A stretch of 64,000 bases of DNA, from positions 96,224,001-96,288,000 of the forward strand of contig NC_043005.1 in NCBI RefSeq assembly GCF_006345805.1, written 5' to 3'. Of this stretch, positions 1 to 64,000 are shown piece after piece. The translations under genes and the position numbers were made by a program. Under the pieces are notes generated by a model. That model saw only the letters and a list, made by a program, of their open reading frames with translations, was not told the origin of the DNA and did not search any database. The DNA comes from Octopus sinensis (lineage: Eukaryota). Numbering within the stretch: the first letter of the stretch is position 1; every line of letters starts with the position of its first letter.

Positions 1-534
1 CCTGTGTTATTTATTGTTACCAGAACATTCCTTTATCACACACAGTGAATGACTAAATAGAAATCTAAATCCAATCTCCCATATATTGTTCACAAACTGC
101 ATGATATAAAATCAAGCCAGTCATAGCCAATTTGATCAATTCAGACCATATTTGGAATTTGACCAGTTTTAAATATGCTTAAGGGAATAGGATGTTGGGC
201 TCATAAGGTAGGTAGGTTTGATTCCTGGACTGGCCAATGCCTCATTTTATGCTACTCCAGTCTACTCAGGTGAACATGAGTACCAGCTGAGTACTGACTC
301 AGGTCTCCCTCTCCTTCATCAGTTACATCATTGATGTTTTGCTCCTGGATCAAGGGTGAGAGAGCCGAGAAGGTCTTTATGTCTGCTACAACTAAATTGG
401 TACTTCAAACAATCAGCAGAGTACATGAAACCATGTCATCCACCCTGTGAATGATGGTTAAGTTATTTTAATCATTTAATATTTAGATTACTGTCAAATG
501 TAATGTTTATATAATAGCATTGTTTCAAATCAAT

Positions 535-744
535 TCTTTTGATACCAACTTGACCAAGACTACTTATGGTTCCATAATACAAATTTTGTGTTTTAACGCT
601 TTCTAATTTAAAACTTTTTGTTAAAGTTCCATATTAATTTAATAAGCTTAATAATGACAGAGTTATATCACTAAATTCTTCATAAATTTCAAAATTAATT
701 GCAACAAAGCAGTGTATTTCAACAGAAATATGGTTACAAAAGGG
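535..744. mobile_element. piggyBac-type MITE, same family as 50377-50596
   Basis: Ends tcttttgatacc and ggttacaaaaggg with degenerate TTAA flanks. Confidence 0.65.
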
Positions 745-898
745 TTAGCCATGCATTATCTCAAAGCTTCAATATTTTAATGATACTGTTTATTTTTAGA
801 ATTATATTTTAGTGCACATGTGAGACCGGATCTAGAATATTTGGGCTGAATATGGCCAGTTTAAATGGTAACGAGTAAAATGTAATTGAAAGCCATAC

Positions 899-1051
899 CT
901 TTTGGGGACAGCAGCAAAATTTGCATGAGTATAGCGACTCATCATATCTACACAGGTTTCAGTTAACTCCATGTGAAACTGGTACGTTTTCTCATTGATA
1001 GGCAGGTTAGTTGAAGACTCTTGTAAAGACGATCCATATTTAAAACGCCGC
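899..1051 (-). CDS. TSC2: TSC2 exon (human exon 27 equivalent): RRFKYGSSLQESSTNLPINEKTYQFHMELTETCVDMMSRYTHANFAAVPK(R)
   Basis: aaacag/gtatgg borders, 153 nt, phase 2-2. Matches [27 protein letters not shown]. Confidence 0.96.
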
Positions 1052-3021
1052 CTGTTTACAAGCAGAAAGGAATGAAAACTAATATGTATCTAATTATTCA
1101 ACATAAATCAATAATTTGCATTTTTTGTTTTTCTTCCATTTCATTTTTATTTAGAGAATTAATACAGGAAATAAAAATACACTTTTATTCTTTTACTTGT
1201 TTCAATTGGACTGCATCCAAGCGGGGGCACTACCTTGAAGGGTTTTAGTCAAACAAATCAGCCCCAGGACTTACTCTTATAAGTTCAGTACTTATTCTGT
1301 CAATCTCTTTTGCCAAAAGCAAGGTTACAACATTGGTTGTCAAGCAGTGACAAACAAACACAAAAATACACATACATATATGTATGGTGGGCTTCTAAAC
1401 AGTTTGCATCTACAAGACAAAGCTTGCCCAAGGCTAAGCACTTGCTAAAGATGCTGTATAATGGGATTGAACCCCAAACTACATTGTTGCAAAGCAGACT
1501 TTTTAACCACATGGCCATACCTGCACCTATGTATAATCTTAATTATTTAAATTTCTTCTATTTTAAAATTTATTGCTTTTCATCATCATCATCGTTTAAC
1601 GTCCGCTTTCCATGCTAGCATGGGTTGGATGATTTGACTGAGGACTGGCGAACCAGATGGCTGCACCAGGCTCCAGTTTTGATCTGGCAGAGTTTCTACA
1701 GCTGGATGCCCTTCCTAATGCCAACCATTCCGAGAGTGTTTTTATGTGCCACCAGTACGAGGACTAGTCTGGTGGTACTGGCAACGGCCACGCTCAAATG
1801 GTGTTTTTTATGTGCCACCTGCACAGGAGTCAGTCCAGCGGCACTGGCAATGACCTCGCTCGAATGTTTTGTTCACGTACCAGTAAGGCAAAGCAGGTAA
1901 CGATATATAGCTGAGGGGTCTTGGCTTATAACTGCTGCTGGTGCCATGTAAAAAGCACCCAGTACGCTCTATAAAGTGGTTGACATTAGGAAGGGCATCC
2001 ATCTGTAGAAACCATGCCAAAGCAGATATTGGAGCTTGGCAACAGTTTTCTGACTTGCCAGCTTCTGTCAAACCATGAAACCCATGCCAATATGGAACGA
2101 AAATGTTAAATGATGATGATGTCTGTCACTGATGGAACTTCAGTCAGTTTTGGAAATCAACAATCAGTTGTCTGATTAGCTGAATGGCTAATTAGATTAA
2201 CACATAAGTGGCAGAATATTCCACAAGCATGAACACACTTAATACACCAAATCAGTGTGACAGCTCGACTTTTAAATTAAAGATACAATTCAGTCAACAG
2301 GCTTCCATGCAGTTTCCATCTGTCCATAATTCACTTGCAAGGCTTGGGTCAACATGAGGCTATTGTAAACAAACTTGTCCAAGATGCTACACAGTGGGGT
2401 TGAAAACAGGATCCTATGATTGCAAAGTGAACTTCTGAACCACTCTGCCATACCTGCAGCCACAGATTTGCCATTCCTGTATGAAGATTGTACAGTTAAT
2501 TTTTCAATACTGTTCAGTGAGACAGACATATTTAACTCTCAAATGACCCAAACCACTTAGTAGATGTGCTTCATGGGGTCGAAATAGGTTATTAATGTAA
2601 ACAGTAGTAGCACTGTAAAATTGGTGAGTGTTTCATTAGAACAGGACTTAATTCAACTCTTTTATATATCTCTCTCTCTCACTCTATCTATTTATATCAT
2701 GGACTCTCCTGTCATTAGATGATGTATGCAGGTTCTGCAATTTCACCTGTGTGCTGAACAACCACACAGATGATTTGTTTATAGTGGTCAAATGCTTGTG
2801 TTCACATAAGCCTGCTCTCTCCATCACATTGTTAATACCCATACAGCTACATGATGTGCCACATGTTAGATGATGAAATGATTGTAGAGCAACATGAAAT
2901 GCAGTGTTTCGCTCGAGAAGACAACACAATGCCCAGTCTGGGGATTGAAACCATGTCTTACCATCTTGACTGCAACACCCTAACCACTAAGCCATGCATT
3001 GTCATCAATGAATGAATGAAT

Positions 3022-3052
3022 GTATGTGTGTGTGTGTGTGCATTTATATATA

Positions 3053-3106
<54 letters not shown>
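3022..3106. repeat. (TG)n/(TA)n microsatellite
   Basis: Seen directly. Confidence 0.97.
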
Positions 3107-3116
<10 letters not shown>

Positions 3117-3582
3117 TATCATCATCATTGTTTAACGTTCGCTTTCCATGCTAGCATGGGTTGGACGACGTGACTGAGGGCTGGCGAGCCAGACGGCTGC
3201 ACCAGGCTCCAATCTAGATCTGGCAGAGTTTCTACAGCTGGATGCCCTTCCTAACGCCAACCACTCCGAGAGTGGTATATATATATATATTCACACATAT
3301 ATATTTTAATTTTCAATAGTTTTCTAAACTGCTTACATCAAATTTCACTCACAAGGTCTGAAACCACCCAGGGCTATGTTAGAAGACACTTGCTTGAGGT
3401 ATCACACAGTGGGAATGAACCCTGGACAATGTGGTTGTAAAATGAACTTCTTAACCTCCCACACAGTGAAGCCTGCCAAGACAAAGTCTGTCATGATGCC
3501 TTAATGGCCCTACAGCTCAGAGGATGATTCATCAATGTTAAATATCCGTTAAAGCTTTCCTTTCAGACAATATAAATCTTAC

Positions 3583-3725
3583 CTTGTTTTATCTGCAGAT
3601 TCACAACTTCCTGCACGAGCTCGGATGGCACTGTTACTGCTCCCTGGGCTGTGACTAGTATCACAGTTCTTTAATCTTTGCTTGGCATTTTCTTCAAATT
3701 CTTGCTGTACATATCTACTCAAGCT
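3583..3725 (-). CDS. TSC2: TSC2 exon (human exon 25 equivalent): SLSRYVQQEFEENAKQRLKNCDTSHSPGSSNSAIRARAGSCESADKT(R)
   Basis: ttgtag/gtaaga borders, 143 nt, phase 0-2. RARAGS corresponds to human RARSTS (S939). Confidence 0.92.
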
Positions 3726-4007
3726 CTACAAAACACATGCACAAAATTATAATTAAAAAAAAAAATTTTTTATGAAATTTAAATTCTAAGGTAATAGGAA
3801 TAATTTTTTATGAGAAATTTTTTCTTACAAATTCAGAAATTTGTTACTACATAGATCATTTACCTACGTATTACTCTCTATCTCATTAAGAACAATTAAG
3901 TTAATCAATAATTTAGTCAGATATATATTTTGGATATATCATCAACATGATCATCATCATATTCATTATTATTGAATTATTTAATTGGAAAAGAACTATC
4001 AACTTAC

Positions 4008-4110
4008 TTTCTGGACATACTTTACAAAATGCCACCTCCACTCAACCCGACAGTGAGTAAACCAAGCAGCTATCACATGATATGCTAATGAGACCATAAA
4101 ATGACTGAAT
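4008..4110 (-). CDS. TSC2: TSC2 exon (human exon 24 equivalent): FSHFMVSLAYHVIAAWFTHCRVEWRWHFVKYVQK
   Basis: gattag/gtaagt borders, 103 nt. Matches [34 protein letters not shown]. Confidence 0.97.
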
Positions 4111-5055
4111 CTAATCAAGTAAAGATGAAATAAAGAGGAATTAAATTACAATCATAATTATACAGCAAACTGTAAAAAAAAAAAAAAAACCAACAAAAAC
4201 AAAAAAATATAATCAACTATTGCAGGGAATGAAAAGACTACAAGAAATGTGGAAAACAACAATTGCGACTGGGAGTAAGAGAGATTTAATAGAAATTGAT
4301 AATCAAGATAAAAGGAAGGTTGACTGTGAAAAGCACAAGGGTTATTGCTCTCACTAAAGAGGGACATAAGTGTTATGGGGGGAGACATTGAGAGAGATTA
4401 TATTTTGACCCCCTCACTTGTCAAAATAAGCAATGTGTGTTTATCACGTCCACTCTTTCCAAGGGTTAAGATCTATTTAGACAGTACTCTACAGCTTCAC
4501 GCCTTTCCTGTTGCCGACCTTTACTTGTTTTTTTTTTTGTTTGTTTTCAAGTAAGGTATTTTTTATTCCTATGGGCCTCACACAGAAACCAACAAAATTA
4601 CTGAACAGAAGTCTGTATAATTTATAGATGGAAACAGAGCAGCACTGCTCAGTGTTAGTCTGAAACCCATAGAAACAAATACTAATGCATACATGCATTC
4701 ATGCTTACACATACAAATGCATATACAAATATATTACAAAGTGCTTCCATACAGTTTCCATCAACCAAACTTCACTCACAAGACATTGGTCAGTCTGAGG
4801 TGTCCAAGGTGCCACATTGTATGACAGAACCTGAAACAGCTGTGTGGTTACTTGCAAATTAAAATTCATAACCACTAAGTGGGATTGATTTCCAAATCAA
4901 CAGAAATAGTTTCACCAGAAAAATGAAGTCAATGCATTTTCTATCTTTTACATCAGCATTTCTAGACAATTTTTACAACTGATTGATAATTAGATTTAAA
5001 TTGAAATAATGATATATCAAATTTTACAAAAATGTGAGAAATGGATAAAACTTAC

Positions 5056-5149
5056 TTAAAGGGATTTGTATAAGGCATTGCAATAGCAAAAATGCTCAAA
5101 TACTGGTCAGAAGTAAAACTCATATACAGATTAGGAAAACGAACAATTG
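5056..5149 (-). CDS. TSC2: TSC2 exon (human exon 23 equivalent): IVRFPNLYMSFTSDQYLSIFAIAMPYTNPF(K)
   Basis: tcacag/gtaagt borders, 94 nt. Matches [31 protein letters not shown]. Confidence 0.97.
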
Positions 5150-5244
5150 CTGTGAAAAGAAAGGAAAAAGAAATTGAAAATATCAGCTTTAAATTGGCAT
5201 ACACAAACTAAAATATAAATCTAATTAAATTATAACGAAGCTTA

Positions 5245-5452
5245 CAAGGGGATGCTGAAAAGTTTTTGGCTTTAAGAGTATCACAAAAGGCCCAAACTTC
5301 TGAATTCTTTTACAGGGCTTAGAAAAACTGAAAGGCTGTTGCAAAAAGTGTGTGAATCTGAGAAGAGAATATGTTGAATAAAATCATAATTAATTGATCC
5401 TCCTACATTTTCTTTTTTTATCCAAAGCCAGGACCTTTTCAATGCTCCTTCA
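5245..5452 (+). mobile_element. Mariner-derived MITE (208 bp)
   Basis: TA-flanked imperfect TIRs (caaggggatgctgaaaagtttttggcttt / aaagccaggaccttttcaatgctccttca). An internal remnant of the transposase C-terminus reads GLEKLKGCCKKCVNLRREYVE*. Confidence 0.8.
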
Positions 5453-5779
5453 TAGTGTTAGTTGCTGTGAAAGTTGCAACATTCTTTTCTCTGCTCTCAC
5501 TTATTGTAATACACTGCTTTATTTGGTACTTCCTCCTATTTCTTATTCTCTGGTTTCAGTTTTTTGGCCATGGCTATGACAGAGTACTGCCTGCTCATCT
5601 ATAGTTGAATATATTAATGTCAGTACTTATTTCATCAACTGGTACTTATTTTATGGACCTCAGATGGTTAAAAGCCAAAGTGAACTTCTGCACACAATGT
5701 ATTTTGTCCAACACTTTACCAATTATGCTGTCTACCAGCCATTAAAAGAAATAAAAGAATCAAGGTTTCTCTTGACATC

Positions 5780-6250
5780 ACCTAGCAACAGGAATTATCT
5801 TTCAAAGAAGCACAGGCTTCATAGAGGAAGAAAAAGGTCTTTGTGGATAAGTATTCAGTTGGTGATGCGGTTGGTATCATCATCAATATTTTGGTATATC
5901 CTTAACAGAATTCCAATTCCATTTAAGTCACCACTTCTCACGGATAGTCTTTTGGTCTTTCTTAGGAGGAAAATTGTCAGATAGCAGTGTATCACTAGAT
6001 GACTGGATGGTTGCCTGTATGCCACACACGCATTAAGAAACTGTTCCAAAGAGTCCTTGAATCTCTCCAAGTGAGTCCCTTTGGCACATTATCCAGTGAG
6101 TAGTTCTAGGTGTAGGTGAGTTATGCTTCTTGAGTGTAGGTCGTATTCTGCATCATAGAACTTAGAGGAACATAGCTGAATTTAGGAGAAAGTGTTACCT
6201 TCGAGAATTGTACTGAAGGCAGTATTGATGGAAACAGCAAGTCACCATTA
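5780..6250 (-). mobile_element. Probable Penelope-like RT remnant
   Basis: Degenerate ..KGT(H)LERF..LEQFL and LLRIYQNIDDD segments resemble the PLE RT motifs GxAMG...LExxFL and YxRYIDD. Confidence 0.4.
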
Positions 6251-6779
6251 ATTTAGTTTTATACTGTAGAACATTCATACATCAGAGTTATCACCACAGA
6301 ATTTAGTACAATACAGCAAATGATAGTCATTGATTCATAGTAAATAGTGAACACTGCAGTGTGTTGTTTATACAAACAGTTTTAATACAAAGATGAACCA
6401 ATTTCACTTTGCTTATGCTATTATTAACTGTCATGGAGGAAGTGTGAAAATCACAAAATTTAAAATTATGCTTATTCAAAAAAACTTATAAATCAATATG
6501 ACATCAGCTATCAATCAATACATTCCACAGTAATAATCTATATTCAAAAGCATGTCATTTTTCAAACCAGAATGTCAAGATTTTGAGAGAATATCTCCCA
6601 CCCCACACACATGTATGCATGTGCTTATATATACATATCTGTATGAGTATGTGCATGTGTGGATACATGTGTGTGCATGTGTGGATATATGTGTGCGTGT
6701 GTGCATGTGCATGTGGACACACAAATACATACACACAGAAAACAAATTCTGAGAGGAAACGTTGAGATGTTCTACTTAC

Positions 6780-6969
6780 TTGATAAAAAGGTAAGTACAG
6801 GAATTCCCATATAGATAGTGGAAGAAATTTTACTAAGAGAAAGGATGATATCTGGGAGAAACCTCGTCATGGCATCAGGCATCTCAAAGGCACACATTCG
6901 AAGTGCATTCATACACAGCTGAGGACACCTTGACACCAGACCTATCTTAAAGCAGTTTATTAATTCCAT
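6780..6969 (-). CDS. TSC2: TSC2 exon (human exon 22 equivalent): MELINCFKIGLVSRCPQLCMNALRMCAFEMPDAMTRFLPDIILSLSKISSTIYMGIPVLTFLS(T)
   Basis: ttacag/gtaagt borders, 190 nt exactly as in human. Matches [35 protein letters not shown]. Confidence 0.97.
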
Positions 6970-7688
6970 CTGTAATTGAAAGAAAATGGATATTAAAAAT
7001 TGGCAAAGAACTGAATGAAACAAAATTTCTCTCTCTCTTACTTTTCTACCATAGCCTTAGATTGGCCAGTATGTTGTAAGTGGGCTTTAATAAATAGACA
7101 TTATGTAGTAGTATACCCTGTCATCATCATAATTTTAATGCTCACATTTCCATGAGTCATACAGAAAACACTGAGGCAGATTTTCTGCTACTGGATGCCC
7201 TTCCAGTCACCAACCCTCAACTGTTCCTATGCAAGCTAATATTTCCCTATGGCCTGATATGTTTTTCATGGAAGACTGAAAACACACATCATTACTTGTA
7301 TGATGGTAATATTCAATTAGAACTCAATAAAATAAGTACCAGTTAAACACTGGGGTCAATATAATTGACTAACTCACTCCCCCAAAATTACTGGTCTTGT
7401 GCCAAAATTTGAAACCAATATTCAATTAGAACCATCATGTGATGTCAGGCCAAAGAGACACACACAACACACACACACACATATATATATGCAAATTTTT
7501 GCAACTTTTAATAAAGCCTGTCTTTGTATGAAACGATTGTACTAAAAACTTATCCATTCTTGTTGCTTCTTTCTCGCTTATAATCACCCCACATTACTGT
7601 ATGGTTAAAACCGTATAGTTTTTTGGTGCATCTAAGTTAGGTACCATATTCAAGTAAATTCATTAAAATTGACTTGAATCTTTATTGC

Positions 7689-7723
<35 letters not shown>

Positions 7724-8392
7724 TCATAGTTTAACATCTGTTTTCCATGCTAGCATGGGTTGGACGGTTTGACCGGGGTCTGGAAAGCCAGGAGGCTACA
7801 CCAGGCTCCAGTCTGATCTGACAGTGTTTCTACAGCTGGATGCCCTTCCCAACACCAACCACTCCGTAAGTGTAGTGGGTGCTTTTTACGTGCCACCGGA
7901 TCAGGGGCCAGAGGAGGCTGGTAACATCCATGATCGGCTGGTGCTTTTTACGACAGGTTTCTTTACATTTCTGTCGACCAAATCCACTCAAAAGGATTTG
8001 GTCAGCCCAGGGTTATAGTAGAAGGTACTTGCCTACAGTGCTGTGCAGTGGAACTAAACTCTGCAAGCTTCTTAAGCACACAGCCATGTCCATGCATATA
8101 TAAGGGATGAGCAAAGGATAGAAACATTGGTGAGAAATCTACAAATCCATTGCATTTCTCATAATGAAATAAGATGGGACTCAAGCCTAACTTTTGTTGT
8201 AACTTCATCTCCCAGAATATTTTCTTTAATCTGCTTTTATCATAAGTATCAAAAGACAATGCAAACCTTTCTGGTTACTTATAAAGAAATAAAGAAAGAA
8301 AGAAAATAACCACAGAAATAAGGTGTAAATGGTGAGAAAGAAAAGAATGCAGGTAACAATGAAGGAAAGATTTTCTGTTAATACATATATAC

Positions 8393-8533
8393 CTGTCGAG
8401 ATCTTTGTAAATCACTCTGGTAAGTTACTATGGCACTGAGGACAGGAAATACCGCAGCTTGGAAATCAGATGTAGTAAACTTGGACGGGCTTTTTATTAA
8501 TTTTCTAGGTAAACCCAGATTACGGTCTGTGAT
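8393..8533 (-). CDS. TSC2: TSC2 exon (human exon 21 equivalent): ITDRNLGLPRKLIKSPSKFTTSDFQAAVFPVLSAIVTYQSDLQRSRQ
   Basis: ccttag/gtatat borders, 141 nt. Matches [30 protein letters not shown]. Confidence 0.95.
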
Positions 8534-10061
8534 CTAAGGAAAAAAAACAGTTTGAAATGGAACAATAGTGAAGATATTGAATAGCAACTGTAATAAAATT
8601 AATATTTAAATAAAACAGTTTGAATTTTTAAAAAATAAGATGTTTTATCATTTTTCTCTTTTATAAAATAAATTTCAGTTTTGTTAAAAAAAATATTGAA
8701 AATAAAAATTAATTAAAATAAAGAGGTGAGAGGAATGAGTGCAGAATTTTATTGCCTTTTATTTTTTACTTGTTTGCCATTGGAGTGTAGCCATGCTGGG
8801 GCATCACCTGGAAGAGTTTTATTCAAATATATTGACCCCAGTACTTAAGCCTGGTACTTATTCTATTGGTCTATTATGCCAAACCACTAAGTCACAGGGA
8901 TGTAAACAAACCATCACTAGCAGCCAAGCAGTGGAGAATGAAACAAACACAGACTCAAACATGATGCGTTTCCATACAGTTTCCATCTACCAAATTCACT
9001 CACAAGGCATTGATTGGCCTGGGGTTATATTAGGTTGTTCAGAAAGTTCTGAGCATTTTTTAATATGCAAAAAGGGATATAAACAATTAACCTTTCAATA
9101 AATTTCCATTATTATTAATGACCTTTGCCCATCTATCAGGCAATTTAAATTGTGTTACGTTTCAGATGTGTCCAATGAAGTGTTAATAGATTTAGCTTAA
9201 AAATGCTCAGAACTTTCCAGACAACCTAATAGTAGAAGATGCTTGCCCAAGGTGCTGTGCAGTGGGACAGAACCCAAAACCATGTGGTTGGGAAGCGAGC
9301 TTCTTAACCATACAACCTCCTGAGCTTGTGAAACATTTTAAATTTGGGACAAATCCATACATTTTATAAGTTTAAAAGAAGGATTACAGGCAGTTGAATT
9401 AACATCAATATAATAACTAGTTCCTATTTTGCTGACCACAGAACGGGATGAAATCAAATACTATAAGGTATTTAAGTTCATTACCCAACAGAGTCTGCCA
9501 TCCTACCCAAATATCTTTAGGTTATAGAGAACTACAATGAGACACCATATATTTTCTCTGAAGAAGACATACTTAATGCACATGGCTTTGCCAAGAGATA
9601 TGAATTGTGAAAAGTAACAGAAATATTTTTTAAAACTGTTATGAGAGGAAAAGTAGTGAGATTCATAAAATGGTTTCAAGCAGGGATTGTTGCTGTTTAG
9701 CCCCAGGTCATCCCCAAACAAAGGCATTCCAGATCTTTTGTCAATGTGCAGGGAACCTACAACCACACCATCTAATGTCTTCTTTTCTAGAAATGTGATG
9801 TGTGATTTACAGGAGATTTGGTTGCTATTTCTAGCAGGTCAAGTGACCATGTAGGGGAACTAGAAGCAGTTGTAGAAGTAATCCAAAGAAGCTGTTCATT
9901 TGTGAACTAGTGATGGAAGTATGGAGTTGGTGAGTGAAATTTTGCTAAATAAGAAATAAATCAAATCTCAATGAAATGATGTAGAAGAAAGAAGTGTGTC
10001 TTGAAATAAGAATATTTTCTGGCCCAAAACTGGTACAAATGAGCTAAAAAGTAATACTTAC

Positions 10062-10187
10062 TAAATTGCAGAGACTGTGGCACAGCAAATCAATCAATTG
10101 TCCTCTCTCAGACAGAACTAAAGTTTTATTTCGTAATAAGTTTGGGAAAAGATTCAAAAAACATTTCCACACATTCCAATCCCTTTC
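10062..10187 (-). CDS. TSC2: TSC2 exon (human exon 20 equivalent): ERDWNVWKCFLNLFPNLLRNKTLVLSERGQLIDLLCHSLCNL
   Basis: ctttag/gtaagt borders, 126 nt. Matches [25 protein letters not shown]...LCSALCSM. Confidence 0.95.
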
Positions 10188-11224
10188 CTAAAGATGAAAA
10201 AAAAAGAAAAACAGATAAAGTGATTCGTTATTTATGGTTTGCAGTTAAAAAAACATTTTGTTATTACATAAACAGTCATATTTTGAACAGCAGTCATGTA
10301 ATTTCCTTAATTAGTAACAAATATATATGTGTGTGTGTTTGTGTATTGAAACAAAAAGTTAAATTCTGGTCATGGAGTTACCAATAGTTTTGCGTCCACA
10401 AAAACCACAGTCTTGTAGATATATACATGTATGTATACATGCATGTACATATGTGCTGGTGCATGGCCAAGATCATACGATTGCAAGGTCATACTTCTGA
10501 TTCCCAGAGCAGCTGGTGCATTGTGTTCTAGAGCAAAACGCTTCACTTCACACTGCTCCATGATTGCTTCAGCACCTGATATGTAGGTGGACACGCAAAG
10601 TCAATTTGATGGCGGAAGTAAGACAATGTACAGCACAAACATTTGACTCCTTCTTCAAAGATTTCCTCAGTTATAAAATTGTTTTAACCGTTTTACTGTG
10701 TAAATTGAATATATCTGCTCACAATTTCATTACCTTTAACTGTTGAAAGCAGTTTCATTTACCAGTCTATCTTTTGCTGAAAACAGCAACATGTTTGAAG
10801 CTATTTTCTATTGAGATGTCAATTTTATTGAGGCAACACAACTTGCAGAAAATACCAACTCTGTTTTTTAGTAGATATTTAACATAATTTGTGGAATAAC
10901 CATGAAATTTAATTTTGTAGTTAAAGTGTTTAAAATGTTTGATATAAACAAAAATACTACTAAAATACACATTATTATATATGTAACTTGGTGACCAAAA
11001 TTTTAAGAAAACTCCATAAAATCATCAACTTTTTTGAAAAAAAAACAAGGATTTTTTTGTTGTTATTTATGAAGTAAGTATCATAATGTCTTTTTCACTC
11101 AATTATTTCAAAGATGGTATTCATTTAAAACAAATTTAAGAAGCAAAAAAAAAAAAAAAATACTGGTAAACGATTTTGCTTTTAAGGTTCGTTAATAATT
11201 GAAGCAAATGCAAACATTACTTAC

Positions 11225-11357
11225 ATGCTTCAGACAATCACTAAAAAGTAGCAGGGTTTGTGAAAAATCAATAACAGATACTGAATTCTGAACAGATAAT
11301 GCTGAAGCTTGGTGGGTGGGTGTTGCAGGTGGGCTTCGATTTATCCCATACTGTTGG
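11225..11357 (-). CDS. TSC2: TSC2 exon (human exon 19 equivalent): QQYGINRSPPATPTHQASALSVQNSVSVIDFSQTLLLFSDCLKH
   Basis: ttccag/gtaagt borders, 133 nt, phase 2-0. An SPP-containing linker is followed by a match to VPYSLLFRVLLQCLKQ. Confidence 0.91.
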
Positions 11358-13161
11358 CTGGAAACAGAAATGAAAGATAGTGTTGCTTTTAAGAAACTGA
11401 GATATATTAAATATTGATTTCAAAATTTTGGCACACGGCCAGCAATTCCAAGGGAGGGCATTATTTTATCAACTGGCACTATTTTATCAACCCTTAAAGA
11501 ATGAAAGGCAAAGTCGACCTCGGTGGAATTTGAACTCAGAATGTAAAGACAGATGAAATGCTGTGAAACATTTTGCCCAGTGTGCTAACGATTCTGCCAG
11601 TTTGTTGCCTTGAAGATATATTAAATATTAACTTCAAATTCTGGCGGTGTTTATATGGCTTTAATTAACAAGTACAATTAATCTTGCATTAAAACACATT
11701 TGAAACAACTGCATCAGTAACACTACATTTATGTGTCTGTAAAATTGTTTGTTTATTAAGTCCATATTAGTATACTTAATTCCAGGAGTATTAAAAAAAA
11801 TATCAAATTAAAAATATGTGGCAAGGAAAGGTGAACATTAGCTCAATAGCTAATATTCATCCATTAATCTTCTACACCCAATATTCCTGGGAAGGTCATG
11901 GAGGTAGAATACTCAGACACCTCCTCCATAGGGTCCAATCAGAAGCAGCCATCCTTAGACTTTCCAACTGGATTCCAAAGTGTGACAAACTGAGACTAAA
12001 GATATTAAACAACCATTTTTTTTAGGTCTACCTGCCAGATTTTGTGGATCAAATATGAATATACCGGCATGCTGCCAGGCATAAATAAGACCACCAAAAA
12101 TTTCAATATGGAAAGGATTTGACAGAACAATCAAAGCACATCTTCTGCTGCATAATCTAACAAGGGACACATTTAGATTTTAGGTAGAAGAATCCATTTG
12201 AAAAATACATTGCAGCCTCCACCCAATGCCAGTACAACCAGCAATAAACCGGCAACTTGTTCTGGGAGGTATGTGGTGAGAACATAAAAGATGTCTCTCA
12301 GGACCCCAAAGTGGGTCCCAGAGGCAACAACTGTTCAATGACTAGTAATAATTTGTCAAGTACAGGAGATAACTCTTTTTAATATCAATTTTAGTCTTAT
12401 TAGATTTCCTCAATAAGACAAATCCTTCACTGTACCTGCTGAAGGACTAATGAAAGAATCACTAAATACACAATTAGTATATTTTAAAAATATACAGTTG
12501 CAGATATGAGTGTATAGTTAACAAGCTCACTTGACAGCTACATGATTTGGGATTTAATCCCAGTGTGAGGCACCTAAGGCAGCAAATGTCTTCTATTATA
12601 GCCCTGGGCTGACCAATGCCCTGTGAGTGGATCTGATAGATGAATACCAAAAGAAACACTTTGGGTATATATGTGTGTGTGTGTGTGTGTGTGGACGCGT
12701 CTATGTGTTTCTGTTTCCTTGCCTTGATATTTGTAAACGAGTATCACTGTCATGCAAGTGGTGTCCTTTGTTTCCAATCTTCCCTGAAAACATGTCTGGT
12801 CAAGGAAATGTAGTGCGTAGCCATTTTTGAATAATAGCGCCAATTTGTGGTAGCTGGCAATATGACGTAATGTCATATTGACGAAGAAATATGATTGTCG
12901 TTTTTCCATTGGTTAATATAACTGCTCATATAGGAATTCTAAGAATTAGTTAAAGAATATTTTTATGTGATTTTGATTCTTTAAAGTCAAGTTGAGCAGT
13001 TATAAAAACCCTGGATTTTGGGAAAAAACTTCAGTGTTTGTTGGAGAAATATTACCTTACTTGGAAACGGGGAAGAAAATTTGCTTCAACAAATCCTGCC
13101 TGACCCATTATATCATAGAAAAGTGGACATAAAAAAAGAAAAATGTTAAGAGAAAACTTAC

Positions 13162-13274
13162 TTTATTTTACAAAGCAGATGTGGACTATAAGAAACTTTT
13201 CTGCTGTCTGGTTTTTCTGCCAGCCCTATTTGGTATTTACTGTTGCAGCGTAATAACAGAAGACATTCAATTAT
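13162..13274 (-). CDS. TSC2: TSC2 exon (human exon 18 equivalent): IIECLLLLRCNSKYQIGLAEKPDSRKVSYSPHLLCKI(N)
   Basis: ttacag/gtaagt borders, 113 nt, phase 0-2. Matches FDFLLLLRADSLHRLGL...RFSPYCVC. Confidence 0.94.
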
Positions 13275-13996
13275 CTGTAACGACAAATATAAAACAGTCA
13301 ATACTTCAGTAAGTGTTTGCTTGTTGATAAATGTTGATCATTGCAATTTTATATAAATATTGTACATGTGTGTTATGTGCCTGTATCAGTGTTGTTTAAA
13401 TGAGTGCATACTTATGAATATAGCTAGTGTATGAGTGTGTGTGGAATTACTTTAAATAATTTAACTTATGAGCCAAAAAAATATATATATATATCCAGAT
13501 ACACCTTATATATACACAGTCCCCATGCCGGTGGCACATAAAAAGCACCATCCGAACATGGCCAATTCCAGCGCCGCCTTGACTGGCTCCCATGCTGGTG
13601 GCATGTAAATAGCACCATCCAATCATTGTCAATGCCAGCCAGGCCCCTGTGCCAGTGGAACGTAAAAAAAGCACCTACTACACTCTCAGAGTGGTTGATG
13701 ATAGGAAGGACATCCAGCTGTAGAAACACTGCCTGATCAGACTGGAGCCTGGTGCAGCCTCTTGGTTTCCCAGACCCCAGTCGAACTGTCCAACCCATGC
13801 CAGCATGGAAAACAGACGTTAATCAATGATGATGATGAAAATATATATACAGATATACACACCTATATACACACAGAATTTATATAACTGTAGTAATAAA
13901 ACTTATTTACTAATTAATGAGACATCATCATCATCGTTTAATGTCCGTTTTCCATGCTAGCATGGGTATAGATTAATTAATTTAACATATACTTAC

Positions 13997-14119
13997 ACTA
14001 CATCGGATTTCACCACCAGTTGTGACCAATAAAGGGTGAGAGTACTGGAACGATGCATACTGTACTAATAAATTATATATACAAAGGCAACAGCTACCCG
14101 GTGGACTGAGAATTTTAGC
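13997..14119 (-). CDS. TSC2: TSC2 exon (human exon 17 equivalent): AKILSPPGSCCLCIYNLLVQYASFQYSHPLLVTTGGEIRCS
   Basis: ttccag/gtaagt borders, 123 nt as in human. Matches [28 protein letters not shown]...SSIRLQ. Confidence 0.93.
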
Positions 14120-15095
14120 CTGGAAAATAAGAAAATAAGAAACAGATTTAAGAAATGATTTTATATTGTGAATTTAGGATGGATACAGTTAAATGTACTT
14201 AAGAAATATTTGTTTTATTTATAAAAAGAACATTTACAACTGAACTACTTTTCAAGAGGTATATTCTCCAAACATTTTCAGGTTTTGTATCATCATTATT
14301 TAACGATCAGTTTTCCATGTTTGCATAGGTTAAAAAGTATTTGTGAAGGTAGATTTCCTATGCTTGATACTGTTCCCGCTGCCAACTCTCACTTGTTTCC
14401 AAGTAAAGCAACATTTCCCATGTCCAGACATATTTCGTCCTGGAAGACTGGATACAAACACCACCTGTATGATGGTGAAGCTCATTTACAACCATCACAA
14501 GATATCAAGACATGGGAACATGCACACATACACACATAATGGATTTCTTTCAGTATCTGTCTCTCAAATTCACTCATAAGACTTTGGTCAACTTGAAGCT
14601 AAAGTAGAAACTGTACCTTTCATTTTTTTTTGGTGGTGTTGATAGTGGAGAGAAATTAAATAAAGTACCAGTCATGTACTAGGGTTGCTGGTATTGACTA
14701 GACCCCTCCCCCTCAAAACTGCTACATTTGTGCCTAAATTCGAAACAATTATTTAATTTACTAATAATGGTTTCTTATTTACAAAATGTCCCAAATATGT
14801 CAAGGGGATGTTAAACTTATTTGAAAAGCATGGAATGAACAACATCAACAATAGCTATGAGACAATTTTTCTATGGCTGGGTACCCATACTTGCCCTAGA
14901 TGTTGCACAGTAGGACCGAAACTAAGACCACATGGCTGGGAAGCAAGCTTCTGAAACACAGACCATGAGTAGTAAGCTAATGCTGTTGCACACATGACAA
15001 AAATAGTAATTTAATATTTTTCATGTGCATACAGACACACACACGTGCATACACACAGACTGTAGTGCAGGTTTTAAGAAAAACTTTGTTCTTAC

Positions 15096-15221
15096 CTTAA
15101 AAGTGTCCACCATAGCTTTCACAAGTTCTCGTGTGTCTCCCACCAAAGGGTCGTTTAAATGGTGCTTGACGTTCTGTCCCTCAATTGATTGTAACCACAA
15201 CTGAACAGGTTTCTTTATTAC
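15096..15221 (-). CDS. TSC2: TSC2 exon (human exon 16 equivalent): VIKKPVQLWLQSIEGQNVKHHLNDPLVGDTRELVKAMVDTFK
   Basis: ttgcag/gtaaga borders, 126 nt, phase 0-0. Divergent, but the C-terminal half aligns with LEDVKTAVLGLLVILQ. Confidence 0.86.
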
Positions 15222-15644
15222 CTGCAATAATTAATTCATAGGGTAACTAATAAAATAGCAATATTAACTGGCTCGGCAATCAGAAATAAGTAAATACATA
15301 ATTACAAAGAGAAAAAAAAAACTCATTTCAATGCATGGGAATCATGTAGCTTTTCTACAAGAACTTGTTCTGCCCCACCCTCCTCACATCCAATATTTTA
15401 ACCCCTCATCCCAAAGTATAAAATTGACCCCACCCCCTCAGGATTTGTAGTCTTGTGAGCTGCATGGCAACACTGACAGTGCTGGTGGCATGAAAAATGC
15501 ACATAGGACACTCCACTAAAGTGGTTGGCATTAGAAAAGGCATCCAGCTATAGAAACCATGCTCGAAGCAGACATTGGAACATGATGCAGTCCTTGGCCT
15601 CATCGGATCCTGTCAACCCATCCAACTGGATGAATCCTGCATGG

Positions 15645-16080
15645 ATCATCATCATTTACTGCCTGCTTTCCATGTTGGCATAGGTTAGATGGTTTGACCA
15701 GAACTGGTAAGCCACAGAGCTGCACCAAATTCCAGTCTGGTTTGGCATGGTTTCTATGGCTGGATGCCCTTCCTAACACCAACCACTCCAAGAGTGTAAT
15801 GGGTGCTTGTATGTGCCACCAGCACAGATGCCGGTTACGTGATACCAGCATCAGCCACGACTGTGATTTCACTTAGCGTGATGAGTCTTCTCATGCACAG
15901 CACATCACCAAAGGTCTCAGTCACTTATCATCACCTCCATGAGGTCCAACATTCAAAGATCATGCTTCAGCACCTCGTCCCATGTCTTTCTGGGTCTACC
16001 TCTTTCACAGGTTCCCTCCACAGTTAGAGATTGGCCCTTCTTTACACAGCTGTCCTCTTCAGCCACAATTACAATTTCAC
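15645..16080 (-). mobile_element. 5'-truncated RTE LINE (ORF2 end + 3' UTR)
   Basis: EDSCVKKGQSLTVEGTCERGRPRKTWDEVLKHDL followed by the common tail. Confidence 0.88.
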
Positions 16081-16725
16081 TTAGCTTGACAGGTCTCCTC
16101 AAATGATGATGACAAATGGTGAGAGTAGTGACGGCCAGAATCTTTAGAGCGTCAGACACAATGTCTTGCATTATTTCTTCTGACTCTTTATTTTCTAGGT
16201 TCAAATCCTGCCATGGTCAAGGTCAACTGTACCTTTCATTTTTTTTTTTTTTGGTGATGGTGATAGTGGAGAGAAATTAAATAAAGTACCAGTCATGTAC
16301 TAGGGTTGCTGGTATTGACTAGACCCCTTCCCATCAAAACTGCAACATTTGTGCCTAAATTCGAAACAATTATTTAATTTACTAATAATGGTTTCTTATT
16401 TACAAAATGTTCCAAATATGTCAAGGGGATGTTAAACTTATTCGAAAAGCATGGAATGTACAACAACATCAACAATAGCTATGAGATACTTTTTCTATGG
16501 CTGGGAGAGGGAGAAGAAACATTATGGCTAAAATTTCAGTGTATTTGTAGTTACTTTTCTTTGAAAGGAATGGATGACCCTTGTTCATTTTTATGTCCAC
16601 TTTTTAATGCAAGCATAGATTAGATGAATACAAGTTGAGGCCTTGTTTTTACAGCTGGATGCCTTCCTGTTATTAACCATTTCATGTTTCTTTGAATTTG
16701 CACAGTAGAAATAATTGTAACTTAC

Positions 16726-16872
16726 CCTATAAATTATTTCCAGTAAGTATTTATGATGCCGACTGTAAGGAACAATACTTAACAAGAGTTCAGCGCCAGC
16801 TTTACGTACAGCAGAATCTGGGTCAGTTTCCAAACGATGAAGAAATGTGCTCACAATTTCCACAAGTTTATC
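16726..16872 (-). CDS. TSC2: TSC2 exon (human exon 15 equivalent): DKLVEIVSTFLHRLETDPDSAVRKAGAELLLSIVPYSRHHKYLLEIIYR
   Basis: atttag/gtaagt borders, 147 nt. Matches [24 protein letters not shown]...LLDIIEK. Confidence 0.94.
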
Positions 16873-17699
16873 CTAAATCAAAGAGAAATTAATAAGAGAA
16901 TAGCTAAATTATCAAAGAATACTTTGAATTTATCAACAGAAAATTCAGAGAGTGCTAGAGTTAAATTTCTGACAAAACTCCAATCATAAGCCTATGGTCC
17001 ATAAGTCTATGGTTCTGACCATAAGTCTACAGTCCAGTTTTTTTTTTGTGTGTTTTTTGTGGGTTTTTTTTATCTTGTCTGTAACCACTTCATTATGTCT
17101 CTTAAGGCAGTAAGTTGACAGAATGGTTAGCAGACCAGACACGAATGGTTAGTGTAATTTCTTCCAGCTTTATGTTCAGAGTTAAAATTTTGCCAAGGTC
17201 AATTTGACCTTTCATTTTTTTGAGATTGATAAAATAAGTACCAGTTGAGTACTAGGGTCTGTGTAATCAACTAGCTCCATTCCCCACAAAAGGTCAGGCC
17301 TTGTGCCTATAGGAGAAAGAGTTGTATTTCTAACACTCTTAGAGAAAAGTATAAATGATGAGCAGTGTGTGCAACATTTCGTATAAACCTTTTCGCCTAC
17401 ATTGATAGCTTTATTATTTAGTTATAAATTGTTTGGCTGATCAAGTAAATCTATGATTAGTCATGACCATCCTACATAGCAGTCAAACACAGTTGCTAAA
17501 ACTAAATTACTTTTTGTGTTCGTTTTTTTTTTTAAAGACAAAAAGAATGTGATCTGAGGCAGATTTAGCTGCTATTTTTAGTGGGCCAAGCAACCATATA
17601 GAAATTTCTTCTTCGGTTCACAGCAATAATAGAAAATCTAACAGATTTTATTTTTCAATCTTAAAACTGTTTTAAAATTGAATTAAAAGTTCTTGAGAG

Positions 17700-17793
17700 A
17701 AGAGGAAGGAGAGAGGGAGAGAGAGAGGGAGAGAGAGACAGGGAGAGAGAGAGACAGACAGAGAGAGAGAGAGACAGGGAGAGAGAGAGAGAC

Positions 17794-17837
<44 letters not shown>

Positions 17838-17860
17838 AGAGAGAAAGAGAGAGAGAGAGA
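17700..17860. repeat. (GA)n/(GACA) compound microsatellite starting about 13 nt from the exon-14 donor
   Basis: Seen directly. Confidence 0.97.
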
Positions 17861-17873
17861 AACCAACACCTAC

Positions 17874-17955
17874 TTCATACATTTGACGATTGACTGATAA
17901 CACATTGGAAAGGACTTGAAGTGCCTTTATTCTGATTTCTGTACGGATTTCATGG
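17874..17955 (-). CDS. TSC2: TSC2 exon (human exon 14 equivalent): HEIRTEIRIKALQVLSNVLSVNRQMYE
   Basis: tttcag/gtaggt borders, 82 nt. Matches [27 protein letters not shown]. Confidence 0.96.
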
Positions 17956-19210
17956 CTGAAATATAAGTTTCAAAAATTAAAATTACTTTATTAAAACTAA
18001 TAATTTATGTGCAAAGTTAAACATGAGTGTGAAAAACAGGCTAAACATTAAAGGCATTAACCAATGAGTGGAATAAAGATAACTGCACTGGTTTGGGAAT
18101 GTTTAGCCCTAGGGTAACTCCTGTTCAAGCAGCTCTTTAGATCAAAGGCATCCCAGCTGTGACTATCACCATCTATTTAGTGGTATCATCATCATCATCA
18201 TCGTCGTTTAACGTCCGTTCTCCATGCTAGCATGGGTTGGACGGTTCGACCGGGGTTCTGGGAAGCCAGAAGGCTGCACCAGGCTCCAGTCTAATTTGGC
18301 AATGTTTCTACAGCTGGATGCCCTTCCTAACGCCAACCACTCCGTGAGTGTAGTGGGGGCTTTTTACGTGCTTTATCCAGGACATTATTTAATGTGGCCT
18401 TTTGTTTTTTAAAAAATGGCATGATGTGATTTGGAGGAGATTCAGTTGCCTTTTCTATGCTCCCTTATGGTTTGTGGGGTGGTGGACATGTAATGTGAAT
18501 ACGAAGTGGAACAAGTATTAGAAAGGTATCTGTTAGAGTAGTAAATCACTCAAGGAAGACTTAAGAAATGTTCGGGGCAGATAGAAGAATGCTGTGATTT
18601 ACAAATGAAAAGATGTGCAATTCAGACAAATGGCGATATGAGGTTGTTGTTGTTTTTTAGCCTCAGGACTATCCTGATCTAGCTAATCTAAGACCACAGA
18701 TTTGACCTTTCCAGCTTTGACCACTCCATTTTATTTTCAGATACAATGTATCCAGGACTACATTATCCAATATGTTCGTCTTTAGACAGCAGAGTGTCAT
18801 CTGAGAGTAATTTGGCTGCTATTTCTAGCAGATCGAGTGACCATAAAGAAGGTCCTTCATTGAATTTGTGGAAAATGTTTGCAACAGCTTTCTATTATCA
18901 GCATTTCCAAAATATGTGGCTGGTCCTACTGTGTGAGTAATCTAACAAATGGCTGTTCAGCTGTCATATATTGAAATTGATAGGCAAAAATCTAACATAT
19001 ATATATATATATAAATGGATGAATGAATTATCCTTTGTTTACCGTTAACATGGAAAATTCAATAAACCGTTACCAGGGTAGCAAAATTCACGCAAGTAAC
19101 AAGGATGTAGCGACCTATTCAAAGGTAGAAACTCCAGGTGAATGTGGAGTAATTTGTGTAGTATAAGTAAATAAATGCAGTTGAACGCAGGTGTTATTCA
19201 AATTCTTTTA

Positions 19211-19294
19211 CTTTCGACATGTTTCGAAGACGACATTGATTTTATTCCAAAGGAATAAACAGTGTAAAATAATGTGATCTTCTCATCAGGAAAG
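19211..19294 (-). ncRNA. Type I hammerhead ribozyme motif (Penelope/retrozyme-type minimal stem III, long stem II)
   Basis: Minus strand reads CUUUC-CUGAUGA-GAAGA[47 nt]UCUUC-GAAA-C-AU-G-UC-GAAAG. Features: 5-bp stem I, intact CUGANGA and GAAA core, G10.1-C11.1 pair, palindromic ACAUGU stem III, GUC cleavage triplet. Confidence 0.85.
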
Positions 19295-19369
19295 AAAGAG
19301 AACCCATCTCAAAAACAAGACGTTATAACAACTTTGATGACTGCATAAATGATAAACAGAACGCTATTA

Positions 19370-20653
19370 CGTTCAATAAGTAATGCCTCTGACCCACTTG
19401 CAGTTGTTTGATCTAGCTGAAATTTTGCATGTGCAATCATTTATATCTCTATAGAGTAAGTGGCAAATTACAGCTCTGAATTAATTATGGTTTCTGATTT
19501 ACAGGTGTTTGGACCGAGTCAAGTGTGAAATGGAGCCTGTTGAGTGTCGAGCAGTGATCCGGTTTTTGTATTTGAAAGGACGCACACCACGGGAGACTTT
19601 TGATGAAATGAAAGTAACTTATGGTGATGATGCCCCATTATATGACCTTGTAAAACGCTGGCATCGTGAATTCAAACATGGTCGGAACTCTGTGGAAACA
19701 GCTCCCAGATCTGGTCGTCCCCTTCTGCCATTGATGAGGCATCTGTCCGTCAAGTTGAGGCTGCCATTTTGGAAGATCGACGCATAATTATTCGCTAAAT
19801 AGCCCATGAGGTCAAGATTAGTACCGGGTCTGTGGAAACTATGATTCATGACCATTTGCATATGCAAAAGGTGTCTGCCAGATGGATTCCCAGGTTGCTC
19901 ACACCTTTCCAGAAGCAAGAACGCGTCGAGTGCTTGAGGGTGAATTTGGAGATGTGCCAAGAAGATGAGTCAAAATTTTTCAAAAGACTGATTACACAGG
20001 ATGAAACCTGAGTCCATCACGATGATCCAGAGACCAAAGCCCAGTCAATGCAGTGGAAGCACCGTGACTCACCCCCTCCAAAGAAGGCAAGGGTGCAGCC
20101 CTCCGCTAGCAAGGTCATGCTCACAGTCTTCTGGGACCAGGATGGAGTAGTGATGACAGATTTCCTGGCAAAGGGTACCACAATTGCAGGAGCCTATTAT
20201 GCTTCACTTTTGAGGAAATTAAGAGAAGTTATCAAAATCAAGAAGCGGGGCAAGATCAGCAAAGGCATCCTCCTCCTGCAGGATAACGCTCCAGTCCACA
20301 ACTCGCTTGTCGCCAGATCAGAAGCACAGGCGTATGGCTATGAACTCCTCCCCATCCCCCCTACTTTCCTGACCTTGCACCCTCTGATTTTCACCTCTTC
20401 CCAATCATGAAGTTGTTTTTGAAAGGAAAGCGTTTCCCAGATGATGCAGCCTTGATTTCTGAAGTCACGTTGAGGTTGGAGGACCAAGCTGGGTTCTTCT
20501 ACAAAAACAGTCTCCAGAGCCACATCAAACGATGGGAGAAATGCCTAACTCTGGGTGGTTCCTATGTAGAAAAAGACTAATAACTGTGCCAAGTTTCGTT
20601 GCTCTACTGCTATGGGAAGTGGGTCAGGGGCATTACTTATTGAACGCCCCTCG
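19370..20653 (+). mobile_element. Decayed near-full-length mariner transposon (DD34D, irritans-like TIR)
   Basis: Right TIR (reverse complement cgaggggcgttcaataagtaatgcccctgacccactt) is followed by TA. The left TIR cgttcaataagtaatgcctctgacccactt lacks the first 7 nt. About 1.28 kb long. Subfamily assignment is from recalled TIR similarity. Confidence 0.95.
19530..20580 (+). pseudogene. Mariner transposase pseudogene
   Basis: HTH region MEPVECRAVIRFL, WIPRLL, catalytic TQDET / QDNAP / YFPDLAPSD motifs, C-terminus RWEKCLTLGGSYVEKD*. Disrupted by frameshifts near 19725 and 20355 and stops at 19796-19798 and 20009-20011. Confidence 0.94.
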
Positions 20654-21712
20654 TATATATATGAGTAGCACTTGTTTAGTTTAATTTTACTTATTTCTTT
20701 TATAGTATAGTCCCACCCATGCTAGCATGGAAGGCATATGTTAAACGATGATGATGATGACGACGACAATGGTGGTGGTGGTGGTTATGATGATGATGAA
20801 AGTAAAGACCCCGTGTTTTTTCATGTTGGTATAGCTTGATGGGTCTGTTGAGTCTGCAATACCTGTCATATCTCTGCAATCCCAGAGGGAAGCTAAATGC
20901 TGATAACAGAAAATTGTTGCAGACATTTGTCATAAACTCAATAACCAACATACCACAGGATTTTCTGTTAGGGTTCCCCATTTCTTGGGTTAGTAGCTTT
21001 TCCTACCACCTTGGTAGACTAATTAGAAACTTCTAAGATCTCATGCACACACACCACCACCACCAGCATCCTCCTCCTCCCCCTCATCATCATGATTTAA
21101 AGTCTGCCTACCTATTTTTTTACTACCCACAAGAGGCTAAACACTGAGAGGACAAACAAGGACAGACAAACAGATTAAGTCGATTACATCGACCCCAGTG
21201 CGTAACTGGTACTTAATTTATCGACCCTGAAAGGATGAAAGGCAAAGTCGACCTCGGCGGAATTTGAACTCAGAACATAACGGCAGACAAAATACAGCTA
21301 TGCATTTCACCCGGCGTGCTAACGATTCTGCCAGCTCACCACCTTTTATAAACATTATCATCATCATCATCAAACATCTGTATTCCATACAGGCATGGGT
21401 TTGATGGTTTGACAGGATCCAACAGGCTAGAAGACTCGCTGAGCTTCAATGTCTGTTTTGACATGGTTTTTATGACTTGATACCATTCCTAATAACAATC
21501 ACTTCACAGTGTGTACTGAGTGCTTTTTTCGTATCACTAGCACTAGTGAGGTCACCAGGTAACTTGCAAGACAAGGCCCTTGATTGAGGTGAGGAAATGC
21601 AGTATTGAGGCAGGTGGCTTTGTGCCAGGTGTTGAGAGATAAGAGTATGTTAGAAGGGTAGAAAACAGGTGTCTCACTGTAGAAGAAATACATGGCTTAG
21701 AAAAAAAAATAC

Positions 21713-21816
21713 CTAAAATATTTCTCTAAAAGTTGCTGAAGGTTTTCTATCCAATTCTCTTCTCCAGGATGTAGACTTTCAGCTGTATGATCTATCAAAG
21801 ATATTACAGATGCTGC
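21713..21816 (-). CDS. TSC2: TSC2 exon (human exon 13 equivalent): AASVISLIDHTAESLHPGEENWIENLQQLLEKYF(S)
   Basis: ttgcag/gtattt borders, 104 nt. Matches [34 protein letters not shown]. Confidence 0.96.
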
Positions 21817-22589
21817 CTGCAAAAAAATGGATAACAATGATTAGAATTTAAAGAATAAAGAAGATTTTGGGTGGGACTGTAAAAAAAAACAACTTTTATA
21901 ACAATTCTATAAGATTCTACAACAATGTACAAGAATTAAGAACATTACTAACAACAAGATTTATTTTTTTAAATAAATCTTAAATCTTTTAGAACTTTTA
22001 CTGACTTTAGACATTTGACTACGGCCATGCTGGAACACTGCCTTCAAAGATTTGTCTGGAATTTACTTTAACCAGAATATAACCAAATTTTCATAAACAC
22101 GTTCTGCTACACTACTCCAACACACACAAACAAACAAACAATGAGCTACTGCACAGTGTACTCTGAAAATTTAAGCCATAAGCTTGTGGTTTTGATTCAA
22201 GGCAGTGGTAAGATCAGATTCATTGCCAAGGTGCTAAGCAGTGAGACTGAACCTGAAACCATGTGATTGTGAAGTGAATTTGTTAACCATACAGCTATGC
22301 TTTGATTCTATAACAAATTGTCAGCAATAACAACATTGTAAAGACTATTGAAAAGTCAAGACTATTTAAAAGGTTGCAAGACGCAACGAAAGTTTTAGGA
22401 AAATAAAAATAAGAAAAATGTGGAAATTTTACCGGTGAGTGTGTTACATAATAAGGCACAAAAAGAAAATGACTCTCCCCAGACACAACAGAATATGCTT
22501 CAACACACGAACTCATATAAAGAATCTTGCAAACCAAATCGAAACATTGTAAAAGAAATTACTGATTTATTTTTAAAGAAGCGACTTAC

Positions 22590-22733
22590 AGGTCTTTTTG
22601 TTGCACAAGATTCTATAATACAAAATAACTTAGTCGTAGAGCCACTGTAAAGTCGATGTAGTTGAAGAGTTTCGATATCTGTCAAAATACTGTGTAAGCT
22701 TTCTTCCATAGACACTTGGCTTGGCGGAGACCA
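22590..22733 (-). CDS. TSC2: TSC2 exon (human exon 12 equivalent): WSPPSQVSMEESLHSILTDIETLQLHRLYSGSTTKLFCIIESCATKRP
   Basis: tttcag/gtaagt borders, 144 nt. Matches [36 protein letters not shown]. Confidence 0.95.
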
Positions 22734-23174
22734 CTGAAAAAGAAATAAAATTAATGCAATTTGTCAACATCATCATCATCTCCTCTTTCTATGCTAGCAT
22801 GGGTTAGATGGCTGGACAAGATCTGATGTGCTGTAGGGCTGCATTGAGCTCCATTGTCAGCTTTGGCATGGCTTCTAAGGCTGGATGCTCTTCTTAATGC
22901 CAGCCACTTTACAGGGTGTGCTGGATGCTGCTTTCGTATTGCTGGCACCAGTGAGGTTGTCAAGTAAGTTGCAAGGCAAGAAAAAAAAGGACGGGAAGGA
23001 AAACAGAAGGGGAGGAAAAGAAAAAGCTGTAGAAACAATGCCAAAGCAAACCCTGGAGGACAATGCAGCTCACTCTATCCTATCAAACCATGCAACCTAT
23101 GCCAGATAGATATGAGAGAAAGAGAAACAAAGTCTTACATACAGGTAATTTATAAATAACACACACTCACACAC

Positions 23175-23500
23175 ACATAAAGACTCCCTTCCGCCATGAA
23201 TGACCATGGAATGCACCTAGAGAGTTGCCCTCTGGCGCGCAAGTCTGGGCAAGGTTGTTTATGGAAGACCAGCAGTCGCCCGTGCATACCAGCCGCCTCT
23301 CTCTATGCCATCAATATTATCCAAAGGAAAGGCAAAGGCTGACACAGCTTGGCACCAGTGACATTGCAACTCATTTTTATGGCTGAGTGAACTGGAGCAA
23401 TGCGAAATAAAGTGTCTTACTCAAGAACACAACACAGAGCTCAGTTTGGAAATCAAACTTACTACCTCATGATTGTGAGCCATGTGCCTTCACACACACA
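23175..23500 (-). mobile_element. tRNA-derived SINE family C
   Basis: Head with ttgtgttcttgagtaagacactttatttc core and a GC-rich body (ggaaaggcaaaggctgacacagcttggcaccagtgac). Head relatives lie at about 2860-3000, 10480-10600, 25240-25440, 31040-31230, 55800-55950 and 61060-61270. Confidence 0.75.
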
Positions 23501-24249
23501 CATACATATATATATAATACAAAGTAAGATAGGGGTTATGGGTGTAACCTACTATGGGATAACTGTTGGTAAAGTACCCAGATTCCTAATACATAAATGT
23601 TTTTAATTGCAATGCAATTAACTCATTTATTGTATTAAACGGGTGAAGGTAAAGAAATATTTTTACCGTAAATTTATAATACAAATAAGAAAATGGAGAA
23701 ACAAATTTAGTTTGTTCATCAACTTTCGGATATTAGAATGTTGCATTATTTATGTTGGATTCTAATATCCAAAAGTTGATGAACAAACTAAATTTGTTTT
23801 TCCATTTTCTTATTTGTATTATATATATATATATATATAATATATATATATATATATTATATATATATATATGTGATGTGTGTATATATATATCATCATT
23901 TAATGTCCACTTTTCTATGCTTGCATGGATTGGAGAGAGTTTATTGAGGAAGTAGCTTTATGACCAAATACCCTTCCTGTCTACCCAATCTACTCATAAG
24001 GCTTTTGTCAGCCCAGGGCCTTAGTATAAGAGGCTAGCCCAAAGTGCATGGTCCAGAAGCCAACTTCTTAACCATACAGCCCCGTTCATACCTATAGTGG
24101 CCATGTTTGCACCTATAGCCATGCCTACATCTATACAATAAAATAAGAAAAGCATCTCAATATATTTGACACAAGACAAACATGGTAGGCATTTAACAAG
24201 AATGGAAACTACTTCAAATGAGAACAATACATCGGAATTAAATACTTAC

Positions 24250-24393
24250 TTCAGGGTTTTTCAACAATGTACTTAAAATATCCAAAACTATATCCCATCC
24301 AGCATAGGTCAATATTTGACCATATCTCTTCACCAAATGACCAAGACTAAGAGTGACTTCAAATGCTACTAGCTGACTTCCACAATCTAGTAC
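24250..24393 (-). CDS. TSC2: TSC2 exon (human exon 11 equivalent): VLDCGSQLVAFEVTLSLGHLVKRYGQILTYAGWDIVLDILSTLLKNPE
   Basis: ttgtag/gtaagt borders, 144 nt. Matches [33 protein letters not shown]. Confidence 0.96.
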
Positions 24394-24809
24394 CTACAAG
24401 AAAACAAGACAAAACAATAGGAATAGTAATTATATAGGCTAAGTTAGCTAAACTTGGAATTTATTCCACACACACACACAAGAGGTATGTAGTCACTGCC
24501 TGATATTAATATATATAAATTCCATGTAAAATGCAGCAGGATTTGTAAAAATAGTGGCAATGTTTGAATGTTTACACTACAGGTTTACCCTATGTATTAC
24601 ATCAAATTGTATGCTGGAAAATACAGTATTCCAACAATTAAAGCGTACCATTAAGCAACACATATATACACTTTCATGCTTACAAACATACAAATACACA
24701 TGAACGTACAAGTGCACATTGATGAGCTTGTATGCACATATGCATGCACAAATGAGCATATCTATGTACATATACACATCTTTGTGCAAGCATATATATA
24801 TATGTGCAT

Positions 24810-24842
<33 letters not shown>

Positions 24843-24891
24843 ATTAAGGAACATAGGAAAAAGAAATTACTGAAAACAGTAATAGCAGTAC

Positions 24892-25018
24892 CTGTCTAAA
24901 AGAAGGTAACACAGATGATGGTGGCTGACTGAGACTTGTCACTTTCTTTGACCCCCAGAGAGCCATACCCAAATAATAGACAGCTGCTCGAAGCACTTGC
25001 TCATCAATGGGGTGGTTT
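24892..25018 (-). CDS. TSC2: TSC2 exon (human exon 10 equivalent): NHPIDEQVLRAAVYYLGMALWGSKKVTSLSQPPSSVLPSFRQ
   Basis: caacag/gtactg borders, 127 nt. Matches [22 protein letters not shown]...SVLPSFYQ. Confidence 0.97.
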
Positions 25019-25439
25019 CTGTTGAGAGGAAAACAAAAATAGATGGATTTTAGATTTCATTTATTTAAATATTAATTTTTGCTTTTAAAAACTTTTTTTG
25101 ACTGGTCTTCACTTATTGGACCATGACCAAGCTATGCTAGTGTCCCCTTAAAGGATATTAGTCAATAACATTACATCCTCGCCACCACTAGTACTAATCT
25201 GGGTACTTATTTCATTGGTCTCTACATAGTAATGGCACATGGCATAGCGGTTAGTGTGTTGCACTAATGATTACAAGATCATGGTTTCAATTCTAAGACT
25301 AGGTGATGCATTGTGTTCTTGAGCAAAACACTGCATTTTACTTTGCTCTGTGATCACTTTAACACCTGAAATGTGGCACACCATGCACCTGTTCAGGTAA
25401 TGTCAGTTTGATGGCAGGAGTGAGATTATGTGCGGCATA

Positions 25440-25800
25440 AACATTTATTCTTTTATTTGTTTCAGTCATCTGACTGCAGCCATGCTGGAGCACCGCCTTT
25501 AGTTAAACAAATTGACCCCAAGACTTATTCTTTGTAAGCCTAGTACTTATTCTATCGATCTCTTTTGCCGATGGGGATGTAAACACACCAATTTCAGTTG
25601 TCAAGCAATGGTGGGGGCATAGACACAGAAACACACAACGAGCTTTTTTCAGTTTCCATCTACCAAATCCACTCACAAAGCTCTGGTCGGCCCGAGGCTA
25701 CAGTAGAAGACACTTGCCCAAGGTGCCATGCAGTGGGAGTGAACCTGGAACCATGTGGTTGGTGAGCAAGCTACTTACCACACAGCCAGTCCTGCACCTA
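25440..25800 (-). mobile_element. tRNA-derived SINE family A (head ggtgcaggactggctgtgtggtaagtagcttg..., internal microsatellite, tail ...gactgaaacaa(g/a)taaaagaat)
   Basis: tRNA-like A/B boxes (ggttccaggttcactcccactg) and a conserved cttgggcaagtgtcttctact core. Other copies lie at about 1185-1535, 8750-9040, 27130-27610, 45185-45712 and 48180-48520. Confidence 0.85.
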
Positions 25801-26315
25801 TTTGATCACAATAAACAGATCATCAGTGCAAGCTGCTCCGCAAGAAATTGTTGAACCCTCATCTGTCATCAACAGGAATGTCCACAACTGATCAAACATC
25901 TACATATTGGATTACTTTCTTTTAGGGACATAATCACCACCAGGCATCTCAGCTCAATGTACTGACTATGTTTAGTCCGAGATCAGATTTGATCAAGCAG
26001 ACCTATGATCCTAGACAGTCCAACCATGACCACACTGACTTTTCTATATGTATAACTCAGGGCCATATTATCCTATGTGTCCCTTTTTTTAAAAAAAGAT
26101 GTTGGGGTGCTATTTGAAGGATATTATGTGGTTATTATTACTAGCAGATTGACTGACTACCTACAGAGTCTCCTGTTAGCTTTGTGATCTGCAGTTATCC
26201 AGGAAGGGCATAGGCAGCTTCAGTTTTATCAGTTTGAAAAGGAAAGCAAAAGTCCGGGGACACTACCTATTCCTCACCCGATTAAAATATTTCAAAAAAG
26301 GTATAGATAGATAGG

Positions 26316-26327
26316 GAGAGAGAGGGG

Positions 26328-26386
<59 letters not shown>
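26316..26386. repeat. (GA)n microsatellite
   Basis: Seen directly. Confidence 0.97.
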
Positions 26387-26390
<4 letters not shown>

Positions 26391-26801
26391 AAACTATACA
26401 TATGCAGTTGAACTCATCACTATAATCGAACAGAACACTTCTACCTTAACAGTACCCTCACCACCCATACCATTTCTAGCAGTTGTAAACAATACCTTAT
26501 TAGGGCATATCTTTTTACACACTTATTGACCCATTTCAGTATCAAATGTATTGGCCATGGACACAGTAAAGTGACAGGATACAAAAAAATTCTTTCATCA
26601 ATGGCCAAACATTCCAACAACCCACTCACTGTGACTGCAGCTGTCAAATAATTTAATTTAATTAATTAATCAATTAATGAGGAAAAGAAGAAAGAAAACA
26701 AGGAAATAAAGAAAAAAGGTAGGAGAAAAGAAAGAAAGAAGGAAAAAAGTAAAAGAGAAACGATGGGATAAAGGAAACAGAACAACAGAGTAGCTACTCA
26801 C

Positions 26802-26875
26802 TTTTCTTCCAGCAGACAACACATAATGTGAATTACATGATGGCCAAGATGTGTACTTAGCAACTTCCTCATCAC
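26802..26875 (-). CDS. TSC2: TSC2 exon (human exon 9 equivalent): VMRKLLSTHLGHHVIHIMCCLLEE(K)
   Basis: ttctgcag/gtgagt borders, 74 nt. Matches [24 protein letters not shown]. Confidence 0.96.
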
Positions 26876-27339
26876 CTGCAGAAAAGAAAGAACATTCATC
26901 AAGTCATTTTACATCCATCAGAGATAATGATGGTTTCAAATTTTGGCACAAAGCCAGCAAGTCCAGGGAGCGGGTAAGTCAGTTACATCAAGCCCAGTTT
27001 TCAACTCGGACTTATTTTATCGACGTCAAAGGGTGAAAGGTAAAGTTGATTGTGGTGGAATTTGAACTCAGAATGTAAAGGACAAAATTTGAGAGAATAA
27101 TGAAGAAGAGTAATAAGTAAGATCTCAGTCAGTGAATATCTTTATTCTTTTGTTTGTTTCAGTCATTTTGACTGCAACCATGCTGGAGCACCACCTTAAA
27201 GGGTTTTCAGTAGCAGAAATCAATCCCAGGATTTATTCTTCGTAGGCTTAGTACTTATTCTATAAGTCTCTTTGCCAAACTGCTAAGTTACAGGGACGAC
27301 AAACATACCAGCATCAGATTTTCAAGCGATGGTGGGAAT

Positions 27340-27371
27340 GGTGGTGGTGGTGGTGGTGGTGGTGGGGGGGG
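27340..27371. repeat. (GGT)n-G run inside a SINE
   Basis: Seen directly. Confidence 0.9.
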
Positions 27372-27723
27372 CAACGACAAACACACACACACACACATCA
27401 TCATCATTTAACATCTGCTTTCCATGCTAGCATGGGTTGGATGATTTGATTGAGGACTGGCGAACCAGATGGCTGCACCAAATCCACTCATAAGGCTTTG
27501 GTTGGCCTGAGGCTATAGCAGAAGACACTTGCTCAATGTGCCATGCAGTGGGACTGAACATGGAACCATGTAGTTGGGAAGCAAGGTTCTTACCACACAG
27601 CCACGCCTGTGAGCTACATGTTCCATTTACAAATGTCGACATGCTATATTTACTGATATATAAATGAACACATTAAGTTGAAAATAAAAAGTAAACAAAG
27701 CGAAAACAAAAAAACATATTTAC

Positions 27724-27849
27724 CTCCCAACTTGTGGTTGCATTATTGCGGATATTAAGTGTGCGACATAATACTGTGACAATATAGGTTAAACAATTTG
27801 CTGGAACACATTGAAGATCGATAACCAAACCCAAAAGTTCTACACATTG
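27724..27849 (-). CDS. TSC2: TSC2 exon (human exon 8 equivalent): QCVELLGLVIDLQCVPANCLTYIVTVLCRTLNIRNNATTSWE
   Basis: ttgcag/gtaaat borders, 126 nt, phase 0-0. Matches [23 protein letters not shown]. Confidence 0.95.
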
Positions 27850-28214
27850 CTGCAAAACAAAATATCAAGTATCAATCATTAGATTAAAAAAAAGTTAATC
27901 CTGAGAATTTTCTGAATCATGGATTAAAGTTACATTGATAATTTCAAGAGCAAAACTCATTGATGGAGAGGAGTAATATTTTATATTTAGAATATAAGAT
28001 CAGGTTTCTCTCATATTATTTTAACCATGTTATCTTTCTTTTTTCTGTCATTTAGTAGTATGCTTTTATAATACATCACATAGCTTCCGTATAAGAGAAA
28101 TTAGTACGTGGATGGTACTTTATTTTATCAAACCACAGGAGAATGAGTGTTGACTTCAATGGGATTATAACTCAGAATATAAAGGGTTTAGCTAACTTCT
28201 ACAGAGCATTTAGT

Positions 28215-28970
28215 CCAATATTCTAATTATGTCAATAATAATAATCCTTTCTACTACAGGCACAAGGCCTGAAATTCTAGGGAAGGAGCTAAATCAATTA
28301 CATCAACCCCAATACTCAACTGGTACTTCATTTATCGACCCTGAAAGGATGAAAGGCAAAGTCAACCTCGGTGGAATTTGAACTCAGAATGTAAGTACGG
28401 ACAAAATGTCAGCAAGCATTTTGCCCAGCGTGCTAATGATTCTGTCAACTCACCATCTCAAATAATAATAAAAATAATAATCCTTTCTACTATAGACACA
28501 AGGCCTGAAATTTGGGGGGAGGGGAGGCAAAGTGAAATAATAGTAACAATGGTTTCAGATTTTGGCTCAAGTCCAGCAATTTTAAGGGAGGAATAATTCA
28601 ATTGCATCGACCCCAGTGTTGAACTGGTACTTATTTTATTGACCTTGAAAGGATAAAAGGCAAAGTTGACCTCAGCTGCATTTGAACACAGAATGTAAAG
28701 AGTAATCAAATGCTACTATGTATTTTGTCTGACATGCTAACGATTCGGCCAGTTCACTGCTTTTAATAATAATAATTATAGGGGGAGGGACTAGTCAATC
28801 ACCTCGACTCCAGTGTTTCACTCATACTTAATTTATCAACTCCGAAAGGATGAAAGGCAAAGTTGACCTCGATGGAATTTCAACTCAAAATGTAAAGACA
28901 GACGAAATGCCACTAAGCATTTTGCCCAGTATGCTAACAATTCTGCCAGCTTGCCCACCTTAATAATAAT
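28215..28970 (-). repeat. Head-to-tail array of 3-4 family B SINE copies separated by (AAT)n
   Basis: tttatcgacc..gaaaggatgaaaggcaaagt.gacctc..tggaattt.aactc recurs at about 28330, 28635 and 28830. aataataat spacers lie at about 28215-28240, 28460, 28765 and 28960. Confidence 0.85.
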
Positions 28971-29014
28971 AATAGTTTTGGGAAGAATTAAATAGAAAAA
29001 CAATTTTTTCTTAC

Positions 29015-29063
29015 CTTAATATCATTTAAATTTTTGACTTTGGTAATCAACATACATGTTGAC
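29015..29063 (-). CDS. TSC2: TSC2 exon (human exon 7 equivalent): STCMLITKVKNLNDIK
   Basis: ttgttcaaag/gtaaga borders, 49 nt, phase 2-0, identical length to human exon 7 (MICLLCVRTASSVDIE). Needed to restore the frame. Confidence 0.9.
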
Positions 29064-29905
29064 CTTTGAACAAAATATGCAAAAACATGATTAGAATAAT
29101 ATCAAAACTTTCATGAAGTTACTCAACATTTTCAAACAAACAAAAAATGCATGGATTTTAAGATATCCATTTAAGCAAGTAGCAACGAAAGAGCTTTGAC
29201 AAAAAAAAACAGCAAAACAAATGACTTACTATTTAACCAATTTAAACAAGCAATCAATTAGTTAGTTGGATATTTAACCGATTGATTAATAATTAAGGAG
29301 TGGAATTGAACTAGTGCATGTGTCAATATTGGCATAATGACTTTCCCATGATAGCAATTAAAAAAAAAAAAACAAGCTAAAATGCTGATAAGGACTTTTA
29401 TAGAAGTTTATGACAAAAAATAAATTTCCAAGTTGGAACCTCTAGACAGTCTCTTGACCTAATAGAAATAGCAACAAATTCCCTTACATCTCACTCTATG
29501 AGTGATATATTGAACAAAAGATGGAATGGTCATGGCTAGAATGCCTGTCATCATAGCTTTGATGAATGAGACCTGAGGCTAAACAACAGCAATATAAATG
29601 TTTATATCAATACAGTCAGTTCTTCTGCATCTGCTAATCAAATACTTTTGATTTACAGTTACTTCCGCTACTCACACTTTTTCAACATGCCTTATGCCAG
29701 TTAGCAAGGCCCCTCCCAATGAGCAGCAACTTCAATTAACAGATGTAATACCCAGGAATCACTGAAAGTTAGCATAAGGCTTATTTAACATTTTTAGCTT
29801 GCCTTTTTTTGTCAATATTTGAAAGAGGCTAAATTACTCTGGGTCCCATTTCCAACAACAGACATTACAATAACAGTTGGACATTGGACAAGGTACCAGA
29901 ATCCA

Positions 29906-29945
<40 letters not shown>

Positions 29946-31616
29946 ATGATGATCTTATCTATTATTTCATGTTGCGAAAGCACAGATAGAAACTCATGCC
30001 TTCAACAACCCATGAAGATCTTGTAGAAATACTCATATTTTTACAGGTGTAACATAATCCATAAACTTTGTTTATACTAATTTAATCTGAAGAGAAGCAA
30101 CAGTGTCCATAATTTCTAGGCACTTTTAGATTGAGTTGAAGGGTTAGGAACAGATGGGCAAGGTTAATGTTCAGTTTGATCTTTCAAAGATAAGAATTTG
30201 TAGGGAGAATTATTCATGAAGAGTCCTTTTATGGTTTTTATTAGTTTACCTCTAATATTTTTTCATACATTCATGAGAGAAATAGTAGATTTGTTAGAAC
30301 AATAAGTTTAATACATTGTCACTCTGACCCTACCTCCAATCACTCAACTATGAAAAAAAGGAATGACACTTGTTAGTTTCATCTCTATTTTTGTGTTACT
30401 TGCTACATATAACCTGTAACCAACAACACGATGTCAGTAATAAGATTTGAACACATGGCTGGTTGGTCAGTGGTAGCCTGAGCTAATAATTAGAGAAAAG
30501 TAAGTTTCAGATAGTTTTACTAAATTCTTTGAATATCTTAAAAAATTTTGAAAATAATCTGAAGACTTAAATTTATTTCATAAGATGTCCAACCTTTCCA
30601 TTGGACAACTGCAACCTGATCACTGCAGTAGAACAGAGCCAGTGACCAGGTGGCACTTATGCAAAAACAATTTTGACAACACACAAAATAAATTAAAAAT
30701 TTGAATGACTTTTCTACAAATGTACTTGTGTTGGATTAGTTTACTTACTAGACATGTACAGCTTCAAAATTTGAAGTCTTTTAGCCTGAAATATGTTCAC
30801 TAAAAGATTAAACCAGTAGAATAAATCTAAAAGATTAAATCATTTATTTCTAACCATCATCAAATCCTGAAACCTAAAAAGGTTCTTTCTCTCTCCTCAA
30901 ACTAACAAATTAAAAGTACAAGCATCTCCAGCATTACAAAGAATTGCAATCCTGAAAATGTAGCCATAACATAGAATTCCACAACACAAAAAGCTTTTTC
31001 CCTTTGACTATCATTGACTTCCATGAAACATGAGACTTGGTGATGAGGATGTAGTACTCAAGATCACGAGACCATGATTTTGATTCTCAGAATGGGTGAT
31101 GCATTGTGTTCTTGAGCAAAACACTTCATTTCGCATTGCTCTGCAATCACTTTAATACCTGACATGTGGTGCACCATGCACCTGTACAGGCAACATTGAT
31201 TTGATGGAGAGAGTGAGCTAATAATGTGCAGGATGAACATTTGTGCAGGTTGTTAAACAAGAAATTGTGGAAGAGGGACTGAGAAACTACCAAGAATGGC
31301 ACATGGGAACCAATGGAAAATACTCTTCCCATTACAGGATGCCATGTTACAGCAAGAAGGTCAGAAATGCAACATTTTCATAATGGGGGAGATGATTGTT
31401 AACTAAAAAGGAAACATATAAAACATTTCCTGATAGGGAAAATATAAAACCAATTCCAATCCAATTAAAAAGAAATAAAAGACAGAGAAGAAGAATTCTT
31501 AGGAAGAATTAATATTACTAAAAACAACAAAACAAAATAATGATAAAATAGCAATGCCAGTTATAATGAAACAATCAATTCAGTGAGTAGGAGTGAAGAA
31601 TGTGTAGAATACATAC

Positions 31617-31749
31617 TGGATGATAGTTGATAAAGACTGTTCATCAAAATAGCCGACATTATTTAAGATTGCATTTACGACTAAAGTGAGAAAATTTGAG
31701 ATGTAAGTCAATTTGGTAATTTCCTGAATCAATATTGCCAGCAAATGAG
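31617..31749 (-). CDS. TSC2: TSC2 exon (human exon 6 equivalent): HLLAILIQEITKLTYISNFLTLVVNAILNNVGYFDEQSLSTII(Q)
   Basis: ttgcag/gtatgt borders, 133 nt, phase 1-2. Matches [20 protein letters not shown]. Confidence 0.92.
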
Positions 31750-32049
31750 CTGCAATAAAAAGAAATTAGATTTTTTTAAAAATATTAAATATTAAATTCA
31801 TAAAATTATTAAGTCAAAGCACCAAAAAAAAAAAAAAAAAAAAAAAAAGACTCATTAAATCTATTAAACCTACTAATGATTACTAACAGTAATCAATTTA
31901 CATTGTTAATTTATTTGGAAATCACAGGGATATGGGCCTCGAAGATTGTGATGATGAGAGACAAATGTTGCCCTGGATAGGACCTTAGTCTCCCAAAATA
32001 TAGCAAATTGAAGTACTGTACAATTACATTATTCAGCCCACAGAAACTC

Positions 32050-32740
32050 CTCCTCATCATTATTTTTTAACATCCATTTTCCATGCTGGCATGGGCGGTT
32101 CGACTGGGGTCTGGGAAGCCAGGAGGCCGCACCAGGCTCCAGTCTGATATGGCAGTGTTTCTGCAGCTGGATGCCCTTCCTAACGCCAACCACTCCGAGA
32201 GTGTAGTGGGTGCTTTTTATGTGCCACCGGCACAGGGGCCAGAGTGGGCTGGCATTGACCACGATCAGACGGTCCTTTTTATGTGCCACTGGCACAGAAG
32301 CCAGTCAAGGTTGGGGTGGCATCAGCCACATTTGTATGGTGCTTTTTACATGCCACCGGCACAGAGACCACAACTACAATTGTCATTTGATTGTGGTTTG
32401 ATTTGATTTTGATTTGATATACTTGACTCAATAGGTCTCCTCAAGTACAGCAGGTCGCCCTACAATGCAAAGGTACTTTTTGAGTGGGCTGGTTATGCGA
32501 CACTGGTGTAGGTTACAGCTGTGAACTCACTTTATTTGCCAGGTCTTGTCAGTCACAGCATATCTCCAGAGGTCTTGATCTTTTGTCATTGCCTCTGTGA
32601 GGCCCAACGTTAGAAGGTCATGCTTCCCCACCTCATCCCATGTCTTTATGAGTCTCCCTCTACCCCAGATTCCTTCCACTGTTTGGGAATGGCACTTCTT
32701 CACACAGCTCTCCTCATCCATCCGTAGTACATAACCATAC
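32050..32740 (-). mobile_element. 5'-truncated RTE LINE: ORF2 C-terminus + 3' UTR VNTR + (GAT)n tail
   Basis: ORF 32527-32721 (MDEESCVKKC..GRGRLIKTWDEVGKHDL..TEAMTKDQDLWRYAV) is continuous with GTGCCGGTGGCAC modules and the common tail. Confidence 0.9.
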
Positions 32741-33427
32741 CATATTTAGCTATTTCAATCATATTTAGCTATTTCAATGTGATCAGTGTAATTGAAGTTC
32801 TTACTCTTTGTCAGTCTGTCAAAGAATCTACTACACTTTGCATGCAACTCTTGTATTAATCATACATTCTATACCAACTGCTTCTATCCTTTCTACATTC
32901 AAAGTAGAGCCATTTTTCTGATGCACATTGCCATGCGTGGCTTCTGCTGTCTGTTACCTCCATCTTTGCCCTGTTTAACTTCTGGGTTTTTGACTCAAAA
33001 CATATTCTTTTAAGCTTCAAACTTCTTTAATGGGTCTTTTGTAAATTTTGCAACAAAAACTAGATTCCTGTCATACAGAAATTCTCATGAGTATCCAAGT
33101 TCATAACTCTTTTATTATGGTCACAAAGAATATAAGGAAAACCATTAAGAAGTGCTTTCATGTAAATTTAATTCTTTACTATGGCTACTGTCAATTCTCA
33201 TTCAACTTTCTGACCTCTCATCCAAAACTTGAAGTATTTCTATTTCCATAAGCCAGTCATTCATTCATAGTTAGCTTTCCCATTGTCCTGCATACTACAA
33301 CAAACAACATCAAACTATGAAAAAAGTATTTTTCTAATTCAACAAATGCTACATCCATACTGTTTGATTGTTTTACAAAGTACGTTTAGATAAATAAATG
33401 AAATAACAAGTTAGCTTTTTATCTTAC

Positions 33428-33492
33428 CAGTTTCTGCTTCAAAATAGGTCAAATTCTTGCCATTTGATGTAAGCGTAGAAAATAATTCTAAT
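33428..33492 (-). CDS. TSC2: TSC2 exon (3' part of human exon 5): LELFSTLTSNGKNLTYFEAET(A)
   Basis: attcag/gtaaga borders, 65 nt, phase 2-1. 80+65=145 nt equals human exon 5. Matches [21 protein letters not shown]. Confidence 0.94.
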
Positions 33493-33827
33493 CTGAATGA
33501 TTTAATAAATAAATAAATAAACATTAAACTTTGATAAGACTAAACAAAAACAAAATTTTAATTATGAATGTATAATTATGTATGCCTATGTGAACTCATT
33601 AAGTCAAGGTATTTTAGCAATAGCATCATTTAAATTAGCAGATAACAGGCATCATTTCTGAAGGATATCTTTATCTAATTCCTTTAACTATTGATCTAAC
33701 AAATTGACAGATGGACAGACACACTAATATAAATAACAAATCTTGTGAAAAAGAAACTATAATGAAAAACATTTTTTTTGCTCAAAAAGTAGTGTAAAAC
33801 TAAAAGAAAGAACAAAAACCAACTCAC

Positions 33828-33907
33828 CGATAACCGAAATCTTCAGGATTTGTTAAATGTTTTATGATATTAAAAAAATGACTTCGCAACAGACCCAAAT
33901 GTTCTTT
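33828..33907 (-). CDS. TSC2: TSC2 exon (5' part of human exon 5): KEHLGLLRSHFFNIIKHLTNPEDFGY(R)
   Basis: ttgcag/gtgagt borders, 80 nt, phase 0-2. Matches [27 protein letters not shown]. Confidence 0.94.
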
Positions 33908-34599
33908 CTGCAAAATAAAGATTTTGAATTACTTGTCATTTATCATATTATCAACAAAAAGGAACCTCTATGCAGATATTATATAACAAGCTAGAAATAG
34001 CAGCCAAATGTCTCTCAAATAACACAGGAGATAATGTGTACCTAGATATTCCTGAAAAGATGGGCTGACTACAGCTGGAACGAATATAGTCATATGTCAG
34101 CTAAGTCAAGGCTGACCTGGAATTAAACAATAACACTAACAATGGACATACATGTTAGTACAATTAAGCTTTGAGATTTTGATGATGCGATTGTTTATTG
34201 TTAGAATGACAGTGTAGGGTAGGTGTGAGAAGCCCTATCTGGCTGGTTTGAATATAAAATAGTTGGAATATTTGGGCTGGATAGGGTTGGTTTAAATGTT
34301 AAAGGGTTGACATCTTGCCATTCATCTGACATGAGTATAGAAAATAATTCAAATTGTCAAACTCTCAAGAAACATTTATCTCATTCTCAGGGAACATACC
34401 ACAGTGTGTTCTCTAAGAACAGGATAGGTTCTCTATGATTCTGAAACTACAGATCTATTGCTCTTACTCTCACTCTACTCTTTATTCATTTAAAACCTCT
34501 CTTTCTCACTAATATGACTTCCAAACAATCAGAGTTACCAGAGATTTCCATTCCTGTAAGCCAATGTGTGATAACCTTGCCCTTAAGAACTTAGGGAAA

Positions 34600-34850
34600 A
34601 TTTTGTTGTTGCCATTGGAAATCAGCAAATTTTTTTTACCATGTCTGGTATCCCACTAGATTATCCTGCCAGAGCTTTACTCTCATTCAATCCAGCAGCT
34701 ACGGGCTGGAAGAGGCCTTGTGCTCGGCCCTGCACCAGACATCTGGACATGATTGGAGAAGATTTCTTGAAGCTCTGCCAGCAATAGAGAGGACTGCCAG
34801 CAATAGAGAGCACTGGTAGACTTAGTTGGCCCTATACATGATGACATTTC
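34600..34850 (+). mobile_element. Decayed LINE ORF2 C-terminal fragment
   Basis: GWKRPCARPCTRHLDMIGEDF resembles GWKRPRGRPRxRWLD. Contains a 17-nt tandem duplication, ctgccagcaatagagag x2. Confidence 0.55.
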
Positions 34851-35204
34851 TGGGACAATTAACCCGGGATGACCCCAGCCCTATCAAGCAAAAGCAAGGA
34901 AGGATGTGTGGGATATAAATTTGTAACCTAAGCTACCTGCCTATAGTTTATATCTCTGTCTTCTCTCCCAGAAGCTTCGAGTCAAATTGTATTCACATGC
35001 AGTATAAAGCCACTGGGAGCCCATTCCACCCCATGATATCAATAAGGTCCAGCAATGTCCCCCATACTTTACCTAAGTGAAATATTTGCTGTGCCTTCTT
35101 GTAACTCACACACTCATACAGAGGACATCACATTTCACTCTTCCTTAACATCCTGTTAACAAGCATCATCCATATGCAACATCATCACACACACACACAT
35201 ATAT

Positions 35205-35985
35205 AAAGAGCACCATGCGAGTGTGATCGTTGACAGAGTGGCTAACCGGCTTCCGTGCCAATGACACATAAATGGCACCATTCGAGTGTGATCGTTACCA
35301 GCGTCACCTTACTGGCACTTGTGCCCGTGCTAGTAGGGTGCCAAGAGTACCATCCGATCATGATTGTTGCCAGAGCGGCTAACTGGCTTCCGTGCCGGTG
35401 GCATGTAAAAGGCACCATTCGAGCGTGATCATTACCAGCATCGCCTTACTGGCACTTGTGTCCGTGCTAGTAGGGTGCCAAGAGTACCCTCCGAGCATGA
35501 TTGTTGCCAGAGCGGCTAACTGGCTTCCGTGCCGGTGGTATGTAAGAGGCACCATTTGAGCGGGATCGTTACCAGCGTTTGTCGCCTTACTGGCACTTGT
35601 GCCCGTGCTAGTAGGGTGCCAAGAGTACCATCCAAGCATGATTGTTGCCAGAGCGGCTAACTGGCTTCCATACCAGTGGCATGTAAAAGGCACCATTCGA
35701 GCGTGATCATTACCAACGTCGCCTTACTGGCACCTGTGCCGGTGGCATGTGTAAAAAGATTCGAGCGAGGTCGTTGCCAGTACCGCCTGTCTGGCCCCCG
35801 TGCCGGTGGCATGTAAAAAGCACGCACTACACTCTTGGAGTGGTTGGCGTTAGGAAGCACATTCAGCTGTAGAAATTCTGCCAGATCAAGATTGGAGCCT
35901 GGTGCAGCCATCTGGTTCGCTAGCCCTCAGTCAAAATCATCCAACCCATGCTAGCATGGAAAGCGGACATTAAACGATGATGATG

Positions 35986-35987
<2 letters not shown>
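35205..35987 (+). mobile_element. RTE 3'-UTR copy with expanded VNTR (about 3.5 units of about 137 bp) and (GAT)n tail abutting (TA)n
   Basis: ccaagagtac recurs at 35341, 35478 and 35619. Constant tail ...ctgtagaaa..tgccagatcaagattggagcctggtgcagcc..ccatgctagcatggaaagcggacattaaacgatgatgat. Confidence 0.88.
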
Positions 35988-36019
<32 letters not shown>

Positions 36020-36499
36020 TATAAAAATACAAAATGGGACAAGAATGCAAAGCATTCAAATAGACGATACAAAAAACAGACAGGTCATTCAAAGCCTCTA
36101 ATCTTCAGTCAAGAACCGGATCATCCTCGCAATTTCGCCTGATTAATCTTGAGATTGCTCTGATCTGGCCAGCCCCAAGGAAAAACTAAGCTACGAGCAT
36201 TAGATTTCTTGGAAAAAGGATCGAATGTATACAAAACAAGGACAGAAAAACGGACGATGTTACACGAATCAATAAATGAGAACATTCTTCAATGGAGACA
36301 TGCGCCTGGTTACTTACAATAGCACAAAGATAATACAATCACACATGTATTAAGGAATCTGTATTTTATCACAAACAACCTAACTAAAACTTTGAACAGT
36401 AATACATACGCTAAACCCTACCACCCAATCTCTCACTATTCCGCATGACAACAATGTATATGAGAGCTGCTGCAAAGTTACTGGCTTTAAAAGTATTGT

Positions 36500-36662
36500 G
36501 AAAGGTCTGGTTGGAGGCCCAACTTTCCAAGTTCTTTTACAAAGCTGAAGAACCACTGCAATAAGTATGTGAATCTGAGAGGAGAATATAAAATCATAAT
36601 TAATTGATGCTCCCATATTTTCTCTTACCCAAAACCAGGGTCTTTCCAGCACCACCTCATAT
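36500..36662 (+). mobile_element. Partial copy of the same mariner MITE family
   Basis: Shares gtgaatctgag..gaatat..aaaatcataattaattgat and the right-TIR-like end with 5245-5452. Confidence 0.65.
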
Positions 36663-37127
36663 GTGTGTGTGTGCGTGCAAACGTGTATATATAAATATAT
36701 ATATATTACTTGTTTCAGTAACTAGACTGCAGGCTATGCTGGGACATTGCCTTTAAATTTTAGTATGCCTAAACAACATAATAAAGACAAGGATTCCATT
36801 TTAGAGCCAAAAATATTTCATTCTTGAACAATTGTTAACCCACCAAGTGAGAGTCACACTGAAGTACTTATTGCTCACAGCTATGGAACATTGCCGTTTA
36901 TATACACAAACATCCTAAACTTCGTCCAAAAGTAGGAAATATTAAATATCAAATGAATAAACAAGACAACATCAAGTCACTAACTGTGTTATTTTGAAAA
37001 AAGAAAAAAGCAACTAAGAACAATTTTGGTTAATGTTTACAAGTACAAAAGCACGAAAAAAAAATCGACCTTTTTTTTTCAAAATTTTTTCAATCAAAAT
37101 GTAGAACACATATAAATACTGAAAAAT

Positions 37128-37405
37128 CGGCACAGTCATGCCTTTGGTTGTCAGAAGTGAAAGTAGTCAACTTCGTGTATTTCCGTCAGGTTTATACCTT
37201 CGTTAATTTACGCCGTTTATTTATGTACCACCACACTGTTAGGTTTATAAAACAATTGAAGTTCAGTTTAAAGTTTATAAATAAATACATTTCATGTGTA
37301 ATGTATACACATGTGTATATATATATATATATATATGTATACACATGTATATATACACATGTATATATATATATATATATGTATACACATGTATATATAC
37401 ACATG

Positions 37406-37445
<40 letters not shown>

Positions 37446-37518
37446 TATATATATATACACATGTATATATACACATGTATATATATATATATATATGTAT
37501 ACACATGTATATATACAC

Positions 37519-37556
<38 letters not shown>

Positions 37557-37558
37557 AC

Positions 37559-37593
<35 letters not shown>

Positions 37594-37596
37594 CAC

Positions 37597-37633
<37 letters not shown>

Positions 37634-38085
37634 CACATGTATAGACACATCTTTAATTAAACTATTGACCGCCTTAAAACGGATTTCAACAGAAAAATAT
37701 TACTATAATGGATAATATAAGCATATAACTACTTATACACACATACAATAAATACAGACGCACACACATTAGTCAGACATATAGCCACATATACACACAC
37801 ACACACGTGTGTATGATTGGTGTATGTGATCGCGGTGGTGGTGGTCATTTGTGCAGATTTGGTGTGATTTCTTTTTTAAAAACAATAATGCAAGAATATA
37901 TTTATTTATAAAGTTTAAACAGAACATGGAATGAAATGTATTTATTTATAAACTTTAAACTGAACTTCAATTGTTTTATAAACCTAACAGCGTGGTGGTA
38001 CGTAAATTAACGAAGGTATAAACCTGACGGAAATACACGAAGTTGACTACTTTCACTTCTGACAACCAAAGGCATGACTGTGCCG
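37128..38085. mobile_element. Foldback-type element with about 155-bp terminal inverted repeats and an internal TA/ACATGT minisatellite
   Basis: 37128-37295 is the reverse complement of 37931-38085 apart from a 13-nt insertion and a few substitutions. No TSD or ORF recognised. Confidence 0.85.
37300..37650. repeat. (TA)n interleaved with about 13 TACACATGTA units
   Basis: Seen directly. This is the source of the IYIY/YTHV pseudo-ORFs. Confidence 0.97.
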
Positions 38086-38329
38086 TGAAGGGCACGATTT
38101 AGAATGTTTTATGGTAAAGATATGCAGTGAGGATGTTTTCTTGTTATGAAGCAGTCTTGTCAATGTTATTCCGTAGTTAGACAAAGGATAACATTATAAA
38201 GAAGATTATTGAAACTTTATCTCTGTTAATAATTTTTTCTTCCTTTCGGTTGTCAGAAAAAGCAATTTTAGTTTGTTCAACTCTGCTTGGATGACTAAAG
38301 GGATCATATAGTAGCTATTAGAAGTTGTT

Positions 38330-38530
38330 GTTGTTTAGTCTCATGCCGACTCTGATTGAGCAGAACTATAACCAAAAGCACTCCAACTACAACTAGTTCA
38401 TCTTTTTTTTTTCCAGACTGAGTACCTTAGATTACCCAATGTATCTTTTTCTTATTTAAGATGGTAGGATATGATTTGATGGAGATTTGGCTGCTATTTC
38501 TAGCAAGTCAAACAACCACAAAGAAGCACT
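38330..38530. mobile_element. Interspersed repeat family D (ttgtttag.c...gagcagac.tat...gatttg..ggagatttggctgctatttctagca..tc.a..gacca)
   Basis: The same motif occurs at about 9690-9860, 17550-17610, 18090-18190, 18400-18460, 18650-18860, 25940-26180, 29400-29590, 33960-34130 and 60830-60990. Confidence 0.75.
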
Positions 38531-39429
38531 TACTTTAAGTTCAAGTTGCTAAAAGTAGACCTAACAAGTGACATTTTGCAAAAGCTAATTTATTGACACA
38601 AAAAGAATTTATAGTTGACATGGTTTATATGTGTATAAGTAACATTATAACATTATATAGAAAGCAAACAGCAGCTGAAAGACAAGAGGGGAAACGGACT
38701 ATCTACATGTAGCTATTATATCATGGACAATAGGTGTGGTCCATAAGATTATCTTACATTTCACATAGCTAAGTGTAGTATCTATTTCATTGTCTTCTAC
38801 AGCTAAGATCTTGCTTCTAACCTAATGACTGTAAGATTTCTTACAAGGCACAACATTGAGGATGAAGAAAAATATTCAGTGCTATGAATCTCAAAACGAA
38901 CATTTCACTTCATTCAATGACCTGATGGTAATATAGAATAGAAATAACAATTGCTCTATGGCCAAAAATAAAAATAATAGAGGCACTATCAAATATCTGA
39001 ATCATCTGTTACATTTTTAAGTTCATTCTATCATCTAGAAACAAAGAATTAAATCACACTCCATTTTATATTTGGAATGCTTAGCCAAAGAAAAGTAAAA
39101 CTAGAAACTAACAAAAATAGTGTGGTCTGTATTGACAAAGAAAAAAGAGGGTTAATAAAACTTAACATATTTGATGGCATATAAGACACTTAAAAAAATG
39201 TCACAAAACAATCACCATGAGTCCTACATGTGAAGTTGAGCTTATATTACATGCTTTGATGCACTAAAAACTTTTTTCCTGAATATGCGCTGATGAAATA
39301 GGGTTGCATCTAAAATAACTATGTCTTTTATGCAAGCAAATATGGTATTAAAATAACCTGTTATTCGATGGATAAAAATGGACAGCAAAATTACCTTTGA
39401 CCTATTTTAATCTTATACAACCCTGCTCC

Positions 39430-40480
39430 AGAAGAGACAACCTCAAAAGCAACAACTAGTTCACTCATAACTTCTTTATAGCAGTACAGATGAGGGACTG
39501 CCTACAATACCTACAGTTACTAAGCACCATCAACTGGCAGTCATTTACACAATACAGCAATGCCTGCAAGATTATCCTCAGAGGAACAAAGGGCTTCTTA
39601 TGCATCAAACAGCTTGAAGCTTTCTTGCTACGCAAAGTGTAGCTGAGCCTTCTAGGTTTTGACATGAATGTCACTTTACTATGAAGAATTCACGTAATTA
39701 CCTTTCTTCAACAATGATAAAGGTTTTGTAAGTAAATCTTTTACAGATAACACTACAGCTTTTGCTGACCTTTTTTCAACAACATACAAAATCCTTCACA
39801 AACTCTTCTTTTCCACTCTATATGCCCAGCACATTGGTACCAAACCTGAAAACACCGTCAGTCACTTCAACAAAACAAGGCAACTAATTTTGATGATGCT
39901 CCTTCTGCAACCCTTTCACTGCCAACTATATTATCAACCCCATTTAAAAACATCTCATTCATAAACAGTACCCCTGTGATTATGTTGCTTCTGTCTGTGT
40001 TCTCAATAACCATCTCTCCAATACACATCAATGGCCCCTCACTCTTGAGAATACAGCTCCTGTTTCTCTGAACAAGCAAGCTACATATCACTCATTACTG
40101 GCCAATCCACTTTTGCTATTGGTCACCATCCATAACAAGAACAGCAGCTCCATTAAATCTAACACAGCATCCAGCTACATCCTTATTAATTTATGAAACG
40201 TCTATCTTTGAGAAAGTTCCTCTGACTTGATATGGCTGTGTAGTTCAAATTTAGTGATTCAAAAAGATGTCCAATCGTTATAGCATATCCAGGACAGCAC
40301 ACCTAAACAATACAAGATGATCATGGCAAAATAACTCATTTGAAGAATTCTTCAATCAATGCAGTATTCAAACGGCATGTTACTCAAATTATTTACCCAC
40401 AACAACAATTATTATCATTAACTACACTGACCTTATTGGATTTTATTCTTGTCATTCCAAGAAGACATTGCATCATTCCT
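39430..40480 (+). mobile_element. Very old CR1/L2-like LINE ORF2 remnant
   Basis: C/A-rich strand with weak remnants resembling SNSTLDD..PP, SDPSNYRPI and LDISKAFD segments. Heavily disrupted. Confidence 0.4.
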
Positions 40481-40703
40481 TATAAAAATTTTTACTTTTT
40501 AAATTTTTTTTTTATATATTTCTGCTCCACCCCTTGAAATATGTTGAATTTCAAACCTTGTAAACTTTGTGAATTTTGAATTTTTTACCAATGCTGCCTT
40601 TGAAGGTTTTTTTCTACCCTGTTGATGACTTGTTCCCTCCCTCCCACCCAATTTTATTTAGAAACAGATAAAAACCAAAATCAAATAGAAAGTTATTTCT
40701 TAC

Positions 40704-40811
40704 CTGCCCCTTGATAAGATGTAACAGGAAAGCTAATGCAACATGCCTGTCTTCTGTAACAGGAGATTCTACCAAATCTTTGATAGCTTGCCATATGGCA
40801 GCCACAGCATT
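40704..40811 (-). CDS. TSC2: TSC2 exon (human exon 4 equivalent): NAVAAIWQAIKDLVESPVTEDRHVALAFLLHLIKGQ
   Basis: ttccag/gtaaga borders, 108 nt, phase 0-0. Aligns with human [37 protein letters not shown]. Confidence 0.95.
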
Positions 40812-42409
40812 CTGGAATGAGAAAATTGATAAATTAGTTAATATAATATTAGTTATCAATAATATTTTATTTACAATAGACAGAGGCTGGGGGTAAAATG
40901 GCTTTTTTTGAACACACATGTACACATACGTGCATGTGTCTATCCAGTCAACATCCACAGACCCTGTCAGATTTGCATCTTCTAGTGACGAACAATTTCA
41001 CCATCACGACCATCACCCCTCTTCCAATGAGGGATCATGTCTGATAATCTATGATGTATTCTCTCTGAAGTATCTTTCTATATTGTGATCTTTTCCTGGC
41101 CCCTTATTGTGCTCTGTTCTCTCCCTGGTCCTTGTTGTCTTCTCTCTCTGCTCCTTTTGATGTGCTCTGTTCTCTCCTTGGCTTCTGTCTGGTGTGCACT
41201 TGTACCTTGTTATGCTATATTCCCTTTTAGCTTACTCAGGCTTTGCTAGCTACATCTTGTCTTCATTGTCAACTAATCCATAACACACATGCCTTATAAT
41301 TCACTACTCTAACGCTCTCTATTCCCCCACAAGCATCACGCTAAGTATTGCAAACAATCCTCCTTTCCAATGGCCACTAACTTGGGAACCAGCCCATTTC
41401 ATGTGTATTCCTGCATTACACATTCACATTGTCTAGGCTTCACATAAACTGCATCAGACAAGGACTATACATTCAATAGACAAATCTCTTTCTGTTCTTG
41501 GTTTTAGAATAGGTACACCGTGTCAGAGGAAGTAACTAGAATGACTGGTAATAGGAAGGGCAGCCAACCATAAAATACTTCTGAATAGCCATCCATGGCC
41601 ACACAGAAGAGTGGATGTAAAATGCTTATGAAGAGGACATGCACAAATGAAATACTATACAAATGAATGATATTATAAGCTATAATTTTTAATGAATATA
41701 CAATCATGAGTTAATTGCATGAATGAATTAACTTGGACCGACACAATACACACACAAGGTGGTGTGCCAGTCGAGTTTTGCTCACAATGACTAAAATAAA
41801 CTTAAGAACTAAAGAATATGTGAAAATATATATACACGGTAATGGAGAAGATCATAGATGATTTTCTTTTCTTCAACTGGTTTCAGTCAGTAGATTGAAG
41901 CCATACTGTGCCATTGTCTTCTCAGCTTTTTACTCATTCATACTGACCTCAGCAGTCTTAGTGCTTATCTTACCAATCTGCTCTGGGAAAATTGGTAAGC
42001 TAATCATGGTGCAAAGAGACAGAACTGAACACAACACATTAGTTTTGTTCATACTCCATGCATACACACAACTAATAAGCTTCATTCACTCCCAAGGCTT
42101 GCCCAAAGCACCACCTTACATTGGGATCAAACTCAGAATTATGTGGTTGTAAAGCAAGCTTAACCATATAGCCTTGCCCTTACATCTGTATATCCAATAA
42201 GCGCTATATGTATGTGCATAATTTCATTTTAATGCCCTGTTTGTGTCCATATTTGCACAGGCTGTGCACATTCTGTTTAACAACACTTGTGACCAATATA
42301 TACAACAGCAGATGTTACTAGAAATGTAGAACTATAATGTACCTCAGAACAAGTGTAGCAATGCTTTATTATTATTTATTATAGCCAGGTTCCAACCCAG
42401 GCCATAGCA

Positions 42410-42700
42410 AAAAAGTCTATTCACTACACTTCTTGGTCCAACATTACTGCCTCAAAGTCCTGGATACATTCCAAGCCAGTGTCTGTGATCAAGACATCGA
42501 TGTATGTGTGATGACGTTTTCCCCTTCTTATATCACCATGAAGTGGGTTCCACAAGACTAATTTGGATGCTTCCAGTTCAGGGTGGCACACACAGTAACC
42601 AGATATCCACAGACATCTTTCCCTGTTCTTCTTGCTAACTTTGAGCAGGCCTCCATAAAGGCATTAGTGTGTGTGTGTGAAGTACTCAGAACCATGTTAG
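42410..42700 (-). mobile_element. Decayed RTE/RTEX-like LINE 3' fragment
   Basis: Translates as LYGGLLKVSKKNRERCLWISGYCVCHPELEASKLVLWNPLHGDIRRGKRHHTYIDVLITDTGL, typical of a LINE ORF2 C-terminus. Confidence 0.7.
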
Positions 42701-43119
42701 CCAATGTCCCACTTTTAAGGTAGTAGAGTTTAATTTGGGGGAGATTCGGCTATTTCTAGTGAGTTGGGTGACCATGTAGAGATTCGTTTGAAGAATTGGG
42801 ATAACTGGATAAGATCAGTATAGTTAGAGTTTGGTATTAAGAATTGTTAAATACAAACACAGGTAAAGGAAAAGGTTTTCATCACAGAGAAAAAGGCTTC
42901 AAGGAAGTTGTTACCATTATTGAGTAACTCTGTCCAACCTTCAACAAGCAGACCTACAACATGTAAGTAATTTAGTTGAACAACTGAATGTAATCAACAG
43001 ATCCAGTTATATAATGGTAAAACTTAGTTGATGTCATTTTCACTACTGTCCAATCTGTTCTCGCTGGCAGGTTCTCATAATGGTCACAGTGGAGAAGGAG
43101 AAAGTGGATTTTAATTTCT

Positions 43120-43345
43120 TTATTGCCCACAAGGGGCTAAACATAGAGAGGACAAACAAGGACAGACAAAGGGAATACGTCGATTACATCGACCCCAATG
43201 CGTGACTTGTACTTAATTTATCGACCCCGAAAGGATGAAAGGTAAAGTCGACCACGGTAGAATTCGAACTCAGAACGTAATGGCAGGCGAAATACCGCTA
43301 AGCATTTCGACCGTCGTACTAACGTTTCTGCCAGCTCACCACCCT
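43120..43345 (-). mobile_element. tRNA-derived SINE family B (gagctggcagaa.cgttag head; ctttcatcctttcggggtcgataaattaagtac core, resembling the Meta-SINE domain)
   Basis: Near-complete copies at 21125-21345(-), 43120-43345(-) and 45885-46060(+). More decayed copies at about 11420-11615, 17105-17325, 26930-27090, 49210-49350, 57470-57680 and 58560-58740. The Meta-domain link is from recall. Confidence 0.85.
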
Positions 43346-43662
43346 AAGGAGAAAGTGGATTTAGTCACAGACAGACAATTGCTGTACCTCTGCACTTATT
43401 GTTTGTGGTGCATAATCTAGCAGTGTTTCAGACTGATGACACAATTGATGTTGTCGTTATTTTCGTATGCATTCTTGTGTATTTTTTATGCTTGTCTGAA
43501 GCAAGGGGATAATAAAAGCACTCTTAGAATGATGCTGTACACATGTTCAAGAAGATTGTAGGTAAATAAGATCATTGTGGGAAATAATGTGGAACAGAGA
43601 ACGTTAGAGCAACAACTTTTCTAACTTCTTATGTCAAATTTCAATATAGTTGTCCCTGTTAA

Positions 43663-44740
43663 CCATTTCGTTACCAAAGCCGCCCGAAAAAAATTTTGGT
43701 TAATGTGACCAAACCGCCCAAACCCGCACGAATTTACCTATTCATATTTAAATGAGAATATCAGAGCAAATCTCTTTAGTACATTCGTGAAAACACGTGA
43801 TTATGCTTCGTAAACAGTTAATCTACAGTTTTGTGTAGATCGACGTGTAATTTTAATTCCCTGAATTTTGGGAGATTTTTTTCCACATTTTTTTCAGCAT
43901 CGATTTTTCTTCAACTTTGAAAATGGATAGGAGTTTCATGTTATCAAGCATTGATTCTGAATTGGAAAATTTGTGAAACAAATACTGGGTACTGTTGTGG
44001 ATTTAGTTTTTATACAGGGAAACTAATGTTAGTCAGCATGGCTTAGGGTATGATGTGGTCTGGAAGTTATTGTTTGAAGCGATCAATGCGGAAACAAACT
44101 TACGCAGATTGTAAACAAACACAAAATGGGGGTTCAAATTTCTGAAAATTTGTGAAGCAAATACTGGGTACTGCGTGGATTTAGTTTTTATACAGGGAAA
44201 ATAATGTTAGTCAGCATGACCTAGGGAACGATGTGGTCTGGAATTTATCACTTCCATACCATAACCAGGGCCGTATATTATTTTTTGACCGACTTCTTTA
44301 GTTTGGTCAAACTTACGGCTTTATGGTACACTTGTTGTGCATTAAATTCAACTGATGATATAGTGATGTGCACATTTCTTCTTTATCAAAATTTTGTTGC
44401 ATACCCATTTGAATATTAACTGATGATTCATTTTCTATGGTGATGTTTAAACAAAATTTTAATATTTTTACCTTTTGCTCAATTTAAAATTTTAATATTT
44501 TTACCTTTTGCTCAATTTACCTGGATTTACCTGTAATTAAAGTCACTTTGAGACAAAAGTTATGCAATAGAATTGATTAAGAACCCTTTCTTTAATTATG
44601 TTCCAAATATCACATTAATATGTTGATAAGTAAAAAAGTTACAGTTATTTAATGAAACAAGCCTAGATTCATGATTATTTTAGAATTTAATTGAAACTCA
44701 TGAGGGGTGTATTTTGGACAGAAATATAGTAACGAAAGGG
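43663..44740. mobile_element. Non-autonomous piggyBac-type DNA transposon (1078 bp)
   Basis: TTAA on both sides (43659-43662, 44741-44744). TIRs CCATTTCGTTAC / GTAACGAAAGGG. No transposase ORF. Confidence 0.88.
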
Positions 44741-47699
44741 TTAATCAAGTGGTCTGTTGTGATGGGAAATGTATTATTTTGTATTCTTAGTTGTGGAGTT
44801 AAGACAAGACTGATAGAGATAATGTATTGTTTGTACATTAATGCTGCTGTTTCTGTGTTTGCAAAAAAGTGGTGTCTATTGTGAGGTGCTTTGCAAAGTT
44901 CTAAACATATATTTTGTACTCTGTGAACCTACAAGAAATAACAGCCAAATCTTCTTCAAACCACCTCCTACCATATTAAAAAAAAATGGGGGAAAACAAT
45001 GAAAAATTCAAAAAAATCTATATAGAGCAGAGGTCTAGAAACAAGATGCCACAAGGCTGTAGTACATTGTGTTTATATTAAATGGTAGAGTATCAACAAT
45101 GTGAGAGAGGTGGAGACTGATGTAATGGTGTCAGATAAGAGAAACAGACAGAAAGGGAAAGAGAGAGAAACAGCTCTGTTGTATCTTTTATCTTACTTGT
45201 TTCAGTCATTGGATTGTGGCCATGCTGGGGCACTGTCTTGAAGTGTTTAGTTGAACGAATCAACTCCCATACTTATTCTATCAGTCTCTTTCATGGAAAC
45301 CACTAAGTTATGAATGAGGATGTAAACAAGCCAACACCAGTTGTTAGTGGGAGACAAACACAAAGACACACACACACACATGCATGCATACTTACATACA
45401 TACCAAGCATCACACTAATACACCTGCTTGTTCCCTCACCTGCCTTTGTCTTTTGTTTTCTGTACATTTGAACCATATAAGTATGTATGGAGAGCAGACA
45501 TTAAACAATGATGATGATGAAACATATATGTACACACACACAGTGGGTTTCGTTTCTACAATGCTCATCATCAAAATTCATTCACAAGGCACTGATCAAC
45601 CAGGGTCAACAGTAGAAAATACTTGCCCAAGTTAGAATGCAGTGGGACTGAACCTGAAACTACATGGTTGCAAAGTGAGCTTCTTAACCATACAGCCATG
45701 CCTGTGCCTATATTTAATTCAATGTAAATGTTTTATATTCTCAGAGAATTCCATAAGAGCCAGTATTTGGTTCTGGATTCAGAACATCAGGTAGATGAGA
45801 GAGTAATCTCCTTCTGGATAGAAGATCAGTCTTCTACAGCTATTTCCAAATGAATCCTATCTATTTTTAACAGTTAGCCAGTGGCTCTCTGAGCTGGCAG
45901 AATCGTTAGCACGCCGGGCGAAATGCGTAGCTATATTTCATCTGCTGTTATATTCTGAGTTCAAATTCCACCGAGGTTGACTTTGCCTTTCATCCTTTTG
46001 GGGTCGATAAATTAAGTACCAGTTACGCACTGGGGTCAATTACATCGACTTAATCTGTTTGTCTGTCCTTGTTTGTAGCCTCTGTGTTTAGTCCCTTGTG
46101 AGTAGTAAAGAAATAGGTTCTCAAATGGAATAAAGCAATGGATATCTAGGTGCTTTAGAAAATTCCAGATCAATACTTGAGCATCTCAGAAAACCTCCTC
46201 TTGATTGTTTGGTTATACACAAGTATGACTAACTCTTTAGCATTTAGATTACTCTGTAAAATGCAATGTTTATTTATTCACATTGTTTTGAACTGATCAT
46301 GCATTATCTTGCAGCTTCAAAATTTGAACAATGTGATTGTTTATTTCAGAATAACATTGTAGAGTAGCTACAAGAGGTCGTATCTGGCTAGTTTGAACAT
46401 AAAACCAAGGGAATATATTTGAGGTGGATATGGCCAGTTTAAATGTTGAAGAGCTGATTAAACAAGGTAAGCAATAATTTTCTATATTTTTTTCTGATTG
46501 TAAATTTTAAAATATAATCTTGTTTAATTTTACATGTAAAATATACCAGTATATTATTATTTAATCTCCAGTATGTCACAAAACCAAGAAGATTGAAAAC
46601 CACAGAGTTCAGCAAAATGCGAATTCATAATTCATAACTAAGTTAATATCTTATCTGTGCAGTTGTTTTATTTCAACTGCCCATGGGAGACCAATAGTTA
46701 TAGAATGTTGGTGAATAAGGTCTTACTTAACAATCAAATAATTTCTTCAGCATGATCTAGAATGTATTGATTTTGCTATTATTTAACCCTAAGTCAGTTT
46801 TGACAGAGCAAACCTGTGATCCATGCTTTTCTGTTTCTTTCTAGGCATAGTGTATTTTGGATTAAGTTATTCAATGTATACTTTCTTTTTGAAGATAGTA
46901 AAGTTAACTCTGAAGGCAAAGTGGCAGCTATTTGTAGCAGATAAACCATGTTGATGTTCTCTCATTGGCTCATCTAGAACATGCATACATGGTGGACATA
47001 CTGTGCTAGACAAGAAAGCAATACTATGGCATATGATGTACTTGTGCTTCATATAAAGTTAGCAGCAGATTTCTATATCTCTAAACAAGATTCACCTATT
47101 GGTTACTATCCACTAAGTAGGAGGAATAATTCTAAAAGAAGATTAATCATCCACAAGAGGATCTGAACTCAATGATAGGTGTCTGAGCAGTTTGCAATAG
47201 CATTTTATGTTTCCCATGCAAATAAGAGTTGAACAAATGTATAAACACAGACACTGGCATCTGTCCTTGAAATGGATGTTTCTATTACTGAATCTTGTTC
47301 CCAGTGCCAAAATACTCCTTCACAATAAACAACTGCTACCTATCTACCAGCTTAGTAGACTGCCATGAACAGAAATATAATTAAATAAATATAAATTCAA
47401 TATTGTTTCAGTGGTAAGTAAATATTATAAGAGTTACTTAAATTATGACAAAATTTGATTTGCTTAATATTTAAACATGCATAATAAGATGTATCTAGTT
47501 TGCAATTTTTGAAGTGCTTAGTAAAAGGATGGGCACTCAGTTATTGAAACCTTAAAACCATGCCAAAAGGACACAACAAAGATCAGCAGATTTCTCTGTT
47601 ACTGCATGTTTGTCTGATGATGAAGGACTGAGTAAGGTGAAACACTGTGTAACCAATTCCATTACAGAAAAATGACATCAGGAAGAAGAGGTACAAGAA

Positions 47700-48120
47700 C
47701 TGTAAGGCTACCTCTAAGACTTCAGAAGCAGAACACTTTCAGAGATATAAAGCATAGAGTACTTCAGGTAAGATGGCAAGATAGACTCACAAAGCCTTGA
47801 GTCAATCAGAACCCAGATCAAAAGCAGGGAATGGGGCTGGATGGGACACACCCTATGAAAACCCATTTCCAACATTACAAGGAAAGTCCTCAGGTGAATG
47901 CTCCGAGGGAGACAGAAGTGTGACAGACCAAAAGCAACATGGTGAAGGATCACAGAAACTGAAGTGATGGGAGGTAGCTACACCTGGATACTGTAATTCA
48001 TTGCCAAAGATCAAGACTGATGGAAATCTTTTGTTGGTACCCTGTGCTCCACATGAACCCAAAAGAACTAAAGAAAGACAACATGTCCGAATAAAAGAGT
48101 AAGAAAAAATAAAATATTCC
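47700..48120 (+). mobile_element. Decayed 3' fragment of a second RTE-like LINE family
   Basis: Remnant of ...W.GH.L..GKSSGECSEGDRSV (degenerate GKRxRGRP)...GYTW..IAKDQD.WKSFVGTLCST. A second short 3'-end copy lies at 48656-48766. Confidence 0.65.
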
Positions 48121-49382
48121 AGAGATTCGTTCATCCAGATCACAGAGTTTGGGGTTTAATTAATGTCTTTCCTAAACACACAGTTTTGGGCTCAGTTCCA
48201 CTGTGTGGCACTTTAGGCCAGTGTTTTCTACTATAGCCATGAGCTGACCAAAGCCTTGTAAGTGGATTTGGTAGGCAGAAACTGAAAGAATCCCATTGTG
48301 TGTATGTATGTGTGTGTGTGTGTGTGTGTATCTTTATGCTTATATTTAACCCCAACTATTTTATAACTGGTATTGGTTTGTTTACATCCTCATAATTTAG
48401 TGGTTTGGCAAAGAGAGACAAATGGAATACCAGGCTAAAAAGAAATAAGTACTGAGATTCTTCTGCTTGATTACACCCTTTAAGGTGGTGCCCCAGCATG
48501 GTCATAGCCTAATGAATACAAGAAGTAAAAGACAAAGCATAAAAAATACTAGAGAGACAGATGATAAAATTGTGTAAAATGGATTTAAAATACTCGAATG
48601 TATATTCAAATGTATCCAGAGTGTATAAGACTTTGGTAAAATGGGAGATGTGCATGATCAAGATAGATGGAAATCTTTTGTTGATACCCTATGCTCCACA
48701 TGGACTCAAAAGAACTACAGAAAGACAACATGTCCTAGTTAAAAAGTGAGAGAAAATAAAATATTCTTTACAATAAGGGAAGAATAAGAACACTACTGGA
48801 GAGATACAACATATTTTTATATTGATAGATACAATAACACACAACACACTAAGAATTACTCTCCAAATATTGTTTACTAATAGGCATGTGTGTGTGTGTA
48901 TGTTTTGTTTGCTACTGAACTGTGTAAAACTATCAGCTTACATTGTTTTCTTGTAAGAAATATCTGCAATTCTTTCATAGAGAAAGAGCCTGAGAACAAG
49001 AAACAAGGAAAGTGCTTGCTGATAAAAATAGTGAATATACATAATTTATATGATGAAGGTTGTATATCTGATGTATTTTACATTTAAATCCTACATATTA
49101 TAGCAAAAGAATTTTGAGCAGAATGATGTGTAGATGGATAAAGCTTAAGGAATAACTTGAAGTTATAAAGTGGCACAGAAAAATATATTAGCATTTCACT
49201 CAAAAGCTGTTTGACTGGCAGAACCTTTAGAGCATCCTAAAACAATAGTTCTAGCAATTTGCATTTTGAGTTCAAATTCTACCAAGGTCAAATTGCCTTT
49301 CATTTCTCCAAGATTGATAGATAAGGTACAAGACAAACACTGGACTCAATTCATTTTTCTCTATCTCATATATATACATGCA

Positions 49383-49446
<64 letters not shown>

Positions 49447-50376
49447 GACATACACACACACACCTATAATCCCAGAATCAGTTAGAAACTGATCTATGTG
49501 GTTAGCTGTTAGCTGGAACTTTAATTTTGAGTAAAGAGACTGGGACATTGTCTCATCATTCTCACCTTGACAAACAACAATGGTACCTAAAGTAAGTCAC
49601 ACAAAAATGTCTATAGTTCCTAGAGGGTATTATTTTTTGTCCCCTACTGAGCATTTCTTATATGCTGGTATTTGAAACAAAGACCAGAAAAGCAAAAAGA
49701 TTCAAAAATAAAAAGAACTACTTAATATAATTTAGTACAACAGGTTTGTGATGGCAGGGTTGAAATGAGAGAAATTTTATTTGCTATTTCTAACAGATCA
49801 AGTAACCACAAAAAAGGTTCCTCATTGGTTTGGTTTCTTTCCAATTTTTAGGTTAGGTTTCAAATTTCTTCTGCTTCATATCCATTACCTTACAGAAAGT
49901 TAATTCCTATGAAGAGTTCTCCAACTCATCTAACACTAGACACTAAATTTAAAAAAAACTATGATGAGTGAGATGGAGAGGAGCAGCCATATTGTCGAGA
50001 GGAAAGGAGCAAAGTAAAAAGTCCCTTTAACCCATATAGCGCTGGGACTTGCACTTACATAACATGGACTGCTGAGCACATTTTATGAAAACGAGACTAT
50101 CATGCACACATAAAAACAAAAAAATAGTTAAAATATCTTCTTAGTATATAAGGGTGGCAAGTTTTACATCATCTGAAAAGTCATTAGTTGAACTATTAGT
50201 CCTCTTGCATTCTGGTGGGTATCAGAGCGTTTGAGTGACATTAGACCCCAACAAACGGCCATAAATTAAATGCATCCATCTGGGCTACGATCGTGGCCTG
50301 TCGAACTGTGCCTGACATCCATGATCATGGCCCATCACGCTTTATGTGTTAAGGGAGTAAAAAGTAGTGTTATTAA

Positions 50377-50596
50377 CCCTTTCGTTGCTGTATTTATTTT
50401 GAGATGCTCTCTGTTTCTTTCAATTACTTTAAATATAACAAAGAATTTACTAAAATAACTTGGTTATCATTAAGCTAGTGATAGGAATATAAATTGTGAT
50501 TAAGGTTTGGTGGTAGATATTAAGTCAAAACTTATGAAAACAAGACATTTGTACTCAGAGCCAGGGCCTGTTTCAGCTGGGTTGGTATCAAAAGGG
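50377..50596. mobile_element. piggyBac-type MITE (220 bp)
   Basis: TTAA on both sides. Ends CCCTTTCGTTGC and GGTATCAAAAGGG. An inverted relative lies at about 535-744. Confidence 0.82.
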
Positions 50597-51895
50597 TTAA
50601 TGTAGTTCGTGTGACTTCTATGATGATGATGATAGAAAACAGACTCATTTGACATGAGCTTAATCCCATTTCTAGGGTGTGTGAATGACTGAGAATACAA
50701 TCCCCCACTCCTGGACAAGACGGTGGTCTGCCACAAAGTCAACCCCACTCACCCCAGTTGCTATGAAGACCAAGCAAAATAGGTGAGGAACAAGGAAACA
50801 GAATTGAAGTCTAGTCCTTTTGAGTCATATTGCTTATATTCCAAACACCAACTTAATAATCACAAAATTATGAACTAAAATTTTCAAAATTAACTGAAAC
50901 AATAGCAGTGTATATAAACAGAAATATGATAATGAAAGGGTTAAAAAACGGAATCTATGAATGGAAAAATTCCACAGCACATTATAGATAAGAAAACAAA
51001 AATATAGAATAGTTGAGTTAGTGTTAACTTATTTAATGCAAAGACTATGAGAAAAAAAACTAACAAGAAATATAAAGATGGTATGGAAAAAAACACATGT
51101 TAATAACTAATATTTTCATTTTTCTGACAAGGCAACATTGCACATGTTTTGATTTTATTTTGATCTCATAAGCAAAAGATAACTGGGAAAATGAAAATAC
51201 TGGTTAGTAACTAATGCTGTTTTTTCCTCACCGCATAATTACTTCTGTTAGCTTTTTATTGCTCCCTGCATTAAATGTTCACACTACTTAACTATTGTTT
51301 GGTGTTACTGAGTTATCTATTTTCTCAACAAAACAAAGTTATAGAAGTCAAATTGTATGAAGAGCTTTCCTACAGAACAATCCTCAATACCAGCCACTTT
51401 ATGGATGATCAATGACCTAACTAAATATGGAGTAGCTTGGTGATGGAAGGGAATATCTGATAAGACTACAAGAGATAAACAAAAGGTTTAGAAGAAGTGA
51501 GGCAGGTGGTGGGAATCAGATAGCAAGAATTATATTTAGAGAGTAGTAAAAAAAAAATGCTGAATATAACTAGATTACCTGTGCTGGTGGAACATAAAAA
51601 GCACCCACTACACTCTTGGAGTGGTTGGCGTTAGGAAGGGCATCCAGCTGTAGAAACACTGCCAGATCAAGACTGGAGCCTGGTGCAGCCTCCTGGCTTC
51701 CCAGACCCCGGTCGAACCGTCCAACCCATGCTAGCACAGAAAACGGACGTTAAACGATGATGATGATATGAGAATATATCAATGAGCAGGATATTTGGCA
51801 ATGGGTTAAATTATGAAGAGGCAAGAAGTTTCCATATGAATTGAGAGATTTAATGAACTGTGATGTCATCAAAGAAAAGTGCCTGAAATTATATA

Positions 51896-52343
51896 TAGTC
51901 GTGGCCAAAAGTTTGGAACAAAGGTTTGAAAATTAGAATTTTTATATTAAATGCCTAAAGTTATATTTAACCCTTTAATGTTTAAACCAGCCAAAATATT
52001 CCACTTCTTTTATGTTTAAACTGGCCGGATCTGGCTGCTCACATTTACCTTGCAATGTCTTTTTAAAAATAGACAACCACATCATCAATATCTCAAAGTT
52101 GCAAGATAATGTGAGATTAATTCAAAACAATGTGAAGAAATAAACATTACACTTGACAAAATGATCTGAATGCTAAAGGGTTATTTTACAATATATTATT
52201 ACTTGGCCAAAAGTTTGGAACAAAGGTCTGAAAATTAGAATTTTTATATTAAATGCCTAAAGTTATATTTGAATTAAATTGTATTTGGGCATAACAATTT
52301 TAATTTTTTTAAAAATGTTCCAAACTTTTGGGCCATGACTGTA
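51896..52343. mobile_element. Tc1-like MITE, partly duplicated and interrupted
   Basis: TIRs tatagtcgtggccaaaagtttggaaca and tgttccaaacttttgggccatgactgta with terminal TA. Confidence 0.78.
51971..52180. mobile_element. piggyBac-type MITE nested in a Tc1-like MITE
   Basis: TTAA-CCCTTTAATGTTTAAACC ... CTGAATGCTAAAGGG-TTAT. Confidence 0.8.
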
Positions 52344-52799
52344 AGAACTCTTATTCTTGCTGACAATGAAAATATGCATCAAAAAAGTTATTAAGCAAAG
52401 ATTATTAAGCGAAATAAAGAAAATCTCCCAGTGGAAACAACAAATGAGTCAATTGCAGATATAAAACAGGACAAAGGAAATTACATAAACTATAGTAAAT
52501 GGCTTGTGTGAATCAAAAGCCTGCTCAGCAGCAGATTTTAATAATTATAGATATGTATTACAAGATATCTAAAGACAAACATAGCAAATACTGAGGTACT
52601 AGTTAGTAGCAGGGATTCAAGAAAGCTTAATAGCACAAATGATATGACCTTGTTCATTGTGCAAGAAGATGCAAGCAGACACCTGAAAGTTTGAAATTTG
52701 CAAAAAATTAGAGAATGAAGAACCATACTACTCATTCTAAGATAATCATATGACTGCTCTCAACCCTGATACCTATCTGCCTTTAAGCTTATTAAATAA

Positions 52800-54385
52800 G
52801 TTGGAACAAAGGGAAACACTTCATGAACAGTTTGGGTTTGTGCCAGGACAGGCTACAACCAAGCCACTCCCTCATGAGAAAACTGCAGAAGTTAACTGAG
52901 AACAAACCACTGTACCTACCATATGCTAACCCGGAGAAAGTTTTTCAAAGGACAACAAGTACTGTAGTCTGGTACTGCTAAGAGAACTAGGTGTAGATGA
53001 GTGGCTTGTGAGAGCCCCAAGAGCCATGTATAGATGTGCTATATGGTCAGACTTAGCAATGATTTTAGCAAGAAATTTAGGATAGAAGTGTTTATCAGGT
53101 CAAAGTTCCCAGCTCAGTACCACTTATTATAGTTGTTCAAACCATAGCAGTGGAGTTTAAGATGGGATGTCCTATGTGAACACATGCATACTAATGACCT
53201 AGTCCTGACAGCTGAATCTGTCAATATTTTAAAGAAGAAATTCCAAACAGGGAAGCAAAACCTAGATTTGAGAAGCTAGCAAAGACAAAAGTTCAAATTA
53301 ACAGGAAAGACAACACTCTATGGCCATCTTAGAAGTGACCATACCTGACATACAAAAACGAAGACGTGGCACTTAAAAGGCACCATTTGAACGTGATTGT
53401 TACCAGCGTCGCCTTAAAGAGCACCATCCAAGCGTGATTGTTGCCAGAGCGGCTATCTGGCCTCTGTGCCGGTGGCACGTAAAAGCACCCACTACACTCT
53501 CAGAGTGGTTGGTGTTAGGAAGGGCATCCAGTTGTAGAAACTCTGCCAGATCAAGATTGAAGCCTGGTGCAGCCATTTGGTTCGCCAGCCCTCAATCATT
53601 CGTCCAACCCATGCTAGCATGGAAAGTGGATGTTAAATGACGAGATGTACAAAAAGCAGAGTGGATTCACAGGCACACTGACATGGAAGAAGGACTTTGC
53701 ATGTAGAATATGACCGGATCGTTAGCAATAAAACCACCTGTGACAGATTCTTTCAAATGCTTGGAAGGATCTCTAGAGGTAATTGATAACTTTTGTTACT
53801 ATGTGGCCTAATCAGCAGTGGAGGTAAGTGTTCTGAAAGTAGACAAAGTAAGAACAGGTTGGGAAAAGTCCAGGGAATTATTACCTTTGCTGGCACCAGT
53901 TCTTTCTCCGTGCAAGGGGCAGATCATATGATGTTTGTGTGCATATTGCAATATTTGATGGTAGTGCAACATGGGTGCTGAATGCAGAGGATTTATAAAG
54001 GCTAGAAAGAAATGAGGCAAGCATGCCTTGCTGCATGTTAATGTTAGTGTACATGAATGATAGAGCATGAATGGGACGATAGAAAGATGAGCTCTACAAG
54101 GAATACAATGTAGTGTGTGCAAGAGAGAAAACTGTGATAGTGCAGATATGTGTAGCATATATGGTGGATACAAGACAGGCAAAGAAGTGATGAATCAAGT
54201 GGAAGGAACCTGTGGAAGACTGCAAAAGATATAGGAAGAAGTGGTGAAAGCTGATCAGAAGACTGACCCTCAGGAAGAAATGTCGAATGACAGCCAGAAG
54301 TGATGAAATGCCATATTGGAGAAAGCCTAACAAACCAATGCAAGCATGGAAAAGTGATCGTATGATGATGATGATGATGATGATA
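52800..54385 (+). mobile_element. Decayed RTE-clade LINE, RT domain to 3' end, with a younger RTE 3'-UTR copy nested at about 53365-53645
   Basis: Remnant motifs EQFGFVPG, RELGVDEWLVRA, FRELLPLL-like, RLRWYGHV-like and EGTCGRGRPRKTW-like. Ends in the GCAAGCATGGAAA...(GAT)n tail. Many stops and frameshifts. Confidence 0.85.
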
Positions 54386-57014
54386 TCATCTGAATAAACT
54401 AGTGGTGGTGACATTTGACAAAAATCAGTTCATAAATTCACAAATTTGAATTTATATACTTTGAAAAGAGGCAAATTCTAACATTTCAGGCAGGACTCTT
54501 CTTCATGCAGCCCAAATATTCTATCTGTTCTATGTTCAAATCAGCCAGATGTGATCTCTCTTGTCTACCCTACATCACCCTAAAGATAATTTATCCCATC
54601 AATGCAATCTTGAAGTTATGTGATAACGCATGATTAATTCAAAACAATAGGAATAAATAAGCAATATATCTGATAGAGTAATCTGAATGCTAATGAGCTA
54701 AATAAAACTTATTTACATATTATACATCTCAGAATATTTTGTGATGTCTATACATCGTAGAAATTTATGCAAACTAATCTTAATATAAATACATTGCCAT
54801 TTTCAAATTTTTATGAAAACAAATCTGTTGAAGATGAGAGTGAAGGTTGTGGTTTTATTTGCCAGTGAATAAGTGAGAAAGACACTCTGCCTATTTTTAT
54901 GGGAAATAAATAAGTAAATAAAATGGAAGCACAGATGTGATATATAACTTGAATTTTACAAAAACAAAAATACAAAAAAAGTAAAATTAATGGTGAGATG
55001 TTTGTGATCATTGCACAGATGAAATAACACACACAACTTTCAACTGTTTCTTTCATTTAGAACATATATACACCAAATCTGCAAAACAAAACAAGCAGAG
55101 AAAGGTGATGTAAGAAAAACTGCTCTCCAGTTATGTTGTCATAAAATATTACATTCAGAATATTTCTGAAGAGAAGAAAACTAAGCACAATCCGCTACTC
55201 ACCTCAGAAGGTGAAAGACATCAAGAGACTAAACAACCATACAAAATTAAAACCTAACATTTTCTTAAGGGGGTACTTTTTATTTGTAATGTATTTTTTA
55301 TATTCTAGAGTTTAAAAAGTAGCTTCTACCTTCTGAAAGCATTACTCCAATATAGGGCTGACCATAGTGGCTAAAACAAACTATGAGGCTAAACTAAAGT
55401 TAAATAACAACCTAAAGAAGTATTAAGAAATATTGCCAAGAATGTAAGAATAAGTTGCTCCAAGCACCAAGTTTTCGTGGCATAATATTGCTTAAAGTAA
55501 AATATAACTTTCCTTTCAATATGTTCATGTCAGAATAGACAAGCAAATGATGTTTTTACAAAGTATTCATCTACGATGATGGCCAACCTTTTTTCCTTCT
55601 TGTCGACCACAGGTTGATAAAGAAAAATATTTACCTTTTAACATACCTTATCTTGCTGAAGCACTTTTAGCTGATGGAACCCCCCCACCAATCACTTAAG
55701 AAGTAACCCTTTACTTTCACCATTTCATACAAATAAATCTCACATTCTCATTTTTTTATAATATTCAGATGTCAATTGGCTTCATAATTTCATTTTGTCA
55801 CAGAGCCTTTATATGACTGTCCAATAATCACAGTGGACTAGAAAAACGTGAAGTTTTTTGCTCAAGAACACAACGCATTGCCTGGTCCAGGAATCAAAAC
55901 CGCATTCTTACAATGAAGAGTCCAACACCCTAACCACTAAACCACAGGCCCCCACCCGCAGAAAAAAGGACACATTTGATAATGTAGTCCTACATAACAC
56001 TGTGCCTGACAAAAAAAAAAAAACTCAAAGAAACATGAGGGTGAAAGCTAGAATGTCTTTGATCACAAACCTGCTTTGACCTTGGGCTAAACAGAAATAA
56101 CAGCAATGACCATATCTCAGTAACTCACGCGGACAGACAGCTATGAGGTTACAACAAACACTTGTCAATTGTCTACTATCATTTTTTGCTTCCTTCTCAA
56201 CATAGTTATAAAATATTTACTGCCAAAAAAAAAAAACTTTTCTGTGTTCTTTCTGGCATTCAAGTGAATGGAACCTCAAACGCCATTTTAGTGAAGCAAT
56301 AAAAAGCTGGAAATGTCATAAACTGCTACAGTTGGCCTCTTTCCATGTATAAGTCTGTGTGAACAGAGATAACTAAATCAATAGAGTTGAACTGCCAAGA
56401 AAGACATCCTAGGCTCAAGTCTTGGCAAAGGCACAGCAATGAGTGAGTCAAAATAGCTCAGTTCAACAAGCTGCAAATAGGTGTCACAGTAAGATACACT
56501 CCACTGATACATGAATGACAAATGTTTTTTAGACCTACAGTGTTGAATTCAAATTTTTCCTTCAGTGTTAGTAGTAACTATGAGCTCTACCAGGTTATCT
56601 TCATCAAGATACACAGTAAGAAGACATGAAAGGTGGGCTCTTCCAGGTTACAACAATATTAACACACTGCATGATGATGCCGAAAGATGGACTCTTTCCA
56701 ACATGTTAAACACCTGACACTTTACATGAAGTAGTGGTGCCATAAGGCAATTTCATGCCTTATTTTTCTCTTCCTCTCCCACTTTCTTCTTAGTCTCTCC
56801 ACCCTTTCTAACAGAACTAAGTTTGGCAACATGTCCTTTCTCCTGACCAGTTCTGTATTATTCATGAACTTAAAAGCAACAATAAAAAACATTTTTTACT
56901 CATTGCTTTTAACAGCAGCATCTGTTAATCTGTGTGCCTATCCAGCTGCATTTCTCCTTGTTCTCTGTCTCATTTTGGGGCTTACTGAACACACAACATG
57001 CATTTACACAAATA

Positions 57015-57016
<2 letters not shown>

Positions 57017-57092
<76 letters not shown>
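57017..57092. repeat. (CT)n(CA)n microsatellite
   Basis: Seen directly. Confidence 0.97.
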
Positions 57093-57093
<1 letters not shown>

Positions 57094-57989
57094 TGATAGC
57101 AAGCAACTTAAGTTTTAAAATCAAATTTTAAAATTTCTTTCTTAAGTGATCCTGAACCATCAGCTGTCAAATAACTGAGTCAAATAGTCAACATCATCAT
57201 GATCAGAGGTAGTCATCAGTGTGCAATTAAGTCTATTGGCTTGCAAGACTTTCAGCCTTGCATCTCAATTTAGTTGAATTTCACACCACAAGCTAATGAA
57301 CCAGTTGTCAATGTTAAACTATTGACATTGCTAAAAGCAGTAAAATATATCCACACTGCAGAATATATCCAGCTACACTGACTGGATTTATTATTATCAT
57401 TATTATTATTGGCTTAACTGACTTAGCTAGAGGAGGACACATACTGTGCATGAGCATTTTCAGGGCATCCAAGAATGGTTTCAAATTTTGGCACAAGGCC
57501 AACACTTTTTAAAGGAGGAAATAAATCAATTACATCAACCCCCCAGTGTTCAACTGGTACTTATTTTATCAATTCTGAAGGGATGAAAGCAAAATCAACA
57601 TCAGCAGAATTTGAAACCAGAACATAAAAAGCTGGAAGAAATGGCACTAAACATTTTGCTTAACTTGCTAATGATTCTACAAGGGCCTCCATAAATGAAG
57701 CGAGGAAAGGAGAAAATTATCCCCAAACTGGAAACCTAAGCTGAATGCCTGTAAGATTGGATGCCGCTAAAATAGCCAAGGATTAAATGGTGATGTTAAA
57801 CTGAGTTATATGTTAAGTATACCATTCAGAAGTGTTTTGGAACATAGACATAGTATAGAGCTGGAGACAAAATAGGAAACCACTAGCTTCTCACCTGGTT
57901 GATCATTATCCTTTTCGCTTAGCTATTATACAATCAGTTTTACAACAATTACTTATTATCGTCATCATCATGATCACTATTATTATCGT

Positions 57990-58535
57990 TATTGAGTGAG
58001 AGAGTAGAGCATGCTATCAAAGTGACACTGGGGTACAAATATATGAAGCCCAGTATACTCATCATGACTACCCGTCTGATAAGGGTACACTAGGCACATG
58101 CATCACACCATATGTGTGCAACATAGTGATCTCATATCAAGAGTGCATGACCTTGCAGGTGGGGCCCAGTTAGAATTTTCTTTAGGCTGAGTAGCCCATC
58201 CCACTCAAAAGGTCCCTGAATAAGGGTTGTTTAAAGATGTTGAACGAAACATCCATGTTTCCAGAGGTGAATTATACAAACCCCAAAGAATTCCTCTCAA
58301 CACATGGCTATAATGCTCCCCCACTACTTCTGCTCGTAATCAGAAATGCACATATCATCAGCCACTAAGGGACATGCTCAACTGGTCGAGCAAATGACAG
58401 GCAAATCTGCAGTACTAATCAGAATATTCGCTGTAGCCCATCCTTTATACCAAGACAAAACATGTACATGATAGCACTTCCAATCAGTTAAGATCAGAAG
58501 CCATGAGATCCAATGCTAGTATTGCATCAAGGCTT
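57990..58535. repeat. Unclassified GC-richer interspersed repeat flanked by (ATT/ATC)n
   Basis: A compositionally distinct 550-bp block bounded by simple repeats. I recall similar sequence from octopus assemblies, but only one copy is in this window. Confidence 0.45.
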
Positions 58536-59025
58536 TCTTCTTCTTCTTATTATTATTATTGCAGTATTTTGCCCGTCGTTATGTTCTGAATTCTAATTCT
58601 GCCAAGGTCAATTTTGCCTTTCATCCTTTCGGGGTCAATAAATTAAAGTACCAGTGAAACACTGGGGTCGATGTGATCAACTGGTCCTCTCTCCCCAAAA
58701 TTAAGGCCTTGTGTCTATAGTAGAAAGGATTATTATTATAGGTGCAGGCATGACTATGTGGTTAAGCAGTTCTCTTCTGACCCACATGCTAGGGGTTCAG
58801 TCTCACTGCAAAGATGTGAATAGCTGGCATGCTATACTACAGTCACAGGTTGACCAATACAGTAACAAAATAGTTAACTGTAGTTAAGCGTTGCAGAATA
58901 AAAAAAACAAATTGTTATTATTTTTTTGAAGCTAAACACAAAGATGGTGTTATTAGGGGAGTATGTCAACCATCTAAGGTGAGCTCTGTTTTAACAATAC
59001 ATAACATAAATGAAGAAACACAAAC

Positions 59026-59112
59026 CTCTTCTAGTGATTTCCTTACAACGACATCACTAAGACTTTTGATGAGATTGATACGTTTGCTCTTCTCGGTTTT
59101 TGGTCCAATGTC
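59026..59112 (-). CDS. TSC2: TSC2 exon (human exon 3 equivalent): DIGPKTEKSKRINLIKSLSDVVVRKSLEE
   Basis: ttgacatttcag acceptor, gtttgt donor. 87 nt, phase 0-0, same length as human exon 3 ([29 protein letters not shown]). Confidence 0.88.
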
Positions 59113-59189
59113 CTGAAATGTCAACGGAAAAGTTTATGTTATCAATGGGGAATATACACTGTCACGGTACACAAATAAATAATATATAT

Positions 59190-59465
59190 AGATACACAGA
59201 GAAATAGATAGGCACACAGGTGGATAAAGAGACAGACAGACAAGTAGACAGACAGACAAGTAGATAGATAGATAGATAGACAGACATAAATAAATAAATA
59301 GACAGCCAGACAGATAGATAAATAAATAGATAGACAGACAGACAGACAAATAGATAGACTGACAGATAAATAGATAGATAGATAGACAAACAGACAGACA
59401 CAAATAAATATGTAGATACAGAGAGAGAGAGAGAGATAGGTAGATAGATAGACAAACAAACAGAC
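59190..59465. repeat. (GATA)/(GACA) compound tetranucleotide repeat
   Basis: Seen directly, about 80 nt upstream of the exon-3 acceptor. Confidence 0.95.
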
Positions 59466-60366
59466 GGATGATTATATAGAAGATGGATATATAGATATAT
59501 ACAGAATGTGTGCGGAAGAATACCAAAGTAAGTGTGGTATAGTCAGGAGGTAGTGCTAAGGTAAATCTGAAGCATAATCTCCCAGTTCCTTCATCTAAGG
59601 CAAAGAACACTGAGTTTTAAGTCAGTTATAAGAACAATTTACATTAAGCAGGTATAAGAAATAAAAAAAGAGAAAAGGCAGATAAACAAAAGTAAGCATA
59701 AGGAGTGTTTCCATGTAAATACAATTCTTAGACATTGTTTAGCCGAGTTCTGTTTTTACATTTAATGTACACCGTGTTCGAGTAAGAGTACATTATGTGT
59801 GTGTACATAATGTACACACAGTGTACATTAAATTTTCACTGGATGAAGTACATTTTCAGTTGATCTAACTATAACAGGACAGTGAACCATACACATACAC
59901 ACATACATGGCCAAAACTTAGAAGTTACTGTCAACAACATTCTTGTATAATAATAAATTTGTACTCTACAGAAGTATAGTGTAAAGTATCAGATTAATGT
60001 AAAACTGTTTTTATTATAACCAAGTATAAAAACAAACATTAATATACACACACATTTAGACATACAAACAAGCAAAACAGGTAAGCAAAAATTCTCAGTA
60101 ATTAAGCTTATTTCTTCATTTGAAGCTAAAATCTTGTTCTCTTGTTACTCTGATGTTGTTCCTCATGTTCTTCAAGGTGATAAGAGATATAGGTTTCCCA
60201 CATAGAAAGAATGTGTTAGTTTGGCTGCCATAATATTGTTGGTTTGGTAGGGCAACCTGGCTAACATTTCTATAATTAATGGTTGTTGCTGGAATTGGTT
60301 TAGCAGCAGCCACTTGCCACTACAAGTAGGATTTTTCTGTCACAGCTGGAGGTAGAATGGGTTTAA

Positions 60367-60590
60367 CCCTTTAGCATTTAAACCAGCCATATCCAGCCCA
60401 AATATTTTACTTTGTTTTATGTTTAAACTAACCAGATCCAGCCTCTCACACCTACCCTACAATGTCATTCTAAAAATAAACAATCACATCTTTGAAATCA
60501 CAAGATACGAGATAATACATGATTAATGAAAAACAATGTGAACAAATAAATAAGCATTACATTTGACAGAGTAATCTGAATGCCAAAAGG
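60367..60590. mobile_element. piggyBac-type MITE, second family (CCCTTTAGCATT ends)
   Basis: TTAA-CCCTTTAGCATTTAAACC ... CTGAATGCCAAAAGG-TTGA. Further copies or fragments lie at about 788-870, 34150-34310, 46260-46450, 51971-52180 and 54470-54700. Confidence 0.8.
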
Positions 60591-61989
60591 TTGAGAAATA
60601 TTGGTTCTCATGGGTACACTGGTATTGGCACCACCTCTAAATACATCAAAAGAGTGGCATTCCATTGGCTGATATTGACAGTATTTTTTTCCACTGTACC
60701 CTTCCCTTGGCTGAACCGCCTGCAATTTTTGAAATACATAACAAAAGATAAAATTTTTTGTGAAAGTAGATACGAGACATCTCGTGAGGATCTCTTTCCA
60801 TTTATAAGACAGAACCGCACATATAGCTAAGAGTGGCTGTTATAAACCACCCTTGAATTAACAATAAATTGAATTAACCAATAAGTGAGCCTCTATATAG
60901 TCACTAGTCTTGTTAGAAACAGCAGCCAAATTGCTCTTGAATAACACCTTAACATCTTAAATAAAGAAAGAACACGTTGGATAATATATTGTATACATAG
61001 GTTCTGTGGTGAGCTCTAGGGCTGAAAAAGCCAGAGATTAACCTGGTTTCCATATTGTATAAGTGACTGAGATTGCAACACTTCTCACCTACTTGGATGG
61101 GATGTTGGTCCATCACAGAATTAACTTCCCAGCCTTTATTGGAGGGGAATGAAGCAAACTGAAACAAAGTGTTTTCGCTCAAAAACACAACACACCACCC
61201 AATCCAATAATCAAAACCAGGATCTTGTGACCACAAGTACATCACCCTAACAACTAGGCCATATGTCTTCATAATGTTCCACACACACTTTTGTATAAGC
61301 TGAATCCTCTTTGTGTTTATAATATTTTGGCTTCAGCCTTTGATTGCTGCACAAGTTACAAGTTGCTCTTCCTGAACACTGCAACTATGCTCATAGTTTT
61401 GTGTTTGATATGTAAAAAGCACCCAGTACACTCTGTGGTTTCTGCAGCTGGGTGTTGAAACCAAAACAGACTATAGAACCTGGTGTGGTTCCTGGCCTTG
61501 CCAGTTCTTGTCAAGCCATCTGACCCATGCCAGCATGGAGTACGGACATTAAATGTTGATGATGACACAACACATTTACCTGAAATAATTCCAATTATTG
61601 TCACATTATCACTAAAGTCTAGCAAAACCCCTGTAACCATAAATATCACAGCAATGGGTTTCTATGATCCGTGACTGGAACAAACAGACCGACTGATACA
61701 TTTTAATCACTACTCCCGTTTGACTGGCAATATTTGCAGAGTTTAATGGCCACTAGGATTACAACCAGCTGACAGAGAACAGGTCGTGTTTTGCACATGT
61801 ACAAAGTGTACATGTGGGTAAATTCATGTGACTGTATATCATCACAAATGCATTTGTTTTGCAGCTCAATTTAAGTCTGCTTACACACACGTGTGTGTGT
61901 GTGATGCCATCAACATATATTTGCTTACAATGCTGGTAATCATATAGATTGCATAGTGACAAGAGCCAACTCCACCGACATACTCAATC

Positions 61990-62430
61990 ATTTAGCTGTG
62001 TAGTTAAGAAGCTTGCTTTCTGTCAATGTGGTTTTGAGGTTCGGTCCCACTGCATAGCACCTTGGGCAAGTGTTTTCTACGACAGCCCTTGGCAGACCAA
62101 AGTCTTGTGAGTGGATTTGGTAGAAGGAACCTGACAGAAGCTTGTCATACATACACATATATATGTTCGTGTGTGTGTGTGTGCATGGACTTAGCTTGAC
62201 ATCATGTAATGGTTGTAAATGAGCATCATCATCATACAAGTGGTGTTGTTCGTTTCCAACCTTCCAGGAAAAACCTGTCTGACCATGGGGAAATATGACA
62301 TTGCTAGGGAGCAGGTGAGAGTTGATGGCAAGAAAAGCATGTGGACATAGAAAATCTGCCTCAACAAATTCCATCTGAATGATGCAAGTATGAAAAATTG
62401 GACATTAAAATGATAACGACGATGGTGTGT
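61990..62430 (+). mobile_element. tRNA-derived SINE, family A head with the RTE-type (GAT)n tail
   Basis: Same head as family A, then (TG)n, the ggggaaatat..aggtgagagttg..aggaagggcat-like body and ...gcaagtatgaaaaattggacattaaaatgat. Relatives lie at about 7130-7300, 12480-12810, 13045-13120 and 14290-14600. Confidence 0.8.
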
Positions 62431-62789
62431 ATATAAATGTGTGGAAGGGGAGGGGGTGGGGGGAGAGAGAGAAAGAGAGAGAATGTTAGTGTGTGACACA
62501 TATTCCAAGTCAAGAGCAAAGTTCAGTACATAGGTTATACACAGCAGCTTATCTGTGAATACAAACAGTAGTAGTTCATATCCCTTAAAATTCTGTAATC
62601 ACCATGACTGAAATGCCTCCAATCATAGACTGTTTGATCAGAATTGACTTGTGGCTTGACAATAACACTCAGTTGTAGTAGGAGTTACTAACAAGATACA
62701 ATATTCAACTAGCAACTAACCAATGACAATAAAGCAAATAAATTCTATACCCATTTAGAACCGAAACCATAGCCATCGTCATGCATCAT

Positions 62790-63190
62790 CATCATCATTG
62801 TTTAACGTCCGCTTTCCATGCTAGCATGGGTTAAACGTATGACTGAGGGCTGGCGAACCAGATGGCTGTACCAGGCTTCAATCTTGATCTGGCAGAGTTT
62901 TTACAGCTGGATGCCCTTCCTAACGCCAACCACTCCGAGAGTGTAGTGGGTGCTTTTTACGTGCCACTGGCACGAAGCCAATCAGGTGACACTGGCAACG
63001 ACCTCGCTTGAATCTTTTACACATGCCACCGGCGCGGGTGCCAGTAAGGCAATGCTGGTAACGATCATGCTCAAATGGTGTCTTTTACGTGCGACCGGCA
63101 AGGAGGCCAGATAGCCGCTCTGGCAACGACCATGCTCGGATGGTGCCCTTAATACCCTACTAGCATGGGGCTCGAGTGCCAGTAATGCAA
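62790..63190 (-). mobile_element. RTE 3'-UTR copy with VNTR modules
   Basis: (CAT)n-gtttaacgtccgctttccatgctagcatggg tail plus GTGCC..GGCAC modules. Other copies lie at about 1581-1900(-), 1938-2121(+), 3120-3275(-), 7721-7945(-), 13525-13836(+), 18186-18372(-), 51578-51766(+), 61420-61565(+) and 63585-64000(-). Confidence 0.88.
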
Positions 63191-64000
63191 TGCATGGCAA
63201 GCAAATGCTTTAGCTTCATGCATGGTGAATGTTTATTGTTTTACGCATATTTTGCTAGCTACATGTTCAAAGAGAACATTAAATGCATTGATAGCACTGG
63301 TTTTGGTGGGCCTACAAAGGCCATCTCCAAACTATTAATAAAGACAAAAGAAAAAAGAAAATCAATTAAAATTATTTTTCAAAACTTACAAACAAGACAG
63401 CTCCTGGAAAGCCTGTCCTCAGTAGAAAAGCAAGAAGTAGACTGTGAGAGCTGACACTTTACAATGGCAACAGCCTCACATATGATCTTTGCTATCAATT
63501 AAGTAGAATTTGGTGTGATACAGTACCAGACAAGATCAATGACAAATATCAACTCTTTTGATAGCAATCTGCCTGATACTTTCATCATCATCATCATTTA
63601 ATGTCTGCTTTCCATGCTGGCATGGGTTGGAGGGTTTGACTCAAAACTGGTAAACCAGGGAGCTGCACCAGGAGGTTCCAATCTGATTTGGCATGGTTTC
63701 TACAGCTGGATGCCCTTCCTAACACCAACCACTCCAAGAGTGTAGTGGGTGCTTTTTACACACCACCCGCATGGGTTCCATTGAACTGACACCAGCATCA
63801 GCCCCAACTACAAACGCATTTGGCCCAACAGGTCTTCTCAAGCATGGTATATCACCGAAGGTCTCTGTCTCCTGTCACTGCCTCCATGTGGTCCAACACT
63901 CAAATAGTACTTTTTAGGTGCCACCAGCACAGGTGCCCACGACTATGATCTCACTTGGCTTGACAGGTCTTCACAAGGATGGTACCCTGTAACAAATTTC

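What the first reader, a model, noticed from the sequence alone, without database searches (positions are those of the whole stretch)
19211..19294. Intact hammerhead ribozyme on the sense strand of a TSC2 intron, with an atypical 57-nt stem II
Seen: the minus strand reads 5'-CUUUC CUGAUGA GAAGAUCACAUUAUUUUACACUGUUUAUUCCUUUGGAAUAAAAUCAAUGUCGUCUUC GAAA C AU G UC GAAAG-3'. Every invariant core position is present. Stem I is CUUUC/GAAAG. Stem II opens GAAGA/UCUUC and continues through a U-G pair, ACAUU/AAUGU and either AUUUUA/UAAAAU or an inner UUUAUUCC-UUU-GGAAUAAA hairpin. Stem III is the 2-bp + AU palindrome ACAUGU. The predicted cut after GUC falls between 19216 and 19215. Established: minimal type I hammerheads with palindromic stem III occur in Penelope-like element termini and non-LTR retrozymes, and cleave mainly as dimers. 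Intronic ribozymes (CPEB3 HDV-like, amniote intronic hammerheads) can affect host pre-mRNA processing. Inference: the motif is transcribed with every TSC2 pre-mRNA (intron between exons at 21713 and 17955), so it could cut the nascent transcript of this mTORC1 repressor. No second copy was found in this window, so cleavage might need trans-pairing with another hammerhead RNA, which would make it a conditional switch. The long stem II is unlike the short stem II usual in these motifs and could supply tertiary contacts.
Basis: partly seen in the sequence, partly recalled or inferred. Interest (0 to 1): 0.85.

Follow-up and report, generated by a model that had tools for sequence, protein, structure and literature searches.

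The report
Lone hammerhead ribozyme motif in intron
A complete hammerhead self-cleaving RNA motif really does sit on the sense strand of a TSC2 (tuberin) intron, but it is a single copy with almost no third helix, so it is most likely an inactive leftover of a mobile element and not a switch on the gene.

Summary
The minus strand 19294..19211 carries every invariant hammerhead core base, a 5-bp stem I, a 57-nt stem II and the palindrome ACAUGU as stem III. The predicted cut lies between 19216 and 19215. It sits inside a 3,757-nt tuberin (TSC2-like) intron on the gene's strand. Chance is unlikely: shuffles and 2,519 permuted-core decoys give about 0.001-0.003 comparable hits per window without the palindrome and none with it.

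No Rfam hammerhead model matches, even at E<=10. No second copy, even a degenerate one, exists in the 64 kb. Stem III cannot close in a monomer, and the lowest-energy fold pairs core bases into an inactive rod. The stems fold equally well on the antisense strand, so they give no RNA-level evidence. The motif lies in a roughly 350-nt, 34% GC segment bracketed by (TA)n runs, later hit by a mariner.

The best reading is a solo relic of a Penelope-like-element or retrozyme-type hammerhead, near-inert as a monomer. The TSC2 "conditional switch" idea has no support. Published work reports that such hammerheads are undetectable as monomers and weak as dimers, and that slow intronic hammerheads do not block splicing. 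I could not reach other cephalopod genomes, so copy number, covariation and orthologous retention remain untested.

The parts
19211..19294 (-). Type I hammerhead motif. Stem I is 19294-19290 / 19215-19211. Core CUGAUGA is 19289-19283. Stem II is 19282-19226. GAA is 19225-19223. The stem III palindrome ACAUGU is 19222-19217. C17 is 19216, so the predicted cut is 19216|19215.
   Evidence: Sequence read. Descriptor scan gives a single hit. Coordinates checked. Chance controls.
19226..19282 (-). Extended 57-nt stem II hairpin with about 19 bp: 6 bp, a C/C mismatch, 5 bp, an 11x3 internal loop, then 8 bp with a UUU loop.
   Evidence: MFE is -12.5 kcal/mol, z = -3.54, and 0 of 200 shuffles fold as well. 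Pair probabilities in 284 nt of native context are above 0.9.
19201..19304 (.). 104-nt imperfect inverted repeat that holds the motif. Stem I extends to 13 bp with two 1x1 mismatches (GGUUCU.UU.CUUUC / GAAAG.AA.AGAAUU). It folds equally well on either strand.
   Evidence: The hammerhead strand gives -21.3 kcal/mol (z = -1.8) and the antisense strand gives -23.5 kcal/mol (z = -2.6).
19018..19367 (-). Putative ~350-nt host segment of the motif (34% GC), lying between two (TA)n runs. It is a possible solo unit of a non-autonomous retroelement. It has no other copy in the window and no coding similarity.
   Evidence: (fold z = -2.0). The boundaries are inferred, not shown.
18996..19017 (.). (TA)n microsatellite directly downstream of the segment on the minus strand.
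20654..20662 (.). Short TATATATAT run 7 nt beyond the right end of the mariner. It is the likely other half of the (TA)n target.
   Evidence: 2.1% of window positions are bracketed by (TA)n runs within 300 nt on each side. This is suggestive only.
19370..20646 (+). Degenerate mariner/Mos1-type DNA transposon with 30-nt terminal inverted repeats (97% complementary). It inserted 76 bp from the 5' end of the motif, is not part of it, and arrived later.
   Evidence: Inverted repeat I4. Pfam HTH_48 and Transposase_1 match the ORF fragments.
21713..21816 (-). Upstream tuberin (TSC2-like) exon, followed by donor GT at 21712-21711.
   Evidence: (DUF3384).
17874..17955 (-). Downstream tuberin exon, preceded by acceptor AG at 17957-17956. 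The frame is kept across the junction. The intron is 3,757 nt.

Best explanation
The motif is a solo relic copy of a hammerhead-bearing retroelement sequence. It is of the kind carried in the pseudo-LTRs of Penelope-like elements and in the non-LTR retrozymes derived from them.

Inferred history: a roughly 350-nt AT-rich unit was inserted into a (TA)n microsatellite inside a tuberin/TSC2 intron, by chance in the sense orientation. A mariner transposon later landed 76 bp away.

Shown: the hammerhead core and stems I and II are intact at the sequence level.

Inferred from structure modelling and published behaviour of the class: such hammerheads cleave only when two copies build a shared helix III from their palindromic loops. 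This copy has no partner in cis, only a 1-2-bp stem III, no loop-loop tertiary contacts, and a competing fold that pairs core bases. It is therefore expected to be essentially inactive in the pre-mRNA, to be removed with the intron, and to have no role in TSC2 regulation.
For: - All invariant positions are present, together with natural-hammerhead preferences that my descriptor did not require: G10.1-C11.1, C17 and a palindromic 15.2-16.2/loop 3 (criteria from PMC4209133).
- Chance expectation is about 1e-3 per window without the palindrome and 0 of 400 shuffles or 0 of 2,519 decoys with it.
- 54 chance matches to the core strings in metagenomes all lack the stems.
- The helix III form, one A-U pair capped by the palindromic tetraloop CAUG, is the one described for amphibian retrozyme hammerheads, which work as dimers (PMC7229834).
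- Helix I of 5 bp and an enlarged helix II match the trend of PLE min-hammerheads.
- The host segment is about 350 nt and 34% GC. This fits the size (~300 bp monomers) and GC (<45%) of metazoan retrozyme units.
- The segment is bracketed by (TA)n, a preferred target of some PLE clades (PMC8557442).
- It is a single copy.
- The inactive fold is favoured by 1.6 kcal/mol and the palindrome duplex is only -4.6 kcal/mol.
- Published monomers of this class are inactive and dimers are weak.
- Intronic copies are common.
- Cephalopod genomes carry hammerheads and Penelope elements (PMC6962438).
Against: - No other copy of the segment or the motif could be obtained, so descent from a repeat family is inferred, not shown.
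- No PLE reverse transcriptase or endonuclease ORF was found next to it: the one upstream ORF I scanned (20703-21002) had no Pfam match, and the segment itself has no protein similarity. The rest of the window was not scanned for these domains.
- The unpaired base between A9 and 10.1, typical of PLE min-hammerheads, is absent.
- A 57-nt stem II lies outside the published range of 4-8 bp.
- No Rfam hammerhead model matches, even at E<=10.
- The stems fold as well or better on the antisense strand, so they give no RNA-specific signal.
- The (TA)n bracket was noticed after the fact, 2% of positions share it, and the mariner's right end lacks a clean TA duplication.
Confidence: 0.6

Rival explanations
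1. Chance motif. The region is simply a 104-nt imperfect DNA inverted repeat in an AT-rich intron. Its internal loops happen to spell CUGAUGA and GAAAC..GUC. It has no hammerhead ancestry and no activity.
For: - The hairpin folds as well or better on the antisense strand (z = -2.6 against -1.8). The stems therefore need no RNA-level explanation.
- No Rfam hit.
- No second copy in the window.
- A 57-nt stem II is unlike known families.
- At roughly 1e-4 or less per 64-kb window (my extrapolation), a multi-gigabase genome would still hold a few chance matches, and the scan looked at many windows.
Against: - The per-window expectation is about 1e-3 without the palindrome and nil with it, in 400 shuffles and 2,519 decoys.
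- The motif also has G10.1-C11.1, C17 and the palindromic stem III that natural metazoan hammerheads prefer. By my base-composition estimate these lower the chance odds by a further 10-30-fold.
- True hammerhead repeats number in the hundreds to thousands in comparable genomes.
Confidence: 0.25
2. The motif is a working intronic ribozyme that cuts nascent TSC2 pre-mRNA, perhaps only when a second hammerhead RNA pairs in trans. It would act as a conditional switch on an mTORC1 repressor.
For: - The core is intact and on the sense strand inside the intron.
- Stems I and II are predicted with probability above 0.9 in native context.
- From my own knowledge, conserved intronic ribozymes exist in other lineages (CPEB3, amniote HH9/HH10).
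Against: - There is no cis partner in 64 kb.
- The trans duplex is only 6 bp and -4.6 kcal/mol.
- The favoured fold sequesters core bases.
- No loop-loop contacts are possible, because stem II has 19 bp and only 1x1 mismatches near the core.
- Motifs of this class show no monomer activity and low dimer activity in vitro.
- Slow intronic hammerheads did not impair splicing.
- There is no conservation evidence.
- A mariner landed 76 bp away, and the site shows no sign of constraint.
Confidence: 0.04
3. The motif is part of a still-active retrozyme or PLE locus whose partner copy was separated or destroyed by the mariner insertion, or lies outside the window.
For: - PLE and retrozyme hammerheads normally occur in tandem.
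- The mariner interrupts the sequence 76 bp upstream.
Against: - With the mariner removed in silico, the flanks show no repeat of the unit.
- No half-motif with up to 3 mismatches exists anywhere in the 64 kb.
- The short TA run just beyond the mariner suggests the unit ends there.
Confidence: 0.05

Closest known systems
Hammerheads of Penelope-like elements: min-HHRs and small palindromic-helix-III variants (Cervera & de la Pena 2014, PMC4209133)
   Same: Type I topology. Helix I of 4-5 bp. An enlarged helix II. G10.1-C11.1. Palindromic 15.2-16.2/loop 3 that implies dimer-only activity. Possible (TA)n target.
   Different: No unpaired base between A9 and 10.1. Helix II is 19 bp in 57 nt instead of 6-8 bp. 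No pseudo-LTR, RT or EN ORF, or tandem partner nearby. Family copies not seen.
Type I hammerheads of metazoan non-LTR retrozymes, such as the axolotl and newt satellite HHR_Amex1 (PMC7229834)
   Same: Helix III is a single A-U pair capped by a palindromic tetraloop. The host unit is about 330-350 nt and AT-rich. Published copies are weak as monomers and efficient as dimers. Dispersed monomer copies, often intronic, are reported (bioRxiv 10.64898/2026.07.22.740005).
   Different: Canonical retrozyme hammerheads have a 6-bp helix I and a 4-bp helix II with conserved loop 1-loop 2 contacts, and they sit in tandem arrays. Here helix II is very long, no loop contacts are evident, and the copy is solitary.
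Conserved intronic self-cleaving ribozymes: amniote HH9/HH10 hammerheads and the CPEB3 HDV-like ribozyme
   Same: A self-cleaving-ribozyme motif on the sense strand of an intron of a protein-coding gene.
   Different: From my own knowledge, those have stable helices, cleave as monomers and are conserved across orthologous introns. Here helix III is unstable, Rfam HH9/HH10 do not match, and conservation could not be tested.

Membership tests
Hammerhead ribozyme (general) | Conserved core: C3 U4 G5 A6 N7 G8 A9, G12 A13 A14, A15.1-U16.1, H17 | tested here: met
   CUGAUGA ... GAA A...U C is read directly.
Hammerhead ribozyme (general) | Three helices around the core | tested here: inconclusive
   Helix I (5 bp, extendable to 13) and helix II (about 19 bp) are predicted with probability above 0.9. 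Helix III is only A-U plus C-G around a 2-nt loop and cannot close in a monomer. It would need a second copy.
Hammerhead ribozyme (general) | Match to a curated covariance model (Rfam hammerhead families) | tested here: not met
   No hit at gathering score on the window. No hammerhead family at E<=10 on 18900-19600. The 57-nt stem II and the minimal stem III probably explain this.
Hammerhead ribozyme (general) | Site-specific self-cleavage after H17 | not testable with these tools
   This needs in vitro transcription and cleavage assays.
Hammerhead ribozyme (natural, fast-cleaving) | Loop 1-loop 2 tertiary contacts between helices I and II | tested here: not met
   Helix II runs 6 bp, a 1x1 mismatch, 5 bp and beyond. 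Helix I has only 1x1 mismatches. No loops sit at the canonical 4-6 bp distance.
PLE-associated hammerheads (PMC4209133) | Short helix I (4-5 bp), G10.1-C11.1, palindromic 15.2-16.2/loop 3 | tested here: met
   Criteria quoted.
PLE-associated hammerheads (PMC4209133) | Unpaired nucleotide between A9 and 10.1, and helix II of about 6-8 bp | tested here: not met
   G10.1 follows A9 directly. Helix II has about 19 bp in 57 nt.
PLE-associated hammerheads (PMC4209133) | Location in a pseudo-LTR flanking an RT/GIY-YIG ORF, usually in tandem | tested here: not met
   The one upstream ORF scanned (20703-21002) has no Pfam match, and the segment itself has no protein similarity. No second copy in 64 kb. 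The wider window was not scanned for RT or EN domains.
PLE-associated hammerheads / retrozymes | Many genomic copies forming consensus families with covariation | not testable with these tools
   No cephalopod or other host genome could be reached. Metagenome and viral scans found none. Protein-index routes found none.
Metazoan non-LTR retrozyme (PMC7229834) | Tandem repeats (at least a dimer) of ~300-bp AT-rich units, each with a type I hammerhead | tested here: not met
   The unit size (~350 nt) and GC (34%) fit, but only one unit is present.
Conserved intronic ribozymes (HH9/HH10, CPEB3 type) | Retention in the orthologous intron across species, and monomeric activity | not testable with these tools
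   Orthologous loci could not be retrieved. Rfam HH9/HH10 do not match.

The most novel reading that the evidence does not exclude
The motif represents a lineage-specific hammerhead variant. Its very long, mismatch-punctuated helix II and extended helix I would replace the usual loop-loop contacts and allow cleavage as a monomer, or with abundant trans hammerhead RNAs from the same repeat family. It would be retained in the TSC2 intron because it tunes the output of this mTORC1 repressor.
Probability: 0.03. Interest if true: 0.75.

Novelty: new member of a known kind. Interest (0 to 1): 0.25.

Why it matters
If the best reading is right, this is one more dispersed hammerhead relic of the Penelope/retrozyme world in an invertebrate intron. 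It is useful for repeat annotation, and it reminds us that Rfam models miss hammerheads with long helix II and minimal helix III. It is not a regulatory discovery.

It would matter only under two conditions. The first is that the long-helix-II architecture proves to be a recurrent, active family. The second is that the site proves to be conserved and cleaved in TSC2 pre-mRNA. That would give a ribozyme input into mTORC1 control. Nothing found here points that way.

Tried and rejected
- Rfam at gathering score and at E<=10 gave no hammerhead. The weak snoRNA and miRNA hits (E 0.4-10) are noise.
- I looked for other copies in the window with blastn at word size 9 and with half-motif searches allowing up to 3 mismatches. 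There were none.
- I tested whether the motif belongs to the adjacent mariner. It lies 76 bp outside the terminal inverted repeat.
- I tested whether it sits at the centre of a larger foldback after removing the mariner in silico. Only a 48-nt inverted pair (18859-18906 / 20895-20942) flanks it, with no extended symmetry.
- I tried to reach orthologous or paralogous cephalopod DNA four ways:
  - Concatenated tuberin exons against the protein index found nothing at E<=1e-10. That threshold may have been too strict for exon-sized hits.
  - A six-frame pseudo-protein of the 350-nt segment found nothing at E<=0.1.
  - Exact look-ups of four window ORFs found none on record.
  - The strict DNA pattern found 0 matches in metagenome and viral contigs.
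- A looser core pattern gave 54 metagenome matches without stems, which I used as a negative control.
- There is no tRNA-like SINE head nearby.
- The supplement of PMC7229834 has no cephalopod data.
- Lunse et al. 2017 (PMC5785218) is not held.

Full report

Yes. The minus strand from 19294 to 19211 reads CUUUC CUGAUGA [57 nt] GAA ACAUGU C GAAAG. A descriptor scan of both strands of the window returns this site and no other. The descriptor was CUGANGA, a stem II closed by at least 3 pairs, GAAA, A15.1...U16.1, H17, and a stem I of at least 4 pairs.

The parts map as follows:
- stem I: 19294-19290 with 19215-19211
- core: 19289-19283
- stem II: 19282-19226
- G12-A14: 19225-19223
- ACAUGU: 19222-19217
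- C17: 19216

The host-gene claim also holds.
- Exon 21816-21713 ends at a GT donor. An AG acceptor precedes exon 17955-17874. The reading frame runs through the junction.
- The upstream exon, scanned together with two further upstream exon fragments, matches Pfam DUF3384, which I know as the tuberin N-terminal domain.
- The intron is 3,757 nt. The motif lies 2,418 nt from the donor and 1,255 nt from the acceptor, on the gene's strand.
- I could not verify the organism.

**2. Is it more than chance?**

- Four hundred dinucleotide-preserving shuffles of the window give 0.055 matches for the loose descriptor. They give 0.0025 for stem I>=5 plus stem II>=5, and none when stem III must be a palindrome.
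- Shuffles destroy native inverted repeats, so I also ran 2,519 decoy descriptors on the real sequence. Each decoy used a permuted CUGAUGA and GAAA. They gave 0.0008 hits per decoy, and none with the palindrome.
- The 57-nt stem II alone folds at -12.5 kcal/mol with z = -3.5.
- A scan of metagenome contigs for the bare core strings (CTGATGAG, 35-65 nt, CGAAACATGTCG) returned 54 sites. None combined a closed stem II with a stem I. This shows what chance matches look like.
- The motif also carries G10.1-C11.1, C17 and the palindromic 15.2-16.2/loop 3. The literature lists these as hallmarks of genuine metazoan hammerheads (PMC4209133).
- Extrapolating from these figures, a multi-gigabase genome would still be expected to hold a few chance matches. 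Chance is therefore unlikely but not excluded.

**3. What surrounds it?**

- A degenerate mariner/Mos1 transposon lies 76 bp upstream on the minus strand. Its 30-nt inverted termini are at 19370-19399 and 20617-20646, and its ORF fragments match HTH_48 and Transposase_1. The motif is outside it.
- With the mariner removed in silico, the motif sits in a roughly 350-nt, 34% GC segment (19018-19367). This segment is bounded by (TA)n at 18996-19017 and by TATATATAT at 20654-20662. Only 2.1% of window positions are bracketed this way. I noticed the bracket after the fact, and the right end of the mariner is untidy.
- The segment has no other copy in the window, no tRNA-like head and no protein similarity.
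- It folds with z = -2.0.
- No second hammerhead half-site exists in the 64 kb, even with three mismatches.

**4. Can it work?**

- In 284 nt of native context, stems I and II form with probability above 0.9. Stem I extends to 13 bp with two 1x1 mismatches.
- Stem III is one or two pairs around a 2-4-nt loop and cannot close in a monomer.
- The minimum-free-energy structure instead pairs A6-U7-G8 with the C-A-U of stem III. It is 1.6 kcal/mol more stable than the cleavage-competent fold.
- The palindrome ACAUGU could build a shared helix III with a second copy. That duplex is worth only -4.6 kcal/mol, and no partner is in cis.
- Stems I and II offer only 1x1 mismatches near the core, not the loops that give natural hammerheads their tertiary contacts.
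- The whole 104-nt hairpin folds as well or better on the antisense strand (z = -2.6 against -1.8). The stems are therefore a DNA-level inverted repeat and give no strand-specific evidence of RNA selection.

**5. Comparison with what is known**

- Metazoan type I hammerheads with a 1-2-bp helix III capped by a small palindromic loop are the norm in Penelope-like elements and in non-LTR retrozymes. They cleave as dimers formed between tandem copies (PMC4209133; PMC7229834; PMC6765202).
- PLE versions have a short helix I and an enlarged helix II. They show no detectable monomer cleavage and low dimer cleavage in vitro.
- The axolotl HHR_Amex1 has the helix III seen here, one pair capped by a palindromic tetraloop. 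It is weak as a monomer.
- Retrozyme units are about 300 bp and AT-rich. They are proposed to be non-autonomous derivatives of PLE pseudo-LTRs. Their monomers are dispersed, and 42-44% of Xenopus copies lie in introns (bioRxiv 10.64898/2026.07.22.740005).
- Some PLE clades prefer (TA)n targets (PMC8557442).
- Cephalopod genomes carry Penelope elements, and one carries 235 Rfam hammerhead loci (PMC6962438).

This motif departs from those families in several ways:
- It lacks the unpaired base before 10.1.
- Its helix II is far longer than any described.
- It has no adjacent PLE ORF and no tandem partner.
- No Rfam model scores it.

**6. Verdict**

The most likely account is a solitary relic of a hammerhead-bearing retroelement unit (confidence about 0.6). 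It would have been inserted into a (TA)n tract of the intron and be catalytically near-silent for want of a helix III partner.

A chance motif inside an inverted repeat remains a real rival (about 0.25).

It also faces the published finding that a slow hammerhead in an intron leaves splicing intact (Dye et al. 2006, as described in PMC2995048).

The tests that would settle the matter are genomic copy number, stem covariation, orthologous retention and cleavage assays. I could not run them because no host or related genome was reachable with these tools.

Noticed in passing
window 19370-20646 (+): A degenerate mariner/Mos1-type transposon with 30-nt terminal inverted repeats (97% complementary). 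Its transposase is broken into several ORF fragments that match HTH_48 and Transposase_1. The left flank ends in TA, but the right terminus is followed by CCCCTCG before a TA run, so there is no clean TA duplication.
   Followed up: partly
window 21110-21345; also 45890-46118, 43114-43343, 28290-28455, 28591-28961, 58558-58682, 11471-11600 and others: An interspersed repeat family of about 230 nt (SINE-like) with at least 10 copies at 78-90% identity in the window, on both strands.
   Followed up: no
window 20710-20760; also 1580-1629, 3118-3166, 7720-7765, 13788-13838, 18186-18242, 27396-27441, 35940-35987, 63582-63631: A second short repeat module of about 50 nt, with translations such as ...PTHASME.GR in one frame. 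Many copies abut microsatellites of the (TA)n or (GAT)n/(ATC)n type. It looks like the end of a SINE with variable microsatellite tails.
   Followed up: no
window 18859-18906 and 20895-20942: A 48-nt inverted repeat pair (83% complementary) flanks the hammerhead segment plus the mariner. With the mariner removed it is roughly symmetric about the motif. No further symmetry or other copies were found, and its meaning is unknown.
   Followed up: partly
window 15956-16216 (-) and 32530-32745 (-): ORF fragments ending in ...GRPRKTWDEVLKHDL / ...GRGRLIKTWDEVGKHDL look like C-terminal remnants of a non-LTR (LINE) reverse-transcriptase ORF. This rests on my recollection and was not tested.
   Followed up: no
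window 37195-37700 and 59137-59616: Long compound microsatellite or low-complexity tracts, (TA)n/(TATG)n-like and (CT)n-rich, fill several hundred bases of other introns.
   Followed up: no
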